From Parasitella parasitica NRRL 2501 (Eukaryota > Fungi > Mucoromycota), in assembly GCA_025201805.1 (NCBI GenBank), contig MU619284.1, forward strand, positions 22,484 through 86,483: a stretch of DNA of 64,000 nt. The letters run 5' to 3'. Below are positions 1 through 64,000 of this stretch, piece by piece (position 1 is the first letter of the stretch; each line of letters begins with the position of its first letter). The notes beneath the pieces were generated by a model, which did not search any database, had not been told where the DNA came from, and saw only the letters and a program-made list of their open reading frames with translations. The position numbers and the translations under genes were made by a program.

Positions 1-1310
1 AGGAAAGAAAATGCACCATTAGCACCAACTGATACTACATTTCCAGGGCTAACTGTATAAGTCCCAGGTCCTTTAAAGCCTCCAATGCTAAAGCCTCCAC
101 CAAGGTTGAGAGTAGGCAAGTTCAGAGTAGGAAGAGTAATGCTAGGCCATGTGAATGTAGGGCCTGAGATGCTAGGCACAGTAGTTTCACTAGTTTGTGT
201 TTGCGAACCACCTTGAAGCCAAGTGATTTCTCCACTGGCGCCAACAGAGACGACATTTCCTGGGCTGATTGTATAGGTTCCAGCGCCAGCAAAGTTGGGC
301 AAAACAAATCCACCAGGGAGCGTAACTGTGGGAAGAGAGAGAGTGGGTAATGCAACGTTTCCAGCAGTATTTCCGTTTCCACCCGTGATGAATGAAAATC
401 CACCATTAGCACCAATAGAGACGACGTTTCCTGGACTAACAGTATAAATTCCAGGCCCTGAATAGCCTCCAATTGAGAAGCCACCACCCAAGTTGAGCGG
501 TGGTAGGCTGATGGTTGGGAGGATGAAGCCGGATTGGGTGTTTCCAGGAGGACCGCCCAGCAAAAAGCTGTATGAACCATCATTGCTCACAGAGACGACA
601 TTTCCCGGACTTAATGTATAAGTACCAGGGCCAGTAAATTCAGGGATATTGAAGGGAAACGAGAAGGAACCACCTGTGTTCGTAGCGCCACCATCACCGC
701 CTGTGTTTGAAGGAGGACCACCCATCAAGAAGCTGTATGAACCATCATTGCTTACAGAGACGACATTTCCCGGACTCAGGGTGTATGTACCGGGGCCAGT
801 GAATCCAGGAATTCTAAATGGAAAGGAGAAGGTGTTGCCAGTTGTTATAGGGTCTGTGCCTCCTGTAGGAGCATGGCCCTGAAGGAAGGTGTATGACCCA
901 TCATTGCTTACGGAGACTACATTTCCAGGACTCAATGTGTATACGCCGGGACCAGTAAAGTCAGGAATGTTGAATGGGAACGAAAAGTGCATTGTATCTT
1001 CAGTTTGCTGACCTGGATTTCCTCCATTGGTAGAAGGGGGTCCGCCGCTAGTGAAGAAATAGCTTCCGTCTGCATTTACTTGGACAACATTGCCGGGACT
1101 AAGTGTATATGATCCAGGTCCAGCAAAGTTAGGGATAAGGAAGGGGAACGAGAACGCAGTACTGCCGCTAACGCTTCCACTAGGTGGTCCACCCAAGGTA
1201 AATCCATAAGAGCCATCAGCCTTCACAGTAATTACCGAGCCAATGCCAAGAGTATAAGTTCCAGCGCCATGGAATCCGGGAATAGAAAAGGGGAATTTAA
1301 AGCCTCCATT
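1..1310 (-). repeat. Coding tandem repeats, consensus F.FPF.IP.F.GPG.YTLSPGNVVSV.NDGSY.F
   Basis: Eight recognisable copies. The DNA repeats are visible, e.g. gctgtatgaaccatcattgct at ~568 and ~732, with a close variant at ~890. Confidence 0.9.
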
Positions 1311-3641
1311 ATACGTAATTGTGGGATTAGTATAGGTGTACGTGATTATTGGCTTGGCTGTGGTGGACGGTCCGGTAGACTGATATATCGTAGTGGGCTG
1401 CGTGATAGTAATAAAGCTAGTTTGTGTTGCTGTCTTTGTTGTAACAAATGTTGCAGTCTCGGTGAAGGTAGGCCCAGGAGTTTGGACTGTTGTAGTTGTT
1501 GTTACCTGCCTGATGGCATACTGTACAATAGTTGTGGCAGGCAGCGTAACCCTTGATGTAACGGTTCCAGAAGGAAGAGTGATAGTAACCGCTGGTAAAG
1601 GCGCCTGAGTTACGGTTACAGTTCCTGGAGGCAGAGTGATTGTATTTGCAGGTAAAGTTACTGGACTTGGGGTAACTGTAACTGTATTTGGTGGCAGAGT
1701 GACAATACTAGGAGGCAATGTAACTGTTCCAGATGGAAGAGTAATGGTTTTTCCTGGAAGTGTGATGGAAGAGACTCTTGTTTCTGTAATGGTGCTAACT
1801 GGTAAGGTCAGAATGCTTGCCGGTAGAGTAACAGTAGACGCAGGTAACGTTAATGGCAGAGTTACAGTATTAGGAGGTAGCGTCACTGGCACAGTAACGG
1901 TATCTGGCTTCAATGTGACAGTACTGGGCGCTAAGGTTACAGTATTAGGAGGCAGGGTGACAATACTAGCGGGCAGGGTAACTGTTCCAGAAGGCAGCGT
2001 AATTGTCGTACCAGGTAAAGTGATAGAGGACAGTTTTATTTGAGTGATTGTGCTAGCAGGCAATGTAACAATACTTGGAGCGAGCGTAATTTGTTTTGTC
2101 ACTGTGTTTCCAGGCAATGTAATAGTATTAGGTGGAAGTGTAATGACATCTGCTGGCAGAGTAACAATCTGAACAGACGTAAGAACACTAGTATCGGTGA
2201 CGGTGAGCAATTGGACTTCTGTCAAGGTATTATTGATGACAAGTGTGTTGTTGACAGTGGCTGTAAATAGTTCGACATTTGTAACAGTATCTGTAACGGT
2301 AGTAGTAGTGGATTTTGTATCGGTGCTAAGTTGGACATCTACAATAGTGCTTGTTACAGTAACGTATTCAGTAGCAGTCAATTGCTCCACATCAGTTTCA
2401 GTGAGAGTTGTAACCTCCAAATCGGTGATTGTGCTGGTTCCCACCATAGTTACAGTTGATGTGGAAGGAGCGCCATCTTCAGTGACAGTGACAGGAACGC
2501 CATCGATATACTCTGTAATAGTTGAGGGCACGCCTTCCAATATAATAGTAGAGATGATAGCATCCAAGGTTACCGTAGATGCAGCATTTTCTACAGTGAT
2601 TGTAGTTTCAACCCCGGAGAGAGTTAATGTTGTAACAAGACCATTGACAGTAGTTGTAGACAGTACAGTAACCGTTCTGTCACCACCGTTACCACCTTTT
2701 CCACCTTTATGGCCTTTTTTACCTCCATAGCCACCAGGATAAGGATAGCCATTGTTGGGATAGCCATTTTTAGGATAACCATATGGATAGCCGCCATTAC
2801 CATAACCAGGGCCGCCAGGATAAACACCGCCAGGATAACCCCCATTAGGGCCTTGGGGATATTCGCGATGGGGGCCTTGAAACCCGCCATCATACGAAGG
2901 GGGATAACCTGGTCTTGGATGATTCACGACAGGAGGGTATACAGGCTGATTTCCAGGATATGGAGCATGATCACCACGAGGGCGGGCATTGTGAACAGGA
3001 GCCTTAGAAGCTACAGCAGTTTGATAAGCATATTGCGGCACAGATTGAGAGTAGAGAGAGTTGTGAGGCACTGTTGATTGATGAAGTTGGCATAGGACAG
3101 GCCTATCGCCAGGACAAATATTCTCAATGCCACCGCCTGGACCAATACTGCCTACAAAAATCGAAAGACAATCTTGGCTATTCTTTACAGGATTTCCGTT
3201 CTCACTGTAATCCCAAGATCTGTATATAAAATGCGTTAGATATGGTAATAAAAAGTTACGATTAAATAAAAAATAAAAAAAAACATACCCAATCCATGCT
3301 CTTTCATTAGGGCCAGCACATGTTAAGACAAGGTCAGCAGCAAGGAGAAAGTTTTGATTGCTAATGTCAGCGAGGGAACCGCCCAAAGCGGTACAGGCAG
3401 TGACAGCACCAGCATAAGGATACTTGTCTTTCGAAATGAAGAAACCACCTGTGCCTGGAGCGTCGCATCTTGTAATCAAGCCGCTTCCTCTAGGAAAACC
3501 GCCATTCTTCTTATAATGGCTGTAGGACTGATGTTGGACATTCTCATCACTGTACTGTTCAAATGCAGCCGCATTGCTATTAGCTAATGCTATGAGAAAA
3601 GCAATCCCTAGAAGCTTATCACGACGTTTTGCTATCGTCAT
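1..3641 (-). CDS. Large secreted adhesin-like protein: signal peptide, C-type lectin-like domain, Gly/Pro/Tyr-rich segment, Thr/Val-rich TLP-repeat stalk, at least 8 C-terminal ~45-50 aa repeats (3' end outside window)
   Basis: Hand translation from ATG 3641 (MTIAKRRDKLLGIAFLIALANSNAAA). One GT-AG intron at 3288-3220. The frame stays open to position 1, so it is absent from the ORF track. Lectin-like pattern: YAGAVTACTALGGSLADI...AWIGSW...DCLSI...CPGDRPVLC. Confidence 0.85.
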   Translation of the reverse strand, partial: MTIAKRRDKLLGIAFLIALANSNAAAFEQYSDENVQHQSYSHYKKNGGFPRGSGLITRCDAPGTGGFFISKDKYPYAGAVTACTALGGSLADISNQNFLLAADLVLTCAGPNERAWIGYVFFYFLFNRNFLLPYLTHFIYRSWDYSENGNPVKNSQDCLSIFVGSIGPGGGIENICPGDRPVLCQLHQSTVPHNSLYSQSVPQYAYQTAVASKAPVHNARPRGDHAPYPGNQPVYPPVVNHPRPGYPPSYDGGFQGPHREYPQGPNGGYPGGVYPGGPGYGNGGYPYGYPKNGYPNNGYPYPGGYGGKKGHKGGKGGNGGDRTVTVLSTTTVNGLVTTLTLSGVETTITVENAASTVTLDAIISTIILEGVPSTITEYIDGVPVTVTEDGAPSTSTVTMVGTSTITDLEVTTLTETDVEQLTATEYVTVTSTIVDVQLSTDTKSTTTTVTDTVTNVELFTATVNNTLVINNTLTEVQLLTVTDTSVLTSVQIVTLPADVITLPPNTITLPGNTVTKQITLAPSIVTLPASTITQIKLSSITLPGTTITLPSGTVTLPASIVTLPPNTVTLAPSTVTLKPDTVTVPVTLPPNTVTLPLTLPASTVTLPASILTLPVSTITETRVSSITLPGKTITLPSGTVTLPPSIVTLPPNTVTVTPSPVTLPANTITLPPGTVTVTQAPLPAVTITLPSGTVTSRVTLPATTIVQYAIRQVTTTTTVQTPGPTFTETATFVTTKTATQTSFITITQPTTIYQSTGPSTTAKPIITYTYTNPTITYNGGFKFPFSIPGFHGAGTYTLGIGSVITVKADGSYGFTLGGPPSGSVSGSTAFSFPFLIPNFAGPGSYTLSPGNVVQVNADGSYFFTSGGPPSTNGGNPGQQTEDTMHFSFPFNIPDFTGPGVYTLSPGNVVSVSNDGSYTFLQGHAPTGGTDPITTGNTFSFPFRIPGFTGPGTYTLSPGNVVSVSNDGSYSFLMGGPPSNTGGDGGATNTGGSFSFPFNIPEFTGPGTYTLSPGNVVSVSNDGSYSFLLGGPPGNTQSGFILPTISLPPLNLGGGFSIGGYSGPGIYTVSPGNVVSIGANGGFSFITGGNGNTAGNVALPTLSLPTVTLPGGFVLPNFAGAGTYTISPGNVVSVGASGEITWLQGGSQTQTSETTVPSISGPTFTWPSITLPTLNLPTLNLGGGFSIGGFKGPGTYTVSPGNVVSVGANGAFSF

Positions 3642-4956
3642 GGTGTAAAAAATGCCAGAAATGATGTTGTAAAACTTTAGAAAGGGAAGAGAAGTAGGCT
3701 GGAACGAGACGGCAACGTATTATGGCTGATTCCTTATAAACACGAAAACAAGTTAAATTAAAAGTATGCTAGCGCTTAGTAGCGACAGAATAAACAAATC
3801 CAAGTTGCACTTTCATCGTCTGGTATGTTTTGACAGATGTTAATTTAACTTTTTGAAGTATATGTCTTGATATAGTAATCCAGAGAATAAGGCAGCGTAG
3901 ACTTGGCTATGTGTACAATGTTTGCTTTTTTAGGATTTTTCCGTCTCATTTTTTCCTGACTAAAAGTGGCGATTGAGAGGCTCAAGATATATCTGTGTGA
4001 AGATTGAATTATTTTTTATGCACTCCAGTGCATAAATTGCGTTTGTTGTAAATAAAGCGTTCTTTATATGGCTTAACGAAANNNNNNNNNNNNNNNNNNN
4101 NAAAAAAAAAAAAAAAAAAAAAAAAAAAATAGAGCAGCTCGACATGTTCAATTGGCAACTCTGGAAATGTAGAATTTAAATAATGATTGCACTAGATGCA
4201 GAATTCAGACGTGGGATGTTCGATGTAAATTTCGTCAAGAGTCGGATATGCATTTGAACATGTCCTATAAAGGCTATTTCCGTATACGTTTGTCAGTGAA
4301 CGCTCACGCAAAAAAAAATAAAAAAAATAAAAATAAAAATAAAAAGAGCTACATGGACTCAACCAGTTCCGATTTTCAGACCTCATTTGTGTATTTTGAA
4401 GCAGTATTGAAAGCAATTTGTGGAATTTACACACTGTAGTACGGTGGTGCTACCTCAATCGTAGTTGCAGGCTTCATGACGGTCCTTTTACCACCACCAG
4501 TCGATTTCAGGAACAAAGAAATCCTGATTGGCAATCTCATGATGATCGACCATGAGCCTGAAGCATAATCGCAAAAAAAAGAAAAAAAAAAAAAATAGAA
4601 GAAAAGAGAATGCGAAAGAGAAAAAGAAACGCAGGGAAAATAGGCTATTTTGATACCACTGTTCACATTGCACAAGCCATGGTCTTTGCTATACGGTATA
4701 ACACATGAAGACTATTGTGCTACATGTGATTTATTCACTTCCTTATCTCGTAATTTGGGGCTTCCTCGTTTTTTTTTTTGTTTTTTAGTTTTTGTTTTGT
4801 TTTGTTTTGTTTTTTCTTCTTTCTACAAACTAACAAACCTATGCCAACCTTATAACTTGCTAATCTACGTACATCCACTATATCCATTCCTTTATTTAAA
4901 CACTTGTTACCGTCCTTAAGAAAGCGATTCACTCTTATCCATTCCTTCACCAAAGA

Positions 4957-7900
4957 ATGTTGTCAGCATCTACATACTCTTCTTCGCCAGTATCTGCCTC
5001 GAGCGCTTTTCCCGCTAGCCCTGGCTTGTCAACACCGTCTTCTCAGTATTCGACCGAGTCTGGTATAAAAAGGGGTGGAAATCCACTTACTGAGCTGATT
5101 GACACAGAACAAGCGTACATGGAAACGCTGAAAATGATCGACTCTGTAAGTAAGCCATGGACCAGCACCTGATGCAGTGATGATTAACAAATTATGAATA
5201 GCAAATTGCGCCAATTTGGATGAAGCAAATGACATCTGCGGCTCCAGACTTTTCTGAGCTTTTAAAGTACATTCACAACATTTTAAAAGCAAACAAGAGG
5301 TTTTGTATGAAGCTGACCAGAATCGCAGCAAATTCCCAGACTATCAGCGAACTAGGAGACGCTTTAATGCAATGGGTAAATGATTTGGAGGTGCCATACG
5401 CCAACTATTCTCGAAGCTTCATACCAAATTTGAATCAACGAGACGATATCGTTGGAAATCCATCCATCCAAGCCTTGCTGCGAAATCTGTCGGCCAGTCT
5501 ATCTTATGAAATCAACCTCGAAGCGCTGTTCAACGCGCCAATCCAGCAATTGAAATACTACAAAGGGCTGTACAGCAGACTGCTGGAAGGAACTGACGCT
5601 GGACGGGCAGACCACAAGCTTCTAACGAGCGCCAACAAACGGATCGACATGATTATGGCCATGTTGAAAGGCAGTAACAATGTCCATGTAAACCACAAGG
5701 AGTTCAGCTTACCACACATTCAGACAAACTTTACCGTAAATCAAGATTTGACGACATTTGAACACCAGGTCGATTGCTCCAGAACTGCAGATCTGTTTAA
5801 TGGGACACAAATAGTATGAATAGCAATCAACTATTAATAGATGCACGTGAAGTATTAACTTTCATTTTTAGCGCTACCAATTGCGCATCTCGAATCCAGG
5901 CGCTGAGCTTGTTATGAAGGACAGCTTTATCATGCTGTCTGGCCACAATGGGCCGTCTATTCGAGTGTGTCTGGCCCTGACTACCGATGTACTGGTCATT
6001 GCACGAGAACTGTCTCCGAGCCAGCTCCTGTTGATGTATCCCGCCATCCCGATAGGCGACATTACAGTCAGGGCAGATTCTTTGGACAGAGAAATTGTGG
6101 GCGAATACATGATTCGGTTTTCTGTATTGGGTAAGAAACATTTGATTATGCGTGCAGATTCCAAAGAAATCAGAAACACGTGGATTGGCGTTGAATCGAA
6201 TGCTTCCAAATCTGTGATCCTGACCCCTAGGACTATGAGCGTAGCTGCTCAAAAGAAAATGCTATCCGCTGCAAATAGCTATGGAGGAACCAGCCTGCCT
6301 CCCATGCCTACTATCGACCGCGCCAATAAAGCCATTGATTCGACAAAGGCCGCAAGCATCCGCAACACAGACATATTCACTTACTATTCAGAGAATGGCG
6401 GTGTCTCACCATTGGAGAGCTCCGACGATGACGACCATGGCAACAGCAAAAATCAGGGTAAATCCAGGGACACCATAATGGACATTTACGACAACCATTT
6501 ATATGATTATGGAGACGACAATGATAACACTAGCAAATTTCCTGCGCCTTCAGTGCCAGCTGTGAGCAAAGAATCCATGTCACAGACTGTCAAGATTCCG
6601 CAACAAGCACAGATGCAAAATATGCCAACGCCACCAAATAAAGACAGACCAAACGTGAAAGACATTCTTCCTCCTGTTCCTCCTAAAAACCAGCAGCCTG
6701 TTAATGAACCACTTAAAGAGTCCTGCCATGTTCAGATGACATACATTCAGCCGCCTACTGCCCAGATGTCAAGCATGTCAATATCACCCCCTTTTCCACA
6801 ATCAAATGAGTTAAATAGCTCCAACTCACCCCCTGCTGCTGTGGCCTCTCTTTCTTCTTCTTCTTCTTTTTCTTCTTCTTCCTCGTCGCCTTCTTCTCCT
6901 AAAATGAACTATAGCAACAGGATCAACCCTTTGCCATCGCCCTCTAGCATCAGCAGTAAGCCCTCCTCGCCAAGAGCTGTCCAAGTCCAGAAGGTCGTTA
7001 TACCACAGACAATGCAAGCAGTAACTCAAAAGACGGACGATTATCTCTCATCGTCTTCCAACAAAACACTGCAGCCCGAAACTAGTCGATTTCAGCCTGT
7101 GGCCAATAATGCCATGTCACGTCCCGCAATGCAGCCAAGAAGCGATTCTGCTCCTCTACAGCAACAGCAGCAGCAGCTACCCAGAATATCATCCATGAGA
7201 GGACAACAGCAGCAAAGACCCCCAATGATGCAGAGTAATAGCTACACTACCCAATCACATTTGCAGAATCAGTCCCAAATGACAATGAATGTTCAACCAC
7301 AGCAACAAAGACCATTACCGTCCTCGCCCCAAAGCCCGTACGGCTACAATGGCAATGCCATGAGTACAGCACCTTCTCAGCAGCAACAGTATAGGCCTGC
7401 ATATGGTGGAGGAGGGGCATCGTCATCTATTGCATCGCACTCTCCGAATGGAAGAAGGGCTCCAGGAGGACAGCCACTATCTCCTGGAGTACAGCAGCCC
7501 CCTGGAAGGTTCAACTCCCCATCACCAAGCCAACGTCATATGAACTCTATCGACGATTTTGGTCCACCCCCTCATAACCCTGGCAACGATGTTCGTCAGA
7601 TCCTTTACAGCAGCAGCCAGTGCGATGTATTTCATTGGAACCATCAATCGTGGTATGCGGCTGAGGGGCAATGCTTGCTGCAAGTGAGATTAACGCATAA
7701 CCATCGCACATGTGTTGCGGTGCAGTTACAAAATACGGGCCAGCTCTACTTGAACGCTTGGATCCTACCAAGTACAGTCATAAGGCAGCCATCACCAACC
7801 GATGTGAGCATTTCACTGTACATGGGCACGAGGAAGGAAAATTATCTCGTCCATTTCGCACACCCCCAAGACGCCACCGTGTTCTTTAACATTTTGAATA

Positions 7901-8331
7901 AAGCTCACCATGAGTCGGGCACTGTCGGTTCTCCACAGCATCAGATGCAGAAGCCCAAGGAAGAGCCAGAGGTGGTGGATAACACCAATATCCCGCAGTC
8001 ATTGAAGCCGGTTATGCAGTGTAAAGCCAAACTCTTTGTTCAGAACGAGACATCCAACTGGAGTACGTTTGGCAATGTCACGATGCGGATTTCACAGCAA
8101 TCGCCCAGCATGCGCATGATGATACAAATTGAAAATGACAAGACGAAATTGGTCAGCGCGATTGTCAAGAGCGGCAACGTGGAAAAGATCAGCTCAAAGA
8201 GACTAAGCTTCCTGTTGGTTGACGAAACCGCGAAAACAAGTATTGTCTACATGATCCACTTGAAAGAGGATCAAACTGGAAGCAAGATTTACGAGTACCT
8301 GCGAACCAAAAACGCAGAGAACGGATGGTAA
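4957..8331 (+). CDS. Rho guanine nucleotide exchange factor (DH-PH) with low-complexity middle and two C-terminal PH-like domains
   Basis: Exons 4957-5145, 5202-5813 and 5872-8331 join in frame via GT-AG introns. DH motifs ELIDTEQAYMETL and APIQQLKYYKGLYSRLL are present. Confidence 0.8.
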
Positions 8332-8363
8332 TTTATAGTATTTTTATATTGTATTATTAGATG

Positions 8364-8440
<77 letters not shown>

Positions 8441-8863
8441 TTTTATTTTATTATTTACATATATATATACACACATATATCATTATAACGTTTAGACTTT
8501 TCTACCAATTAAATTATACATTTTATTGTTAATTAAAATTCATTTTATTACTTGTAAAAAGCGCAGGCTATTCTTAGTTACTTTATTAGCGCAGAACAAT
8601 AGCTAATATAGCAATATAATCAGGGACTATTTTCAGGTACATCCAGAAACGGGGAGCATCCCACCACCATCTGAGCATACGCTTTCTCGTCTCTTCTATT
8701 GTAAAAAAGGTGTATAGACCCAACTTGTTCTCTTTAACAATAGTAATAACTACAGGCTGTCTTTCCATTGTTTGACAGCTGCCATTGTTCAAACATGTAG
8801 AATAGCCAATATATAAAGCAAGATCTTTTCTCTTGTCAAAAAAGAAATATCGCATTCAAAAAA

Positions 8864-9277
8864 ATGACCAAGTCTCCGGTGCAAGAATCATCTGATAAGA
8901 ACGTGGAACAATGCAAGATTTGCTTCAAAGAGTTCCCGAGATATGACCAGAGAGGCTTCAAAAATGCTGGCTTCAGTGCTCACCAGAATCGCTGCGTTGA
9001 GCGAGATCATTCCAAAAAGGAGCCTTCGCCGGAGCAGCCATCTACTCCCAAGAAGCCCAGGATGCTCTTGCCTGCGTCGATCTCTCCATCTTCATCCATG
9101 CCAACCGCTGACGAGCTGTTGAATACCCCGAATGTCGCAATGGATAGATCAATCACGTTATCTCCCACCAATGTTTTCCAAATCACTCAATGCGAATACT
9201 GTACCCCAGAATCTGGACTGCACAATCCGTCATGCCCCGAAATCGAGAGCATTGTCTCGACCAGCCCAGTCCTCTAA
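8864..9277 (+). CDS. Small hypothetical protein with two Cys/His metal-binding motifs
   Basis: 137-aa ORF with A-rich start context; CKIC...HQNRC and CEYC...HNPSC. Confidence 0.6.
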   Translation: MTKSPVQESSDKNVEQCKICFKEFPRYDQRGFKNAGFSAHQNRCVERDHSKKEPSPEQPSTPKKPRMLLPASISPSSSMPTADELLNTPNVAMDRSITLSPTNVFQITQCEYCTPESGLHNPSCPEIESIVSTSPVL

Positions 9278-9439
9278 ACCTAACCTACTATCATTACTCT
9301 TTACACACACACTGCTCATTTACAAAGAGCACATGCCCCAGGGAAATATGCAAACGAACAATATGTAGATCAATCCTATATTTTTTATTTATGATATATG
9401 CTTTCAAATTATGCAGTTTTTATTAGATATGTGTAAATT

Positions 9440-10970
9440 TTATAAGGCCCCCATGCTAAATTACAACAAATGTCAATGATACGCCCTTTTATATATGCCT
9501 AAAGATAAAAACTTACCGTGAATAAAACATCTTTAATCTCAACTGTACATTTTCCTGGTACAGGTCGTCAAATGACCGATTTTGATAGAGCCCCAATTGA
9601 ATGTTTCTCACAAAGCTATAGAAATTGCACACGGCAACAAGTCTATCGCGACAGTTACTATCAATCAGTAACCAGTCGTCCTCTTCAACAAGCCGGAATC
9701 GATAAAATGCAGGGTTTACTTTGTGTTTGATGTTTGATTTTCTTCCACAGGACGCACACTCCAAACACTCGCTTTGCTGTGCAACATGGTACGTGTTCAC
9801 GGACCATCTTTCCCAAAGCGGACGATAATAAGCAGACGACGTTGAGTTCATTGGCGACGGGATGCGTCTAGCCGTGTCCAATGTAACGCGTTCGATAAAA
9901 CAAGGCTTCTGAAGCATATGCTCCATCATTAGCTTGATACACATGCGCGATTCTGAATTGCCAAATCCAAGACAAGGCTCTATATCCTCCTTTTCGCACT
10001 GCATGATATACTCACTTTTCTGAGCCAGCGGCACAGTAGCAAGTGGGTGAGTGTAGTAAAAAAACGCATTGTGATGGCGATTCTCTATAGATGAATTGGC
10101 GCCTTGTGTTCTAGCTGCGTCCTCTTCCTCACTCTCACTCTCAGTATCGAAATAAGATGACGACTGGCTGCTTCGACTGCTGGTGCTACCGCTATTGCTG
10201 TAGAGAACAAGATAAGATTGGAACATCTTGACATTTGATAGCTTGGAGTCATACAGCGATGTCATCTGTTGCGTTATAGTGTTGGTGGGGGTAGTAAGTG
10301 CTGATATTGCCAAGTTTGCGCTGGAAACTGTATTGCGTCTTTTGCTGGGTTTTATCTTGCTTTGGCCATCAGCGTCTGTCGTGCTACTGTCGATTGCCAT
10401 TGTCAGTCTTTGACCCTTGGAAGCCAAAATATTTGTACTATTGCGATGGTTTGCCGTGTATACAACATTTAGCGGCAACATTGTGTTAGCAGCGGCTCCA
10501 ATGTGGGGTGACGGTAAAAGGTTCTCCATGCGAGTTTTCAATTCTCGCAACTGGTTTTGTTCATTGTCTAGTTGATCTTCGGTCATTTCTAGCTTCTTCT
10601 GCAGCTGCATCCTCCTTCTCTTTTCATTCGCCACCATATTATTAGCTTCTTCAAACAAGTGAGCGCTGAGGTCTTCAAGTTCTCGGTCGGCCTGCTCTTT
10701 CTGCTTTTGTACTTCGGCCATTGTACTCAAACTCGCCGTGTACTTGGCGCTGAGCGTCTGAAAATCCAGGCTTTGATTTCTCATCTTTACTTGACAAGCA
10801 TGTAGCTCCTTTCTAAGCTGGTTTATTTCATCAGCCTGCAATGTGATTTTGTGCTGAAGCTCGTTTGTGTAAAGACAGGCGCTGATTTTCCTGTTACACA
10901 GTTGACATTGATGAGGATGTTGAGGCTGAATTACATTATGGCATTCACATTCCTTTTCGTTGCTGGCTAC

Positions 10971-11001
<31 letters not shown>

Positions 11002-11009
11002 ACTAGCAT
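9440..11009 (-). CDS. SEC2: Sec2-like Rab GDP/GTP exchange factor
   Basis: Coiled coil with ELEDLSAHLFEEANNMVANE. C-terminal CASCG...CRDRLVAVCNFYSFVRNIQLG. Intron 9516-9456 gives the end SRMGAL*. The true start may lie in an upstream exon. Confidence 0.85.
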
Positions 11010-12034
11010 AGTCTATCAAAATTATAAAGAAAAATTAGGGAATGAGTATACTCTTGATTGAGAAATGCCAATAATATCCAGTAGTGTATATTAAAAAAAA
11101 AAAAAAAATACGGAGGTGAAATACTCGACCAAAGTTGAGATTCTCCTGGGTATTCATCCCCCTTGAAAAGGTCAATAAAGAAATTTGAAATAATATATGC
11201 CATGCACAAGCTTAGGATATGTTGGATTGTTATACTAATATGTCCATATTTGCATGCAAATTATATAATTCATGTAATCCCACAAGTTGATTTACATTCA
11301 TGCTAATCAATGCATACATGCTTTTTATATATCAACAAGACAATCAAATGGGTATGATATGTAACTGAACTAGTTATACTTGACAAAACCAACATATTCG
11401 AGTTTGCCAGGGACAAAACAATGACCACAATTTTTCCTTGTGTTCCTGGTGATGATAAAAACCTCCCTTCATTCTTGATTACAAGCGTATGTATTTAATA
11501 AAACTTGTATTGATTATTCAATAAAACGTATACCGTATTTATGGATCTCATTTTTTGTAAGCTGAAGACTGCTGCCAATCAAATAATACACTACTGTGTT
11601 TCCACCATGTAAAGTATTATGCAGTAGTGGAGTCGACTGCGGAATGTCATGTACATACACTTGTGATGTCTATGCGGATCTACCGGTATATTAGATTTCA
11701 AATGTCTCTGATAAACTTTACAACACTAAAAAGAAAAAGACTCTTATCAATATCGTTTGCATTACATTGATTTTGGGCTTAACCTTTTGGGCAAATCTTT
11801 TCATTTTGTATACATTGCTCCATAAAGCACCATAAGCACTGGAAAAGCGTCGTATAAGCGAGTGTCTGCATTCTACTTTATTAATTTACACAGTCGTTAA
11901 GGGTACTTGTTCAAGTATTATCATTTTTTAATAACAAACCCTGATAAAAGACTGGTGGGACGAAAGCGGCGTTATAGACTCGGGATTGTATGGAAACGTT
12001 GTTGTGCACATGAATATACAAACGCAGAATCAAT

Positions 12035-12487
12035 TTATTGATAAAGAATGTTGATTATAAAAGCGGCAGTTCCAGCCAATGTTCTGAAATATTGCAATTG
12101 ATTCCATTTCGTAATGTGGGTTTCTACCTTTTTGCGGTCATAGTTATCACCCTCCTTCTCCATAGCAAACAACCGATTGTTGACAGGTCTCATGAAAAAG
12201 ACTGTGAAAGGGAAACTGAGGAATGACAGAGCGGTAGAGTAGACAAATCGGGTGTCTTTGGTTCTATTGTAGCACACGGCATTGGCAGCTGTACTCACAA
12301 AGATGCTTGCAATAGCTATTACAGACGTCTTTTTGTATACCTGATAAAAGACGGGTAAAGGGTCTTTGGACGACTTGATCGCGGGAACACAGACACAGTT
12401 CATGCAAATGCCAATACCAGTAAAGACACCGTTGGCCAAGAGACCAATAGATCGAGGAGCATAAATTAAAGTGGCTAAAGACGACAT
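12035..12487 (-). CDS. DUF1772 (anthrone oxygenase-like) membrane protein
   Basis: 150 aa with four hydrophobic segments; PFTVFFMRPVNNRL and KWNQLQYFRT motifs. Confidence 0.75.
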   Translation of the reverse strand: MSSLATLIYAPRSIGLLANGVFTGIGICMNCVCVPAIKSSKDPLPVFYQVYKKTSVIAIASIFVSTAANAVCYNRTKDTRFVYSTALSFLSFPFTVFFMRPVNNRLFAMEKEGDNYDRKKVETHITKWNQLQYFRTLAGTAAFIINILYQ

Positions 12488-13599
12488 GCGAGTAGTTGAT
12501 ATTTCAATAGGAAAGAAGAAATAAAGTATCGTTTTATTGCCATTTTCGAATGTTTATAATGCAAAACCCAAGCGGCAGCCTTATTTATCCGATACCGTCC
12601 ATGCTCTTTGAAACCAAAACTTGATCAACAGAATATCCCTTTGATGCTAAACAAACATGTCATGGAACATAAATTCTGCCTCTGGTTGCTTTTCGACAGA
12701 CTCATGATTTCCCTCTCCTCCATAAAGCTGACATTAACCACACAAACAAACACACAATAACAAAGTATAAATAGGCACTGCTACTGTGCTTCCACTCTCA
12801 ATTTACCGACTTTTTGAAAACACTGTCCGCTTTTTTTTTTTTGAGAAAGATTGGGGCTAATTTGCCAAACTTTTGAATATAGATTGACCACCTTTCACAT
12901 ATAGGTTGAACAACTTCCGATCAAAAATCAAAATGGGTTTCAAGTTCTTTATTGAAAAATTCAAGAAACATCTGCTGAATGCTGGAAAAAATTGACAACA
13001 CAAAAATCGGAGAGCAAAAGAATACACCCCCCGTTATTCAGCACATAGTAAGAGGCCTTCAAAAAATCACAACCCAACATTACTATCGCTGTAAAGGACT
13101 ACCGCAATGAAGTGGCATTCAGTCAGAACCACCTTACTGAAGCCAAAAGCAGTATATAAATACACCTTCATTACAATCCACAGCGAAAAGCTACGGATTC
13201 CCATAGCGCCATGTTGGGAGTAGGCGTTTGCATCCTTTTTGCTAGTTGATCAAAAGCCTAGTCAAAGCAATATCTACAGTACAACATGTTAGAAAGAATG
13301 CAATAGTTTTTCTTTTTTGTAATGTGCTACTAACCTTCAGTATGCTACATGAATCCAAAGAGCAAAAGAATACTTTGTTTATATGTCCCCCAACCACCCA
13401 GGTAAGAGGTGTTTGTAATTGAGAAACTGCTCAGGCGAAAACTTGGGTTGTTTATTAATATGAAATAAAAGAATTAATAAAGCAAATGCTATATATTGCA
13501 TTCGATCTTTTGATCATTATTGCAAGCATTGTGAAAGAAAAAAAGATATCTCAGATCACTAATGACATCTATAATTGGCATGATGGTGGATGGGATACA

Positions 13600-14870
13600 C
13601 ATGGCTATTAGGGAAGATCAATGACAATATGGATGCGCTCGCATCGTGCATAGAAAAAGATTGTAGCAGTGGAGGGACAAACAGAGGGAGCAAATCACAA
13701 CGGTTCACCACAGAGCAGGAAAGACATTGGACGCCTGTTAGGCTGGGGACAGGGTGGGACACTCATGAAGATGGCGGCGAGAGGTGTGATCGGTGTTGCA
13801 GATGCAAGGTCGAGGCTTACCGGGAAGCCAACCCATACGGTAGCGAACAAGTCGGCTACGGCAGGGTCTACTGGCAGGCACATACATGACAGGGTCAATG
13901 CCAATGGTAGGAAGACAGGCACGGATCAAGACCTTGTCAGTCTTCTCCAGGAACTCGGAATGCCAGTCTTGTTGTTGCCCGAAAAACCATTTTTTCAATA
14001 AGCCTTTATTTGCCACGGGAACTTTGTCCAAAGCGCGAGTTGCCATCTTTTGGCTTTTTCAACTGGTGCAAAGAAGAATTCGAGAGCGAAGCAGACAGCA
14101 GAGAGATCAGGCCATCCTCAAGCAGGAACTGGGAGCGCAAAAAATACTGCGACACGAGTATCGCAACTCGTTGCTTCATCAACAGCAGATTTGTCAGATG
14201 CCGGAACACCCCAGCGGTATCCAAGCTTCAAAGAATGAGATTCAGCAAGCTCAAGCATATGTTTAACCCCACGAGCTGATCCGATAATAGCAACATCATC
14301 AGCATACAATAAAGAGTTGATGGGAATGCTATTAGGGGACCCAGCAGGGAGAAGTGACTAAAGTGAAGACGGAGCAGAAGCAGCAGAGGTGGACAAAATC
14401 CTCGTGGTTGTGGCAGTGGCAGCTAGGCGCAACATCGCAGGCAACGAATTGATGAAAATACTGAAGAGATGTGGACTCAAACTGGATCCTTGAAGCAATC
14501 CGGTGCCAAGGGAAAGTTCATCGGATACGCAGTTTTGGTTCAGAACCGAGATCGACACATCATCAAACAGATTGGAGAGCAAAGAAGCAACTGGTATTGG
14601 AGCATTGGCCGATAGCATGGACTGCCAGATCACACGCCTATCGACAACGTCGTACGCACTTTTAATGTCCAAAAAACATACCGTGGGCCAGTGGTAATGC
14701 TGACGTTGGTAGTCTTTCATCAAATTCTGCAAGCTAAGGGCACTGTCAAGGGTACTTCTTGAAGTTCGGAATCCATTTTGAGCTACGTCAATTGCAGGAG
14801 AAGTGTCAAGAACAAAGGGAGCAAGGCACAATTCAAAGAGTTTGAGAAACTGCTTACGTATCACACTGTA
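13600..14870 (-). mobile_element. Decayed non-LTR retrotransposon (LINE) reverse transcriptase fragment
   Basis: Motifs QNGFR, FLDIKSAYD, GLLQGSSLSPHLF, YADD and C-terminal RMGWLPG.PRPC.C....SRRHL.EC. In-frame stop at 14358, internal deletion after LGYRW, and frameshifts. Confidence 0.9.
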
Positions 14871-14986
14871 ACTGTATAATGTTGTAGGGCAGTGATGAGG
14901 TGACGCACACAAACTCCATTCAGCATTTTAAAATTCTAATTACTCAAGACTGACCTTCTCTTCTTTGCAAAAATATATATTACCTA

Positions 14987-16684
14987 TGGATTTGAATGCT
15001 GCGGAACACATCTAGAAACACTATTCCAGTTTTAGTGGTCTTCGATTTTCTTCGATTTTCTCGTGTTTTAAATTTACAAAGTTTACAAGATGCCAAAAGA
15101 GAATTTAACAATGCAATTCAGTCGATTACAAACCGTTCTCTAAAAGCCAAAAAAAAGGGACAAGGATTTGATTCTATGGGCAAGGCGCGTGAAAAAGCAA
15201 AATTTGAATGTAGGAATGAAGCTTTCAATAGTTTGAATATGATTTCAAGTATTTTTTTTCTTTTTTTTTTTTTTTAGAAGGTTTTAATGATCAAGCTATC
15301 AAAATTCACTTTTACTCGATCCACCGTCGCGCTCTATTGTATTGTAAGAAACTTCTTGATGTTTCAGACGAGGTAGAATTCACCAATGAACAACTTACTG
15401 AAAATCAAAGAATTCATGAAGAGGCTACTGAGGAAAACCTCGAAAAGACCGATGATGGTATCACTGAAACTGACGCACCAAACGGGCAAATTGACGCTGA
15501 ACAAACCCAAAATCTTTTGAATGAAGGCGATTTCAAGATGAATTTTGAAAGGAGCTTCAACAAAATGAGAGCTGAAGAAAAATGGTACCTTTCAAATGGT
15601 AAATGTGTGGAGGACGAACTTTTCGCCTTTGGCATGCAGTGCAATGAAGAGCACCCTTGTCACTCGTTCATTGTCGATCCGACTGATATTAATTATAAAA
15701 CATATCGAGTATTCAATGATGATGAATTGAAGGAAATCAGGTCGTTTAAAGAGAAGGAGCTGCCCACTATGCCCACCATACTACGTGATTATTTAAATGA
15801 GTACAATCTCTCCACCGCAAGTGCTCTACGTCAAAAAATATTCACACAGGAGCCATTAGATGAACTATATTCTCAAGGTATGAATTGGATAAGATTTACA
15901 ATCTATTCTTTTGTAAGAGAATTCGAATGCGAAAGTTTTAAGCGTTCACACAGTGAAGAATGGTACAAAGCACACGTGTGGCATTTATTAGACACAGTAT
16001 TCAACAATGCAAGTGATATAGAGGTACTAAGGTAAGCTACATTAAATTTCTTTTATTCAGTTTTACAAAGGATTGGCTCCGCTTGTTTTAGAGGTGAGAA
16101 AGCAAGTTTTTCATCTAGCAAGAGAAAGAACAAGGACAGGTTTATTGGGGCCATTGACCCGCTAGTATCGATATGATATTTCGCAAGTTAGTATGCAACC
16201 ACGACGATATCCTCGAATTTGGAGCAACAGAAACTGGCAAAGATTACGATGGTGACGATGCAACGAAAAACTCATTGAAGGATGTATCAAACTGCCAAAA
16301 TGTCTAAAAGACATGCTCGACAATCTGGCAATGAACTTTCGAGCAATAGGTGACATTGAAGTTGTTGATTTCATACACTCGGGATTACAATCTTGCCTTC
16401 TCAGAGCAACAAGAATAACAAGATCCCGTTCCGTTCATATTAGCAGCGACATATCCAACTTCGGTACCACTGTATTACCATCCATGCACTCTGCTTGGCT
16501 CGCCAGAGAAATTTTCACGAGAGTCTTACTTTCGTTACCTACCTCACCCGCTGCTGCCAGGAATGCTGATTCAAGTTGGCTGGAAACATATTGGACGCCT
16601 TCTGAACCATCTGCCATGCCCGAGACTAGCACTAGCTTTGGCACTGTTAATAGGAGCAACAAAAAAATCAAAAACATGCATTAA
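14987..16684 (+). pseudogene. Frameshifted gene for a putative PD-(D/E)xK (restriction-endonuclease-like) domain protein
   Basis: Spliced reading gives HSEEWYKAHVW, RGEKASFSSSKRKN, IDMIFR, EFGATETGK and KLPKCLKDML. Frameshifts near 16165 and 16270. Intron at about 16032-16090. Confidence 0.6.
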
Positions 16685-17101
16685 ATAGTTGTAGATGTAA
16701 GTGAAACAATACCTATGTGAATAACAAAATGGAAAAGTAAAGTATATAGTGCTCTCTCATAAATAAATAACAAAGTAAAAGAATAAAATAAAAGATCCTG
16801 AATGCTTTTCTACTAATATGCATTTTCGTGATTTCTAAAAGAGTTATTTATTTTTACGTCTTCATAAGAGGCACTCGTTTTTGTGGATAATACCTTGTTA
16901 CTATAAGAAATCGAATTTTTGGTCAACCTGCATGTGGAAGCTAGTAAATCTTATTCAAAAAGTTAGGCAAATCAGCTTCAGACATCTCGGCAAATTAGCC
17001 TAAAAAAAGTGGGCAGTGTTTTCAAAAAAAATTGGTAAATTCCGGGTGGAAGCACAGTATCCTTTTTGCCTGTCTTCTTTTTGGCATTATTCGAGCAAAT
17101 C

Positions 17102-17480
17102 ATGCTGAGTCCATCAGACTTACAGGACATCCGAGGTTTGTTGTATTTCATACGAGACATAGCAACGCATTACTTACTAATCACCAGCCTATCAAAGAAC
17201 ATTTGAAGGCGCGTATTGGAGAACAGCACTTTCTGCGTTTTTGATGGGTCTTTTGATTTTAAAGGTGTTTACCATTGAATTCTATCATATATCACTCGTG
17301 TTTTTTTCTTTTGGCATGTGGATGCTGTCTATTGCCTATATGCGACATCGACAGTTTGATCGTGCATTGGATCCCAATATTCCATTCAAGACAAGCAGCG
17401 ACATGGTAATGTTGAGTTTCGCATCCAGTCTAGTAGCTTTTGTAGTCTTGTTTCTTTTGATCTTGCAGCTGGATCCATGA
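17102..17480 (+). CDS. DUF202-family small membrane protein
   Basis: Two exons (intron ~17136-17187): MLSPSDLQDIRAYQRTFEGAYWRTALSAF followed by three hydrophobic segments. Confidence 0.75.
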
Positions 17481-17598
17481 ATCACTATTGATCATGTGTG
17501 CTCTGTATGGTCACTACTACCTGACCGTGACACGTTTAGCCAATAAATTTCGTTTCTCTCACCCCTATTCTCTTTCTCTTCTTGCAACTTTTGTGGAC

Positions 17599-19508
<1,910 letters not shown>

Positions 19509-20556
19509 GAATTGAATAAAAAAGCACAATCCAAAATGCCTCCGTTTTGTATCCAGCAATCCTTTGGGTTATAAACTGGATCGACTTGGACAGCATCGAA
19601 TTCGATGTGGATGTCTCGACATGTTTTCTGTGTAAAGAGATTTCACTTGATTTAAAAACAAAATCAAAAGAAAAGGGAATTTCTATGAGTAATTAACCCA
19701 TGAAGATCTTTCGCACAAAAGCAGCTTGTCCATAATCCATGATCATGCAGAGTTCATTATTACCACTTTTTTGTTTTAAAAGTTCAATACAGTACCGTAT
19801 CAGATGGACTGTTGGAGAATGATCGATAGAAAGCATTTCTAAACAAATTCGACGGGAAAAACAACAGGTTGTTTGCTGAAATATTCATCTCCTCCACCTT
19901 GCAGCAAATTTTGTTGGGCCCTTTATGGCTTATCAGTCTCTCTCGTCTTCGGCAAACGTTGTCAAATTATCCTTCACTGGTTTACCTCNNNNNNNNNNNN
20001 NNNNNNNNNNNNNNNNNNNNNNNNNNNNNNNNNNNNNNNNNNNATGGCTCTAGCCTATTGATTTTAGCCAGAGTACGCATACATCAGATTTCAATAGACG
20101 CGACAAATGTGTTTTACAACTTTACTTGGGAACTTGGATATGGTGTACTTGCAGAATTTGGTACTCGCTATAGGCCCATTTGCTGCAAAATTCGCAAAAT
20201 CCTTGTTTTGGCAATATCTCGACAACATACATGGATAACAAAAAAAAAAAAAAAGGACGACGTAGTGAATCACAGCTAAAGTAACAGTAATAGGATGTAT
20301 AGGACCACAAATGATTGATACGTGCCTATTACTGCAGTAATTTGGAGCCATCGTCCCAAGAAGAACTAACACCATGTAGTACAGATGACCACTTGTAGCT
20401 CACGTACATTTATTATTCGTGAAGAAGAAAAAAAAATATTTTTAACGTTATCAAGCTTTATCAGCTTCTTGTCCACTTGGTTTTTATACGGTATTGAACG
20501 CTGTGAAAAGAATAGAAACGCAAACTCTCGAGACAAAATTCAGACATCTCTGCGGA

Positions 20557-22800
20557 ATGCCTTACAGAAATAATCGTCGAAAACTGTGGGGCCCTCGCTA
20601 TTTAGGAAATACGGGATACTGTTGCTGCAATTTTCCATACAGTACCAACCCTAATGCCAACCAAAGATACAAGTCAAAATTGAAAAAAGCAGAGAAAATT
20701 GATGCGGCAAGAAGTAATGCTACTTTTGCATCGACTTCTTCCGCCAATGCTGCTAGTTTTGCGCCTAACTGCTCGTCATCCATGGCTGATGTCAATGAAG
20801 TAGCCACCACCATTCAAGATGACTATTTTGATATCAACGACAACATAGACCACATAAATGAAAGAAATCAAAAAGAAGGCCTATATTGCTCATGAAGCGT
20901 GGAATGCATACAAAGATGTCTTGCACAACTTGTATTTCAAAGCAATGAGGGCTGATCCGAAAGACTTTAGATGGGCTGTGTAATGCTGAATGCATTGACA
21001 CTATGACCCAAAAAGCTGCTCGTGTGTTTTTTCAGCATGGTATAGTAATACAGGATTTGTAGCCATGCCTCTAATGCAAAATCTAAGACTAATCACATTT
21101 CATACATAGTGCACGTACCTCAAACATTTGTGTACTGCTGGAAACACTCCTCGTCAGCGGAAGAAATGATGCTGCAACATATACTGCCTACAAGCCCCTC
21201 AAAACCCAAATCTGGAGTCTCTTTTACTCTTTTAAAAGAAATTAGAAACTTCATTCCTGTTGCATCATGGGTAGAATACTTGAACGAAAGTAATTCAGCT
21301 CCTAAAAATGTATGTATTTTTTTTTTTTTTTTTTTTTNNNNNNNNNNGTTGCTCATGAACAATATACTATTTAGATGAGGAATTAACCAGTCCATATTGG
21401 GAGACATTCTTTTTGAATATACCCGCTTGATCCTTTACTGTGAGGAGTACGTTAATGACACTTTCCAATTGGATTTTGCTCCAAGATGCGGTGCTTGCCA
21501 AGTATGTTAACTACTTTGAATTGAATATCCTGAATGATATTAATTTTATATATTCGAAAAAAAGGGGGCTGATCGCCTCAAGATTTCAATGGACGAGAAT
21601 TTCACCCTTAAAAAATTTAAAACGAGAGGCCAGGACGTCCACACATACCCTTTAATAGAAGAAGATCAACTTTGGCCTGATCCCATTGAAATTCTCAGCA
21701 AATACGAAGGCGATAAGATGCCCGAAAAAGATTTGGTTATCATAATAATTGCCTTTGACGTGCCTATATTATTGTGCCCATTTAACTCGATGTTAGTGTG
21801 TTTCCCAGGTTTTGGAAAAAAATAGATTCCAAGCCGGAAATGACACTAGAAAATCTTCCAACTCGCCAGATGATGTACCAGGTGTTTTTATGGGTGCCTG
21901 TGCTCGCCATGCTTTACCAAAAGTTTTTTTCGATATCGACCAAGGCGAAAAGTAATGCACAAAATTCAGAATTAAATACGCATTAAGGGCAATCCAAGTT
22001 CTTCTAAAGCGATATGGCAAAAATAAAAATCTGGATATCATGTATGATATTTGTTGTAAATTGAGACCATCTATAGCAGCCGGTTTGTTGTTTTGCTTTT
22101 CTGATCTGTTACCCTACATACTAACTTGGAAATTGATTGATATGGATTCTTGAAAGCGCCAGTAATTTCAAATGTGCTGTAATGCTTTCTACACATCTGC
22201 TCATATTTGGGGTCGAAAAATTTTGGTCATATGCAAGTAGTTACATACCTCAAGACCCATGAAAACTTCCTCACGAAAGCAGCTATTTTTCGAAGCTTCT
22301 CGTTGCTATATACCAACTAAAAATTAAAAATTAAAATAAAAGAGACGAGTAAAATTGACGAAAACAGGACTCATCGAGCTGTTCATTATTGATGTAATTT
22401 CATTACAGAAAAGTTTTTGGTTCGCAAATAGGCAATTATTACTGAGCAATTTGAGAGCTTGACATCAACAATAGCACTACATTAGATTCTCACGACACAG
22501 TAGCAGCGTATGTAAAGCTTCGAGGCGACATTACAAACTTTTTGTTTGATATGTCCCTTCGCAGAAAGCAATAAAAACAAAGTGGGCCAATTACGCCATG
22601 CGATCAAGCCATCAATTCTACAAGGAAACAGGCTGATCCACTGTTTAGACGACATTTGTGTATTTTCAAGAGCTAAAGATTTTGAGACAGATCAAGTTGT
22701 CCTTGAATATACTTCGCTGCACAACAAGTTTAAGCACAGTTTACAAGCGTCAATTCCTGTACATGCCAATAGTAAAAGGTATGGATTAAAAATGGAATAA
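20557..22800 (+). mobile_element. Decayed KDZ (Kyakuja-Dileera-Zisupton) transposase
   Basis: Motifs spread across frames: P.SP.KPKSGVSF.LL, MDENF.LK (DGNF-like), GVFMGACARH, GEK and DIMYDICCKL. Many stops and frameshifts; ends not defined. Confidence 0.8.
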
Positions 22801-23149
22801 AATCGCTTCAATTTTCGCAGAGCTTTGCTTATTACATCGCTAACGATTGCTTCGTACCATCTATTCATCAATTAGTTGCTAATTCTTATTAGAGTAACAC
22901 ACGTAGCTTTTTGACAAATATTGATAAAGTTATATTCAGCTTCTCATTTCCGTGACTAACACCTATACGGCAAGTTCGTCAGTTTTCAAGTAAATCGAGC
23001 AGATATAGCCTTACAGGAGCTCTGTCCCTTTCAAAACATTTACAACTATAAGAGTTTAGGAACATTAAAACCATTTCAGAAAACCATCAAGCAAAAGACA
23101 AACTAAATGTTATAGCATAATTCAAAATGTCATAATACCTCTTAATTAA

Positions 23150-23922
23150 CACAAATTAGATGACGAATTAATACAGATGTCTCTAGATGTTTGGTGCCTG
23201 AATCAGACTTTGTCTGCAACGCAGTCATTGTAGCTGTAGTTCAGTTGATAAAGCTAATTTGTTGAGCATCAGCAACGATACGCATAAATTCATTCAGTTG
23301 ACACGCATGTTATTATTAACTGCATTGTCTTGAGACGTATAAAAGCTCCTATCAGTACGACTTGAATCCAGATTCAAGGTGGCCGATGCCAATAATGATG
23401 GCCGTAAAATGTCTTGGTTGCCATGACAACGACATGGACGCAAGATCGCTTGCATTTAGAACAAAAAGATATCCCTCCTTTCCTGCCTCGTCCCTCGCTT
23501 TATTGATTGAATAGCAAATACTATAATTTTTGCTGGTATTGTCTGATCTTTTGCCATACAAATGGTTCCAATTTCGCATCCGCAGGTTTACTCAAATCCA
23601 AGTTATCCCAAATCCGCTTATAGGCCGCCAAAACTTCTTTAACTGATAATTTGGAAATGTCAATCAAATTTCCGTCATTTTGTTGCTCTTCCTGTTGTAG
23701 CACTAATTCTTTGAAAAAGATTGGCATTCTTGCGTCCTTTTTATACAATATATGCCTACCATTTGATACTTCATGTAACCGTATAGCCTTTTCAGGAGGT
23801 GTTATCGAATCCTCTTGTTCTAATGTTCGAATTCGTTTTCTAGAGAAAGAAGACTGTTGCAGCTCTGTAGGGTTCCATAGTGCCAATTGCTCATCATCTA
23901 TTGGTATTTGATAAGCTGTCAT
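23150..23922 (-). pseudogene. Decayed ORF, possibly a Ulp1/C48-like protease relic beside the KDZ transposase
   Basis: Frameshifted ORFs 23521-23922 and 23352-23579 with YLFVLN...RHFTAIII. A downstream LQTKSDSG resembles the Q-x-x-x-x-DCG motif. Confidence 0.3.
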
Positions 23923-24076
23923 TGCTTATAACGTTTGAGGGTATATTTGAGTGTAAAAATGCAAATATGTTTATTATGTACAAGAATGAAAAGGAAAGGG
24001 AAAGGGAAAGGAAAAAATGGATCGTGAAAAGCGGTTATCTAGTTCTATTTGTTCTCCGGCTTTCCTGGTGTGAATT

Positions 24077-24870
24077 CTAGCAGTGCTCTTCCTCAAACCA
24101 ATACTTGACTAATGGCATCAATTGATCTCCAAGCTGCTGAGCAGTTGCCTATAAAACAGCTATTATTAGTTTTTAAGGAGAGCGAATCAATAAGGAGAAT
24201 ACTTTACCTCGAATGAAGTACAAATGCTTTCATTTAGCAAAGATTTCTTCAGCAATTGCATGTTTTTGAGGATGGCTGCGTCAGTAAAATGAGCAGATAC
24301 GAATATGACCAAACACAAATCATTCTCGTATGAAGTGGAGTCTGTAACATGGTTGCACATGTTGTTCCATATCACTAATTTCATGCTGCTTAATCCAACG
24401 ATAGTGAATGGAGACGACGAGCCTTGGCTTGTTTGCTCTCTTTCGTCTTCGAAATCTGTATATTCGTCCTCTTCCTCTGCTGGTATTTCTTCTTCTCGAG
24501 GCGGTTCGGCAAATGGCAAATCGTTCACTACAGTGAATAGCGATTGCAACACACCTACAAACATAGGCAATCTTTCTTGCAATACGCTCGATAATGGTGC
24601 TAGGAATTGGACGATTTCTGACTCTGGAGCAAATTCACTAATAAGCGCCTTTTGTGAGTATAAACAAAGAGAAGGCAGTGGAAATAGCTGGGATTCTGTT
24701 GTTGTAACTGTTTGGTTACTTGAGGTTGAAAACGACGAAAACGAAGACGAGGGCTCTGCTGGTCGATGTTTAGCGTTATTTGACGGTGTCGTTATTGTGC
24801 TCGATATGGACATAAATGAATTAAAAGATGGTATTGCAGAGCAAGAAGCTGCTTTTTGATGATAACCCAT
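24077..24870 (-). CDS. Hypothetical protein, possibly longin-like fold
   Basis: 227-aa ORF plus a short final exon (ATAQQLGDQLMPLVKYWFEEEHC*) after a GT-AG intron; poly-A start context. Confidence 0.6.
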
Positions 24871-24899
24871 GGCTTCTTTGTTAGGAAAAAAAAAAATAG

Positions 24900-24933
<34 letters not shown>

Positions 24934-25411
24934 AAATTAAAAAGGCAACATTTATAATTTAATTTACAAATGTGTCATAAATAACCTCTTATTTATAGCT
25001 CAATTTACGTCATATAAACAAACTGTTTCTTTGCATCAATATCTATCGCAGGTGATCCTTATCTGAAATGTATTTAGATAACCTCATGTCTTAATATTCT
25101 TGATGAAAATATACTTTTTTCTTCAGACGGTGATATTGAAACGACATTCAATGATAATCTCCTTCATTGCGATTGGATCTCGTTCTTTGCAGTCGCTCTT
25201 GATTCTGTGCCTTTTAGGGCTGATTGTTATGTAGTTATAAATGCACTCCATATCAGTGTCGTTCATTGAACACAAGATAAATCAAATGAGCCATCAATGT
25301 ACGTAACCAGAATTCAAATGATTACGTTTTTATATACGATAAAACAACGATTTAAATGCTTCAAGATTAAGTTTATTACCTCCATTTGACACCATTCTTC
25401 TGTTCTTTGAT

Positions 25412-25455
25412 CTAAACGGCATTTGGACACAAAATATCGCTATGANNNNNNNNNN

Positions 25456-25502
<47 letters not shown>

Positions 25503-27715
25503 CAGTGTTAATTTTCATGTATTTGGCCAAGTATGAATTGATTTTACCATAGCTGTAGCCACTCGTCATCACGAGTATTTCGTCCGAGATAGTTTCTCAA
25601 TTCCAGGAATATCCACACTTTAATCCAGTGTCCTCCTCTCGAACGGGGATCCTTCATCTCCTCCAATGCTGCCTTGCCACCTTCTTTAATACTGTAGTCT
25701 CTAAGCACTGGTAATGCGTTCTTGAACAAGTCAAGATCAGGGTTTAGCTGTCTGCCAATGCCCTCCAGCAACATGATACTGACAACCACATTTATAAAGT
25801 CCCCTTCCATTTTTACATGATGTGATCGCACCATGTTCATTGTTTCGTGCAACAAGTTTCCAATTTTAACGGCTCCCAGATGGAATGTGTGTTGCTTTAA
25901 TCCAAGAATCAGGTTTTGCATTCTCAAAGCAAATACATCAGCTTGGATCACTGCTTCAGGCGATTTGCATCTCTCTACCATTAGCTCACCTACTCGGTAT
26001 CCGTCAAATTGTGCCACAGCTTGAAATAGGTCCAAGAAATTCCTTCTGTTGACATCATTCAATTCATTGACTAATCCAGTGTCGATAAAGACAAGTCTAG
26101 GAGAATATCCTTCATGCTCCAATGCTTTTAACTCTTTTTGCACTGCTAACGGATCATGCTTTACTGCTAGAATCCTATTGACTGCAGCCTCTCCATCGTC
26201 CTTTAGCTCTCTCCCCAAAAACTTGGACCACGCCAATCTCAAGGGATGATGTGCTGAAGGCTTGTAAAATTCGACCATGATATTTCCTGGGTGCAAATCT
26301 GCATGCACAAAGTTGTAAAAAATCAGCATGTGCTATATATACAGGATTAATCAGTATGAATGTCGATCCCATAACACCCAAGAAAAAAACCTACCAAAAA
26401 CGCATTCAAGCCAATGTCTGCAATTTTATGATCAAAGATAGGATCCAGTTCGTGCTTTCTAGCAAAAGAGGCCTGGTTCAGGAACAAATCTAGTGGAATT
26501 CCTTTTACGTATTCTTCTAGCAGCATGTCTTTTGTTGTAAATGTTGCCAATGATTTCGGAATTTTGACGTCTTTGGCACCACCAAAATATTCATTAAAAC
26601 GCTTCAAGTTGCTTCCTTCTCCCCGTAAATCGAGTTGCTCCTTCATCATTTCACCAAACACTCGCACCTCATCCGGTAAAGATAGCCAATGGATGGTAGG
26701 GATCAATGTTAATAGCTTGGCCACACAATCCATAATGATCAAGTCCCGCTGCACAATTTGGCGTGCCTTGGGGTGCAGCACTTTGATTGCAACTGCTGTG
26801 TGTAATATAATCGGCTCTCCTTTATCGTCCAACGTCTGCACAGAGTCTGTTGTGATTGTGTTGTCCTGTAATGAAAATTGCTCGGCTGCATGCCCTAGCA
26901 AAATCTCTGGTCGGATGCGAGCTTTGTATACCTGTGCAATAGCGCCCACGCCTAACGGTTTTGGATTCAATTCAGTGAATACTTGATCTAGCGGTCTGCC
27001 AAACGCTTCTTCTATCACTTTCTGGGTATAGCTGAACGGATGGGGGTCGACATGTGAATGTAATTTGGATAATCGCGAGCACAGGGCTAGTGGAAAAAGA
27101 TCAGTGCGAGATGCTATCCATTGAGCAAGCTTTGCATGTAGCCACGTCAATACATATATATACCCGTAATACAAAATATCCGCATATTCTTACCTTGATA
27201 AATGTAGGTCCTGCTCTTTCCATCTGCGTAGCTAGAAAATCATACCACCACAGCGTACCTGCGTTTTCATCTTGGTTCACTTTTTGCCCACAAAATACAA
27301 TTGGCACAGTGATGGCCACTGGTAAGAATATTATTAAAATGTGTGTTAATCGTCTAAGCGTCAGCACAGGTTCCACGATATACGTATCAAGAAATTGCAA
27401 GATGCGTTTGCAGATACGAACTAGCATAAACTTTGACTCATGAGTAAGCTCTGCATGCTCTATCTCTGCCGGTGTTGCTGGTGATTGAACACTGCCGAAA
27501 CGAAAGGCCTTTTTGTCTATTGAATGGAGGTGAAGCGGTGTACAGGAAAGCAGTAGAACAGCTCGGGAACGTCTGCAGGCTGTTGTCGATAATATAATAT
27601 GAGAATGTTTAGCAGCTCTTAACAGAGATGGAAATGCAGACTGCTTTATCCTAAACAATTGTTTTGGTTGTTGATATAAACATGGCTTCAGTAAAGTCTT
27701 TTGTAAAAGAAGCAT
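25412..27715 (-). CDS. ABC1/UbiB atypical kinase, ADCK2/Cqd1-like, probably mitochondrial
   Basis: GPTFIK|LAQW..SRTDLFP, GVGAIAQVYKA, VAIKV, HADLHPGN and FIDTGL. Basic presequence-like N-terminus. Last exon DILCPNAV*. Confidence 0.9.
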
Positions 27716-28715
27716 AATCTTGAATTTCTTTTTTTTAAAAAAAAAAAAAAGTAGTCGATCGAAAAAGACTGAGGAAAGGGAAATAACTGTGCTTCACTCT
27801 CTTGAAAATAAATTGACCGCAACTTACAAATAATTTGGTAAAATTTTAAAGATTCTTTGTTCAATAATTTAGGGAATACGTTGGATAAAGTCTTTAATTG
27901 AGTAACAGTGAGGAATTTGATCGATAACTCATGTAAATAAAAATAGAAAGCTTGATAAAATCAAACATTTTGTCTTGACAAAAAGAAAATGACATATATA
28001 ATAATCACTGGAAAGCCTAGTATTGGTCTTTGATGGAATAATATTACGTCCATCGCGTTATATTTTCTGCACATATCCTCAATAATATTGAGGTTATTTT
28101 GTATCAATTCTATTTAACGAACCATTGCATGGAGACAACAGCGATCCAGTACAAATATCTCTTCGCCCTGAATAATATCTACAAGTTTGGTTGAAAATAT
28201 ACATCCTCTGTAGCAAGTATTTCTCCAACCAATAACCATAATCTACTCAAACTGATATTCTCTGTCAGCCTATTTTTACTGATAACTTATGCTCCATCTA
28301 ACCATTCAATCAGTAGTAGCGACAGACTGTGTTTACCAAAGGCAGAGACGTATTCCTATTGAAGCTTGAGTCATCAGCCATATATACATTAAAACTACAA
28401 GTATAATTCGATCGATATTGAAATTTGCCCCTGGATGTAATAGGCATTAAGCTCAACATTTGCCAGATGATGAATGTCAATAAAGTTAGAATCCTTTTTC
28501 GTTACTATTATCCGTTGTATTCGAGTTAAGACATGCGATCCACCCTATCATACTCTGTCGTTCTCTTCTCGATCATCGCTCTTTATCATCCAAAAGCAAC
28601 CATTGAAAAGCAGGCTTTGGTGGAAGCCGACAGTCACTATGAAAATCTTTTTCAATCAACATGGAGACAACAAAGGTCTTTTTCGTTACCACCAGAACAT
28701 TAAAAGAATACCAAC

Positions 28716-29463
28716 ATGGCTCCTGTTCAACGTCCCGATAAGATTGCCACCATGATCAACGGTGTTGAGCTCTACAATCCCGACAATGTCAGTGTCCTCG
28801 AAGAATACTTGTCAAAGCAATGCGAGTCTGGTGAATATGACTTGGAGGCCAATTTAGCCATTCTCAAGCTGTAAGTTGACAATAGACTGCCCAATATGAT
28901 ACTGATCCTTCTCCTGTATCAGCTATCAATTCAACCCTTCCTTAGCAAAAGAGCCCATTATTGTAAAGATCCTTGTCAAAGCTTTGACTGCCATCCCTGC
29001 TCCCGATTTCAACCTTTGTCTTTATCTTTTGGCTGAACACTCTGTAAGTTAGATGTCGTCCCAGCCACTACTTTTACTGACGCAACATTAGGATCTCGAA
29101 TCTATCGAAAAGCTCACTGATTTACAACGGCTCTTGGAACTAGCTCAGTATGCCAAATTTTGGCAATCAGATCTCAAGCCTTGGACAACTGTCGTCCCAA
29201 ACTTTGAAACAGAGATTCGTCTTGTAATTGCTCGTGTTATGGCCATGTCTTATCAAACGATTGCTGCCGCTTCATTGTCAGCCAACCTTGGCTTGTCTGG
29301 CGACGCGTTCGATAAGTTTTGTCAAGGCCAACAGTGGCAAAAGTCTGGCGATTTAGTTCATATCCCCATCAACAAGGATAATGAAGCAAAGACTGTGGTT
29401 ATTAGAGAAAACATCAAGTTTGAACAATTGACAAAGGTCATTGGCTATTCCAACGAAATGTAA
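28716..29463 (+). CDS. eIF3k: Eukaryotic translation initiation factor 3 subunit K
   Basis: Exons 28716-28870, 28923-29043 and 29092-29463 give 215 aa. Motifs YNPDNVSVLEEY, YDLEANLAILKLYQFNP, LVKALTAIPAPDFNLCL and ENIKFEQLTKVI. Confidence 0.93.
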
Positions 29464-29649
29464 AAAAGGGAACGATATATATACACAGAGAACACACAAA
29501 TGCAGACAAACATACACAAATGCTCACCATTTATTACACACAACTCAACGAACGAAAATTCTCGACCTGCTCGAACAAAAATACATGAAATAAAAATGAA
29601 CTATTGTAGATTATAGATAAAAACTACTTGAGGGGATTTCTTTTATTTT

Positions 29650-30500
29650 ACACAGTATTTGTATTCTTATGCGGGGTATAAGTTATCCAAAGGTGATGAA
29701 GACATGCACAAGCGGATCAGAAAATGTAGAGCTCATTCTCATATTGTGAACGCTCACCAAAGGATGTGAGGCAAACTGTGCCAAAAACTAAAATTGAAGA
29801 GGATAGCTAAGATGCATTGCAATGGATTCGATTTACCCGGGTATAATGTTCTCTTTTTTCAAAGAATGACCAATTCCTGTCCAAGCAACTTTATTATCTT
29901 TTTTTGTTCTGAATTTGTATCGTTTATAATGCCATACTGTTGTCCGCATTTTATTAATTAATTAATGAAAAAAAAATGTTGATATTCAGTAATGATTATA
30001 TTTCACTATATGAATGGTATGCAGATGTTATGATAAAATTTCTTGTCTGGGTCATTGTATAATTCCACTATATCTTTCCTTTGCAAATCAAGAATACGCT
30101 GCTGAAAGTGATAATGAGTCTTTTTTGGTAATGAGATATCGATACACATCGCCAGTGGGCTATAAAAAATGTTGAGATGTTTAGGTTTTTAGCAGATGTC
30201 GACTTTGATGTTTGAGATTATTTGGATACATATGGATACTATTTGGTTAGGAAGATTTATATAAATAGTTGTTTCACATAAATCCCCAAAGACGTATGGA
30301 ATATCATACTGTAACGGTATATCAAGCTAAATTCCAGAAGAAACAGATGATTTTTGGTTACTTTTTATAAACAATTTATAAGTGGGAATGTCACTTACCC
30401 AGCGCTCGATTAATATTTGAGTTATCTCCACGTTTTATATTTCTTTACTAACCTTCAAAGAGTATTGCCTCCATCGAAAGGCGAGCCCAGTATCTGTTTT
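29650..30500 (-). pseudogene. Decayed multi-exon gene of unknown product
   Basis: Exon-like fragments between splice signals (LDIPLQYDIPYVFGDLC; NKVAWTGIGHSLK; FASHPLVSVHNMR) with internal stops. Confidence 0.3.
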
Positions 30501-31445
30501 CTGTACAAAAAAGATAGGGCTAAATTGTTGAATTGTATGCGCTTGGCAGTAGTGGGGTTTGGGTCGAAGCAGGGGAAAGTTACTCCAAACAAAAGGCAAC
30601 CAAGACCAGTAACAAAGTATAATTTACCAGACGTCTTTATCTCTTTGAAAGCCTCCGACTGGCTGAACGAAGAAAAAGTTGCGTCAAAGTTTGTAGCCTC
30701 CGTTTTTGGGAATATAGGCTCCAGTGCTTCTACATATAGTTTGGCCATTTTATTTGTAAGAAGTGGGCAATTTATTTTCGAAAAGCTGGGCAAATTAAGT
30801 TCAAACATTCGGGCAAAATGTTTTCACACAATTGGCGGACTTTTCAAACATTCGGTAAAAAATTGAGAGTGGAAGCACAGTATCATAACTAAAAAAAATA
30901 TTTTTAGAAATAAAAATATTTTATTTCCTTCGCAAAAAAGTCGAAAACCTTCCTAATTCAGAAGATAATAACTGAATATTTCCCTACATTTGAGACAGTA
31001 GCTAATATGACTTTCACTCTCATGTTTGGAAAACATTTCCCAACGGATGCGATACCAATTTAGTTTCGGCGGCATGAATTTTTCTTCCTTTACATTTACA
31101 GCAACGCAATGATCACTTTGTAAAAACGACAGCAATCTAGACGGCACAATGTTTTTCTTTATTGCTCATGAATAATATGTGTCAGCAGTAAGCCATCAGT
31201 ATGCCAATTTAGTAAGTGTAGTGAACATGTCATTCATCAAACCAGCGTATATATTGAGAACAACGCTATTTAAAACTGCTTTCTTTAAATTGCACTGTTT
31301 CAAAAAGATCAACAAAAGTTGAGAAGTACGGGATAACACCAGAATGGGCTATGGAAAGAAAGAAAGAAAAAAAAGTATAAATTCAAGTCAAACTCATTAC
31401 CATTTCGACTTGTGTTTTTGATCAAACTTATCAATTAAAAGAAAA

Positions 31446-32014
31446 ATGAAGTTCTCGGCCATTGCTTTCCTCAGTTCTCTTATTGCTGGTGCTTCTGCCT
31501 TGCAAAACTTTCAAACTGCTGACAAGCAACTCAACATTACTTCTCCTTTACTTGATGGTGTTTATGTCGCTGGTCAAATTCTCCCTCTGAGCTATATTCC
31601 CCTAAATTCTGGTAAGCACTTTTATAGTTTATGTAAACAATGTGGGCACCAGAAAGTATTGATTTTTGTACAGATGTTGCTCTGAATATTTACCTTAAGG
31701 GTGCCAATACTAGCTTCAACGAGACTGCTATTGCTTTGAAAGCTGATATTTCCAATGATCCTAATAGCAATATTCCCATAAAAGTCGATAATGTTACTTA
31801 TTATCAACATTCTATCAATTATGCTATTCCTATCACTTATTCTGCTGGAAGCTATGAATGTATTTTCGAAAACACCGTTTCTGGTACCAATTCTTCTATT
31901 CCCATTAGCCTTCTTGCTTACACCCCTCCTTCTGATGCTACATCTGCCATTGCTACCGCTTCTGCTGCCACTGAGACCTCCATTCTTATTGCCCAACCCT
32001 CTAATAAGCCTTGA
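31446..32014 (+). CDS. Small secreted Ser/Thr-rich protein (Kre9/Knh1 N-terminal-like)
   Basis: Signal peptide MKFSAIAFLSSLIAGASA; ITSP...YVAGQ motif; intron 31612-31673; 168 aa. Confidence 0.75.
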
Positions 32015-32421
32015 ATTTTTGTAATTTTAAAAGGTGAATGATATTATTAGACATCTCAAGAGGCTTAATCTGTCCTAGATAGTCTACTTGTTTGCTGGCT
32101 GTACTTGAATTTCGTATACGTATAATTGTCATCAATTCACTCTGCAAAAATAAAGCTAGCTGCAACAGTAATTGCGATTAATGTTGAATTTAAATTGTTC
32201 GTCCTATATCAATGTTATTTTGTATTTTTGGTGGTCTCAAATATACAAGGTTTCATACTAACTATATAGATTGCATATGTGCAACAATTACTCGATAGCA
32301 AGGCTTTTTTTTTTTTATAAAAAAAATAATTATTTACAAGTTTATTTGACTAATGTGTTTGTAGAAATGTCAAATTAAGGCTATTGCCAGTGAAGTGTAT
32401 TTATGAATATATAAGTGATAT

Positions 32422-34092
32422 TTAGATGAATTTGGGAGAATTAGCTAAAATAGCAAAGAGAAGACCAGCCACAAGACCAGCAGCTGGAAGAGTGAGAAAC
32501 CAAGAGCACCAACACCAAGCAAGCATTTTCCAATTAACCGCTTTCCAGCCTTTAGTATTGCAAAGACCAATAGCTGCTGAGGCGCCGGTAATACAATGGG
32601 TCGTCGACACGGGCAAGCCAATTTGAGAACATGTCAACACAGTAAGCGCAGCAGATAATTCAGCACAGAAACCACGAGAAGGAGTAAAATAGGTAATATT
32701 GTTGCCCATTGCTCGCATAACACGATAACCCATGAGAGCAAGACCAAAGTCAATACCGATGCCGCCATAGACGAGGATCCAAATAGGAATAGGAACTTTG
32801 CCCGCAACATCAACTTGACCAGTATTCCAAACTTCAAAGATAGAAGAAATGGGACCAACTGCATTCGATACATCGTTAGAACCGTGAGCAAAAGAAGCCA
32901 TGCAGGCAGTAATGACTTGCAAGAAAGAAAAGAGGTACTCAGCATCATCTTCAAAGAGCTCAGCATTAGCATGAACATGAGTAAGTTTTTTGTTATCCAA
33001 GTTGCGCACATCTTGACGAAGACCATTCATTGCAAACGTAACCGCCTTGACCTTGAACTCTGTAAACTTTGAAGTAAACCAGTTTCCCTTGTTTTCAGGT
33101 ATATCAGCAGCAGAAACAACACTTTCGTTTTGAGTAACTTGTGCATCTGAGTTGAGTTTCTTAAGCTTCTCATCGACTTCGCCGGGAGTCAGCATTTCGT
33201 TATCAACAGCAGCTTCATCGTCAATATGGGTGCCAGATCGGATAGACGAAGGACGGGAGTTTACACGGTCTTCAGTTTGAGTGGCTTCTTCAATAGTAGG
33301 TTGAGTCTTGACAAAAGGAATGTAAAACATGTGATATAATTTGAGATTTTCTCTGCCCTTGATTTTACGAACAACCCAAGGACAAAAAAAGAATTGGCCA
33401 AAAGCAGCACAAGCAGCAGCAACACCAATAGCGATACCAACGATAACGCCGATGCTCATATTCTTGGATCCACCGCCGGGAGCTTTGTAAATAATGTAGA
33501 ATGCCTCAATACCAGCCGTAAAGAAGAAATAGATAGGAACCAAACGGATGCCCCATTTGAAGCTTTCAACCCGTCTTAAGATGGCATATTTAGTAATCAT
33601 GTAAATAATGGCTGCAACGACACCTGCAGCAAAAGGAGAGATAAACCAAGAAGTAATAATTTTGGCAACTCCATCATAGCCCCAAGTAATAGATGAAGCG
33701 CCAAATGAAGCAATACCCACACCGATAATAGCACCTACGACAGAATGAGTCGTGCTGACAGGCCATCCGAAGCGAGAAGCAGTTAATACCCAAGTGGCTG
33801 AACCACATAGAGCACAGAACATGGCCAGCATGAGCATTTCTGGCTGTTCAATGTAATGATCGATTGCTAAAATACCACCTTTGATGGTTTCTGCTGTTTC
33901 TGCACCAAGCAAAACGGCGCCCAAGAATTCAGTAAAGCAAGCAACAATACATGCTTGTAACAGCGTCAATGATCCCGAAGAAACCGACGTGGCAAATGAG
34001 TTTGCAACGTCGTTTGCACCGATACCAAACGCATCAGCAAAAGCAACAATCATGCCCACAGCAAATATCCAGGTGTATTCGTGAATTTCCAT
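32422..34092 (-). CDS. PHO89: PiT-family sodium/phosphate symporter
   Basis: GIGANDVANSFATS, PVSTTHS, AHGSNDVSNAVGP and LPVSTTH signatures. Likely start is MEIHEYTW at 34092. Confidence 0.92.
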   Translation of the reverse strand: MEIHEYTWIFAVGMIVAFADAFGIGANDVANSFATSVSSGSLTLLQACIVACFTEFLGAVLLGAETAETIKGGILAIDHYIEQPEMLMLAMFCALCGSATWVLTASRFGWPVSTTHSVVGAIIGVGIASFGASSITWGYDGVAKIITSWFISPFAAGVVAAIIYMITKYAILRRVESFKWGIRLVPIYFFFTAGIEAFYIIYKAPGGGSKNMSIGVIVGIAIGVAAACAAFGQFFFCPWVVRKIKGRENLKLYHMFYIPFVKTQPTIEEATQTEDRVNSRPSSIRSGTHIDDEAAVDNEMLTPGEVDEKLKKLNSDAQVTQNESVVSAADIPENKGNWFTSKFTEFKVKAVTFAMNGLRQDVRNLDNKKLTHVHANAELFEDDAEYLFSFLQVITACMASFAHGSNDVSNAVGPISSIFEVWNTGQVDVAGKVPIPIWILVYGGIGIDFGLALMGYRVMRAMGNNITYFTPSRGFCAELSAALTVLTCSQIGLPVSTTHCITGASAAIGLCNTKGWKAVNWKMLAWCWCSWFLTLPAAGLVAGLLFAILANSPKFI

Positions 34093-35505
34093 CACAAGAG
34101 AATTTTGTATACGAGTTGATAAAAGGGTGCAGTTGAGAATAGAGAGTTTGTTTATCATAATTTCTGTCATATTTATATAATTCCACAAGTTCTTTGATCC
34201 AAGATTGAAGAAGAACATTGGATTTGAGAAACCGAAGTAACAAGCCAATCAGCCAAATGTCCATGTCCACGATATCTTTTGCTTTACAATGTTTGTTATA
34301 GAAACTAGGGAAAGATTTTAGTTTTCCAAGTGTATACAGTCAATAATGTAGTAATATTTGTACTAAATCTATATAGTAGAAGATCTATGAATGTCAATTT
34401 TTAATTTATATGGTTTAATTCATGTTAATAAAGCGGATGTGATTTTTCATGGCAATTATGCATTGAGGCGTATATAAAATTATGCTCACAAGAGGCATTG
34501 TATTCTATTTGCATAGCTTTTGATGTACAAACCCACTGTTGCCCGTATATAACAGTATTGCACTAATCAAACTCAGGCGACATCAGACATTCCTACACGT
34601 GGGGTAGTGTTAACTACTCAAATCACATTAAAACATAAGACAAAAGAATTCTTGGAAAATATGCTGCCTTCATTTTTTCTGAGGCTTTTATGCCAAATAT
34701 CTGATTTGTTGAAAAATATGTCCTTGGAACTACAAAGGGAAAGAACTGTTTTGAACCTCCAGAACATTTCAAGCGATGTTTGTCTGGTTGAGCTTTAGTT
34801 TCAGTTGGCATGTAAATGAATTATTAAACTTCTGTTGAAATTGCCTCTTTTTGCGTCTCAGTAATTTTGCAATTAAATTTAGTGTTTTATATTGGAAAGC
34901 AAACAAATCTATGATGACATCCAGTTATTAATTCAATGTTGAAAAAGTGTGTATAATGTTGGATTTATTTAGATAATTCAAGATATAGATCCAAGCTATG
35001 AATAATGAACAAGAAGCCAAAAACGTAACCTTCACCAAAGAAAAAGAAAAAAAAAATCCTATACCCAAAAGATCATAAACATCAATAGTACCCAACACCG
35101 GTTGTTGATGGCTTTCTGTATAATTTCATTATTGCATCATGGCAACGCAGGCATTATCCTGGTCTGCTCAATAAGGGTTTAACTCTCAGCCATGTAAACC
35201 ACTTGTTTCAAGGAAGCAAGTTGGAAAGGCACCCCTTGATGCAATCATAAAATTGTTCAAAAAACTGGACGGCCATACCACAGACAAGTAATTTAATGAC
35301 TGATTTCCTCTTTTCCTTTATTTGCCTCGGTAGCGACAGCAACAAGAGAGAAGGAGAGAGAGAGAGAGAGAGAACGAGCCTGGGTTTGCCGGATCCTATT
35401 TATTAAGAAATCAAGGAGCTATAGCGAGTAGTCTAAAATGTAGCAATAAATTAATGTGTGTACATGACAAAAAAAAAATAAGTTAGTATCTCTTTTGATG
35501 TTGTA

Positions 35506-37088
35506 TTACTTGGCACCAAAAACATATTCCATCTCTTCCAGTGTCTTCCCTTTCGTCTCAGGAATAAAGCAGCAGCCGATAAAGCAAACACAGCAGCAAG
35601 CACCAAAGAAAAAGTACACTCCAGACACAGTATGCGCAATGAACAGAGGAACGCAGTAAGTGATCAAAATGGTAAAAGCCCAATTCAGTCCATAAGTAGC
35701 GGCCAAACCAGTGGCACGAGTTCTCATGTTGAAAACCTCAGCAGGGTAAACGTATGACGCGATACCCCAACTGAACTGAAAGGTGCCCACAAAGATATAA
35801 AGGAAGGCAATGATTGTGTTCCGAGCATATGGATTGGTAATGGTAACTGTGTAGTCTTCAACATCTACTTGCGTATACACTTGGAACATGGCACCAACGA
35901 TAAACATACTGACACCCATAATACTGGCTCCAATCAAGAAAACAGCCCTTCTCCCTATGTTATCAATGCACCATTGAAGAGATACAAACGCACAGATGAG
36001 AGCAAAGATACTAGTACCACCAGAAGCAGCAATAGACGTTGAAGTGTCGTCGAGACCAGCGCTTTGGATGATTTGAGGTGCGTAATACCAAATAGCTACA
36101 CTGCCAGTAAAGGACGTTGAAATACCAATAAAGAAAGAGATAACGGTGCGCTTGAGATTAGTGCCTTGGAAGAGCTCACCATAACTACGGTCACCAAGAG
36201 AGCGCTCCAGCTCAAGTTCATCAAAGATGTCTTCATATTCGTTTACAACCAACGGATGAGTGATGGGAACCTCGTGCAACTCCGAGAGGACGGCCCTTGC
36301 TTCGCCATATCTTTTCTTGCTGATCAGCCAACGGGGCGAAAATGGTAACATAAAGATGGCAGCACCAAAAGCGATGCAGACAATGATATGAAGTAGCCAA
36401 GGACCACGCCACGCCCAGTCAGACGGCACATAGCTAGTGCCGAATGTAACAAAATATCCAACCACTTGACCAAATGAAGCCATCAATGTGAAGAAACTGA
36501 TCAAACGACCACGGATGTCTGGAGGTGCAATTTCAGAATGATACAGAGGGATTGCATTTGTCATCAATCCGGATCCAAAGCCTCCGACAATACGACCAGC
36601 CAAGACAACGCCAAAATTAGTGCCAATGATTTGAAGCAAGATGCCGATGCTAAACACGGCCGAAGCACCGATAATAGAGTACTTTCTACTGTAGCGATCT
36701 ATAGGCCGGTGGCTCTTTAATGTGCTGTATAAATGTATAATATATACATTCTGAACTTACCACAAAAGAATCCCGAGAAGAATGCACCCAATGCAGCCGT
36801 CATAAGATACAAGGCAAGCAGCAGCCCTTGCAGGTAAGTAATGTTTTCATCAGTGAAAAAGTTGTCGGTAAATTGAGGCATCGCTAGAATGCCACTGATA
36901 GAGCCCGTATCGTACCCGCAGATAAAACCACCGACTGCAGCAACAATGGCAGAGAGATAGATAGCTTTACGAAACCTGGGAGGCTCTATAGCATCAAAAG
37001 ACCCGGCTGAATTGTCATCCATAAGCACATCATGGTTTCCATTTTTTGGATTTTCATCCGGAAGTGTAGCCTGAGTCTTGGAATTCAT
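35506..37088 (-). CDS. MFS sugar porter
   Basis: GGFICGYDTG, DRYSRK (across intron 36760-36699), SEIAPPDIRG, PFSPRWL and PETKGKTLEEM. Confidence 0.92.
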
Positions 37089-38060
37089 ATTTTGATGGTA
37101 AAAGAGAGCAAGATGTGATTGCACAAGAGGTTTCTTTTCTATATTAAACCATTGCTGAGTTTTAACGAGTGCTGAAGGCTTTTATGTTATCAAGATACAT
37201 TGGATCAAGAATACCGCTGCTGAGTGTTTTTTATATAGTAATATAAAGTTGTTTTTATCAAATCATATTATCATCTTGTGATTCTATATTGTCTCGTATC
37301 TGCAAAGGAGATCTAAAACCTCAGATCAGAAACACTCACATCTCAAACTGTTGAGTTTAAAATGGTGATACGATTGTAAAAAGATTGTACTCTGATCCAA
37401 ATATATACCAACTACTTGAAAGAAATATACTTGTACTGCAATAATAAAAAAGCAACGTGCATTGTCATGAACTATTCAAGCGGTAGTAGCGAGAGGTGGT
37501 GTATGTAGCACTATCTATAACAAAGAGTCAACAAAGTGTGTACTGTGATTCAAGCAAGTTCAAAAGGCTGCTGCTTGGGGGGATAAATTTTTTTGTTTTG
37601 TATACAGTTTTACCGTACCAGTTCTAATGCTGAAACTTGTATTTGTTTGCCAAAAATTCAATACTTTATTTGTTATTGCTTGCAAAAAATTCCTTGGTAA
37701 AGGGCATTTAATTATATACAAGACGTTAGCCTTTTAGCTTTTCTATCATTACTTTTGTTGCATTCAGTGATGTTTCTGTGTAGATTTTTTTCATCTAAAT
37801 AAGCTTTCTTTCTAGGCTTTTAGGGTTACTATTGTATCATCATTATTATTTCTGTTTCCATCAACTGATTAGCACTTTTCAACTGGTGGAGCTTCTCCTA
37901 GCCAAGGGGATGTCCTGATGGCTGAAAAATTATAAAACTCCTACGTAACATGCAACTCACCCAATGCTTTGCCTCTTCGACCGCAAACCGCCCCCCCCTT
38001 TTTTTTTTTTTTTTTTGCTTAATTGGAATCATGACAGTGAGGCTAGTCAACAAGACCACA

Positions 38061-38957
38061 ATGTCTTCAATACAAAAGAACCAAAATGAGGATGTAAATG
38101 AAGCGGTGGCTATACTAGAAGAAGAAAGTAATGTTGTTTACTTGCAGTGGCATGCATACAAATTCAACCTTTTAACCTTTATTTCACAAACAGCACAACA
38201 ACGGATACTAGATATTCAACAACGAATAGAGTTTGTGTGTGCATCGTTGCGTGCTCAGGGAAATACTGAAATGAACAAGATGCTTATGTCTGTTCGAAAG
38301 CTAACTATGGAGCAGTTTTGTGAGGCTTATGAAGCGAACCCACAAAAGTTTTTGGAGCATCAAACACAGCAAATGCATGCAGGCAGTAGTCATCATGATG
38401 GATTCAAGAGGTGAGAATTATCCAGATGCTTGGATTGACGCTCACTAACGTCCGTCAAAAGAACCCACTCATTTACATCTGACACTGTGGACAAAATTTC
38501 GACAAAGAAAACAAAGCCTAATGCAATTAGCGTTGAGGTTAATGTACGTTGTTGTATATATTGACCTTTCCATGGCTTAATGATTCCCTACTAGGATACC
38601 TCCTCGTCAGCAACAAAATACGATGATGAGGAAGCCAAAGATGGCGTCGAAAAGCCGCATCCTGATGTCACGGCACCACAAAATGATTTAGATCTATTAC
38701 GGCAGGATATCAAAGAATCACGAACTAATACCCAGAAACAACTGCCGAATGAGGAACCTGTTGTTATCAGCATTAAAAGGCAAAATCACGCCACTTTAGA
38801 CATTAAACTACACACTCGAGGCGTTAAAGAACATTTTGTAGTAGAATCAGCTATCGAGAAACTAAATCAGTTAGATCAGCATCAAAAGAGCCATGTCAGG
38901 AGCCAAATCGAGGATTTGCAAGAAAAATTAGACATCATAAAGCAGAGCATTTCGTAA
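38061..38957 (+). CDS. Borealin/Nbl1 N-terminal domain protein (putative)
   Basis: Spliced N-terminus ILEEE..QRILDIQQRIEFVCASLRAQGNTEMNKMLMSVRKLTMEQF fits the Nbl1/Borealin helix pattern. Start could be 38031. Confidence 0.55.
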
Positions 38958-39040
38958 ATACAATTGTAAATAGTCCATGTAATTTTATATAGATTGATAT
39001 AAAGATGCAAGCGTGTCCATACGTTCAATCATATGAAAAC

Positions 39041-41201
39041 CTAGGTGAAAGACCTGCCGTTTGTTAATGCATTGTACATGTCGCTGATTTGTTTTTGATA
39101 CAAATTCTGTACAAGTTCACGTTTCAGTTTGAACGTAGGCGTTAAAAGCTCGTTTTCTATCGTGAATTCGTCTGTCGAAAGATAAAGTGCCTTGACCTGT
39201 TCGAATCCCTTGAGATCATTTGCTTTGCCAAACGCAGCGACATTTTCCAGCATCTGTGCGTTAACCTCGGGTGATTCGCAAAGGGCTTCAAATGACATGG
39301 ATGCAAATTCAGGCTTCTTGGATGCCCAATGCATGAATGTGACCCTGTCGGGCACAAAAATGCCTACTATTTGGTTCTGTAAAGAGTCGCCGTAAACATA
39401 AGCTTGCGCTATCAATTCATTCTTTTGGTAGATGCTCTCAACCTTTTCAGGCGCAATGTATTCTCCCTGAGAGAGCTTGAAAATGTTCTTGAGACGATCA
39501 ATGATAGCCAAACGCTTTGCCTCATCAAATATACCAATGTCTCCTGTGTGCAGCCATCCCTCAGAATCAATCACTTGTGCTGTCTTTTCGGGATTCTTGT
39601 AATACTCTCTCATTACTGCATTGCCACGGATACAGATTTCACCGCGAGGATACGGAAGGTCTGTAGACAAGTATTTCATGTCTGGCACATCAACAAGTTT
39701 GACTTCTGAGCACGGGAATGGTGCACCAACCACGCCTGTTGTGTTGTCACCTATTATTGTCTATATAAACGCATGAGTTGGCTTGTCTTTAGATTGTAAA
39801 CGTTTATCTTACTAATGCTCCGCTACAATAATTTTCAGTCTGGCCGTATCCTTCGTGAACTGTGGCAGAGAAGCAAATCTTTAAAAAGGCCAATACCTCG
39901 GGAGCAATAGGCGCTGAACCACTCAAAATGAAGCGTATTCTACCGCCTAATTTTTCACGGACAGGAGCAAATACAAGACGATCGTAAACCCAGTGATGCA
40001 CAGAGTTGTTCAAGTTGGCCTTTTTTGCATTGTAAGCCACGTTGAAAAGATACTTTGAGAGTCCACCTTTGGCATTCACTCCAGCCAGCACATTATCGTA
40101 AATTCGGTTAAACAGACGAGGCACCGAGACAAAGATAGTAGGCTTCAACTCATAAATGTCGTCCATCAGCCCTGCATTGTCGCCATGGTAATAGCCGATG
40201 GCAGCACCCATAAAAAGAACAAAACCCTGTGCCACACGCTCAAATACATGCGCCATGGGGAGATACGAGATGTAGACATCGCTTTCATTGACACTCGCAA
40301 AGCAGCCAATTTCGCTGACGTGCGACACGCCAAAAGTAGACGCAACACAGTTGGCTTGCGTAAGAACTGCTCCTTTTGGAACACCCGTGGTACCGCTTGT
40401 ATAACAGATAGTAGCAACGTCGTCCCCTGAGGGAATGTCAGATTCTTGGGTAAACTCGGCTCCTAATCCCTCCACTTGCGTAAATGTGTAAACAGTGACC
40501 CCCAATTCCTTGGCTCGGTGCAAGTCTCGAGAATCTATATCGTTATCCATCGAGATGATGTGTTTAATCTTGGGAATAGCGGTTTTAATGTCCAGAATAT
40601 TGCTGACTTTGTCTGCGCTGGCAATGATGTACTCCATCTCGGTTTCATTGATAATGTGCTCCATGGCTTCGGCGCCTAATGTATCGTACAAAGCGACAAT
40701 AATAAAAGCTTCCCGATAGGACGCAATCTCTGAAATGGTCTTGCTGCGAGGTCAGTACGCTGGCTCTGTCGTCATATGCAAGCACCTTGCGCAACTTACC
40801 CATTCACGGCGATTGATACTGTAAACTCCAAGCGAACATTGTCTTTGCATGCCCAGAGCGGCGAGACCTCTACCAAAGTCTTCAATATGAGTCTTGACTT
40901 CACGGTGCGTCTCCCACTCATATTCCTTGTGCAAATCGCCTTTCTTGCAACGAGTGCCCAAAAACGGTCGATCTGCATTGTAACGTGGTTACTCGGATAA
41001 GCCTGCCGCTTTTGTCTGTTTTCACATACCAGTACTGAGATGGTACCGATGAAGATACATTTCCCACATGGTAAAGATACCTGGAGGATGTGCGAGCAAT
41101 TTATCAGCAAACCTAAAGTGGCGGTAAACGGATGTCTCGCAGTCTTTCTTGACGTAGCCCTGGGCTTCTACAGCGTAAGGAGGTTCGAATTGATATACCA
41201 T
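39041..41201 (-). CDS. Long-chain fatty acyl-CoA synthetase
   Basis: ICYTSGTTGVPKG, YLPMAHVFER, EGYGQTE, GWLHTGDIG and LTPTFKLKR; three introns. Confidence 0.95.
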
Positions 41202-41528
41202 CTTTTGCTTGTTAATAAAGTAAAAAACGAGGTTAAATGTCTGTTTCTTTGTATGTATTTAAACGGAACACCTGAAACGAGCTTTGTGGTCTATTTGGCT
41301 CCCAAAAAATGGGTTAAATAAAGGATTGCCCCATTTTAGAAAAAAAAATTCCAGTTGGAACAATTCTCAAAGAACCTCCTCGTGTAAATCAGAAAATCAT
41401 TAACCGTGGTTGAGCTGATAATGATTACATCTGATTCATCTCGAGTAAATAGCATCTTTAAAAAAGTACCCTTATTTCCACACAACGACATACTGAGAGA
41501 CTTTACTCAGAGATACGTATTAGACATT

Positions 41529-41566
41529 TGAGCATGAGCATGAGCATGAGCATGAGCATGAGCATG
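41529..41566. repeat. (TGAGCA)6 hexanucleotide microsatellite
   Basis: Directly visible in the divergent intergenic region. Confidence 0.9.
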
Positions 41567-42015
41567 AACATCAACATGAACAATAAACATGACGGTATTT
41601 TGACTCGTAGCGATTAGGATCATATCAGGAAGCTAGCTGATAAAGGCAGAACTTCAGTACTCAAGCGAGCAAGCGATTAAAATCAGAAATCGTCTTGGAC
41701 TCTACACCTGTTTGAGGCTTACTTTGTCCTATATGTTGTTTATATAATCTTGTACGGTTTTTCCCTCATGATAATACCAACGATAATCGATCATCATTGT
41801 AATTCTTGGATGAATATATATTATCAGGAAGCGCCATGGTCTCTCCCGGCCTTTTGACAAGCGAACAGCAAATTTGACAAACCTTTACAAATGTATTCAA
41901 AAGCGCAAAAGCAGTTCAAAGAACCCGGTACTCAGACAAATGTCGATCAGATGAAACTTGCTCGGAAACAATAAAGATCCGGGAGAACCGTTTATTCATC
42001 TTCTTTTTTCGCCTA

Positions 42016-42776
42016 ATGTCTCAACCTGCTTACAATCATTTGCCCAAAGAGCTCAAGAACCACTACGTTATTCAAAGACATGGCTTTTCTTTGGCTAATA
42101 ATGAAGGCTTAATATGCTCGAACCCTGACATTGCCATTCCTTCTGCTGGTGGACCTTTGAACACTGGTTACGGTTTACATGAAAAGGGCAAGCTTCAAGT
42201 CAAAGAGGTGGGTTTGCGGAAAAAGTTTAAAAATGGCAAAAAACTCATACGTTTTTTTTGTGTACATAGTCTGCTACTTTGCTATCCAAGCATCTTTTCC
42301 CTACTCAAAAGACGCCAACTGACCAAGACGCTCCTGTTGTCATATTTTGCTCTCCTTTCAAGAGAACCGTTGAAACGGCTGATATTATTCAAGGCGTTCT
42401 TAACGACACAGTTTTTCATGGCAAGATAGAAGCGCCAATTCGTGAATTGGAACTGCGTGAGCGCTGGTACGGCAAGTTTGATATGACATCTGATAAAAAC
42501 TACGAACTCTGCTGGCTCGATGATGCTGCTGCGCCAGACCATGGTGAACACAGTCAGTACAATATCGAATCGCCCAGCAGCGTTTGTGATAGAGCCACTC
42601 GTTTTATTGCCGACAAAATTGAGAGCCAAATGCAAGGCAAGATTATCATTTTGGTTGCACATGGCGATATCTGTCAAATCATGCTGACAGCCTTTGCACG
42701 CACGGACGCTTGGAAGCACAGAACACTCAAACACGTTGACACTGCCAACTGGAGAGATACTTTAGACTTTGAATAA
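42016..42776 (+). CDS. Histidine phosphatase / phosphoglycerate mutase family protein
   Basis: RHG, SPFKRTVETA, LRER.YG and VAHGD; intron 42208-42269. Confidence 0.9.
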
Positions 42777-42793
42777 ATGTAAAATTTTATTGT

Positions 42794-43714
42794 TTAAATT
42801 GCAGTATTTGATCGGTTTAAGGATTGCAATAATGAATTTGACATGACGCTGTATATTTTAGAACAGCCATCGATACATTGCGCAATGGCATTGGAGCTGA
42901 TGGTACTATCGGATCGGCCAGACTGCAGAATATGAGTCACTTTGTTGAGTGAAGGCATGTATGACAGCATTAATGAGCCTTCCTTGTGGGTTTCCTCGAC
43001 ATCTGTGGCATCCATAAGTATATCTTGATCGTTCATGAAAATGGTGGAGCATGCCGTAACTTGGTCCAACATTTCAATACCGGCATCGGCTAAAGCGACG
43101 CTCGATGCAACAATAGCAGCAGCAAGACAAGAGCTTGTGCCGTCGTTTTCAAGCACATTGACGTAGATGTCAATGGCTGATTTTGGTAGCAGTTCCACTC
43201 TGACAGCTGGCGTAAGTGCTTCCACTAGAATTTGCGAGAATTCCTTTTCTTCAGCGTCCCTTATATGACCTCGTCTATTTGTGCAAGAAAACGTCGAGAA
43301 TTTAAAATCACAATGAAGCTTGCAAAGATTGGAAAAGTCTGCTTTCTTTAGCTGTCGAGGGCCATATCTGGCGAGAAAAATGTGTTAAAAAAAAAAAAAA
43401 AAAAAACGCAGCCAATATTGCACTTGTAAACATACACTGCACAAGTAACCTTTGTGTTTCCAATTTCAATATAGGCTGATCCACTTGCTTGTGTAATGAG
43501 TCCAGTTTTCAAAACTGTGATGATTTACGTGTTAATTCTGCCATGTGCTTAAGCCAGAAAAAAAAAATTGTAATTTACAGATTGGCCGAAGATCTTCAAC
43601 GCCTCTTTCATCTAATCGCTTCTTTTCATTGTTTAATACATTTGTAGTTTCTTTTGCTTTTACAAAAATGGGAGCGACACTTGATTCAGGTCCATTCACA
43701 CGCTTACGATCCAT
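42794..43714 (-). CDS. MTR3: Exosome RNase PH-like subunit Mtr3 (EXOSC6)
   Basis: MDRKRVNGP start, ASGSAYIEIGNTKV, LPKSAIDIYVNVLENDG and ALADAGIEMLD. Confidence 0.8.
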
Positions 43715-43961
43715 ATTGTTTATATTTTTTTTTTTAAAAAAAAAAAAAAAAAAACTTACAATTTGGCATGAGGAGACACTTTACTTTGACGATGGCTTCG
43801 ATTAGAGTCACAGACATTGTCAATCTTAATTAAATGCGGTACAGTATGCATTAGTGGCTTTTTCACTATCGAGCTTTCAAAAGCGACAACAGTCTCTAAA
43901 GTCAGAATTACAATGATATTGATAATGCTACAGTTTTATTATTGTATAGATGAGGGTTATT

Positions 43962-45800
43962 TTATAATGAGGTGGTATAACGGCGGCTTCTGGTTACATG
44001 CGACATCAAAGACGCAGACTCTTCATCCGCACTGTAAACATTTTGCCGAGAGTCTCTTGGTGAAGAAGGTGGGGATGGGAGTGATGTAAATGTTAATTTT
44101 AGCTTTGATTGTTCCTCCTCCAATAAAGACTTTAGGGAATTCTTGCTTTCCTCCCATTGTTTCAACAAGCTGACCATATTTTCATCAATATGTGCAAAGC
44201 GCTTGTCTATTCTCTTTAAACTAATGCTTGACACTAGACGAGAAAAAAAAAAAAAAAAAGGTTAGCAATGTAAATCACTATACGGCTTTAGTCTGCATCC
44301 AGATTTACCTCGGCCTGATGCCAATGATTTTGTATCTTGTCTACATAAAAACAACTTGGCCTGCATATCTTCAATGTGTTTTGCGACCACAGAGACACGA
44401 TGCATCAATGTAATGCACCTTGCGTCAGAAATAGATGTCTCCTCATTCACGCTGGAGGTGTCTGATAGTGCCCCAGCTGTCAATGAAATTTTTTCATCGT
44501 CCTCTTTGGCTGGTTTCTCAGCTACAAGACTGTTGAGTACACATCACACTGCAGATATTCCCTTTCTTTCAAACCTACTTGAATCAATCAATTCAGACGC
44601 AATAACGGATAATTTCTCGTTGAAGTATACATATTCTCGCACCAAATTACGGTTTACTTGGATAGCTTGGCTCCAAGTCTTTCCGTATCGGGAAGATCTA
44701 TTGTTTGACATGACATCCAATGCTAGTAAATACAGCAGGTATTCTCGGCGTTTCCAGCCAATGACAGAACAGATTAGGTCAATATCTTCGAGCTTGTATT
44801 GGTTTGAATCGAATTCCAACAGCATGGAGGGGATATCCTGGTTGACATTGTACATATCTCGAAGATGCGATAGGCTGTGAGCATCGATCAAGGGCTGTAG
44901 TTGCTGGACAGTTTCAACAAATGTTTCAAAATGAGACGATAAAAGAGAGCCAAGCTTTTGCTGATGCTTTTGCTGATGCTGATCATCTGATAAAATGGAT
45001 GATCTCAGTAAGCTACTCAACATGGAATCGCTTTTCTGAGACAAAGAAATAATCTCGTGCATCGAATCAAGCGCTGATGCGTGGATTTTTCGTATCTGTA
45101 CACGTTTCTATTTTTAAAAAAAAAGGATACGTTAGTTCCTTGTAATTATATATATTAGTGCTGTGGACAATGAACTTACAAAATGTCGAACAATAAAATA
45201 ACATGCCAGTATATTGATAAACAGCACAGGCAAGATTAAGCGAGACTGATGCATGACAACAAGCGAGGCAATGTTTGCCAAAGCAAGGCTGGATGCAAGG
45301 CTGGATGCAAGGCCTTGGTTGGAAAAGTTTTTGATGTGCTGCTTGTGCGTCTCATTGCTGCTGGTTGATGTTGATTCAAACGCTGTGGACAATGGTCTTT
45401 GTTGTTCTGCAGATGACGTTGCTCCTAATAATGCTGCAGGCTGAGGTGTCTCATTGAACAGAGATGAGGTTACAATCAGGTATTTAAATTCCTCTTCAAA
45501 GATCGACTGTTCGGATGTCGACAGAGTAAAAGATAGCAGAGACTACATGTGCGGCATACAGACAACAAGGATAAGCATTTTGTTCTCTTACAGTTTGCGC
45601 GAATGTGAATTTGGTTATCAACATACCTTGAACAGATGGATCCAGTGATTAAATAGAGACCACAAGACATCAGCAATAGATGATACAGACGACTTCTTGT
45701 CGGGAGTTTCATACCACCGTAAGTAGGCAACAAGCATCACTGTACACAGCCCCATAGCAGCAACAGGAGCCAGCAGCGTAAGGTCGATATCAGGTACCAT
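43962..45800 (-). CDS. Vezatin / myosin-binding domain membrane protein
   Basis: FEEEFKYLIVTSSLFNE, two hydrophobic segments, WKRREYLLYLLAL, and HIEDMQAKLFLC with a coiled-coil tail; multi-exon. Confidence 0.65.
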
Positions 45801-45891
<91 letters not shown>

Positions 45892-46376
45892 TTGTTAAAA
45901 TATGAAAGAAAGAGTCAAGAGCTTGAAACTTCGGTGCAGATGCAAATATAAATAATGCGTCTAATTTGGACTCCACCTGTGGTTTCAAAAGAGGCACTGT
46001 ACAACGGCATCTTATTGGAGACAGAATCTTGCACGGTTGCACCACTGTTTGTAGCAAAAAATGCAACAAACATGCTGCTTGCGTAGGTGGACATCAATTT
46101 ATCTCGATTGAGAATATAGCCAGCAGTGTTATTGCACTTGTCGAGCCTCTCTGCGAGAATAATCGTCCTATAACTATATAAACGGTGTCATTTTTTGATT
46201 TGTCGACTTGAAATATATGCAAAATAAGCGTTAGGAAAAGGAGGTGCCAAGTTATGGAGAAGGGCTCTTTTCCCACTTGGCTTTAGACAAATCCCTGAAT
46301 ATGTGCATACATAGGCAAGTATTGTAGAACTCAATGATGCAATGTCTTTTATACATATGTTTGATTTATTAATACG

Positions 46377-47044
46377 CTATATTTGCTTATACTGCTCTTG
46401 CTGCTGTTGTTCCTCAGTTTTGTATACGTGGAAAATGGGTCTTACTAATATATAAGCGTCTCTGTTTTCAATCTGTTTGTAGTAATTTGGGACGACGCTT
46501 TGTATTCGGAATCCATTGCGACTGTAAAATCGTATAGCTGCTTCGTTGGCTGTCTGTACGTGTAGATAAATCGATGCGATAACCGGATCACTCTGTCTCT
46601 TTAGTATTTGAACAATATGCTCTATAAGTATGCTGCCTGCATTTTGAACTAATAATTAACACTCAGGCTTACTGAATATATTCTCTATAATATATACATG
46701 CCTAATCCCAAGTTTCTGTATTTCTTGAGAACTCCCAGGGTCATCATATACACCCTTGCTGTGAAATTATTGTACTTGGATGGCTCTGTTCGACAGCATA
46801 TTGCCCCAGCATACTCATTATCGTAGTACACTATCTATTCGTTAGACTTTTCTTGACAGGTTTTCATTGGATTTCTCATCTTACCCATTTGTGCCAATTC
46901 CCCAGCGTTCAAAACCTGATCATAAAACTTTTGTCCGTAAATTATAGGGAAAACACGTGAATGCAAATCTGCTAAATCTTTCAAAGAATCATTTGTAACG
47001 CTGACAAGTGTAATGCGAGTTGAATTCGTGATTGCTGGAACCAT
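46377..47044 (-). CDS. GNAT N-acetyltransferase, NAA50-like
   Basis: LHSRVFPIIYGQKFY, YMMTLGVL..YRNLGLG, IYLHVQTANEAAIRFY and NYYKQI...DAYIL. Confidence 0.85.
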
Positions 47045-47689
47045 AACACTGTGGATGAATGCAATAGTATATTGCCAAAAAAAAAATGATATTCACAAGA
47101 ATACATCTTTCTTCGGTCTGTTCATGCAATTTTAAATATCCGCGTGTTGTCATACAAGTGGCATCAGCCAGGGACTAATTTGATCTCATGTCATCATGGT
47201 TAAAACGATCATATATTCGAGTTGTAAGCATGATGCATGAGTTTTACATCGTAACGGTCAGACAGCATATGCGCTACGATATTTAGCCAACTGCGAACAA
47301 TTGACATTTTGAAGGTAAATAAATCCATCCAGCGACTTGTATTAGAAAAATGTAGGAAGCCTACAAACAAATTTTATAACTGATACAGGAATACTTCCTT
47401 ATAAGAATGCGGATGAAATGAATTTAAAGATCAACTTTACATTAATTAATAATAGTTGCAATATTGGCATTGCATGTGATTGTGAATTACTTGATTGGAA
47501 ATAACACATGGCATTTGTTGGTTGATCTTCTCCGAATTATCAAAAAAGAAGTGGCGTGCTTTACAGCATACTGCAAAAGTTCAAAATCAGGCATATTAAG
47601 TGTTCATGTTGAACAATGTGACTATGTATCACCGTAATCCCTCTACGGAAACAAATTCTCTTCTTTTGAGACCATGATACAAAAGATAA

Positions 47690-48830
47690 ATGCAGATTGA
47701 AGAGGAAATACCGCAATTACCAAATATTAGGCCGCTATATACATCAAAAGAGCCAGTATCATGCATACACGAGCAAAAAGATATCGACACATTCATAAAA
47801 TCAAGAGCATTTGATCGTATCATGACTTTTGTCATGCTGCTGAATAAGAGTGTTATGCAAAAAAAGATATCAGATGCGTGTCATATATCCTCTGTAGGTC
47901 GATACTGCACATATATTCAATATCCTACTAATGCATGACATTTTCAAGCAAACACAGCATATTTTGGACATGCTAAATACATTAGATGCTTGGATAGATG
48001 ATTTCCCTCCACTGGATAACCCGCAACGGTTTGGAAACAAAGCTTTTCGATTTTGGGCTGCAAAATTAGTTGAGGTAAGTAAAAAAAAATGTTGATTGTA
48101 AATGTCTTAACCCTCCCCATTTTTTAAACTATAGTCTTCTGCCGACCTAATGAAAGATGCATTATCTGAACAACTTCATGACGCTATTCCTGAGCTGTCA
48201 GAGTATTTGAATAAAGGATTTGGCAATGAAACTCGAATTGATTATGGCTCTGGCCATGAACTCAGTTTTGTTGCTTGGCTGGCTGGAATATCTTTATTGG
48301 GAGGATTCACAACTGATGATTATCAAGCAATTGTATTGAGAATCTTTGTCAGATATTTAGAATTAGTACGCAGACTTCAAATCACTTATAGCTTGGAACC
48401 AGCGGGAAGTCATGGTGTGTGGGGATTAGATGATTTCCAGTTTTTGCCATATGTGTGGGGTAGTGCGCAATTAATTAGTAAGTGGCTTTTACGATTTTAT
48501 GTATGGTTGCCATGGTAACAATATGTTATAGATCATCCAAGATTAACACCAAGATCAATTGTTCAAGATAAATCAATTAGTACGTCACAACGGGATGTAG
48601 TAGATGCATTTGCAGACGATTACATGTATTTTAGATGTATTCAATACATTTTGCAAGTGAAGAAGGGGCCATTTTTTGAGCATTCGCCTTTGCTAAACGA
48701 TATATCTGCTGTAATTTCATGGAACAAGGTGAACGCAGGCATGTCCAAAATGTACGTTGCTGAAGTAATGAAGAAGGTCCCCGTAGTTCAACATTTCAAA
48801 TTTGGAAATTTATTCCCATTCAGTCATTGA
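47690..48830 (+). CDS. PP2A activator PTPA (Rrd1/Rrd2 family)
   Basis: QRFGNKAFR, RIDYGSGHELSF, LEPAGSHGVWGLDD and KVPVVQHFKFG. Confidence 0.95.
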
Positions 48831-48911
48831 TACAAAATAGCCCGTAGTTTTAAATAAATAAAAAAAAAAAAAGTTTTTCTCTTCCATTGTTCTAATTAGC
48901 AGACAAAAACT

Positions 48912-50202
48912 ATGAAATTTACCCATGAACCCAATATGAAATTACCATCAGTAGTATTGCAAGTAGATCCAAAGCCAGTATATTACATTGGTCCTGCGAC
49001 AAGAGATAATCCAATGTCGCAAATCCGAACGAAATTATTAGGAAATGTTTATTTTAACGATTCAAAGATCAAATGGAATCGTATCACGCTTCATTTCACT
49101 GGAAAAGCTGGTTTAAATATTCTTGCTGCTTCTTGTACTCTTCCTCCTGATGTTGTCAGTTCTCAATCGGATTTACAAGAATCGAGTACCGCAACAACTC
49201 ATTTGGAAACAACAGTTACCTTGTGCGATGTTGAGAAAGAGTTGATTTTTAGCCATGAAAATGTCATTGATTTTGGTTTCTATTTACCTCCATACCTTCC
49301 TCCTAGCATAAGAACAAAACATGCGTTTGTCGAGTACACACTATCCGTCATTTGCTCTTCTTCCGGGACTTTTTCAAAAAAGCAAAGAGTGGAAACGCCT
49401 GTAACTGTTTGTAGACATTATTTACCTAGCCCAAGTTCTCTTATCCCAAGCGTTGAATACCACGGTGTCCGAGAATGGTTTGAATGGTCAGCTGAGGTCC
49501 CTAAAGCAACGGCAATCGAGGCTGGCGAAATTGTGATGGCTCTCAGATGGAGTGTAGAAAAAGAATTAGTTGAAGTTGATAAAATAAAGTTTTGCATCCA
49601 AGAATTAGAAACTTATCGGTATGTGTGATATAAACAAAATATATGCTATATAACTGTATTCCAGGTTTTGACAGGTGCATCTTTGTTTATTTAGATTCAG
49701 TACGAAAGCAGGCGTACATAATTTACCCCCAATGGTAACACCATTTCCTTGCACTACCTATCATCCACCGACGTTCTCAAACAGTTCAGAAACACATTTT
49801 ATCCGCACGCCTATACCTCTGATTGCAACAAAACGATCACCAAAGGCTATCAGAACCCATCATTTCGATCCATTTTTGGAAATATCGCATCGATTAAAGC
49901 TTGAGATTCACTTTAATGCTTCAACAATTACTGCACAGCCGCTTGAACTTGAATTTCCCATTATCATCACTGATTTTCCGCCTAATACAAAAGCTGATTA
50001 CTTTGTAGACCCATTATCACCTGTTCAATCAGTATCTACTATTTCAGACGGTAGTTTAATTTCATTATCACAGCCAGTTTTATCCGCGACTATCCAACCT
50101 GGTGGCGATGAAGTGTCCTGTGTCGATCTCGATTTACCAGAATATACTCCTCGCTATGAGAGAGGTTCTGCAGCACCGTACATGCCATCCTCATCATCAT
50201 AA
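48912..50202 (+). CDS. Alpha-arrestin-like protein
   Basis: FGFYLPPYLPPSI...VEYTL, ISHRLK...FPIII and C-terminal LPEY/PRY (PY-like) motifs; one intron. Confidence 0.7.
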
Positions 50203-50420
50203 ACATTGTCATAAACTTTATACATATACCTCCATCTATTGTCTAATGTTTGATGTAAATTATCTGTACACCTGTATGTAGATATCACAATACCATAAAG
50301 TATTTACATTACATTAAAGCTTCATTAATGTGAATGCCATTTTCAACAGTTTTTTTTTTAGTGTCTAAAGTATCTAAAATTTATTCTCGACATGTAAATG
50401 AACTGAGGTATTTTTTTTTT

Positions 50421-51836
50421 CTATTTTTGTGCATAAACAGCATACCATGTAAAGCATGTTTTACTCTGTTTCGCTTCTTCTCCGCATCGGTTGATATGTG
50501 CTTCATAAGCTTTGACGTCTTCATATTTGGGATTAGATGTTGCCATGACAGATCTTAAATTCAAGTAAGCATGTCTGTAGTCATTCCTATTAATCCAACG
50601 ATTAGATTCTACAGGCGAATACCATATAGCATGATGTTTACCATAGCAATTCACCAATCTTTCCACTGTGGTTCAAAGGGATATCCGCTTTTCTGGCAAC
50701 AGCATTTTTGAAACCGGCTTTTAATAAACGACCTTCTAATTCAGGGGCGATCGCTGGAGGTATACTGCGCGCCTTTGACAATTCCGCCACTATTGTTTTA
50801 CAAAAAAAAAACTTAACTTTAATTGATTTTGTGTACAGTTTGGGGTCACTCACGTGTATTCTGCAAGGAAAACATACAAGGCCCTGCCAAAAATAATGCA
50901 TGAAAATCAGGCTATAAATGTTGTTAGTGGGCCAGGGTCTAGTGTAGTTTATCTGCGGCAATTATAAAGTTCTATACCTCTACCAAGTCGATATATCCAC
51001 CCGGTTTTAGCACGCGGTACAACTCTTTAAGAGCCTATCATAAGTTAGCATGGAGCTACGAAAACGTTTTGAAAAAAAAAAAAGATATTTACTGAATCCC
51101 AATCGTTGTCTGTCAGCCCAAGAAAAAGCAATCTTTGATGAATGTAGTCAAAGGTGCTGTCAGGATAGGGAATTTCCTTGGCAATGTTACCAATGACAAA
51201 TTCAACATTGGCGGGCTTGATATCCTCAGGAAAAACGCAAGATGCATCAATACCATGAAATTTAGATCGAGGATATGTCTCGCCCATCTCAAAAGTCCAC
51301 GTAGCTGGGCCACATCCTGAATCTAAAACCATTATACCTTCTTCCAGCATCTCGGTAACAGGTGCATGGTAATTACTGTAGGTTAATCATGTTTAGAGCT
51401 TTGCAATATTCGCTGCAAAAATACAGGCATACCATTGAAGAGCAGCACGCAAGATCCAATGTTGTTCATGAACTCTATCAGTCTCTGAATAGAGTTATAC
51501 AATAAGATTAAAATACTCAAAAGAAAGCATGATTTAGTTCAAAAACTGCATACCATCATCATCATGGGGAAGTACATACGCTACTTCAGCATTTGTATGA
51601 TATTTTCTCCCATCTTTATACTGAAAAATGTACCCGCTGTGATCACTTTTTCGCTTTGACGGGCTGGATGGATTAGATACAGGACTCCTGGACAAGGCAC
51701 TTTTTGTATTTGGATGAACAGTTGAAGTAGACGACTGCTTACTATTGCTATGTCGCCTTTCAGATTTTATATTTGTTGAAGGTCCTTTGATTTCTTTTTG
51801 ATTAAGAAAATTTTTCAGAGGTGAAAATACGCCCAT
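50421..51836 (-). CDS. SAM-dependent methyltransferase (LaeA-like family)
   Basis: DGRKYH...YVLPHDD, VLDSGCGPATW, FDYIHQRLL and RVLKPGGYIDLVE; multi-exon. Confidence 0.88.
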
Positions 51837-52497
51837 CTTGTGTAAATGAAGGATAATTTATCAAGAAGAGAGAGAAAGAGTGATTAAAAGGGATAAGTAG
51901 AAGAAATAGGGTAGATAGTAGATTTGGAGTACAAAATTAGAGTGGTTCAATTAATTTGTTGGTAAGCCATTACAATAGATTAAGATTTCATTTATTCGCC
52001 ATCAAGGTGATACAGTTGAAAACAAAATCTAGTTGTTAGTCGTAAAATCAGAAATCAACCATGATAGCTGAGCTATCTACATGTTTCTGTAGTAACTTTC
52101 TTTCAAGGCGTTATAAGATCAATGAGAAACCAAAGAATCAGAGATATGCAATGAATTTGACAAATCATACATAAATCGTGCAATCACATTGAACCGCATT
52201 TAATTAAAGTCGACCGTCTGGGAAAATGGTAAATAAACACGGACCCGAACTTTAATTACTGATGACCACATTTGAAAGACCAAAAGCTAATCACTGTATT
52301 TGGGAAATGCCTTCTAAGTTGATAGGCCAGATCATCATAGAATCTATCCCACAATATAAAGTCATTTCTCCAGTTACTAAAAATTATCCGAAGCTTTCCC
52401 CGGTTGCAAATCTGGAAGCTTCATCGAAACATTTGATCCGCTTGCCGCCTTGTACCAAGCCCTGTGCAAAGTCCAGATTTTTTCATGTATGCTAGAG

Positions 52498-54155
52498 CGA
52501 CCAAGGTTTGCTAACTACTTTATGTCTTTTGGAGGAGGGCAAGACCTTGGTAAGACGTCATAAAGTTGGCCTCCGAAAAATGCATTAGAAGGTAGATGGA
52601 AAAAGAAAGATCAGTTTTGTCAAAAAGACCTTGCTAGATTTTTCAAGATTTCAAGCTGCTCTTAATGGCACCTTTCTTGTGTTTTACAGAAATAGTTGTT
52701 TATATTTGGTATTGCGTAATAAGCTTGATACTCATAAAAACAATCTAAGTTACGAAGTCTCAGTTTTTTTTTACTGATTGAGATAGTCTTTTGAGCCATT
52801 CTGCTAAAGCAGCGCGTACATTGAACAAGTTTTCTTCACAAAGAATTCTCTCGTGAGGCAGCATCGGGAGGTGATTCATTTCATGAAAAATACGAAAATC
52901 TCAAGAGGATCACGTATTCACAGCTGCGATGGTTCCTGTTTATCTTTTCATTTCTGTACTAGTACCGCTTTTAAAGATGGCAGTTGCATCCTAGAACACA
53001 ATTGTAACTATTATTTAAATTTCGTTGTCAAGGCAGCAGTTCCTGTACATCTCTAAGATTAAATGTCGCCAAAAAATTAGTGTATTTGTGCATCTTTGTT
53101 GAAGATGCTCTGAAAAAATATTTGGACATAACTTAACTCGCCTTAATCAATAGTGTCTTCCTGATCGAGCGAAAGCAGCTACAGAGGGTTGAGGTTTAGT
53201 GATCCCTTTTTTTTTGTACCTTCCAAAAACCAAGTAGTCGCAGCAAACTACCTTTTTTTTCTTTCAATTCTTTCTTTGGCAGTAAATGTATGAAGTTTAC
53301 CAAAGCCAACTCTGCTCCTGCTGTTATTCGTAAAGCTCATCTTATTTGTTTTTCTATTTGCCTTTGTCAAATTTGGTTTATTTTATGAATATTTCTTGAG
53401 AGGAGAAGGCCATTGTAGTGTTATCAAAAAAATGATTATAACTACTATTTTTTGACCATCTGATTGTAAACCGAGGTGGCTGTTGATGACTTTCTCTTGA
53501 TGTCAAAACCAGGCTCATCCGCAGACACAGTTGATTAGATAATCTGTTTAGATGATCAGAAAATGTGCATTTGGGATGCAGGGCAACTGATTCTGTAGGT
53601 AAGTTTTTTCTTGCGAGGCCATTTTGAATTCTTTTTTATTCGCTTTACCCACCCATAAATGATTCTTGACCATTTGGTATTGCTGGCGTAGATTGTAAGA
53701 TTCGTAACTTTTCGATAAACAGGATCGCTTTCCATTGCAATTAAAAACAAGACCAAGACTAAAAATCCTTTCATTTATTAAAAATATTCGAAGATTGTCA
53801 AAAGTGCAACTCGAATCCATTCGAATTAGCAGCAAAAAGACAAAACAATACTGCATTATGGGAAGAGCTGGAAGTTAAAGATTGTCAAGTGCCTCAAATA
53901 GTGAAATAGATGCAGAGAATATACCGCTACATCTGATCACAAACTGGAGACTATGTAGCATGATTTTGTTACTTATTTCATTTTCATCAATGTTATGTCG
54001 ACTGGTGAAGTTCTATCAGCAATGCAAGCTCGTGATAATGGTGAACTGAGTTTTATCACACTATCTGTGCCAAATTAGCTGGTAACCATGCAAAGTCTTT
54101 ACTGCCAAAACCTTTTTGACAACTACTACCCTTGCAACAGAAAAGACCTTGGTCG
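52498..54155 (-). mobile_element. Highly decayed Tc1/IS630-like relic (tentative)
   Basis: NCV..DEPGFDIK (frameshifted) at about 53500-53535 resembles NCVFIDESGF. A 10-bp inverted match cgaccaaggt lies at 52498 and 54146. Confidence 0.25.
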
Positions 54156-55692
54156 AAAAAAAAAAAAAATCACAGTGAAGAGAGTTTGCTATAGTACCTA
54201 AACGCAAAATCGCTACGAAGAGTTCAAAACAATGGATCAAGGACTCACCCCTGCTTTAACCAAAAGCAATTAAGCCCATCTAAAAAGTCGATGAGGCAAT
54301 ACTCCAGCTCAGTAATATCCAACACCACAAATGCAATATGTTAAATACTGTTGTCAAAAATTAAACATTTTAAAGCATGAATTTACTTACCAAATCACGG
54401 GATTGTTTAATTCGATGAACCTTCAAAAATTTGTTGTTAGCCACTACTGACACCTATACAAGGTTTTGCACAAGATATACTGAGGGGAAATTGAACCGTT
54501 TCATCATTAACGTAGTTGCTCGGCCAACAATACATGTGTATTCTTTTTAAAAATTCAACTGATATGTGTCAACAAAAGATCAACAGGAAAAAAAATTGAT
54601 ACAAATAGACGCTACGTGAGAGTAAATTAACGACATACCGTAAGATGCAAACATTTGCTAGGATCGCAATCAGTACCGTATACATCACAAGGCCTACATT
54701 CAGCTTAATTATAGCCTTTCTATTCTCTTTCACATGCCATTTTACATTTCACATTTTTCAACCACACTTGATTTAAAAAAAAGCCTCGTACTTTATCAAC
54801 TTAAGACAGAAGAGCCGAAAAGAAAATTTGTGCAGAGATATTGCAAGCATCATTAAACAGCTTGCCACCGAGAAAGTCGCAAAAAAAGGATCAAGCACTG
54901 CTTCACAGGCTGCGCAATGATACCAACTGCCCACCCCTGCAAAGAAAAAGCCAGGAAGAGGAAAAAGACTGCACAAAACAAAATTTAAGCATGAGTGATT
55001 TATCAGAATGAGAAATTATTCAAATAAAACAGTCGTGAATTAATCCGGTGAAGATCTCGTTTATTACATAGAAAAAAGATGGTTTATATACAAGTGAATC
55101 CAAGTGGACTGGTGGGGGGATAATATGCAAGTGTGAGACATGGTGTGATTTAGAGAATGGAATGATAGGCTGTATCTATTGTTCATGAACATTTCATTGA
55201 GTTATAAATAAAGAACATGATCCAGTGGGATATGTTCCTGGATTGTGGGCCCTATACCCATATCTGGAGTTCAGAATTAAAAAAAAATTCCATATTCGAG
55301 GTATAATCGCCACTAGATATCTCCTAAAGCATTTAAATTGCTTTGTATCAAAATCCTTATGAAGGAATTGAGAAATTTACAATAAATCCCCTCCCCCTTT
55401 TGCATGATTTATGAAAAGCAAGCTTATATTTTTTACTGATTGAAACGTTGGCATTATGAATTAAGCTTCAATTTGCATCGAAATAAGCGGTTACTAGATT
55501 TTATTGCAGTTTAATAGCTTTACAACCATTCTGAAGTGATCAAAAATATCTGGATTTTAAAAGCTTGTATTGGTCTGCTCTGATCTTCTTTGATCTACCA
55601 GCAGCCAAACTTGAGCTTTTCATTTCATGTATGTTCAAAAAAGTGAAACAACTCTTCAATACAACATAATTATTATTAAGTTTATTCATATA

Positions 55693-56830
55693 TTATTTTT
55701 TGTTGACGCAAAATTTTCTAGAAGAAGCACCAGGACAATCTTGTTTTCTACAATTTTGACAGGTTCTTCTTGCTTTAAAATAGCTGTCAGCTGAGCCAGA
55801 TGGGATTGGTTGCATAGTTTGAGCTGTTAATGATGGCATATGTTGAGGTTGTGACATATAGGTAAATTTTGGCATAGATTGAGGCGTAAGGTAAAAGGAA
55901 AAGGTACTGTAAGACAGATTGAGGCATAGAGTTAAAGGAGGGTGGCATAGGATAAAAAGGGTACATAGATTGATGATTTTGTGGCATATTTCTTGTTAGT
56001 ATTTTTGAAGGAGGAATGACATAAGTTGATGGTTCTATTCGAAGCAGAGAAAGCTTTGGCTTTTTATTGCTGTTTGAGGGCTCCCCAGAAGGAAAAAAAG
56101 AACTGTTGGTACCTGGAAATTGCAAGTAGTCGTTTGCTGGCAAAATGTCGTTGGTATGCTTTCGCTTTCTACTGTTGTTGTTTAAGATCTCATCAACAGT
56201 GTTGACCTTTTCTTCGTTGAATTGGAGAGAGTTGTAGTACTTGCTCTTATCTTTTGTCTTGTCAAAGTGCTGTTTTAAGCTTTCTGCAGTCTTATAGAAA
56301 ATGAATTTACAGTGGATATTATCGTTCAATTCTTTTGACCATGCAGCAGCAAACTTCTGCCAGTAGTTTGATTGATTGATGCCAGAAGCTAACGAGTCTG
56401 TAAGCCTAAGCTTATGGTAAAGTTTTACCTCTTCATTAGTATGTATCGGCGTAATTGCATGCTTTGTACCTTGCATATACGAAACATAGTTGTACTGCAT
56501 GTTCCCAAATACTGAACGAATTTTTGGCGTAATGAATATTGATGTATTGCCACAAAGATCCAACTTTGCTTTTGTTGTAAAATACTTTTGAGAATTCTGG
56601 TATTCCTTCTCATGCTTCTTCATGTTGTAGATATTTAGCAATGATGGTGATAGCTTGCTAATACCAAAGGACTCCTCTATCGCGGAAAAATAAAAAGCAT
56701 TGCCAGAAAGATCTGAGTATTATGACTTTAATACTGGTTGGCCAAGCTTGCACCTCATAAAGTTTATGGCTTGTTGTATCCATGGAGAAAAGTGGCCTTT
56801 GTAAGTGATGTTATGCGCAGAGGATATATA
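55693..56830 (-). pseudogene. C-terminal part of the same transposase
   Basis: YKGHFSPW, EESFGI, PIHTNEEVKLY, IFYKT..SLKQH and terminal RTCQNCRKQDCPG..RKFC. Stop at 56720-56722 and frameshift near 55900. Confidence 0.6.
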
Positions 56831-56926
56831 AATATGATCTGCTCAAAAAAATGTATAACTTTATAAAAATAGAATCAGACACAAAAACTAATGACTTTAT
56901 TGATAAGAAAATGCCATCTTTTTATA

Positions 56927-58569
56927 CTAGACGAGCTGTATCACACCGCCACGTTCGGTTAAATTTTCACCTTCGCTTCGCTACGGTAAATTTACCCTTC
57001 ACTAAAGCGGTGTACAGCTCGTGCTGCCGCAGGCCTGTTTTACCATTGAAATAAAGTGCTTATAATTTGAATTTTATTTGTTCTTATGCATTGTAGAAAA
57101 CTTCTTGATAAACGATATTGTGAGTATATGACCCAGTATGATTGTCTATTCGGGATATATCATCAGAGATCATTACTTTGATAGAAGTTGGCGTCCTCAC
57201 ACGCGATAATGCGACATACAGTTGACCGTGACCAAATACATGGCCTGGCAGGTACAAACCAACAGAATTTAGCGTTTGCCCTTGCGACTTGTTGATGGTC
57301 ATCGCAAATGCCAGTCTTACGGGAAACTGGATTCGTTGAAAATCAAAAGGTGAGAGGCCTTCAGTGGCAAGAGAAATGAATTTGATTTTAGGGATAAGAA
57401 CAATGTTGCCAGCATTGGGCCCAGTAGCAATGATTGCTTCGATGACATTCGTCATGAGAGAGTTGACGATTAATCTCGTACCATTACAGATGCCAGCCGT
57501 AGGATCAATATTTCTGATTGCCATAATTGGAGCACCAATTTTCAAATCAAGAATATGAGGAGGCAAAGACCCATTTTCGATGGTGTTAAGCATCTCAACC
57601 GGCATTGTCAATTGAGATTCATCTTCGCAGGCTTGATCACTACTGACGTACGACATTTTGCGCCCTTCAATACACTCCAAGAGTATATCGTTTATCACCT
57701 TGACATCTCTGTTTTTTGCAGTCAAGATAGCCCTCCCAGCAAAGTAATTAAGACTGTTGGCCGCAGTCGCAATATCAAAGAATATGCTTCTTATCAAATT
57801 AATCAAATTATCTCCAGGTATGAGCATCTCCTCAGGAATTTGGATAAAATCTGTAGGTATGTCTCTGGGCAAAGTAATTGTAGGAACAGTACCTTGACCA
57901 ACCTGAAGTAGATAATCAGCGAACTGTTGAAGTTCATTGGCAAGACCTGGATTGTCAGTTTGAAGAGCCTGTTGAACTCTCATGTTTGTGTGCAATTTCA
58001 TTGAGACCACCAATGGCCAAAAGCATGCTTTGTTCAAGCACTGGCCGACAATAACCGATCTGCTGGCACCACGGATTATCGGTAAAATCTGACGAAAATC
58101 TCCACCAAAAACCATGAGAAGGCCACCAAAAGGGAGATCAGCATTCATTATATCACGAAATGAGCGATCAACTGTTGCTATCAAGTCCTTGCTAATCATT
58201 GAACATTCATCCCAAACAATAATTTTTGCTCTTTGGATAAATGATGCTATATTAGAGCGGGGCGAAATGTCGCACATGCTAGTATTGCCTACTTCTAAAG
58301 GTATCTTGAAGGTAGAGTGAGCAGTACGTCCGCCTTTGAGCAACAATGCAGCAGTTCCACTTGATGCCACAGCAATTGCAATATGACCTTCTCGTCTCAC
58401 ACGATTAAGAAGTACATTAAACACAAATGTCTTACCAGTACCACCTGGACCATCAACGAAGAAAATGCGGGATCCTTGGGGATTTTCGAGAAAAGCAGAT
58501 GCTTTAATAGCATCATAAACTAAAGCTTGGCTTTCATTGAAAGGCAAAAGATCAGGATCAGATGCATCT
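56927..58569 (-). mobile_element. Helitron, 3' portion
   Basis: The helicase is followed by a subterminal hairpin (57022-56931) and a CTAG terminus (56930-56927), then T on the minus strand. Confidence 0.88.
57084..58547 (-). CDS. PIF1-family SF1 helicase domain of a Helitron RepHel (5' part lost in gap)
   Basis: DGPGGTGKT, DECSM, GGDFRQILP, NMR, CNGTRL, AMTINKSQGQT and HGQLYVALSRV; uninterrupted frame. Confidence 0.93.
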   Translation of the reverse strand: MPFNESQALVYDAIKASAFLENPQGSRIFFVDGPGGTGKTFVFNVLLNRVRREGHIAIAVASSGTAALLLKGGRTAHSTFKIPLEVGNTSMCDISPRSNIASFIQRAKIIVWDECSMISKDLIATVDRSFRDIMNADLPFGGLLMVFGGDFRQILPIIRGASRSVIVGQCLNKACFWPLVVSMKLHTNMRVQQALQTDNPGLANELQQFADYLLQVGQGTVPTITLPRDIPTDFIQIPEEMLIPGDNLINLIRSIFFDIATAANSLNYFAGRAILTAKNRDVKVINDILLECIEGRKMSYVSSDQACEDESQLTMPVEMLNTIENGSLPPHILDLKIGAPIMAIRNIDPTAGICNGTRLIVNSLMTNVIEAIIATGPNAGNIVLIPKIKFISLATEGLSPFDFQRIQFPVRLAFAMTINKSQGQTLNSVGLYLPGHVFGHGQLYVALSRVRTPTSIKVMISDDISRIDNHTGSYTHNIVYQEVFYNA

Positions 58570-58591
58570 NNNNNNNNNNNNNNNNNNNNNN

Positions 58592-60448
58592 TGTTGAAAG
58601 TGTTGAAGCTGTAGAGCTTGGAGATATCTCAATATCTTCATTTATTGCGTCTGAATGGCTAATAGTAGTGGTAGGTGTAGGATCAGTTGAAAGCGTCGAA
58701 TTAACATTATTTCTTGCAATGTGAGTTACGTTGTCTTTCAAAGTTGGAATCATGGATTCTAAAAATGCCTGATCACCATCAACGTTGTCTGTGAAAACAA
58801 ATTTTGGTAATTGATGCCCATAATACTTGTACGAAGCAACCAACCCAGCGTAAATTGAATTTAGATGACTATGATGCTTGGTTGCCACAAGGGATTGGCA
58901 CCTTATTTCTTCGTATTCGTTACAGACCGTATATAGAGCAGTGAATATTGGCATTTCGTTCAACTTTCCAATATGATCGATAATCTTGAATGAGTGGTCG
59001 GCCTTCAAGACAACACCATCTAACAAGGAAATCATTTGGTCCATTAGGGGCCTCGTATCTTGAATCATCGAACAATATACGTATGTGAGGTACCCTCCTG
59101 ATGGAACGGAGTCAGCATACTTGTCTTTGTCTTCAAAAGTCGAAAATTGGACATTCTTGTATTGATTTGTATCACCAAATCCGGATTTTTCTTGTCTTTC
59201 AACAAAAGTGGACAACGAATCCAAGTATTTCATCTCGCACTCATCGTGACGAAGGTGGTGAAATTCTCTTAGCATTTTAGAAAGCTTACTTGGCCCGAGA
59301 GAGTTTTGCACACAAGAGCGAAGAAGCTTACCAAGTTCTTTTGAGATACCAGATCCAGCTGTTAAATGTCCCGGAAAATCGAGCTGATACCTTAGAGGTA
59401 ACTGTTTGATAATAGCTGAATCAGAGCCACTGCAAGACCCGTGCTTATAAGTGCTGCACTCATACCGATAGCTCATCAGGTAAAAGTTTCTAAAGAGATG
59501 GAAGTTTATTTTAGCTTTCCAATTATTGTCAGCATAGTAGTAAACCTACTCATGAACATCAAATATCTTTCGTGCTCGAGGCTCTTCAAAGAAACTCTTT
59601 AAATTCAAGTTCCCATTACAACCAATATGTGAGCATTTTAGCTTTTCCTTGGAGTTGGGCGTAGCACAAGATGGATTCATTAATACATGTGGCATCCATA
59701 GAAAAACTTTCGGATAGTAGTGCCATTCGGGATGCTTTGCAGCTTTAGAAATCACAGCATCGTTTTGTACAGGTGGGTAGACCCAATACGACTTGGTTTT
59801 TTTATATGGATCCTTGGTGTCGATTTTGCTTTGGATAGATGCAAAGTATGTATCAAGAAATCCACCATTAACGATTTCACTTGTAGCTTCATCCTCTCTA
59901 TCAAACTCCTCTGTTGTTATCTGCTCCATTTGCTCATCATCAGCAGAATCATTGCTAAATAGGGTTATAAATTTATTAATTTTCTTATCTCTGGAATGAA
60001 ACTTTTTTATATAAAAATTTCTTACTGTTCGAAGTCATTTTCATCCATGTCAATAAGATGGTTTAAATCTGATCCATTCTGCCTGGTATGATGCTCATTA
60101 CTCGTAGTAGGATCTTGACTAGCTTGAAAATGGTCGGAAACCTGTAAACAAGTGTTTTTAATGATGGGTTCTCACAATAATAGACATGTTAAAACTAACA
60201 TTGTTTGCCTCCAATTGAAGCATATCATTTTCTGTCCTTAGCTCAGGAACATTTGCTTGTAGGCTATTGACAGCTGTACTATCCTGTGCACCACTTTGAA
60301 AAGAATTGCTATTGCTATCAATGGATTCTACAAGATCCCTACTGCTTAAGGATGGTAATGTTCGTGACATAAAGTCTAAAATCGACTTGTTGGGCTTAAT
60401 GGCATTGGTCCCACTACTTGATTCACTCTTTTTACTTTTTTTAGACAT
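58592..60448 (-). CDS. N-terminal part of DUF6729/Dada-like transposase
   Basis: YYPKVFLWMPH..LKC, YLMSYRYEC, QLDFPGHLT, LREFH, LKADHSFK, LYTVCNEYEEIR and FVFTDN. Contains introns and ends at the N gap. Confidence 0.7.
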
Positions 60449-60641
60449 AATATTTGATCAATTAGGATAATAAGAAATGATAAAAAGATAAAAAAGACAA
60501 AGCTTGATCCTCGAAAATCAATCTGTGCTATTTATAAGGGTATCCCTTTGAAAAGACACTACCATAAGTAGCTTGTAGAATCGTGCTTCGTTTTGCAAAT
60601 TTGATTTATTTCAGTAACCAATGCTGGGTTTCAGCAGTTTA

Positions 60642-60794
60642 AACTTGCGAAGCGTATTCCGAAAAATATTAAACCTCCAGGGCTTAAATATTTAATTTGC
60701 GAAGCGTATTCCCAAAATATTTCATAATACGCTTCGTAAATTAAATATTTAAGCCCTGGAGGTTTAATGTTTTTCGGAATACGCTTCGCAAGTT
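60642..60794. repeat. Long inverted repeat: 69-bp arms, 2 mismatches, 15-bp spacer
   Basis: Arms at 60642-60710 and 60726-60794; each arm holds two copies of the CGAAGCGTATT motif. Confidence 0.95.
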
Positions 60795-61433
60795 AAATTT
60801 TTAGCAATTCTATTGGCCACTCTAACTCCAGATACCAGCAGTGGGCCCACAGATTTAGCTACCAGGATAAAGGTTAATTCACTGTCAGATCAAAAACGTG
60901 TAGCCCTTGTTGTATAACCTTAAATCGTACCTTGTCAAGTAAATTGCCACTGTAAATTTATGTAATCCTAAAAAGGTATAAATAGAAGATGCAATTTCGA
61001 TCTTAAATAAAGTACCTTTATGTTATTCCTGGCGCCGAAAATATGCTCAGAGTCAGAACGTTTAGTTGCAGCATCAACAAAGTATCAAAACTCCATTTGT
61101 TCAGCAAAAGTATCAGCAACAATACCAACGCCAACATAGCCATCAACAGTATCCATCACTAAAATTTCCTCATTATTCTCAAGAACAAGGCGAAGATAAA
61201 AATGAGCAGCAGCAGCAGCAACAAACCCAGCATTATATAGCTCAAATATGCTAGCTCCAGTATTGCTATCAGCTAATTCATCTAGTGGCAGCGCTCAGGG
61301 TGATGAAAATCAGCTTACACAGGAGACCTCTGAAGCAATATACAAAAAGGCAGGACTCTTGCAGCTATGATACAAAAGAGGGATAAACAGTTTTTGTAAT
61401 CTTCTAAGAGATAAGCTGGATGACCGTTTCAGA

Positions 61434-62260
61434 ATGCGATACACCCAGTACATTTTTAAAATTAATGAAGAAGTCGGCAATGGCGCTACTGGCGCGGTGA
61501 AGGCTATTAGGTATATGAAGGGCGCTGATGGCGACTTAACTGGCCAGTTCGTGATGAAGGAAATGCCGGTGATGCACCATTTGGAATTCTTTGACGTTAA
61601 ATTGACCACTTTGGATATTATGAATGAAGTCAAAGGCCTGAACCTAAACCATCCCAAGTTGATGCGGTTGTGTAAAGTTTTTTTTTGGATCCTGGATCCC
61701 TAGCGATACAAACCACCATGCCTAAAATGGTCTTTAGTCTTGATATCATGAAATATAATCTCGACCAACGGTACGGGTGTGCTTTTAATGATGAATTCGA
61801 ATGGTATATTTCAAATGAGGTTAGAAGCGAATATTGGGCCTTGCTAAGTCGTATTTACTCTTTTTTACTTGTTTGTAGCTCATGAATGGCCTAGCTTATT
61901 TACACGGCGAAGGGTTCTTCCATGCTGACATCAAACCGAGAAATGTCCTCGTAGACCGCAATGGTTATATCAAGTTGACTGACTTTGGGTTTCTGGGCAA
62001 AGTGGGCGTCAGAAAAGACGAATTTTGAAGAACACTCATGGTAAGAGATAAAAAAATGCATTGAACGTATAACATCTGATATCTCTCTGTTTACAGTATA
62101 TAGCTCCTGAAGTAGCCGATCTAGGCAAGCTGTTTGATGAAAAATCTGATTTGTGGTCTCTTGGCATTTATTGTATGAATTGGTTGCAGGCATTCCATTA
62201 GTAGATGACTATACTCGAGAAGAAATATACGAAAAGAGCATCTTGCAGGCTCAATAAATA
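61434..62260 (+). pseudogene. Ser/Thr protein kinase pseudogene
   Basis: [34 protein letters not shown] and DLWSLG. Frameshift at the T run ~61680 and a stop in the activation segment (~62026). Confidence 0.8.
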
Positions 62261-62885
62261 CTGTCTACTAGGCATCCATCTACTCTTCAAGTAACTGATG
62301 TCTCAAAATTACATCGACTTGGTGCATTCTTAGTTGCAAACTAATCTAGAGTATTGCCCTAGGCCAGCTGCACTTTTAAAAAACATGGTACGTACAATAT
62401 ATTGTGTTGTGAAGTATGTATTTTCTTATTGACGTGATCTATTTAGAGTCATTTCCATCACTTCAAAGTTGGTACCAGACACAAACAAACGAGAAAAGCA
62501 TTTGCAAAACTTATACGTAAAGCTTGACGCTGATAAACGCTCAAGTACATTAAATGAATCGGCCTTAATCTATAGTTTAATAAATACCCTTGATTCGCGA
62601 TATGGAAGTACTCAAGAAAACCAAGCTTTATTTAGAATTGGTGGCATTGCTTTTATGGTTATATTTACTTGGTTGAGCATTTTAAATAGCTGTTCACACA
62701 TCAATCTCATGGTTATTTTAGTGATGATTACTCATTCGCTTGATTTAAGTTCAATGAAAAAGAAAGATGTGTCACTTTAAATAACCCAGCCAATGTATTT
62801 TTGGCTCAACATTACATTTCTTGTTCTTTTTTCTTGCCTTTTTATACTTTTTTTGTTTTTTGTTGATTCCTTAGCCTCATTAGAC

Positions 62886-64000
62886 ATGAGCCATGATATC
62901 AAAACCGTTGGCTTAATTTTTACAAGAAAGAAAATCGAGCGTTCAGGATTTATCGGTCTAGAGGATTATGCAATGTGAGTAGGTTTTATTTGTTTTTGTT
63001 TTTGTTTTTTGGAATCAAATGAATATACTGATTCACCTTGCCTAGTAAGCGAAATATCCGTATTATTCATATTGATCTCTCTATTCCTATTGAAGAACAA
63101 GGAAATCTAGACTTGATTGTACACAAAATGACGGATTTGGTTGCAAAAATTGAACGTGGTGATACCGAGGCAGAGGCATTATATCAAAGATTTATCGTAA
63201 GTGATATTTTAATGATTATTCAATTTCAATGGTAACTAAGGAGAGAGTAAAACAGACTTTTAGTAAAAATCATCCCAAGGTAATAATCATCGATGCTTGG
63301 CCGAATATCGAAAAAGTGCTTGATAGAATGCTTTTATATCATCATACAAAAATCTGCGCTGCCAAGGATGTAATAGGTAATAATACATGTAAATTTGATG
63401 TTGGATTGGTGCCCATATAATAGAATAGATGGTAAACCGCTATTTAATGTTCCCAAAAGCATTGCCCTGGATTCTATAAAAGATTGGAAGGATGATATGG
63501 AAATAAGTTTCCCGGTAAGGATAGTATAAATCACTAGGGATACTATACTAAAAAAAAATGGTGTGAACAGACAATGTGTAAGCGCAGAACAGCTTGCTCC
63601 TCAACTGAGGCTCACCAAATGACACTTATACCCTCTGTACAAAGAATGTCACAAATGGAACCACACGTTAAAAATGATGCGGTGATGTTGCAAGAGTTTA
63701 TTCAACATGATGGAGTCATAGTAAAAGTATATGTGGCAGATGGAAAGATCAGTGCTTCAACACGCCCATCATTTAAAAATTTAGATAGTCATGGAGGTAA
63801 GCGGTGTGAAAAGAAAGCAAGTGAGGGGTTGATTTATACAGATATCTGAACATGCTTCTCTCATAGATGTCGTGCATTTTGACAGTCAAACTCTACCAAA
63901 GAGTTTTGAAACTAAAATCGAGCTTTCTCATGATCTCGATAAAGTGTTTCTTAGATCTGATCCAAATGAAATACACCTTTATAAAGAATCGCTTTTAGAC
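62886..64000 (+). CDS. ITPK1: Inositol-tetrakisphosphate 1-kinase (ATP-grasp), 3' end outside window
   Basis: IDLSIPIEEQG.LDLIVHKMTD, CK...AC.S.EAHQM, LQEFIQHDGVIVKVYV and RPSFKN; multi-exon. Confidence 0.85.

Follow-up and report, generated by a model that had tools for sequence, protein, structure and literature searches.

A restriction-endonuclease-like pseudogene within a probable non-autonomous Tc1 element of Parasitella parasitica, and related elements in other Mucorales

The window, a 64,000-nt stretch of Parasitella parasitica DNA, contains at 12782-17059 an element (the window element) in which terminal inverted repeats (TIRs) enclose a conserved non-coding module, a LINE fragment and a three-exon pseudogene belonging to a cargo family that we refer to as NucA. 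The features are as follows.

12782-12783: left TA, a presumed target-site duplication; a conserved terminus of the CTGTGCTTCC type follows it, and the flanking sequences are unrelated.
12784-12925, plus strand: left terminal inverted repeat of about 140 nt, aligning with the reverse complement of the right end.
12997-13373, plus strand: conserved subterminal non-coding module with a core at about 13018-13245, recognized by cross-species similarity.
13429-14843, minus strand: LINE fragment filling the variable middle of the element, recognized by an RVT_1 match and as part of a dispersed repeat family.
14987-16684, plus strand: NucA pseudogene (exon 1, about 14987-15214; exon 2, 15278-16031; exon 3, 16092-16684), recognized by tblastn, nucleotide identity and lesions.
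16915-17057, minus strand: right terminal inverted repeat, aligning with the left end.
17058-17059: right TA, a presumed target-site duplication, from the same end comparison as the left TA.

A repeat search of the window identifies inverted arms of 58 nt (12782-12839 and 17002-17059) that match at 74%, with an inner core of 27 nt at 93%. In a MAFFT alignment the ends can be matched, with indels, across about 140 nt; their initial 14 nt (TACTGTGCTTCCAC) are identical and they are approximately 75% alike overall. A preliminary description of this DNA had reported imperfect inverted ends of about 140 bp abutting TA, and both methods confirm them. The 16-nt terminus, with three or fewer mismatches, occurs five times in the window where 0.54 occurrences are expected, so the match between the ends is beyond chance. 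TA is present at each end of the element and the flanking DNA is unrelated. There are at least 41 related ends in the Parasitella genome, and among the 13 elements inspected, from three species, each of the 26 ends begins with TA and continues into a conserved terminus of the CTGTGCTTCCAC type, occasionally with substitutions. The left TIR aligns to the ends of Tc1 elements in Parasitella, Cokeromyces, Rhizopus stolonifer, M. mucedo and Thamnidium, and the best genomic relatives of the right TIR, its own left partner aside, are the ends of a second Parasitella element (C146). From the behavior of the family we infer that the window copy was mobile and that its TA dinucleotides arose by duplication.

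The subterminal module of the window element is 77-83% identical to the copies in R. stolonifer, which has 3.9 tandem copies of 386 bp; there is one copy in Cokeromyces, one in the C146 element, and three at C49. The module has no Rfam match, and RNAalifold analysis of five sequences gives eight pairs with double changes and a covariation term of +0.68, such that there is no net support for an RNA structure. The LINE fragment between the ends, also noted in the preliminary description, is borne out by an RVT_1 match (E 4e-13) to the minus-strand ORF at 14358-14912. The segment from 13429 to 14843 belongs to a dispersed repeat family, many copies of which match at 75-97%, and this LINE-filled middle region is absent from the elements of Cokeromyces and R. 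stolonifer described below.

The cargo gene, whose exons and shorter pieces were searched separately, had been recognized earlier as a spliced gene with a D..IFR...EFG.TE.GK core; it has three exons and contains the stretch D..IFR...EFGATETGK. It matches an intact Parasitella paralogue (L040:4434-5636, minus strand) with a tblastn E value of 2e-62, and is 80% identical to the Cokeromyces copy over 2175 nt. There is a nonsense codon (TAG) at 15014-15016, and relative to both orthologous copies there are three frameshifts (+10 bp at about 15038, -22 bp at about 16170, and -1 bp at about 16264) and an in-frame deletion of 21 bp at about 16408. The window copy of the cargo gene is a pseudogene and is inactivated.

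No DDE transposase is detectable by tblastn within 12782-17059, in agreement with the preliminary description, and the window copy is therefore non-autonomous. Transposase genes are carried by sibling Tc1 elements of 1.4-1.9 kb in the same genome, which constitute a multi-copy DD34E (DDE_3) family; part of each sibling reads N. One of these (L037) matches DDE_3 at E 1e-29 and has 34 residues from the second D to the E, and there are at least 351 DDE_3 candidates in the Parasitella genome. The first 55 nt of the window-element ends are 84-93% identical to the ends of siblings L035-L039, and internal motifs are common to both. Because the ends place it in a Tc1 DD34E family with transposase-bearing copies in the same genome, we consider it highly probable that the window element is a non-autonomous, cargo-carrying Tc1 derivative: an old and dead cut-and-paste element of the IS630/Tc1/mariner superfamily, DD34E lineage, that carries a three-exon gene for an uncharacterised PD-(D/E)xK protein and no transposase. 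The earlier suggestion was of either passive cargo or an uncharacterised type of element; the gene does lie inside a TIR element, but the Tc1 DD34E ends identify the element as one of a known type.

The same unit is present in two other genera. The closest NucA orthologues, P0024 in Cokeromyces recurvatus and P0021 in R. stolonifer, both lie inside homologous TA-flanked TIR elements, in line with the earlier proposal that the gene family may spread within such termini. The Cokeromyces element (L056:5099-9513) is 4415 bp with TIRs of 145 nt that are 96% matched, and the R. stolonifer element (L057:4326-10053) is 5728 bp with TIRs of 143 nt that are 91% matched. The alignment of the window DNA to each of these ends at the element termini, and the flanks and neighboring genes differ among the three; the Parasitella orthologue of TBCB, a neighbor of the Cokeromyces element, is located on another contig. 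A unit composed of left end, subterminal module, gene and right end is common to the three Mucorales genera, and since it recurs at unrelated TA sites, the NucA gene moves as part of the element. NucA exons 2 and 3 are open in the Cokeromyces and R. stolonifer copies, for which dN/dS is 0.25 over both open exons; for window exon 2 against either of them it is 0.16-0.17. For the element, synonymous divergence among the three species amounts to 0.53-0.76. As judged by substitution ratios, the cargo gene is shown to be under purifying selection between the two copies with open exons. Transposase remnants survive in both elements: a trace of the 3' end (E 0.009) in the subterminal DNA at the left of the Cokeromyces element, and a fragment within the R. 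stolonifer element. A two-gene arrangement in Cokeromyces (L056:12431-16449) is broken, and none of the copies seen encloses an intact transposase together with an intact cargo gene within a single pair of ends.

Within Parasitella, the opposite ends of the C146 element match the two ends of the window element, and C146 contains a related cargo gene, whose relative orientation is the same, and a transposase C-terminal fragment. Besides the window element, two Parasitella TIR elements of the window's TIR family carry a related gene. Profile comparison by hhalign (probability 97.9%, E 4e-13) shows NucA to be homologous to another family of cargo genes, NucB, whereas BLASTP gives no link between the two (E 0.21). 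General inverted-repeat detection shows four more Parasitella paralogues enclosed by other inverted-repeat pairs, and paired ends of the window's own TIR family were found around none of 16 paralogue loci. A Tc1 transposase remnant lies within 5 kb of 12 of the 16 other family loci in Parasitella (P 1e-9 to 7e-5 for uniform placement of 351 to 1000 fragments, a significance that TE-rich islands could inflate). The order and orientation of the cargo genes and transposase remnants differ between loci, a pattern that would suit repeated capture or rearrangement no less than a fixed two-gene design. The sole fully open copy seen in Parasitella is C188 (the L040 paralogue), for which no enclosing TIR pair was detected. 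At another locus (L033), two internally deleted 0.7-kb elements lie in direct orientation, 3.8 kb apart. The cargo family as a whole is found in Mucorales and Glomeromycotina and forms 1589 clusters at 50% identity. It is not always transposon-borne, since two distant members, from Zychaea and Geosiphon, and a further member from R. microsporus have no Tc1 remnant or inverted repeats nearby.

An AlphaFold2 model of the intact paralogue has a restriction-endonuclease-like core, as the preliminary description had anticipated from the PD-(D/E)xK pattern, with a pLDDT of 92.5 using a 100-sequence alignment from an exhaustive profile search (38 using 20 close relatives). VIA-align matches model residues of about 140-355 to the nuclease domain of BpuSI (Z 10.3, rmsd 3.5, 154 aligned) and matches DrdV at Z 10.2, with HsdR, TT1808, BbvCI, NgoMIV, EcoRI and NucC at Z 6-7.5; eight of the ten best matches and most of the remaining ones are restriction enzymes or other restriction-endonuclease-like proteins. 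Foldseek returns nothing against the PDB at E 0.001 or better, the PDB contains no sequence match for the cargo protein, and no Pfam or NCBIfam nuclease model matches among 100 members or seven representatives. The near-invariant residues are E164, N202, G219, D223, E238, E243, K263 and D270, of which D223 (in a strand at 221-228), E238 and E243 (in a strand at 238-245) and K263 (in the next helix) show conservation of at least 90% across 100 sequences; K245 is not conserved among these. The cargo protein is a putative active PD-(D/E)xK nuclease, one that may have a role in transposition.

Three specific identities for the cargo protein are not supported. Neither NucA nor NucB matches PF04754 (Transposase_31) or the NCBIfam Rpn models, as an Rpn/YhgA protein would; the PF04754 matches in the genome are solely to a different ORF at C182/C225, and this ORF gives no alignment to the NucA and NucB profiles (hhalign probability below 1%). 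For identity as a Crinkler effector, the PF20147 header is absent from all 100 members, and from seven representatives at E values up to 10. The comparison with Crinkler domains in the preliminary description holds to the extent of a weak structural similarity (TM 0.47) to a Mucoromycota cluster, 17% of whose members have PF20147, but does not extend to the header. The restriction-endonuclease-like fold of the model does not fit Fanzor/TnpB, which is RuvC-like with a zinc finger.

A plausible scenario is that the DD34E transposase of the sibling elements moved the window element in trans, by binding the common ends and cutting at TA. The cargo would be an active nuclease, kept since it helps the element to persist or spread, and a possible route is that DNA cutting favors repair-mediated retention or copying of the element, as proposed for TnpB/Fanzor; the cargo protein may also benefit the host. 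It is extremely improbable that the ends instead come from two small, mutually independent Tc1 elements whose remnants lie by chance on either side of a host gene and a LINE fragment. The pair of elements at L033 is just such a case and the ends of the window element are quite diverged from each other, but the ends-module-gene layout recurs in Cokeromyces and R. stolonifer between closely matched ends, and the DNA similarity stops exactly at those ends. We also regard it as very improbable that the PD-(D/E)xK protein acts as transposase for an undescribed type of element, separate from Tc1 and merely similar to it at the ends. Some bacterial PD-(D/E)xK proteins, Rpn/YhgA among them, are annotated as putative transposases, and the window, Cokeromyces and C146-type cargo elements hold no DDE gene, fragments aside. 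Against this, the ends and internal motifs are shared with DD34E transposase-bearing elements, transposase traces persist in the Cokeromyces element, in its left subterminal DNA, and within the R. stolonifer element, the TA flanks are a hallmark of Tc1/mariner elements, and the cargo family does not match the Rpn models.

The cargo could be a host nuclease-like gene captured by Pack-type transduplication, useless to the element and conserved for a benefit to the host, for example in defence or inter-fungal conflict as proposed for Crinkler-type REase domains. The way in which cargo and transposase remnants vary in order and orientation, the distant family members in which any transposon context is lacking, the position of the one fully open Parasitella copy outside any detected TIR pair, and the structural likeness to a cluster with some Crinkler-bearing members all favor such passive carriage; yet gene fragments captured by Pack-type elements are usually partial and decay quickly, whereas here a gene-plus-ends unit has been kept across three genera with the gene under purifying selection, two homologous families ride in one TIR family, and nearness to Tc1 remnants is far above uniform expectation. 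We consider passive carriage a real possibility, although it is somewhat unlikely. More speculatively, NucA and NucB might be unrecognised accessory nucleases of eukaryotic transposons, a restriction-endonuclease-fold counterpart of TnpB/Fanzor that would raise retention or spread (for instance by cutting empty donor or target sites and forcing repair copying), perhaps with the subterminal module taking part in the mechanism; this proposal is tentative, and taken as a whole we think it unlikely.

It is rare for a cut-and-paste transposon to retain a second nuclease that is not a transposase, and the best-known case, TnpB/Fanzor, has been key both to transposon persistence and as a genome-editing tool. 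In the Mucorales, Tc1-type elements repeatedly carry another nuclease fold, and the NucA elements provide a concrete and testable system for understanding the use of a restriction-enzyme-like protein to a eukaryotic transposon. The NucA family also accounts for many 'hypothetical proteins' in Mucorales, some of them in opportunistic pathogens. The window copy is a fossil, and its value lies in pointing to the family.

Among known systems, the Tc1 DD34E family, such as Tc1-MP1 of Mucor piriformis and its Mucorales relatives, resembles the elements described here in its TA flanks and in TIRs with a conserved terminus, and the 1.4-1.9 kb siblings have its DDE_3 transposase and DD34E spacing (PMC9977792). 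The window, Cokeromyces and R. stolonifer cargo elements differ in being without a transposase gene, in adding the three-exon PD-(D/E)xK-like gene and the conserved subterminal module, and in their size of 4.3-5.7 kb. Tn7 is a single mobile element in which a restriction-endonuclease-fold protein, TnsA, is encoded next to a DDE transposase and is an obligatory strand-cleaving subunit. In contrast, Tc1 transposases are not known to need a TnsA-like partner, and transposase-only copies of the window's TIR family occur without the cargo gene. The best structural matches, the N-terminal nuclease domains of the Type IIG/IIL enzymes BpuSI (3s1s) and DrdV (7lo5), have 8-10% sequence identity to the cargo protein, which is eukaryotic, spliced, and without methyltransferase or specificity domains; the fold common to the model and these enzymes does not show a common function. 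The REase domains of Crinklers, as the work of Zhang et al. (2016) is represented in PMC5289972, are similar in having a restriction-endonuclease fold and in being expanded in early-diverging fungi, but no sequence-level link to the cargo family was found. Mariner elements in virus genomes likewise encode a restriction-endonuclease-type protein, in one case EcoRII-like, but these are single-copy elements that also encode a transposase and a methyltransferase, whereas here the host is fungal, there is no methyltransferase, and the cargo gene, which is intron-bearing, is one of a large fungal family that no Pfam model covers. A precedent for Mariner elements with a nuclease as cargo is provided by those that carry Fanzor1 (Bao and Jurka 2013, PMC3627910), which similarly have a non-transposase nuclease gene between TIRs and TA duplications, and some of which encode only the nuclease and depend on ends in common with transposase-encoding relatives. 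Fanzor/TnpB is an RNA-guided RuvC nuclease, whereas no guide RNA is indicated by the subterminal module, with neither an Rfam match nor net covariation, and the cargo of the Mucorales elements has a restriction-endonuclease-like fold.

The window (C48:22484-86483), taken from a 32.8-Mb assembly in 450 contigs of the mucoralean mycoparasite Parasitella parasitica, contains an element at 12782-17059 whose ends are, as the preliminary description had it, inverted copies each abutting TA. A repeat search finds 58-nt inverted arms (12782-12839 and 17002-17059) at 74% identity with an inner core of 27 nt at 93%, and MAFFT agrees, aligning both ends over about 140 nt with indels and with 14/14 of the outermost nucleotides identical; TA opens each end. 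Five occurrences of the 16-nt terminus are seen in the window when up to three mismatches are allowed (0.54 expected), and at least 41 genomic ends are related to the left end, many in convergent pairs spaced by 0.27 to 5.3 kb, so the match between ends is not due to chance. The window features are:

about 14987-15214, plus strand, exon 1 of NucA, the cargo gene
15278-16031, plus strand, NucA exon 2
16092-16684, plus strand, NucA exon 3
30751-30882, minus strand, a third end of the same terminal inverted repeat (TIR) family, its outermost 16 nt being the same as those of the 12782 left end

A BLAST search using a 22-end library (E ≤0.001) found no left partner of 30751-30882 near 27787.

TA is present on both sides of all 13 elements inspected, whose flanks are unrelated, and short paired elements of 1.4-1.9 kb (L035-L039) have near-identical ends and a transposase gene inside. 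The L037 reading frame (321 residues examined) matches DDE_3 (E 1e-29), and its translation has 34 residues between the second D (VMDNAP) and the E (NPIE), the spacing that is the signature of Tc1 DD34E transposases. Because of these transposase-bearing siblings and the TA flanks, the ends are those of an ordinary Tc1-family transposon, and the suggestion of an uncharacterised element type can be set aside. At least 351 candidate transposase fragments of this kind are present in the genome, and none was found in the whole 64-kb window by the same tblastn as used for the family loci below. Relatives of this transposase have already been described from Parasitella and other Mucorales (PMC9977792). 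We also note a 2.9-kb element (L034, C161:31290-35208, at 501-3419) whose flanks are inverted copies of each other, and which was thus inserted into a palindrome or another inverted-repeat element.

The spliced gene between the ends is established as having three exons; it was searched in separate pieces, each as it stands in the DNA, without joining or repair. It carries a nonsense codon (TAG at 15014-15016), and comparison with both orthologous copies reveals 10 extra bp near 15038, the loss of 22 bp near 16170 directly ahead of the conserved D, a missing base near 16264 and 21 bp lost in frame near 16408. These five lesions, together with ends that are only about 75% alike, indicate that the copy is old and dead. 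The LINE fragment described inside the element is also present, with an RVT_1 match (E 4e-13) and a dispersed repeat spanning 13429-14843.

The proteins most similar to the product of the window gene, P0024 of Cokeromyces recurvatus and P0021 of Rhizopus stolonifer, are both encoded in homologous TA-flanked elements, in line with the proposal that homologues would lie between such termini:

L056:5099-9513, 4415 bp, the Cokeromyces element
L057:4326-10053, 5728 bp, the R. stolonifer element, with the same ends as the window element and a gene 70.8% identical

By DNA alignment, window 12782-13374 matches L056 5099-5755 at 73.5% and window 14946-17061 matches L056 7396-9515 at 80% over 2175 nt. 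Similarity to the window ends at the element boundaries in both species, and the paired ends match over 145 nt at 96% in Cokeromyces and 143 nt at 91% in R. stolonifer. Both elements have TA on either side, and their flanks and neighbour genes are not alike; tubulin cofactor B, a neighbour of the Cokeromyces element, has its Parasitella orthologue on a different contig. A conserved unit with different surroundings implies a separate insertion in each of the three genera, and this recurrence of the whole unit is the decisive result. It rules out the alternative that the window ends belong to two unrelated small elements. Only the middle of the unit varies among the three copies, with a LINE fragment in the window, a transposase fragment in R. 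stolonifer and 1.6 kb of unrelated DNA in Cokeromyces.

A real case of two small elements is seen at L033 (C36:84741-90963), where internally deleted 0.7-kb Tc1 elements (501-1166 and 4980-5723) lie in equal orientation with 3.8 kb between them, an interval with a 169-aa ORF (3724-4233) containing a D...E..K-like stretch by eye. This layout looks like a composite arrangement.

The part of the element most conserved across genera is a subterminal module, non-coding and with a ~230-bp core, found at:

window 12997-13373
L056:5378-5755
L057:4682-6169
L045:5768-7012
L031:5290-5481

Identity between the Cokeromyces and R. stolonifer modules reaches 87%, and in R. stolonifer the module has been amplified to a tandem array of 3.9 almost identical 386-bp units. 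It contains a TATA-like motif, has no match in Rfam, and shows no net covariation support in RNAalifold on the five module sequences.

A broader association of cargo and Tc1 sequences is seen among 16 other Parasitella family loci, each taken with about 4-5 kb of flank per side. Tc1 transposase fragments are found by tblastn in 12 of the 16 (P from 1e-9 to 7e-5 for 351 to 1000 fragments placed uniformly, which clustering of transposable elements would weaken). Four Parasitella paralogues lie inside other inverted-repeat pairs, one with TA-CAGCTG termini, and two further elements of the window TIR family, on contigs C146 and C85, carry a related gene, NucB. Both ends of the C146 element match those of the window element in flipped orientation, and its NucB has the same relative orientation as the window gene. 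At the C85 element (L032, C85:53429-59681, at 501-5753) each end contains the last ~90 transposase codons, facing outwards, which extends the inverted repeats to about 500 bp; the 4.2 kb between them includes a decayed NucB fragment.

In Thamnidium a NucA gene is flanked by inverted Tc1 copies, in Pilaira transposase fragments lie 1-2 kb from the cargo gene, and in Mucor mucedo an end of the window TIR family lies 860 bp downstream of it. No Tc1 sign is seen in the R. microsporus cargo locus examined, and transposon context is absent at the loci examined for two distant members (Zychaea and Geosiphon). The link between cargo and Tc1 is thus strong in the tested clades and not universal for the family. 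Around the Thamnidium elegans gene there is a perfect 1167-nt inverted duplication with Tc1 sequence (L059:5865-7031 and 9348-10514), which reflects an assembly artefact or, if real, a very recent rearrangement. A second Cokeromyces structure, at L056:12431-16449, lies between inverted arms of 269 nt (97%): on its minus strand is a Tc1 transposase gene, almost complete but frameshifted, on its plus strand a NucA copy that is truncated, and the transposase 3' end is present in duplicate. An element with two genes may have left these remnants.

The cargo protein has no match in Pfam, NCBIfam or PDB sequences, and an exhaustive profile search with E ≤0.001 as the cut-off recovers 1589 clusters formed at 50% identity. 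Sampled members are from Mucorales and Glomeromycotina (Rhizophagus, Funneliformis, Entrophospora, Geosiphon); the P0189 cluster includes a protein annotated from the ascomycete Sphaerosporella brunnea, all other named sampled members being from Mucoromycota. An AlphaFold2 model of an intact Parasitella NucA paralogue (L040:4434-5636, minus strand), built with an alignment of 100 diverse sequences, has pLDDT 92.5 and pTM 0.91, and its residues ~140-355 adopt the restriction-endonuclease-like fold that had been proposed. VIA-align matches it to the BpuSI nuclease domain (Z 10.3, rmsd 3.5, 154 aligned), DrdV (Z 10.2), and HsdR, TT1808, BbvCI, NgoMIV, EcoRI and NucC (Z 6-7.5). Near-invariant D223, E238 and E243 lie on core strands two and three and K263 on the following helix, a placement that would fit a putative active PD-(D/E)xK site. 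NucB is homologous to NucA (hhalign probability 97.9%, E 4e-13). Of the suggested relationship to Crinkler-type nucleases there remains only a shape echo (TM 0.47); the protein lacks a Crinkler header domain and is not a Crinkler. The Rpn model gives no match to the window gene. Matches to PF04754 (Rpn/Transposase_31) occur in the genome in one open frame alone, of 133 aa (575-973, minus strand), on L067 and L068 (C182:1-2236 and C225:1-2236), with equal coordinates and score (24.8 bits) on both contigs; a Tc1 transposase fragment lies about 0.4 kb away, and this ORF is of another family than the window gene.

Exons 2 and 3 are open in the Cokeromyces and R. stolonifer copies, and dN/dS between these is 0.25 for both exons; comparing window exon 2 with each of them gives 0.16-0.17, so the gene was constrained during divergence of the element lineages. 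Inert cargo is not expected to remain intact across such lineages, and this conservation is the chief reason to think that the protein is important, whether for the element or for the host. Synonymous divergence is 0.76 between window exon 2 and the L056 cargo gene, against 1.40 (126 codons) for a host tubulin cofactor B exon (L063 and L056:965-1342); the cargo value, about half that of the host, hints at transfer between genera, for which a single short control exon is insufficient.

The comparison of these genomes shows that the cargo gene moves within a Tc1-type element. A plausible scenario is that sibling DD34E transposases, encoded by copies with common ends, mobilise the element in trans, and that the cargo protein, a predicted nuclease, would be kept either for persistence and spread of the element or for a benefit to the host. 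A real accessory role, analogous to that of TnpB/Fanzor, seems rather unlikely. A full-text literature search found no published description of this case. Nuclease-carrying Mariner elements are already known, including Fanzor1-only elements, which have Mariner termini and a duplicated TA, and Mariners of viruses in which a transposase is accompanied by a methyltransferase and a restriction endonuclease (PMC3627910). The element described here differs from Fanzor1 elements in the predicted restriction-endonuclease-like fold of its nuclease, and from the known nuclease-carrying Mariners in its host and in a cargo family that is large and anonymous.
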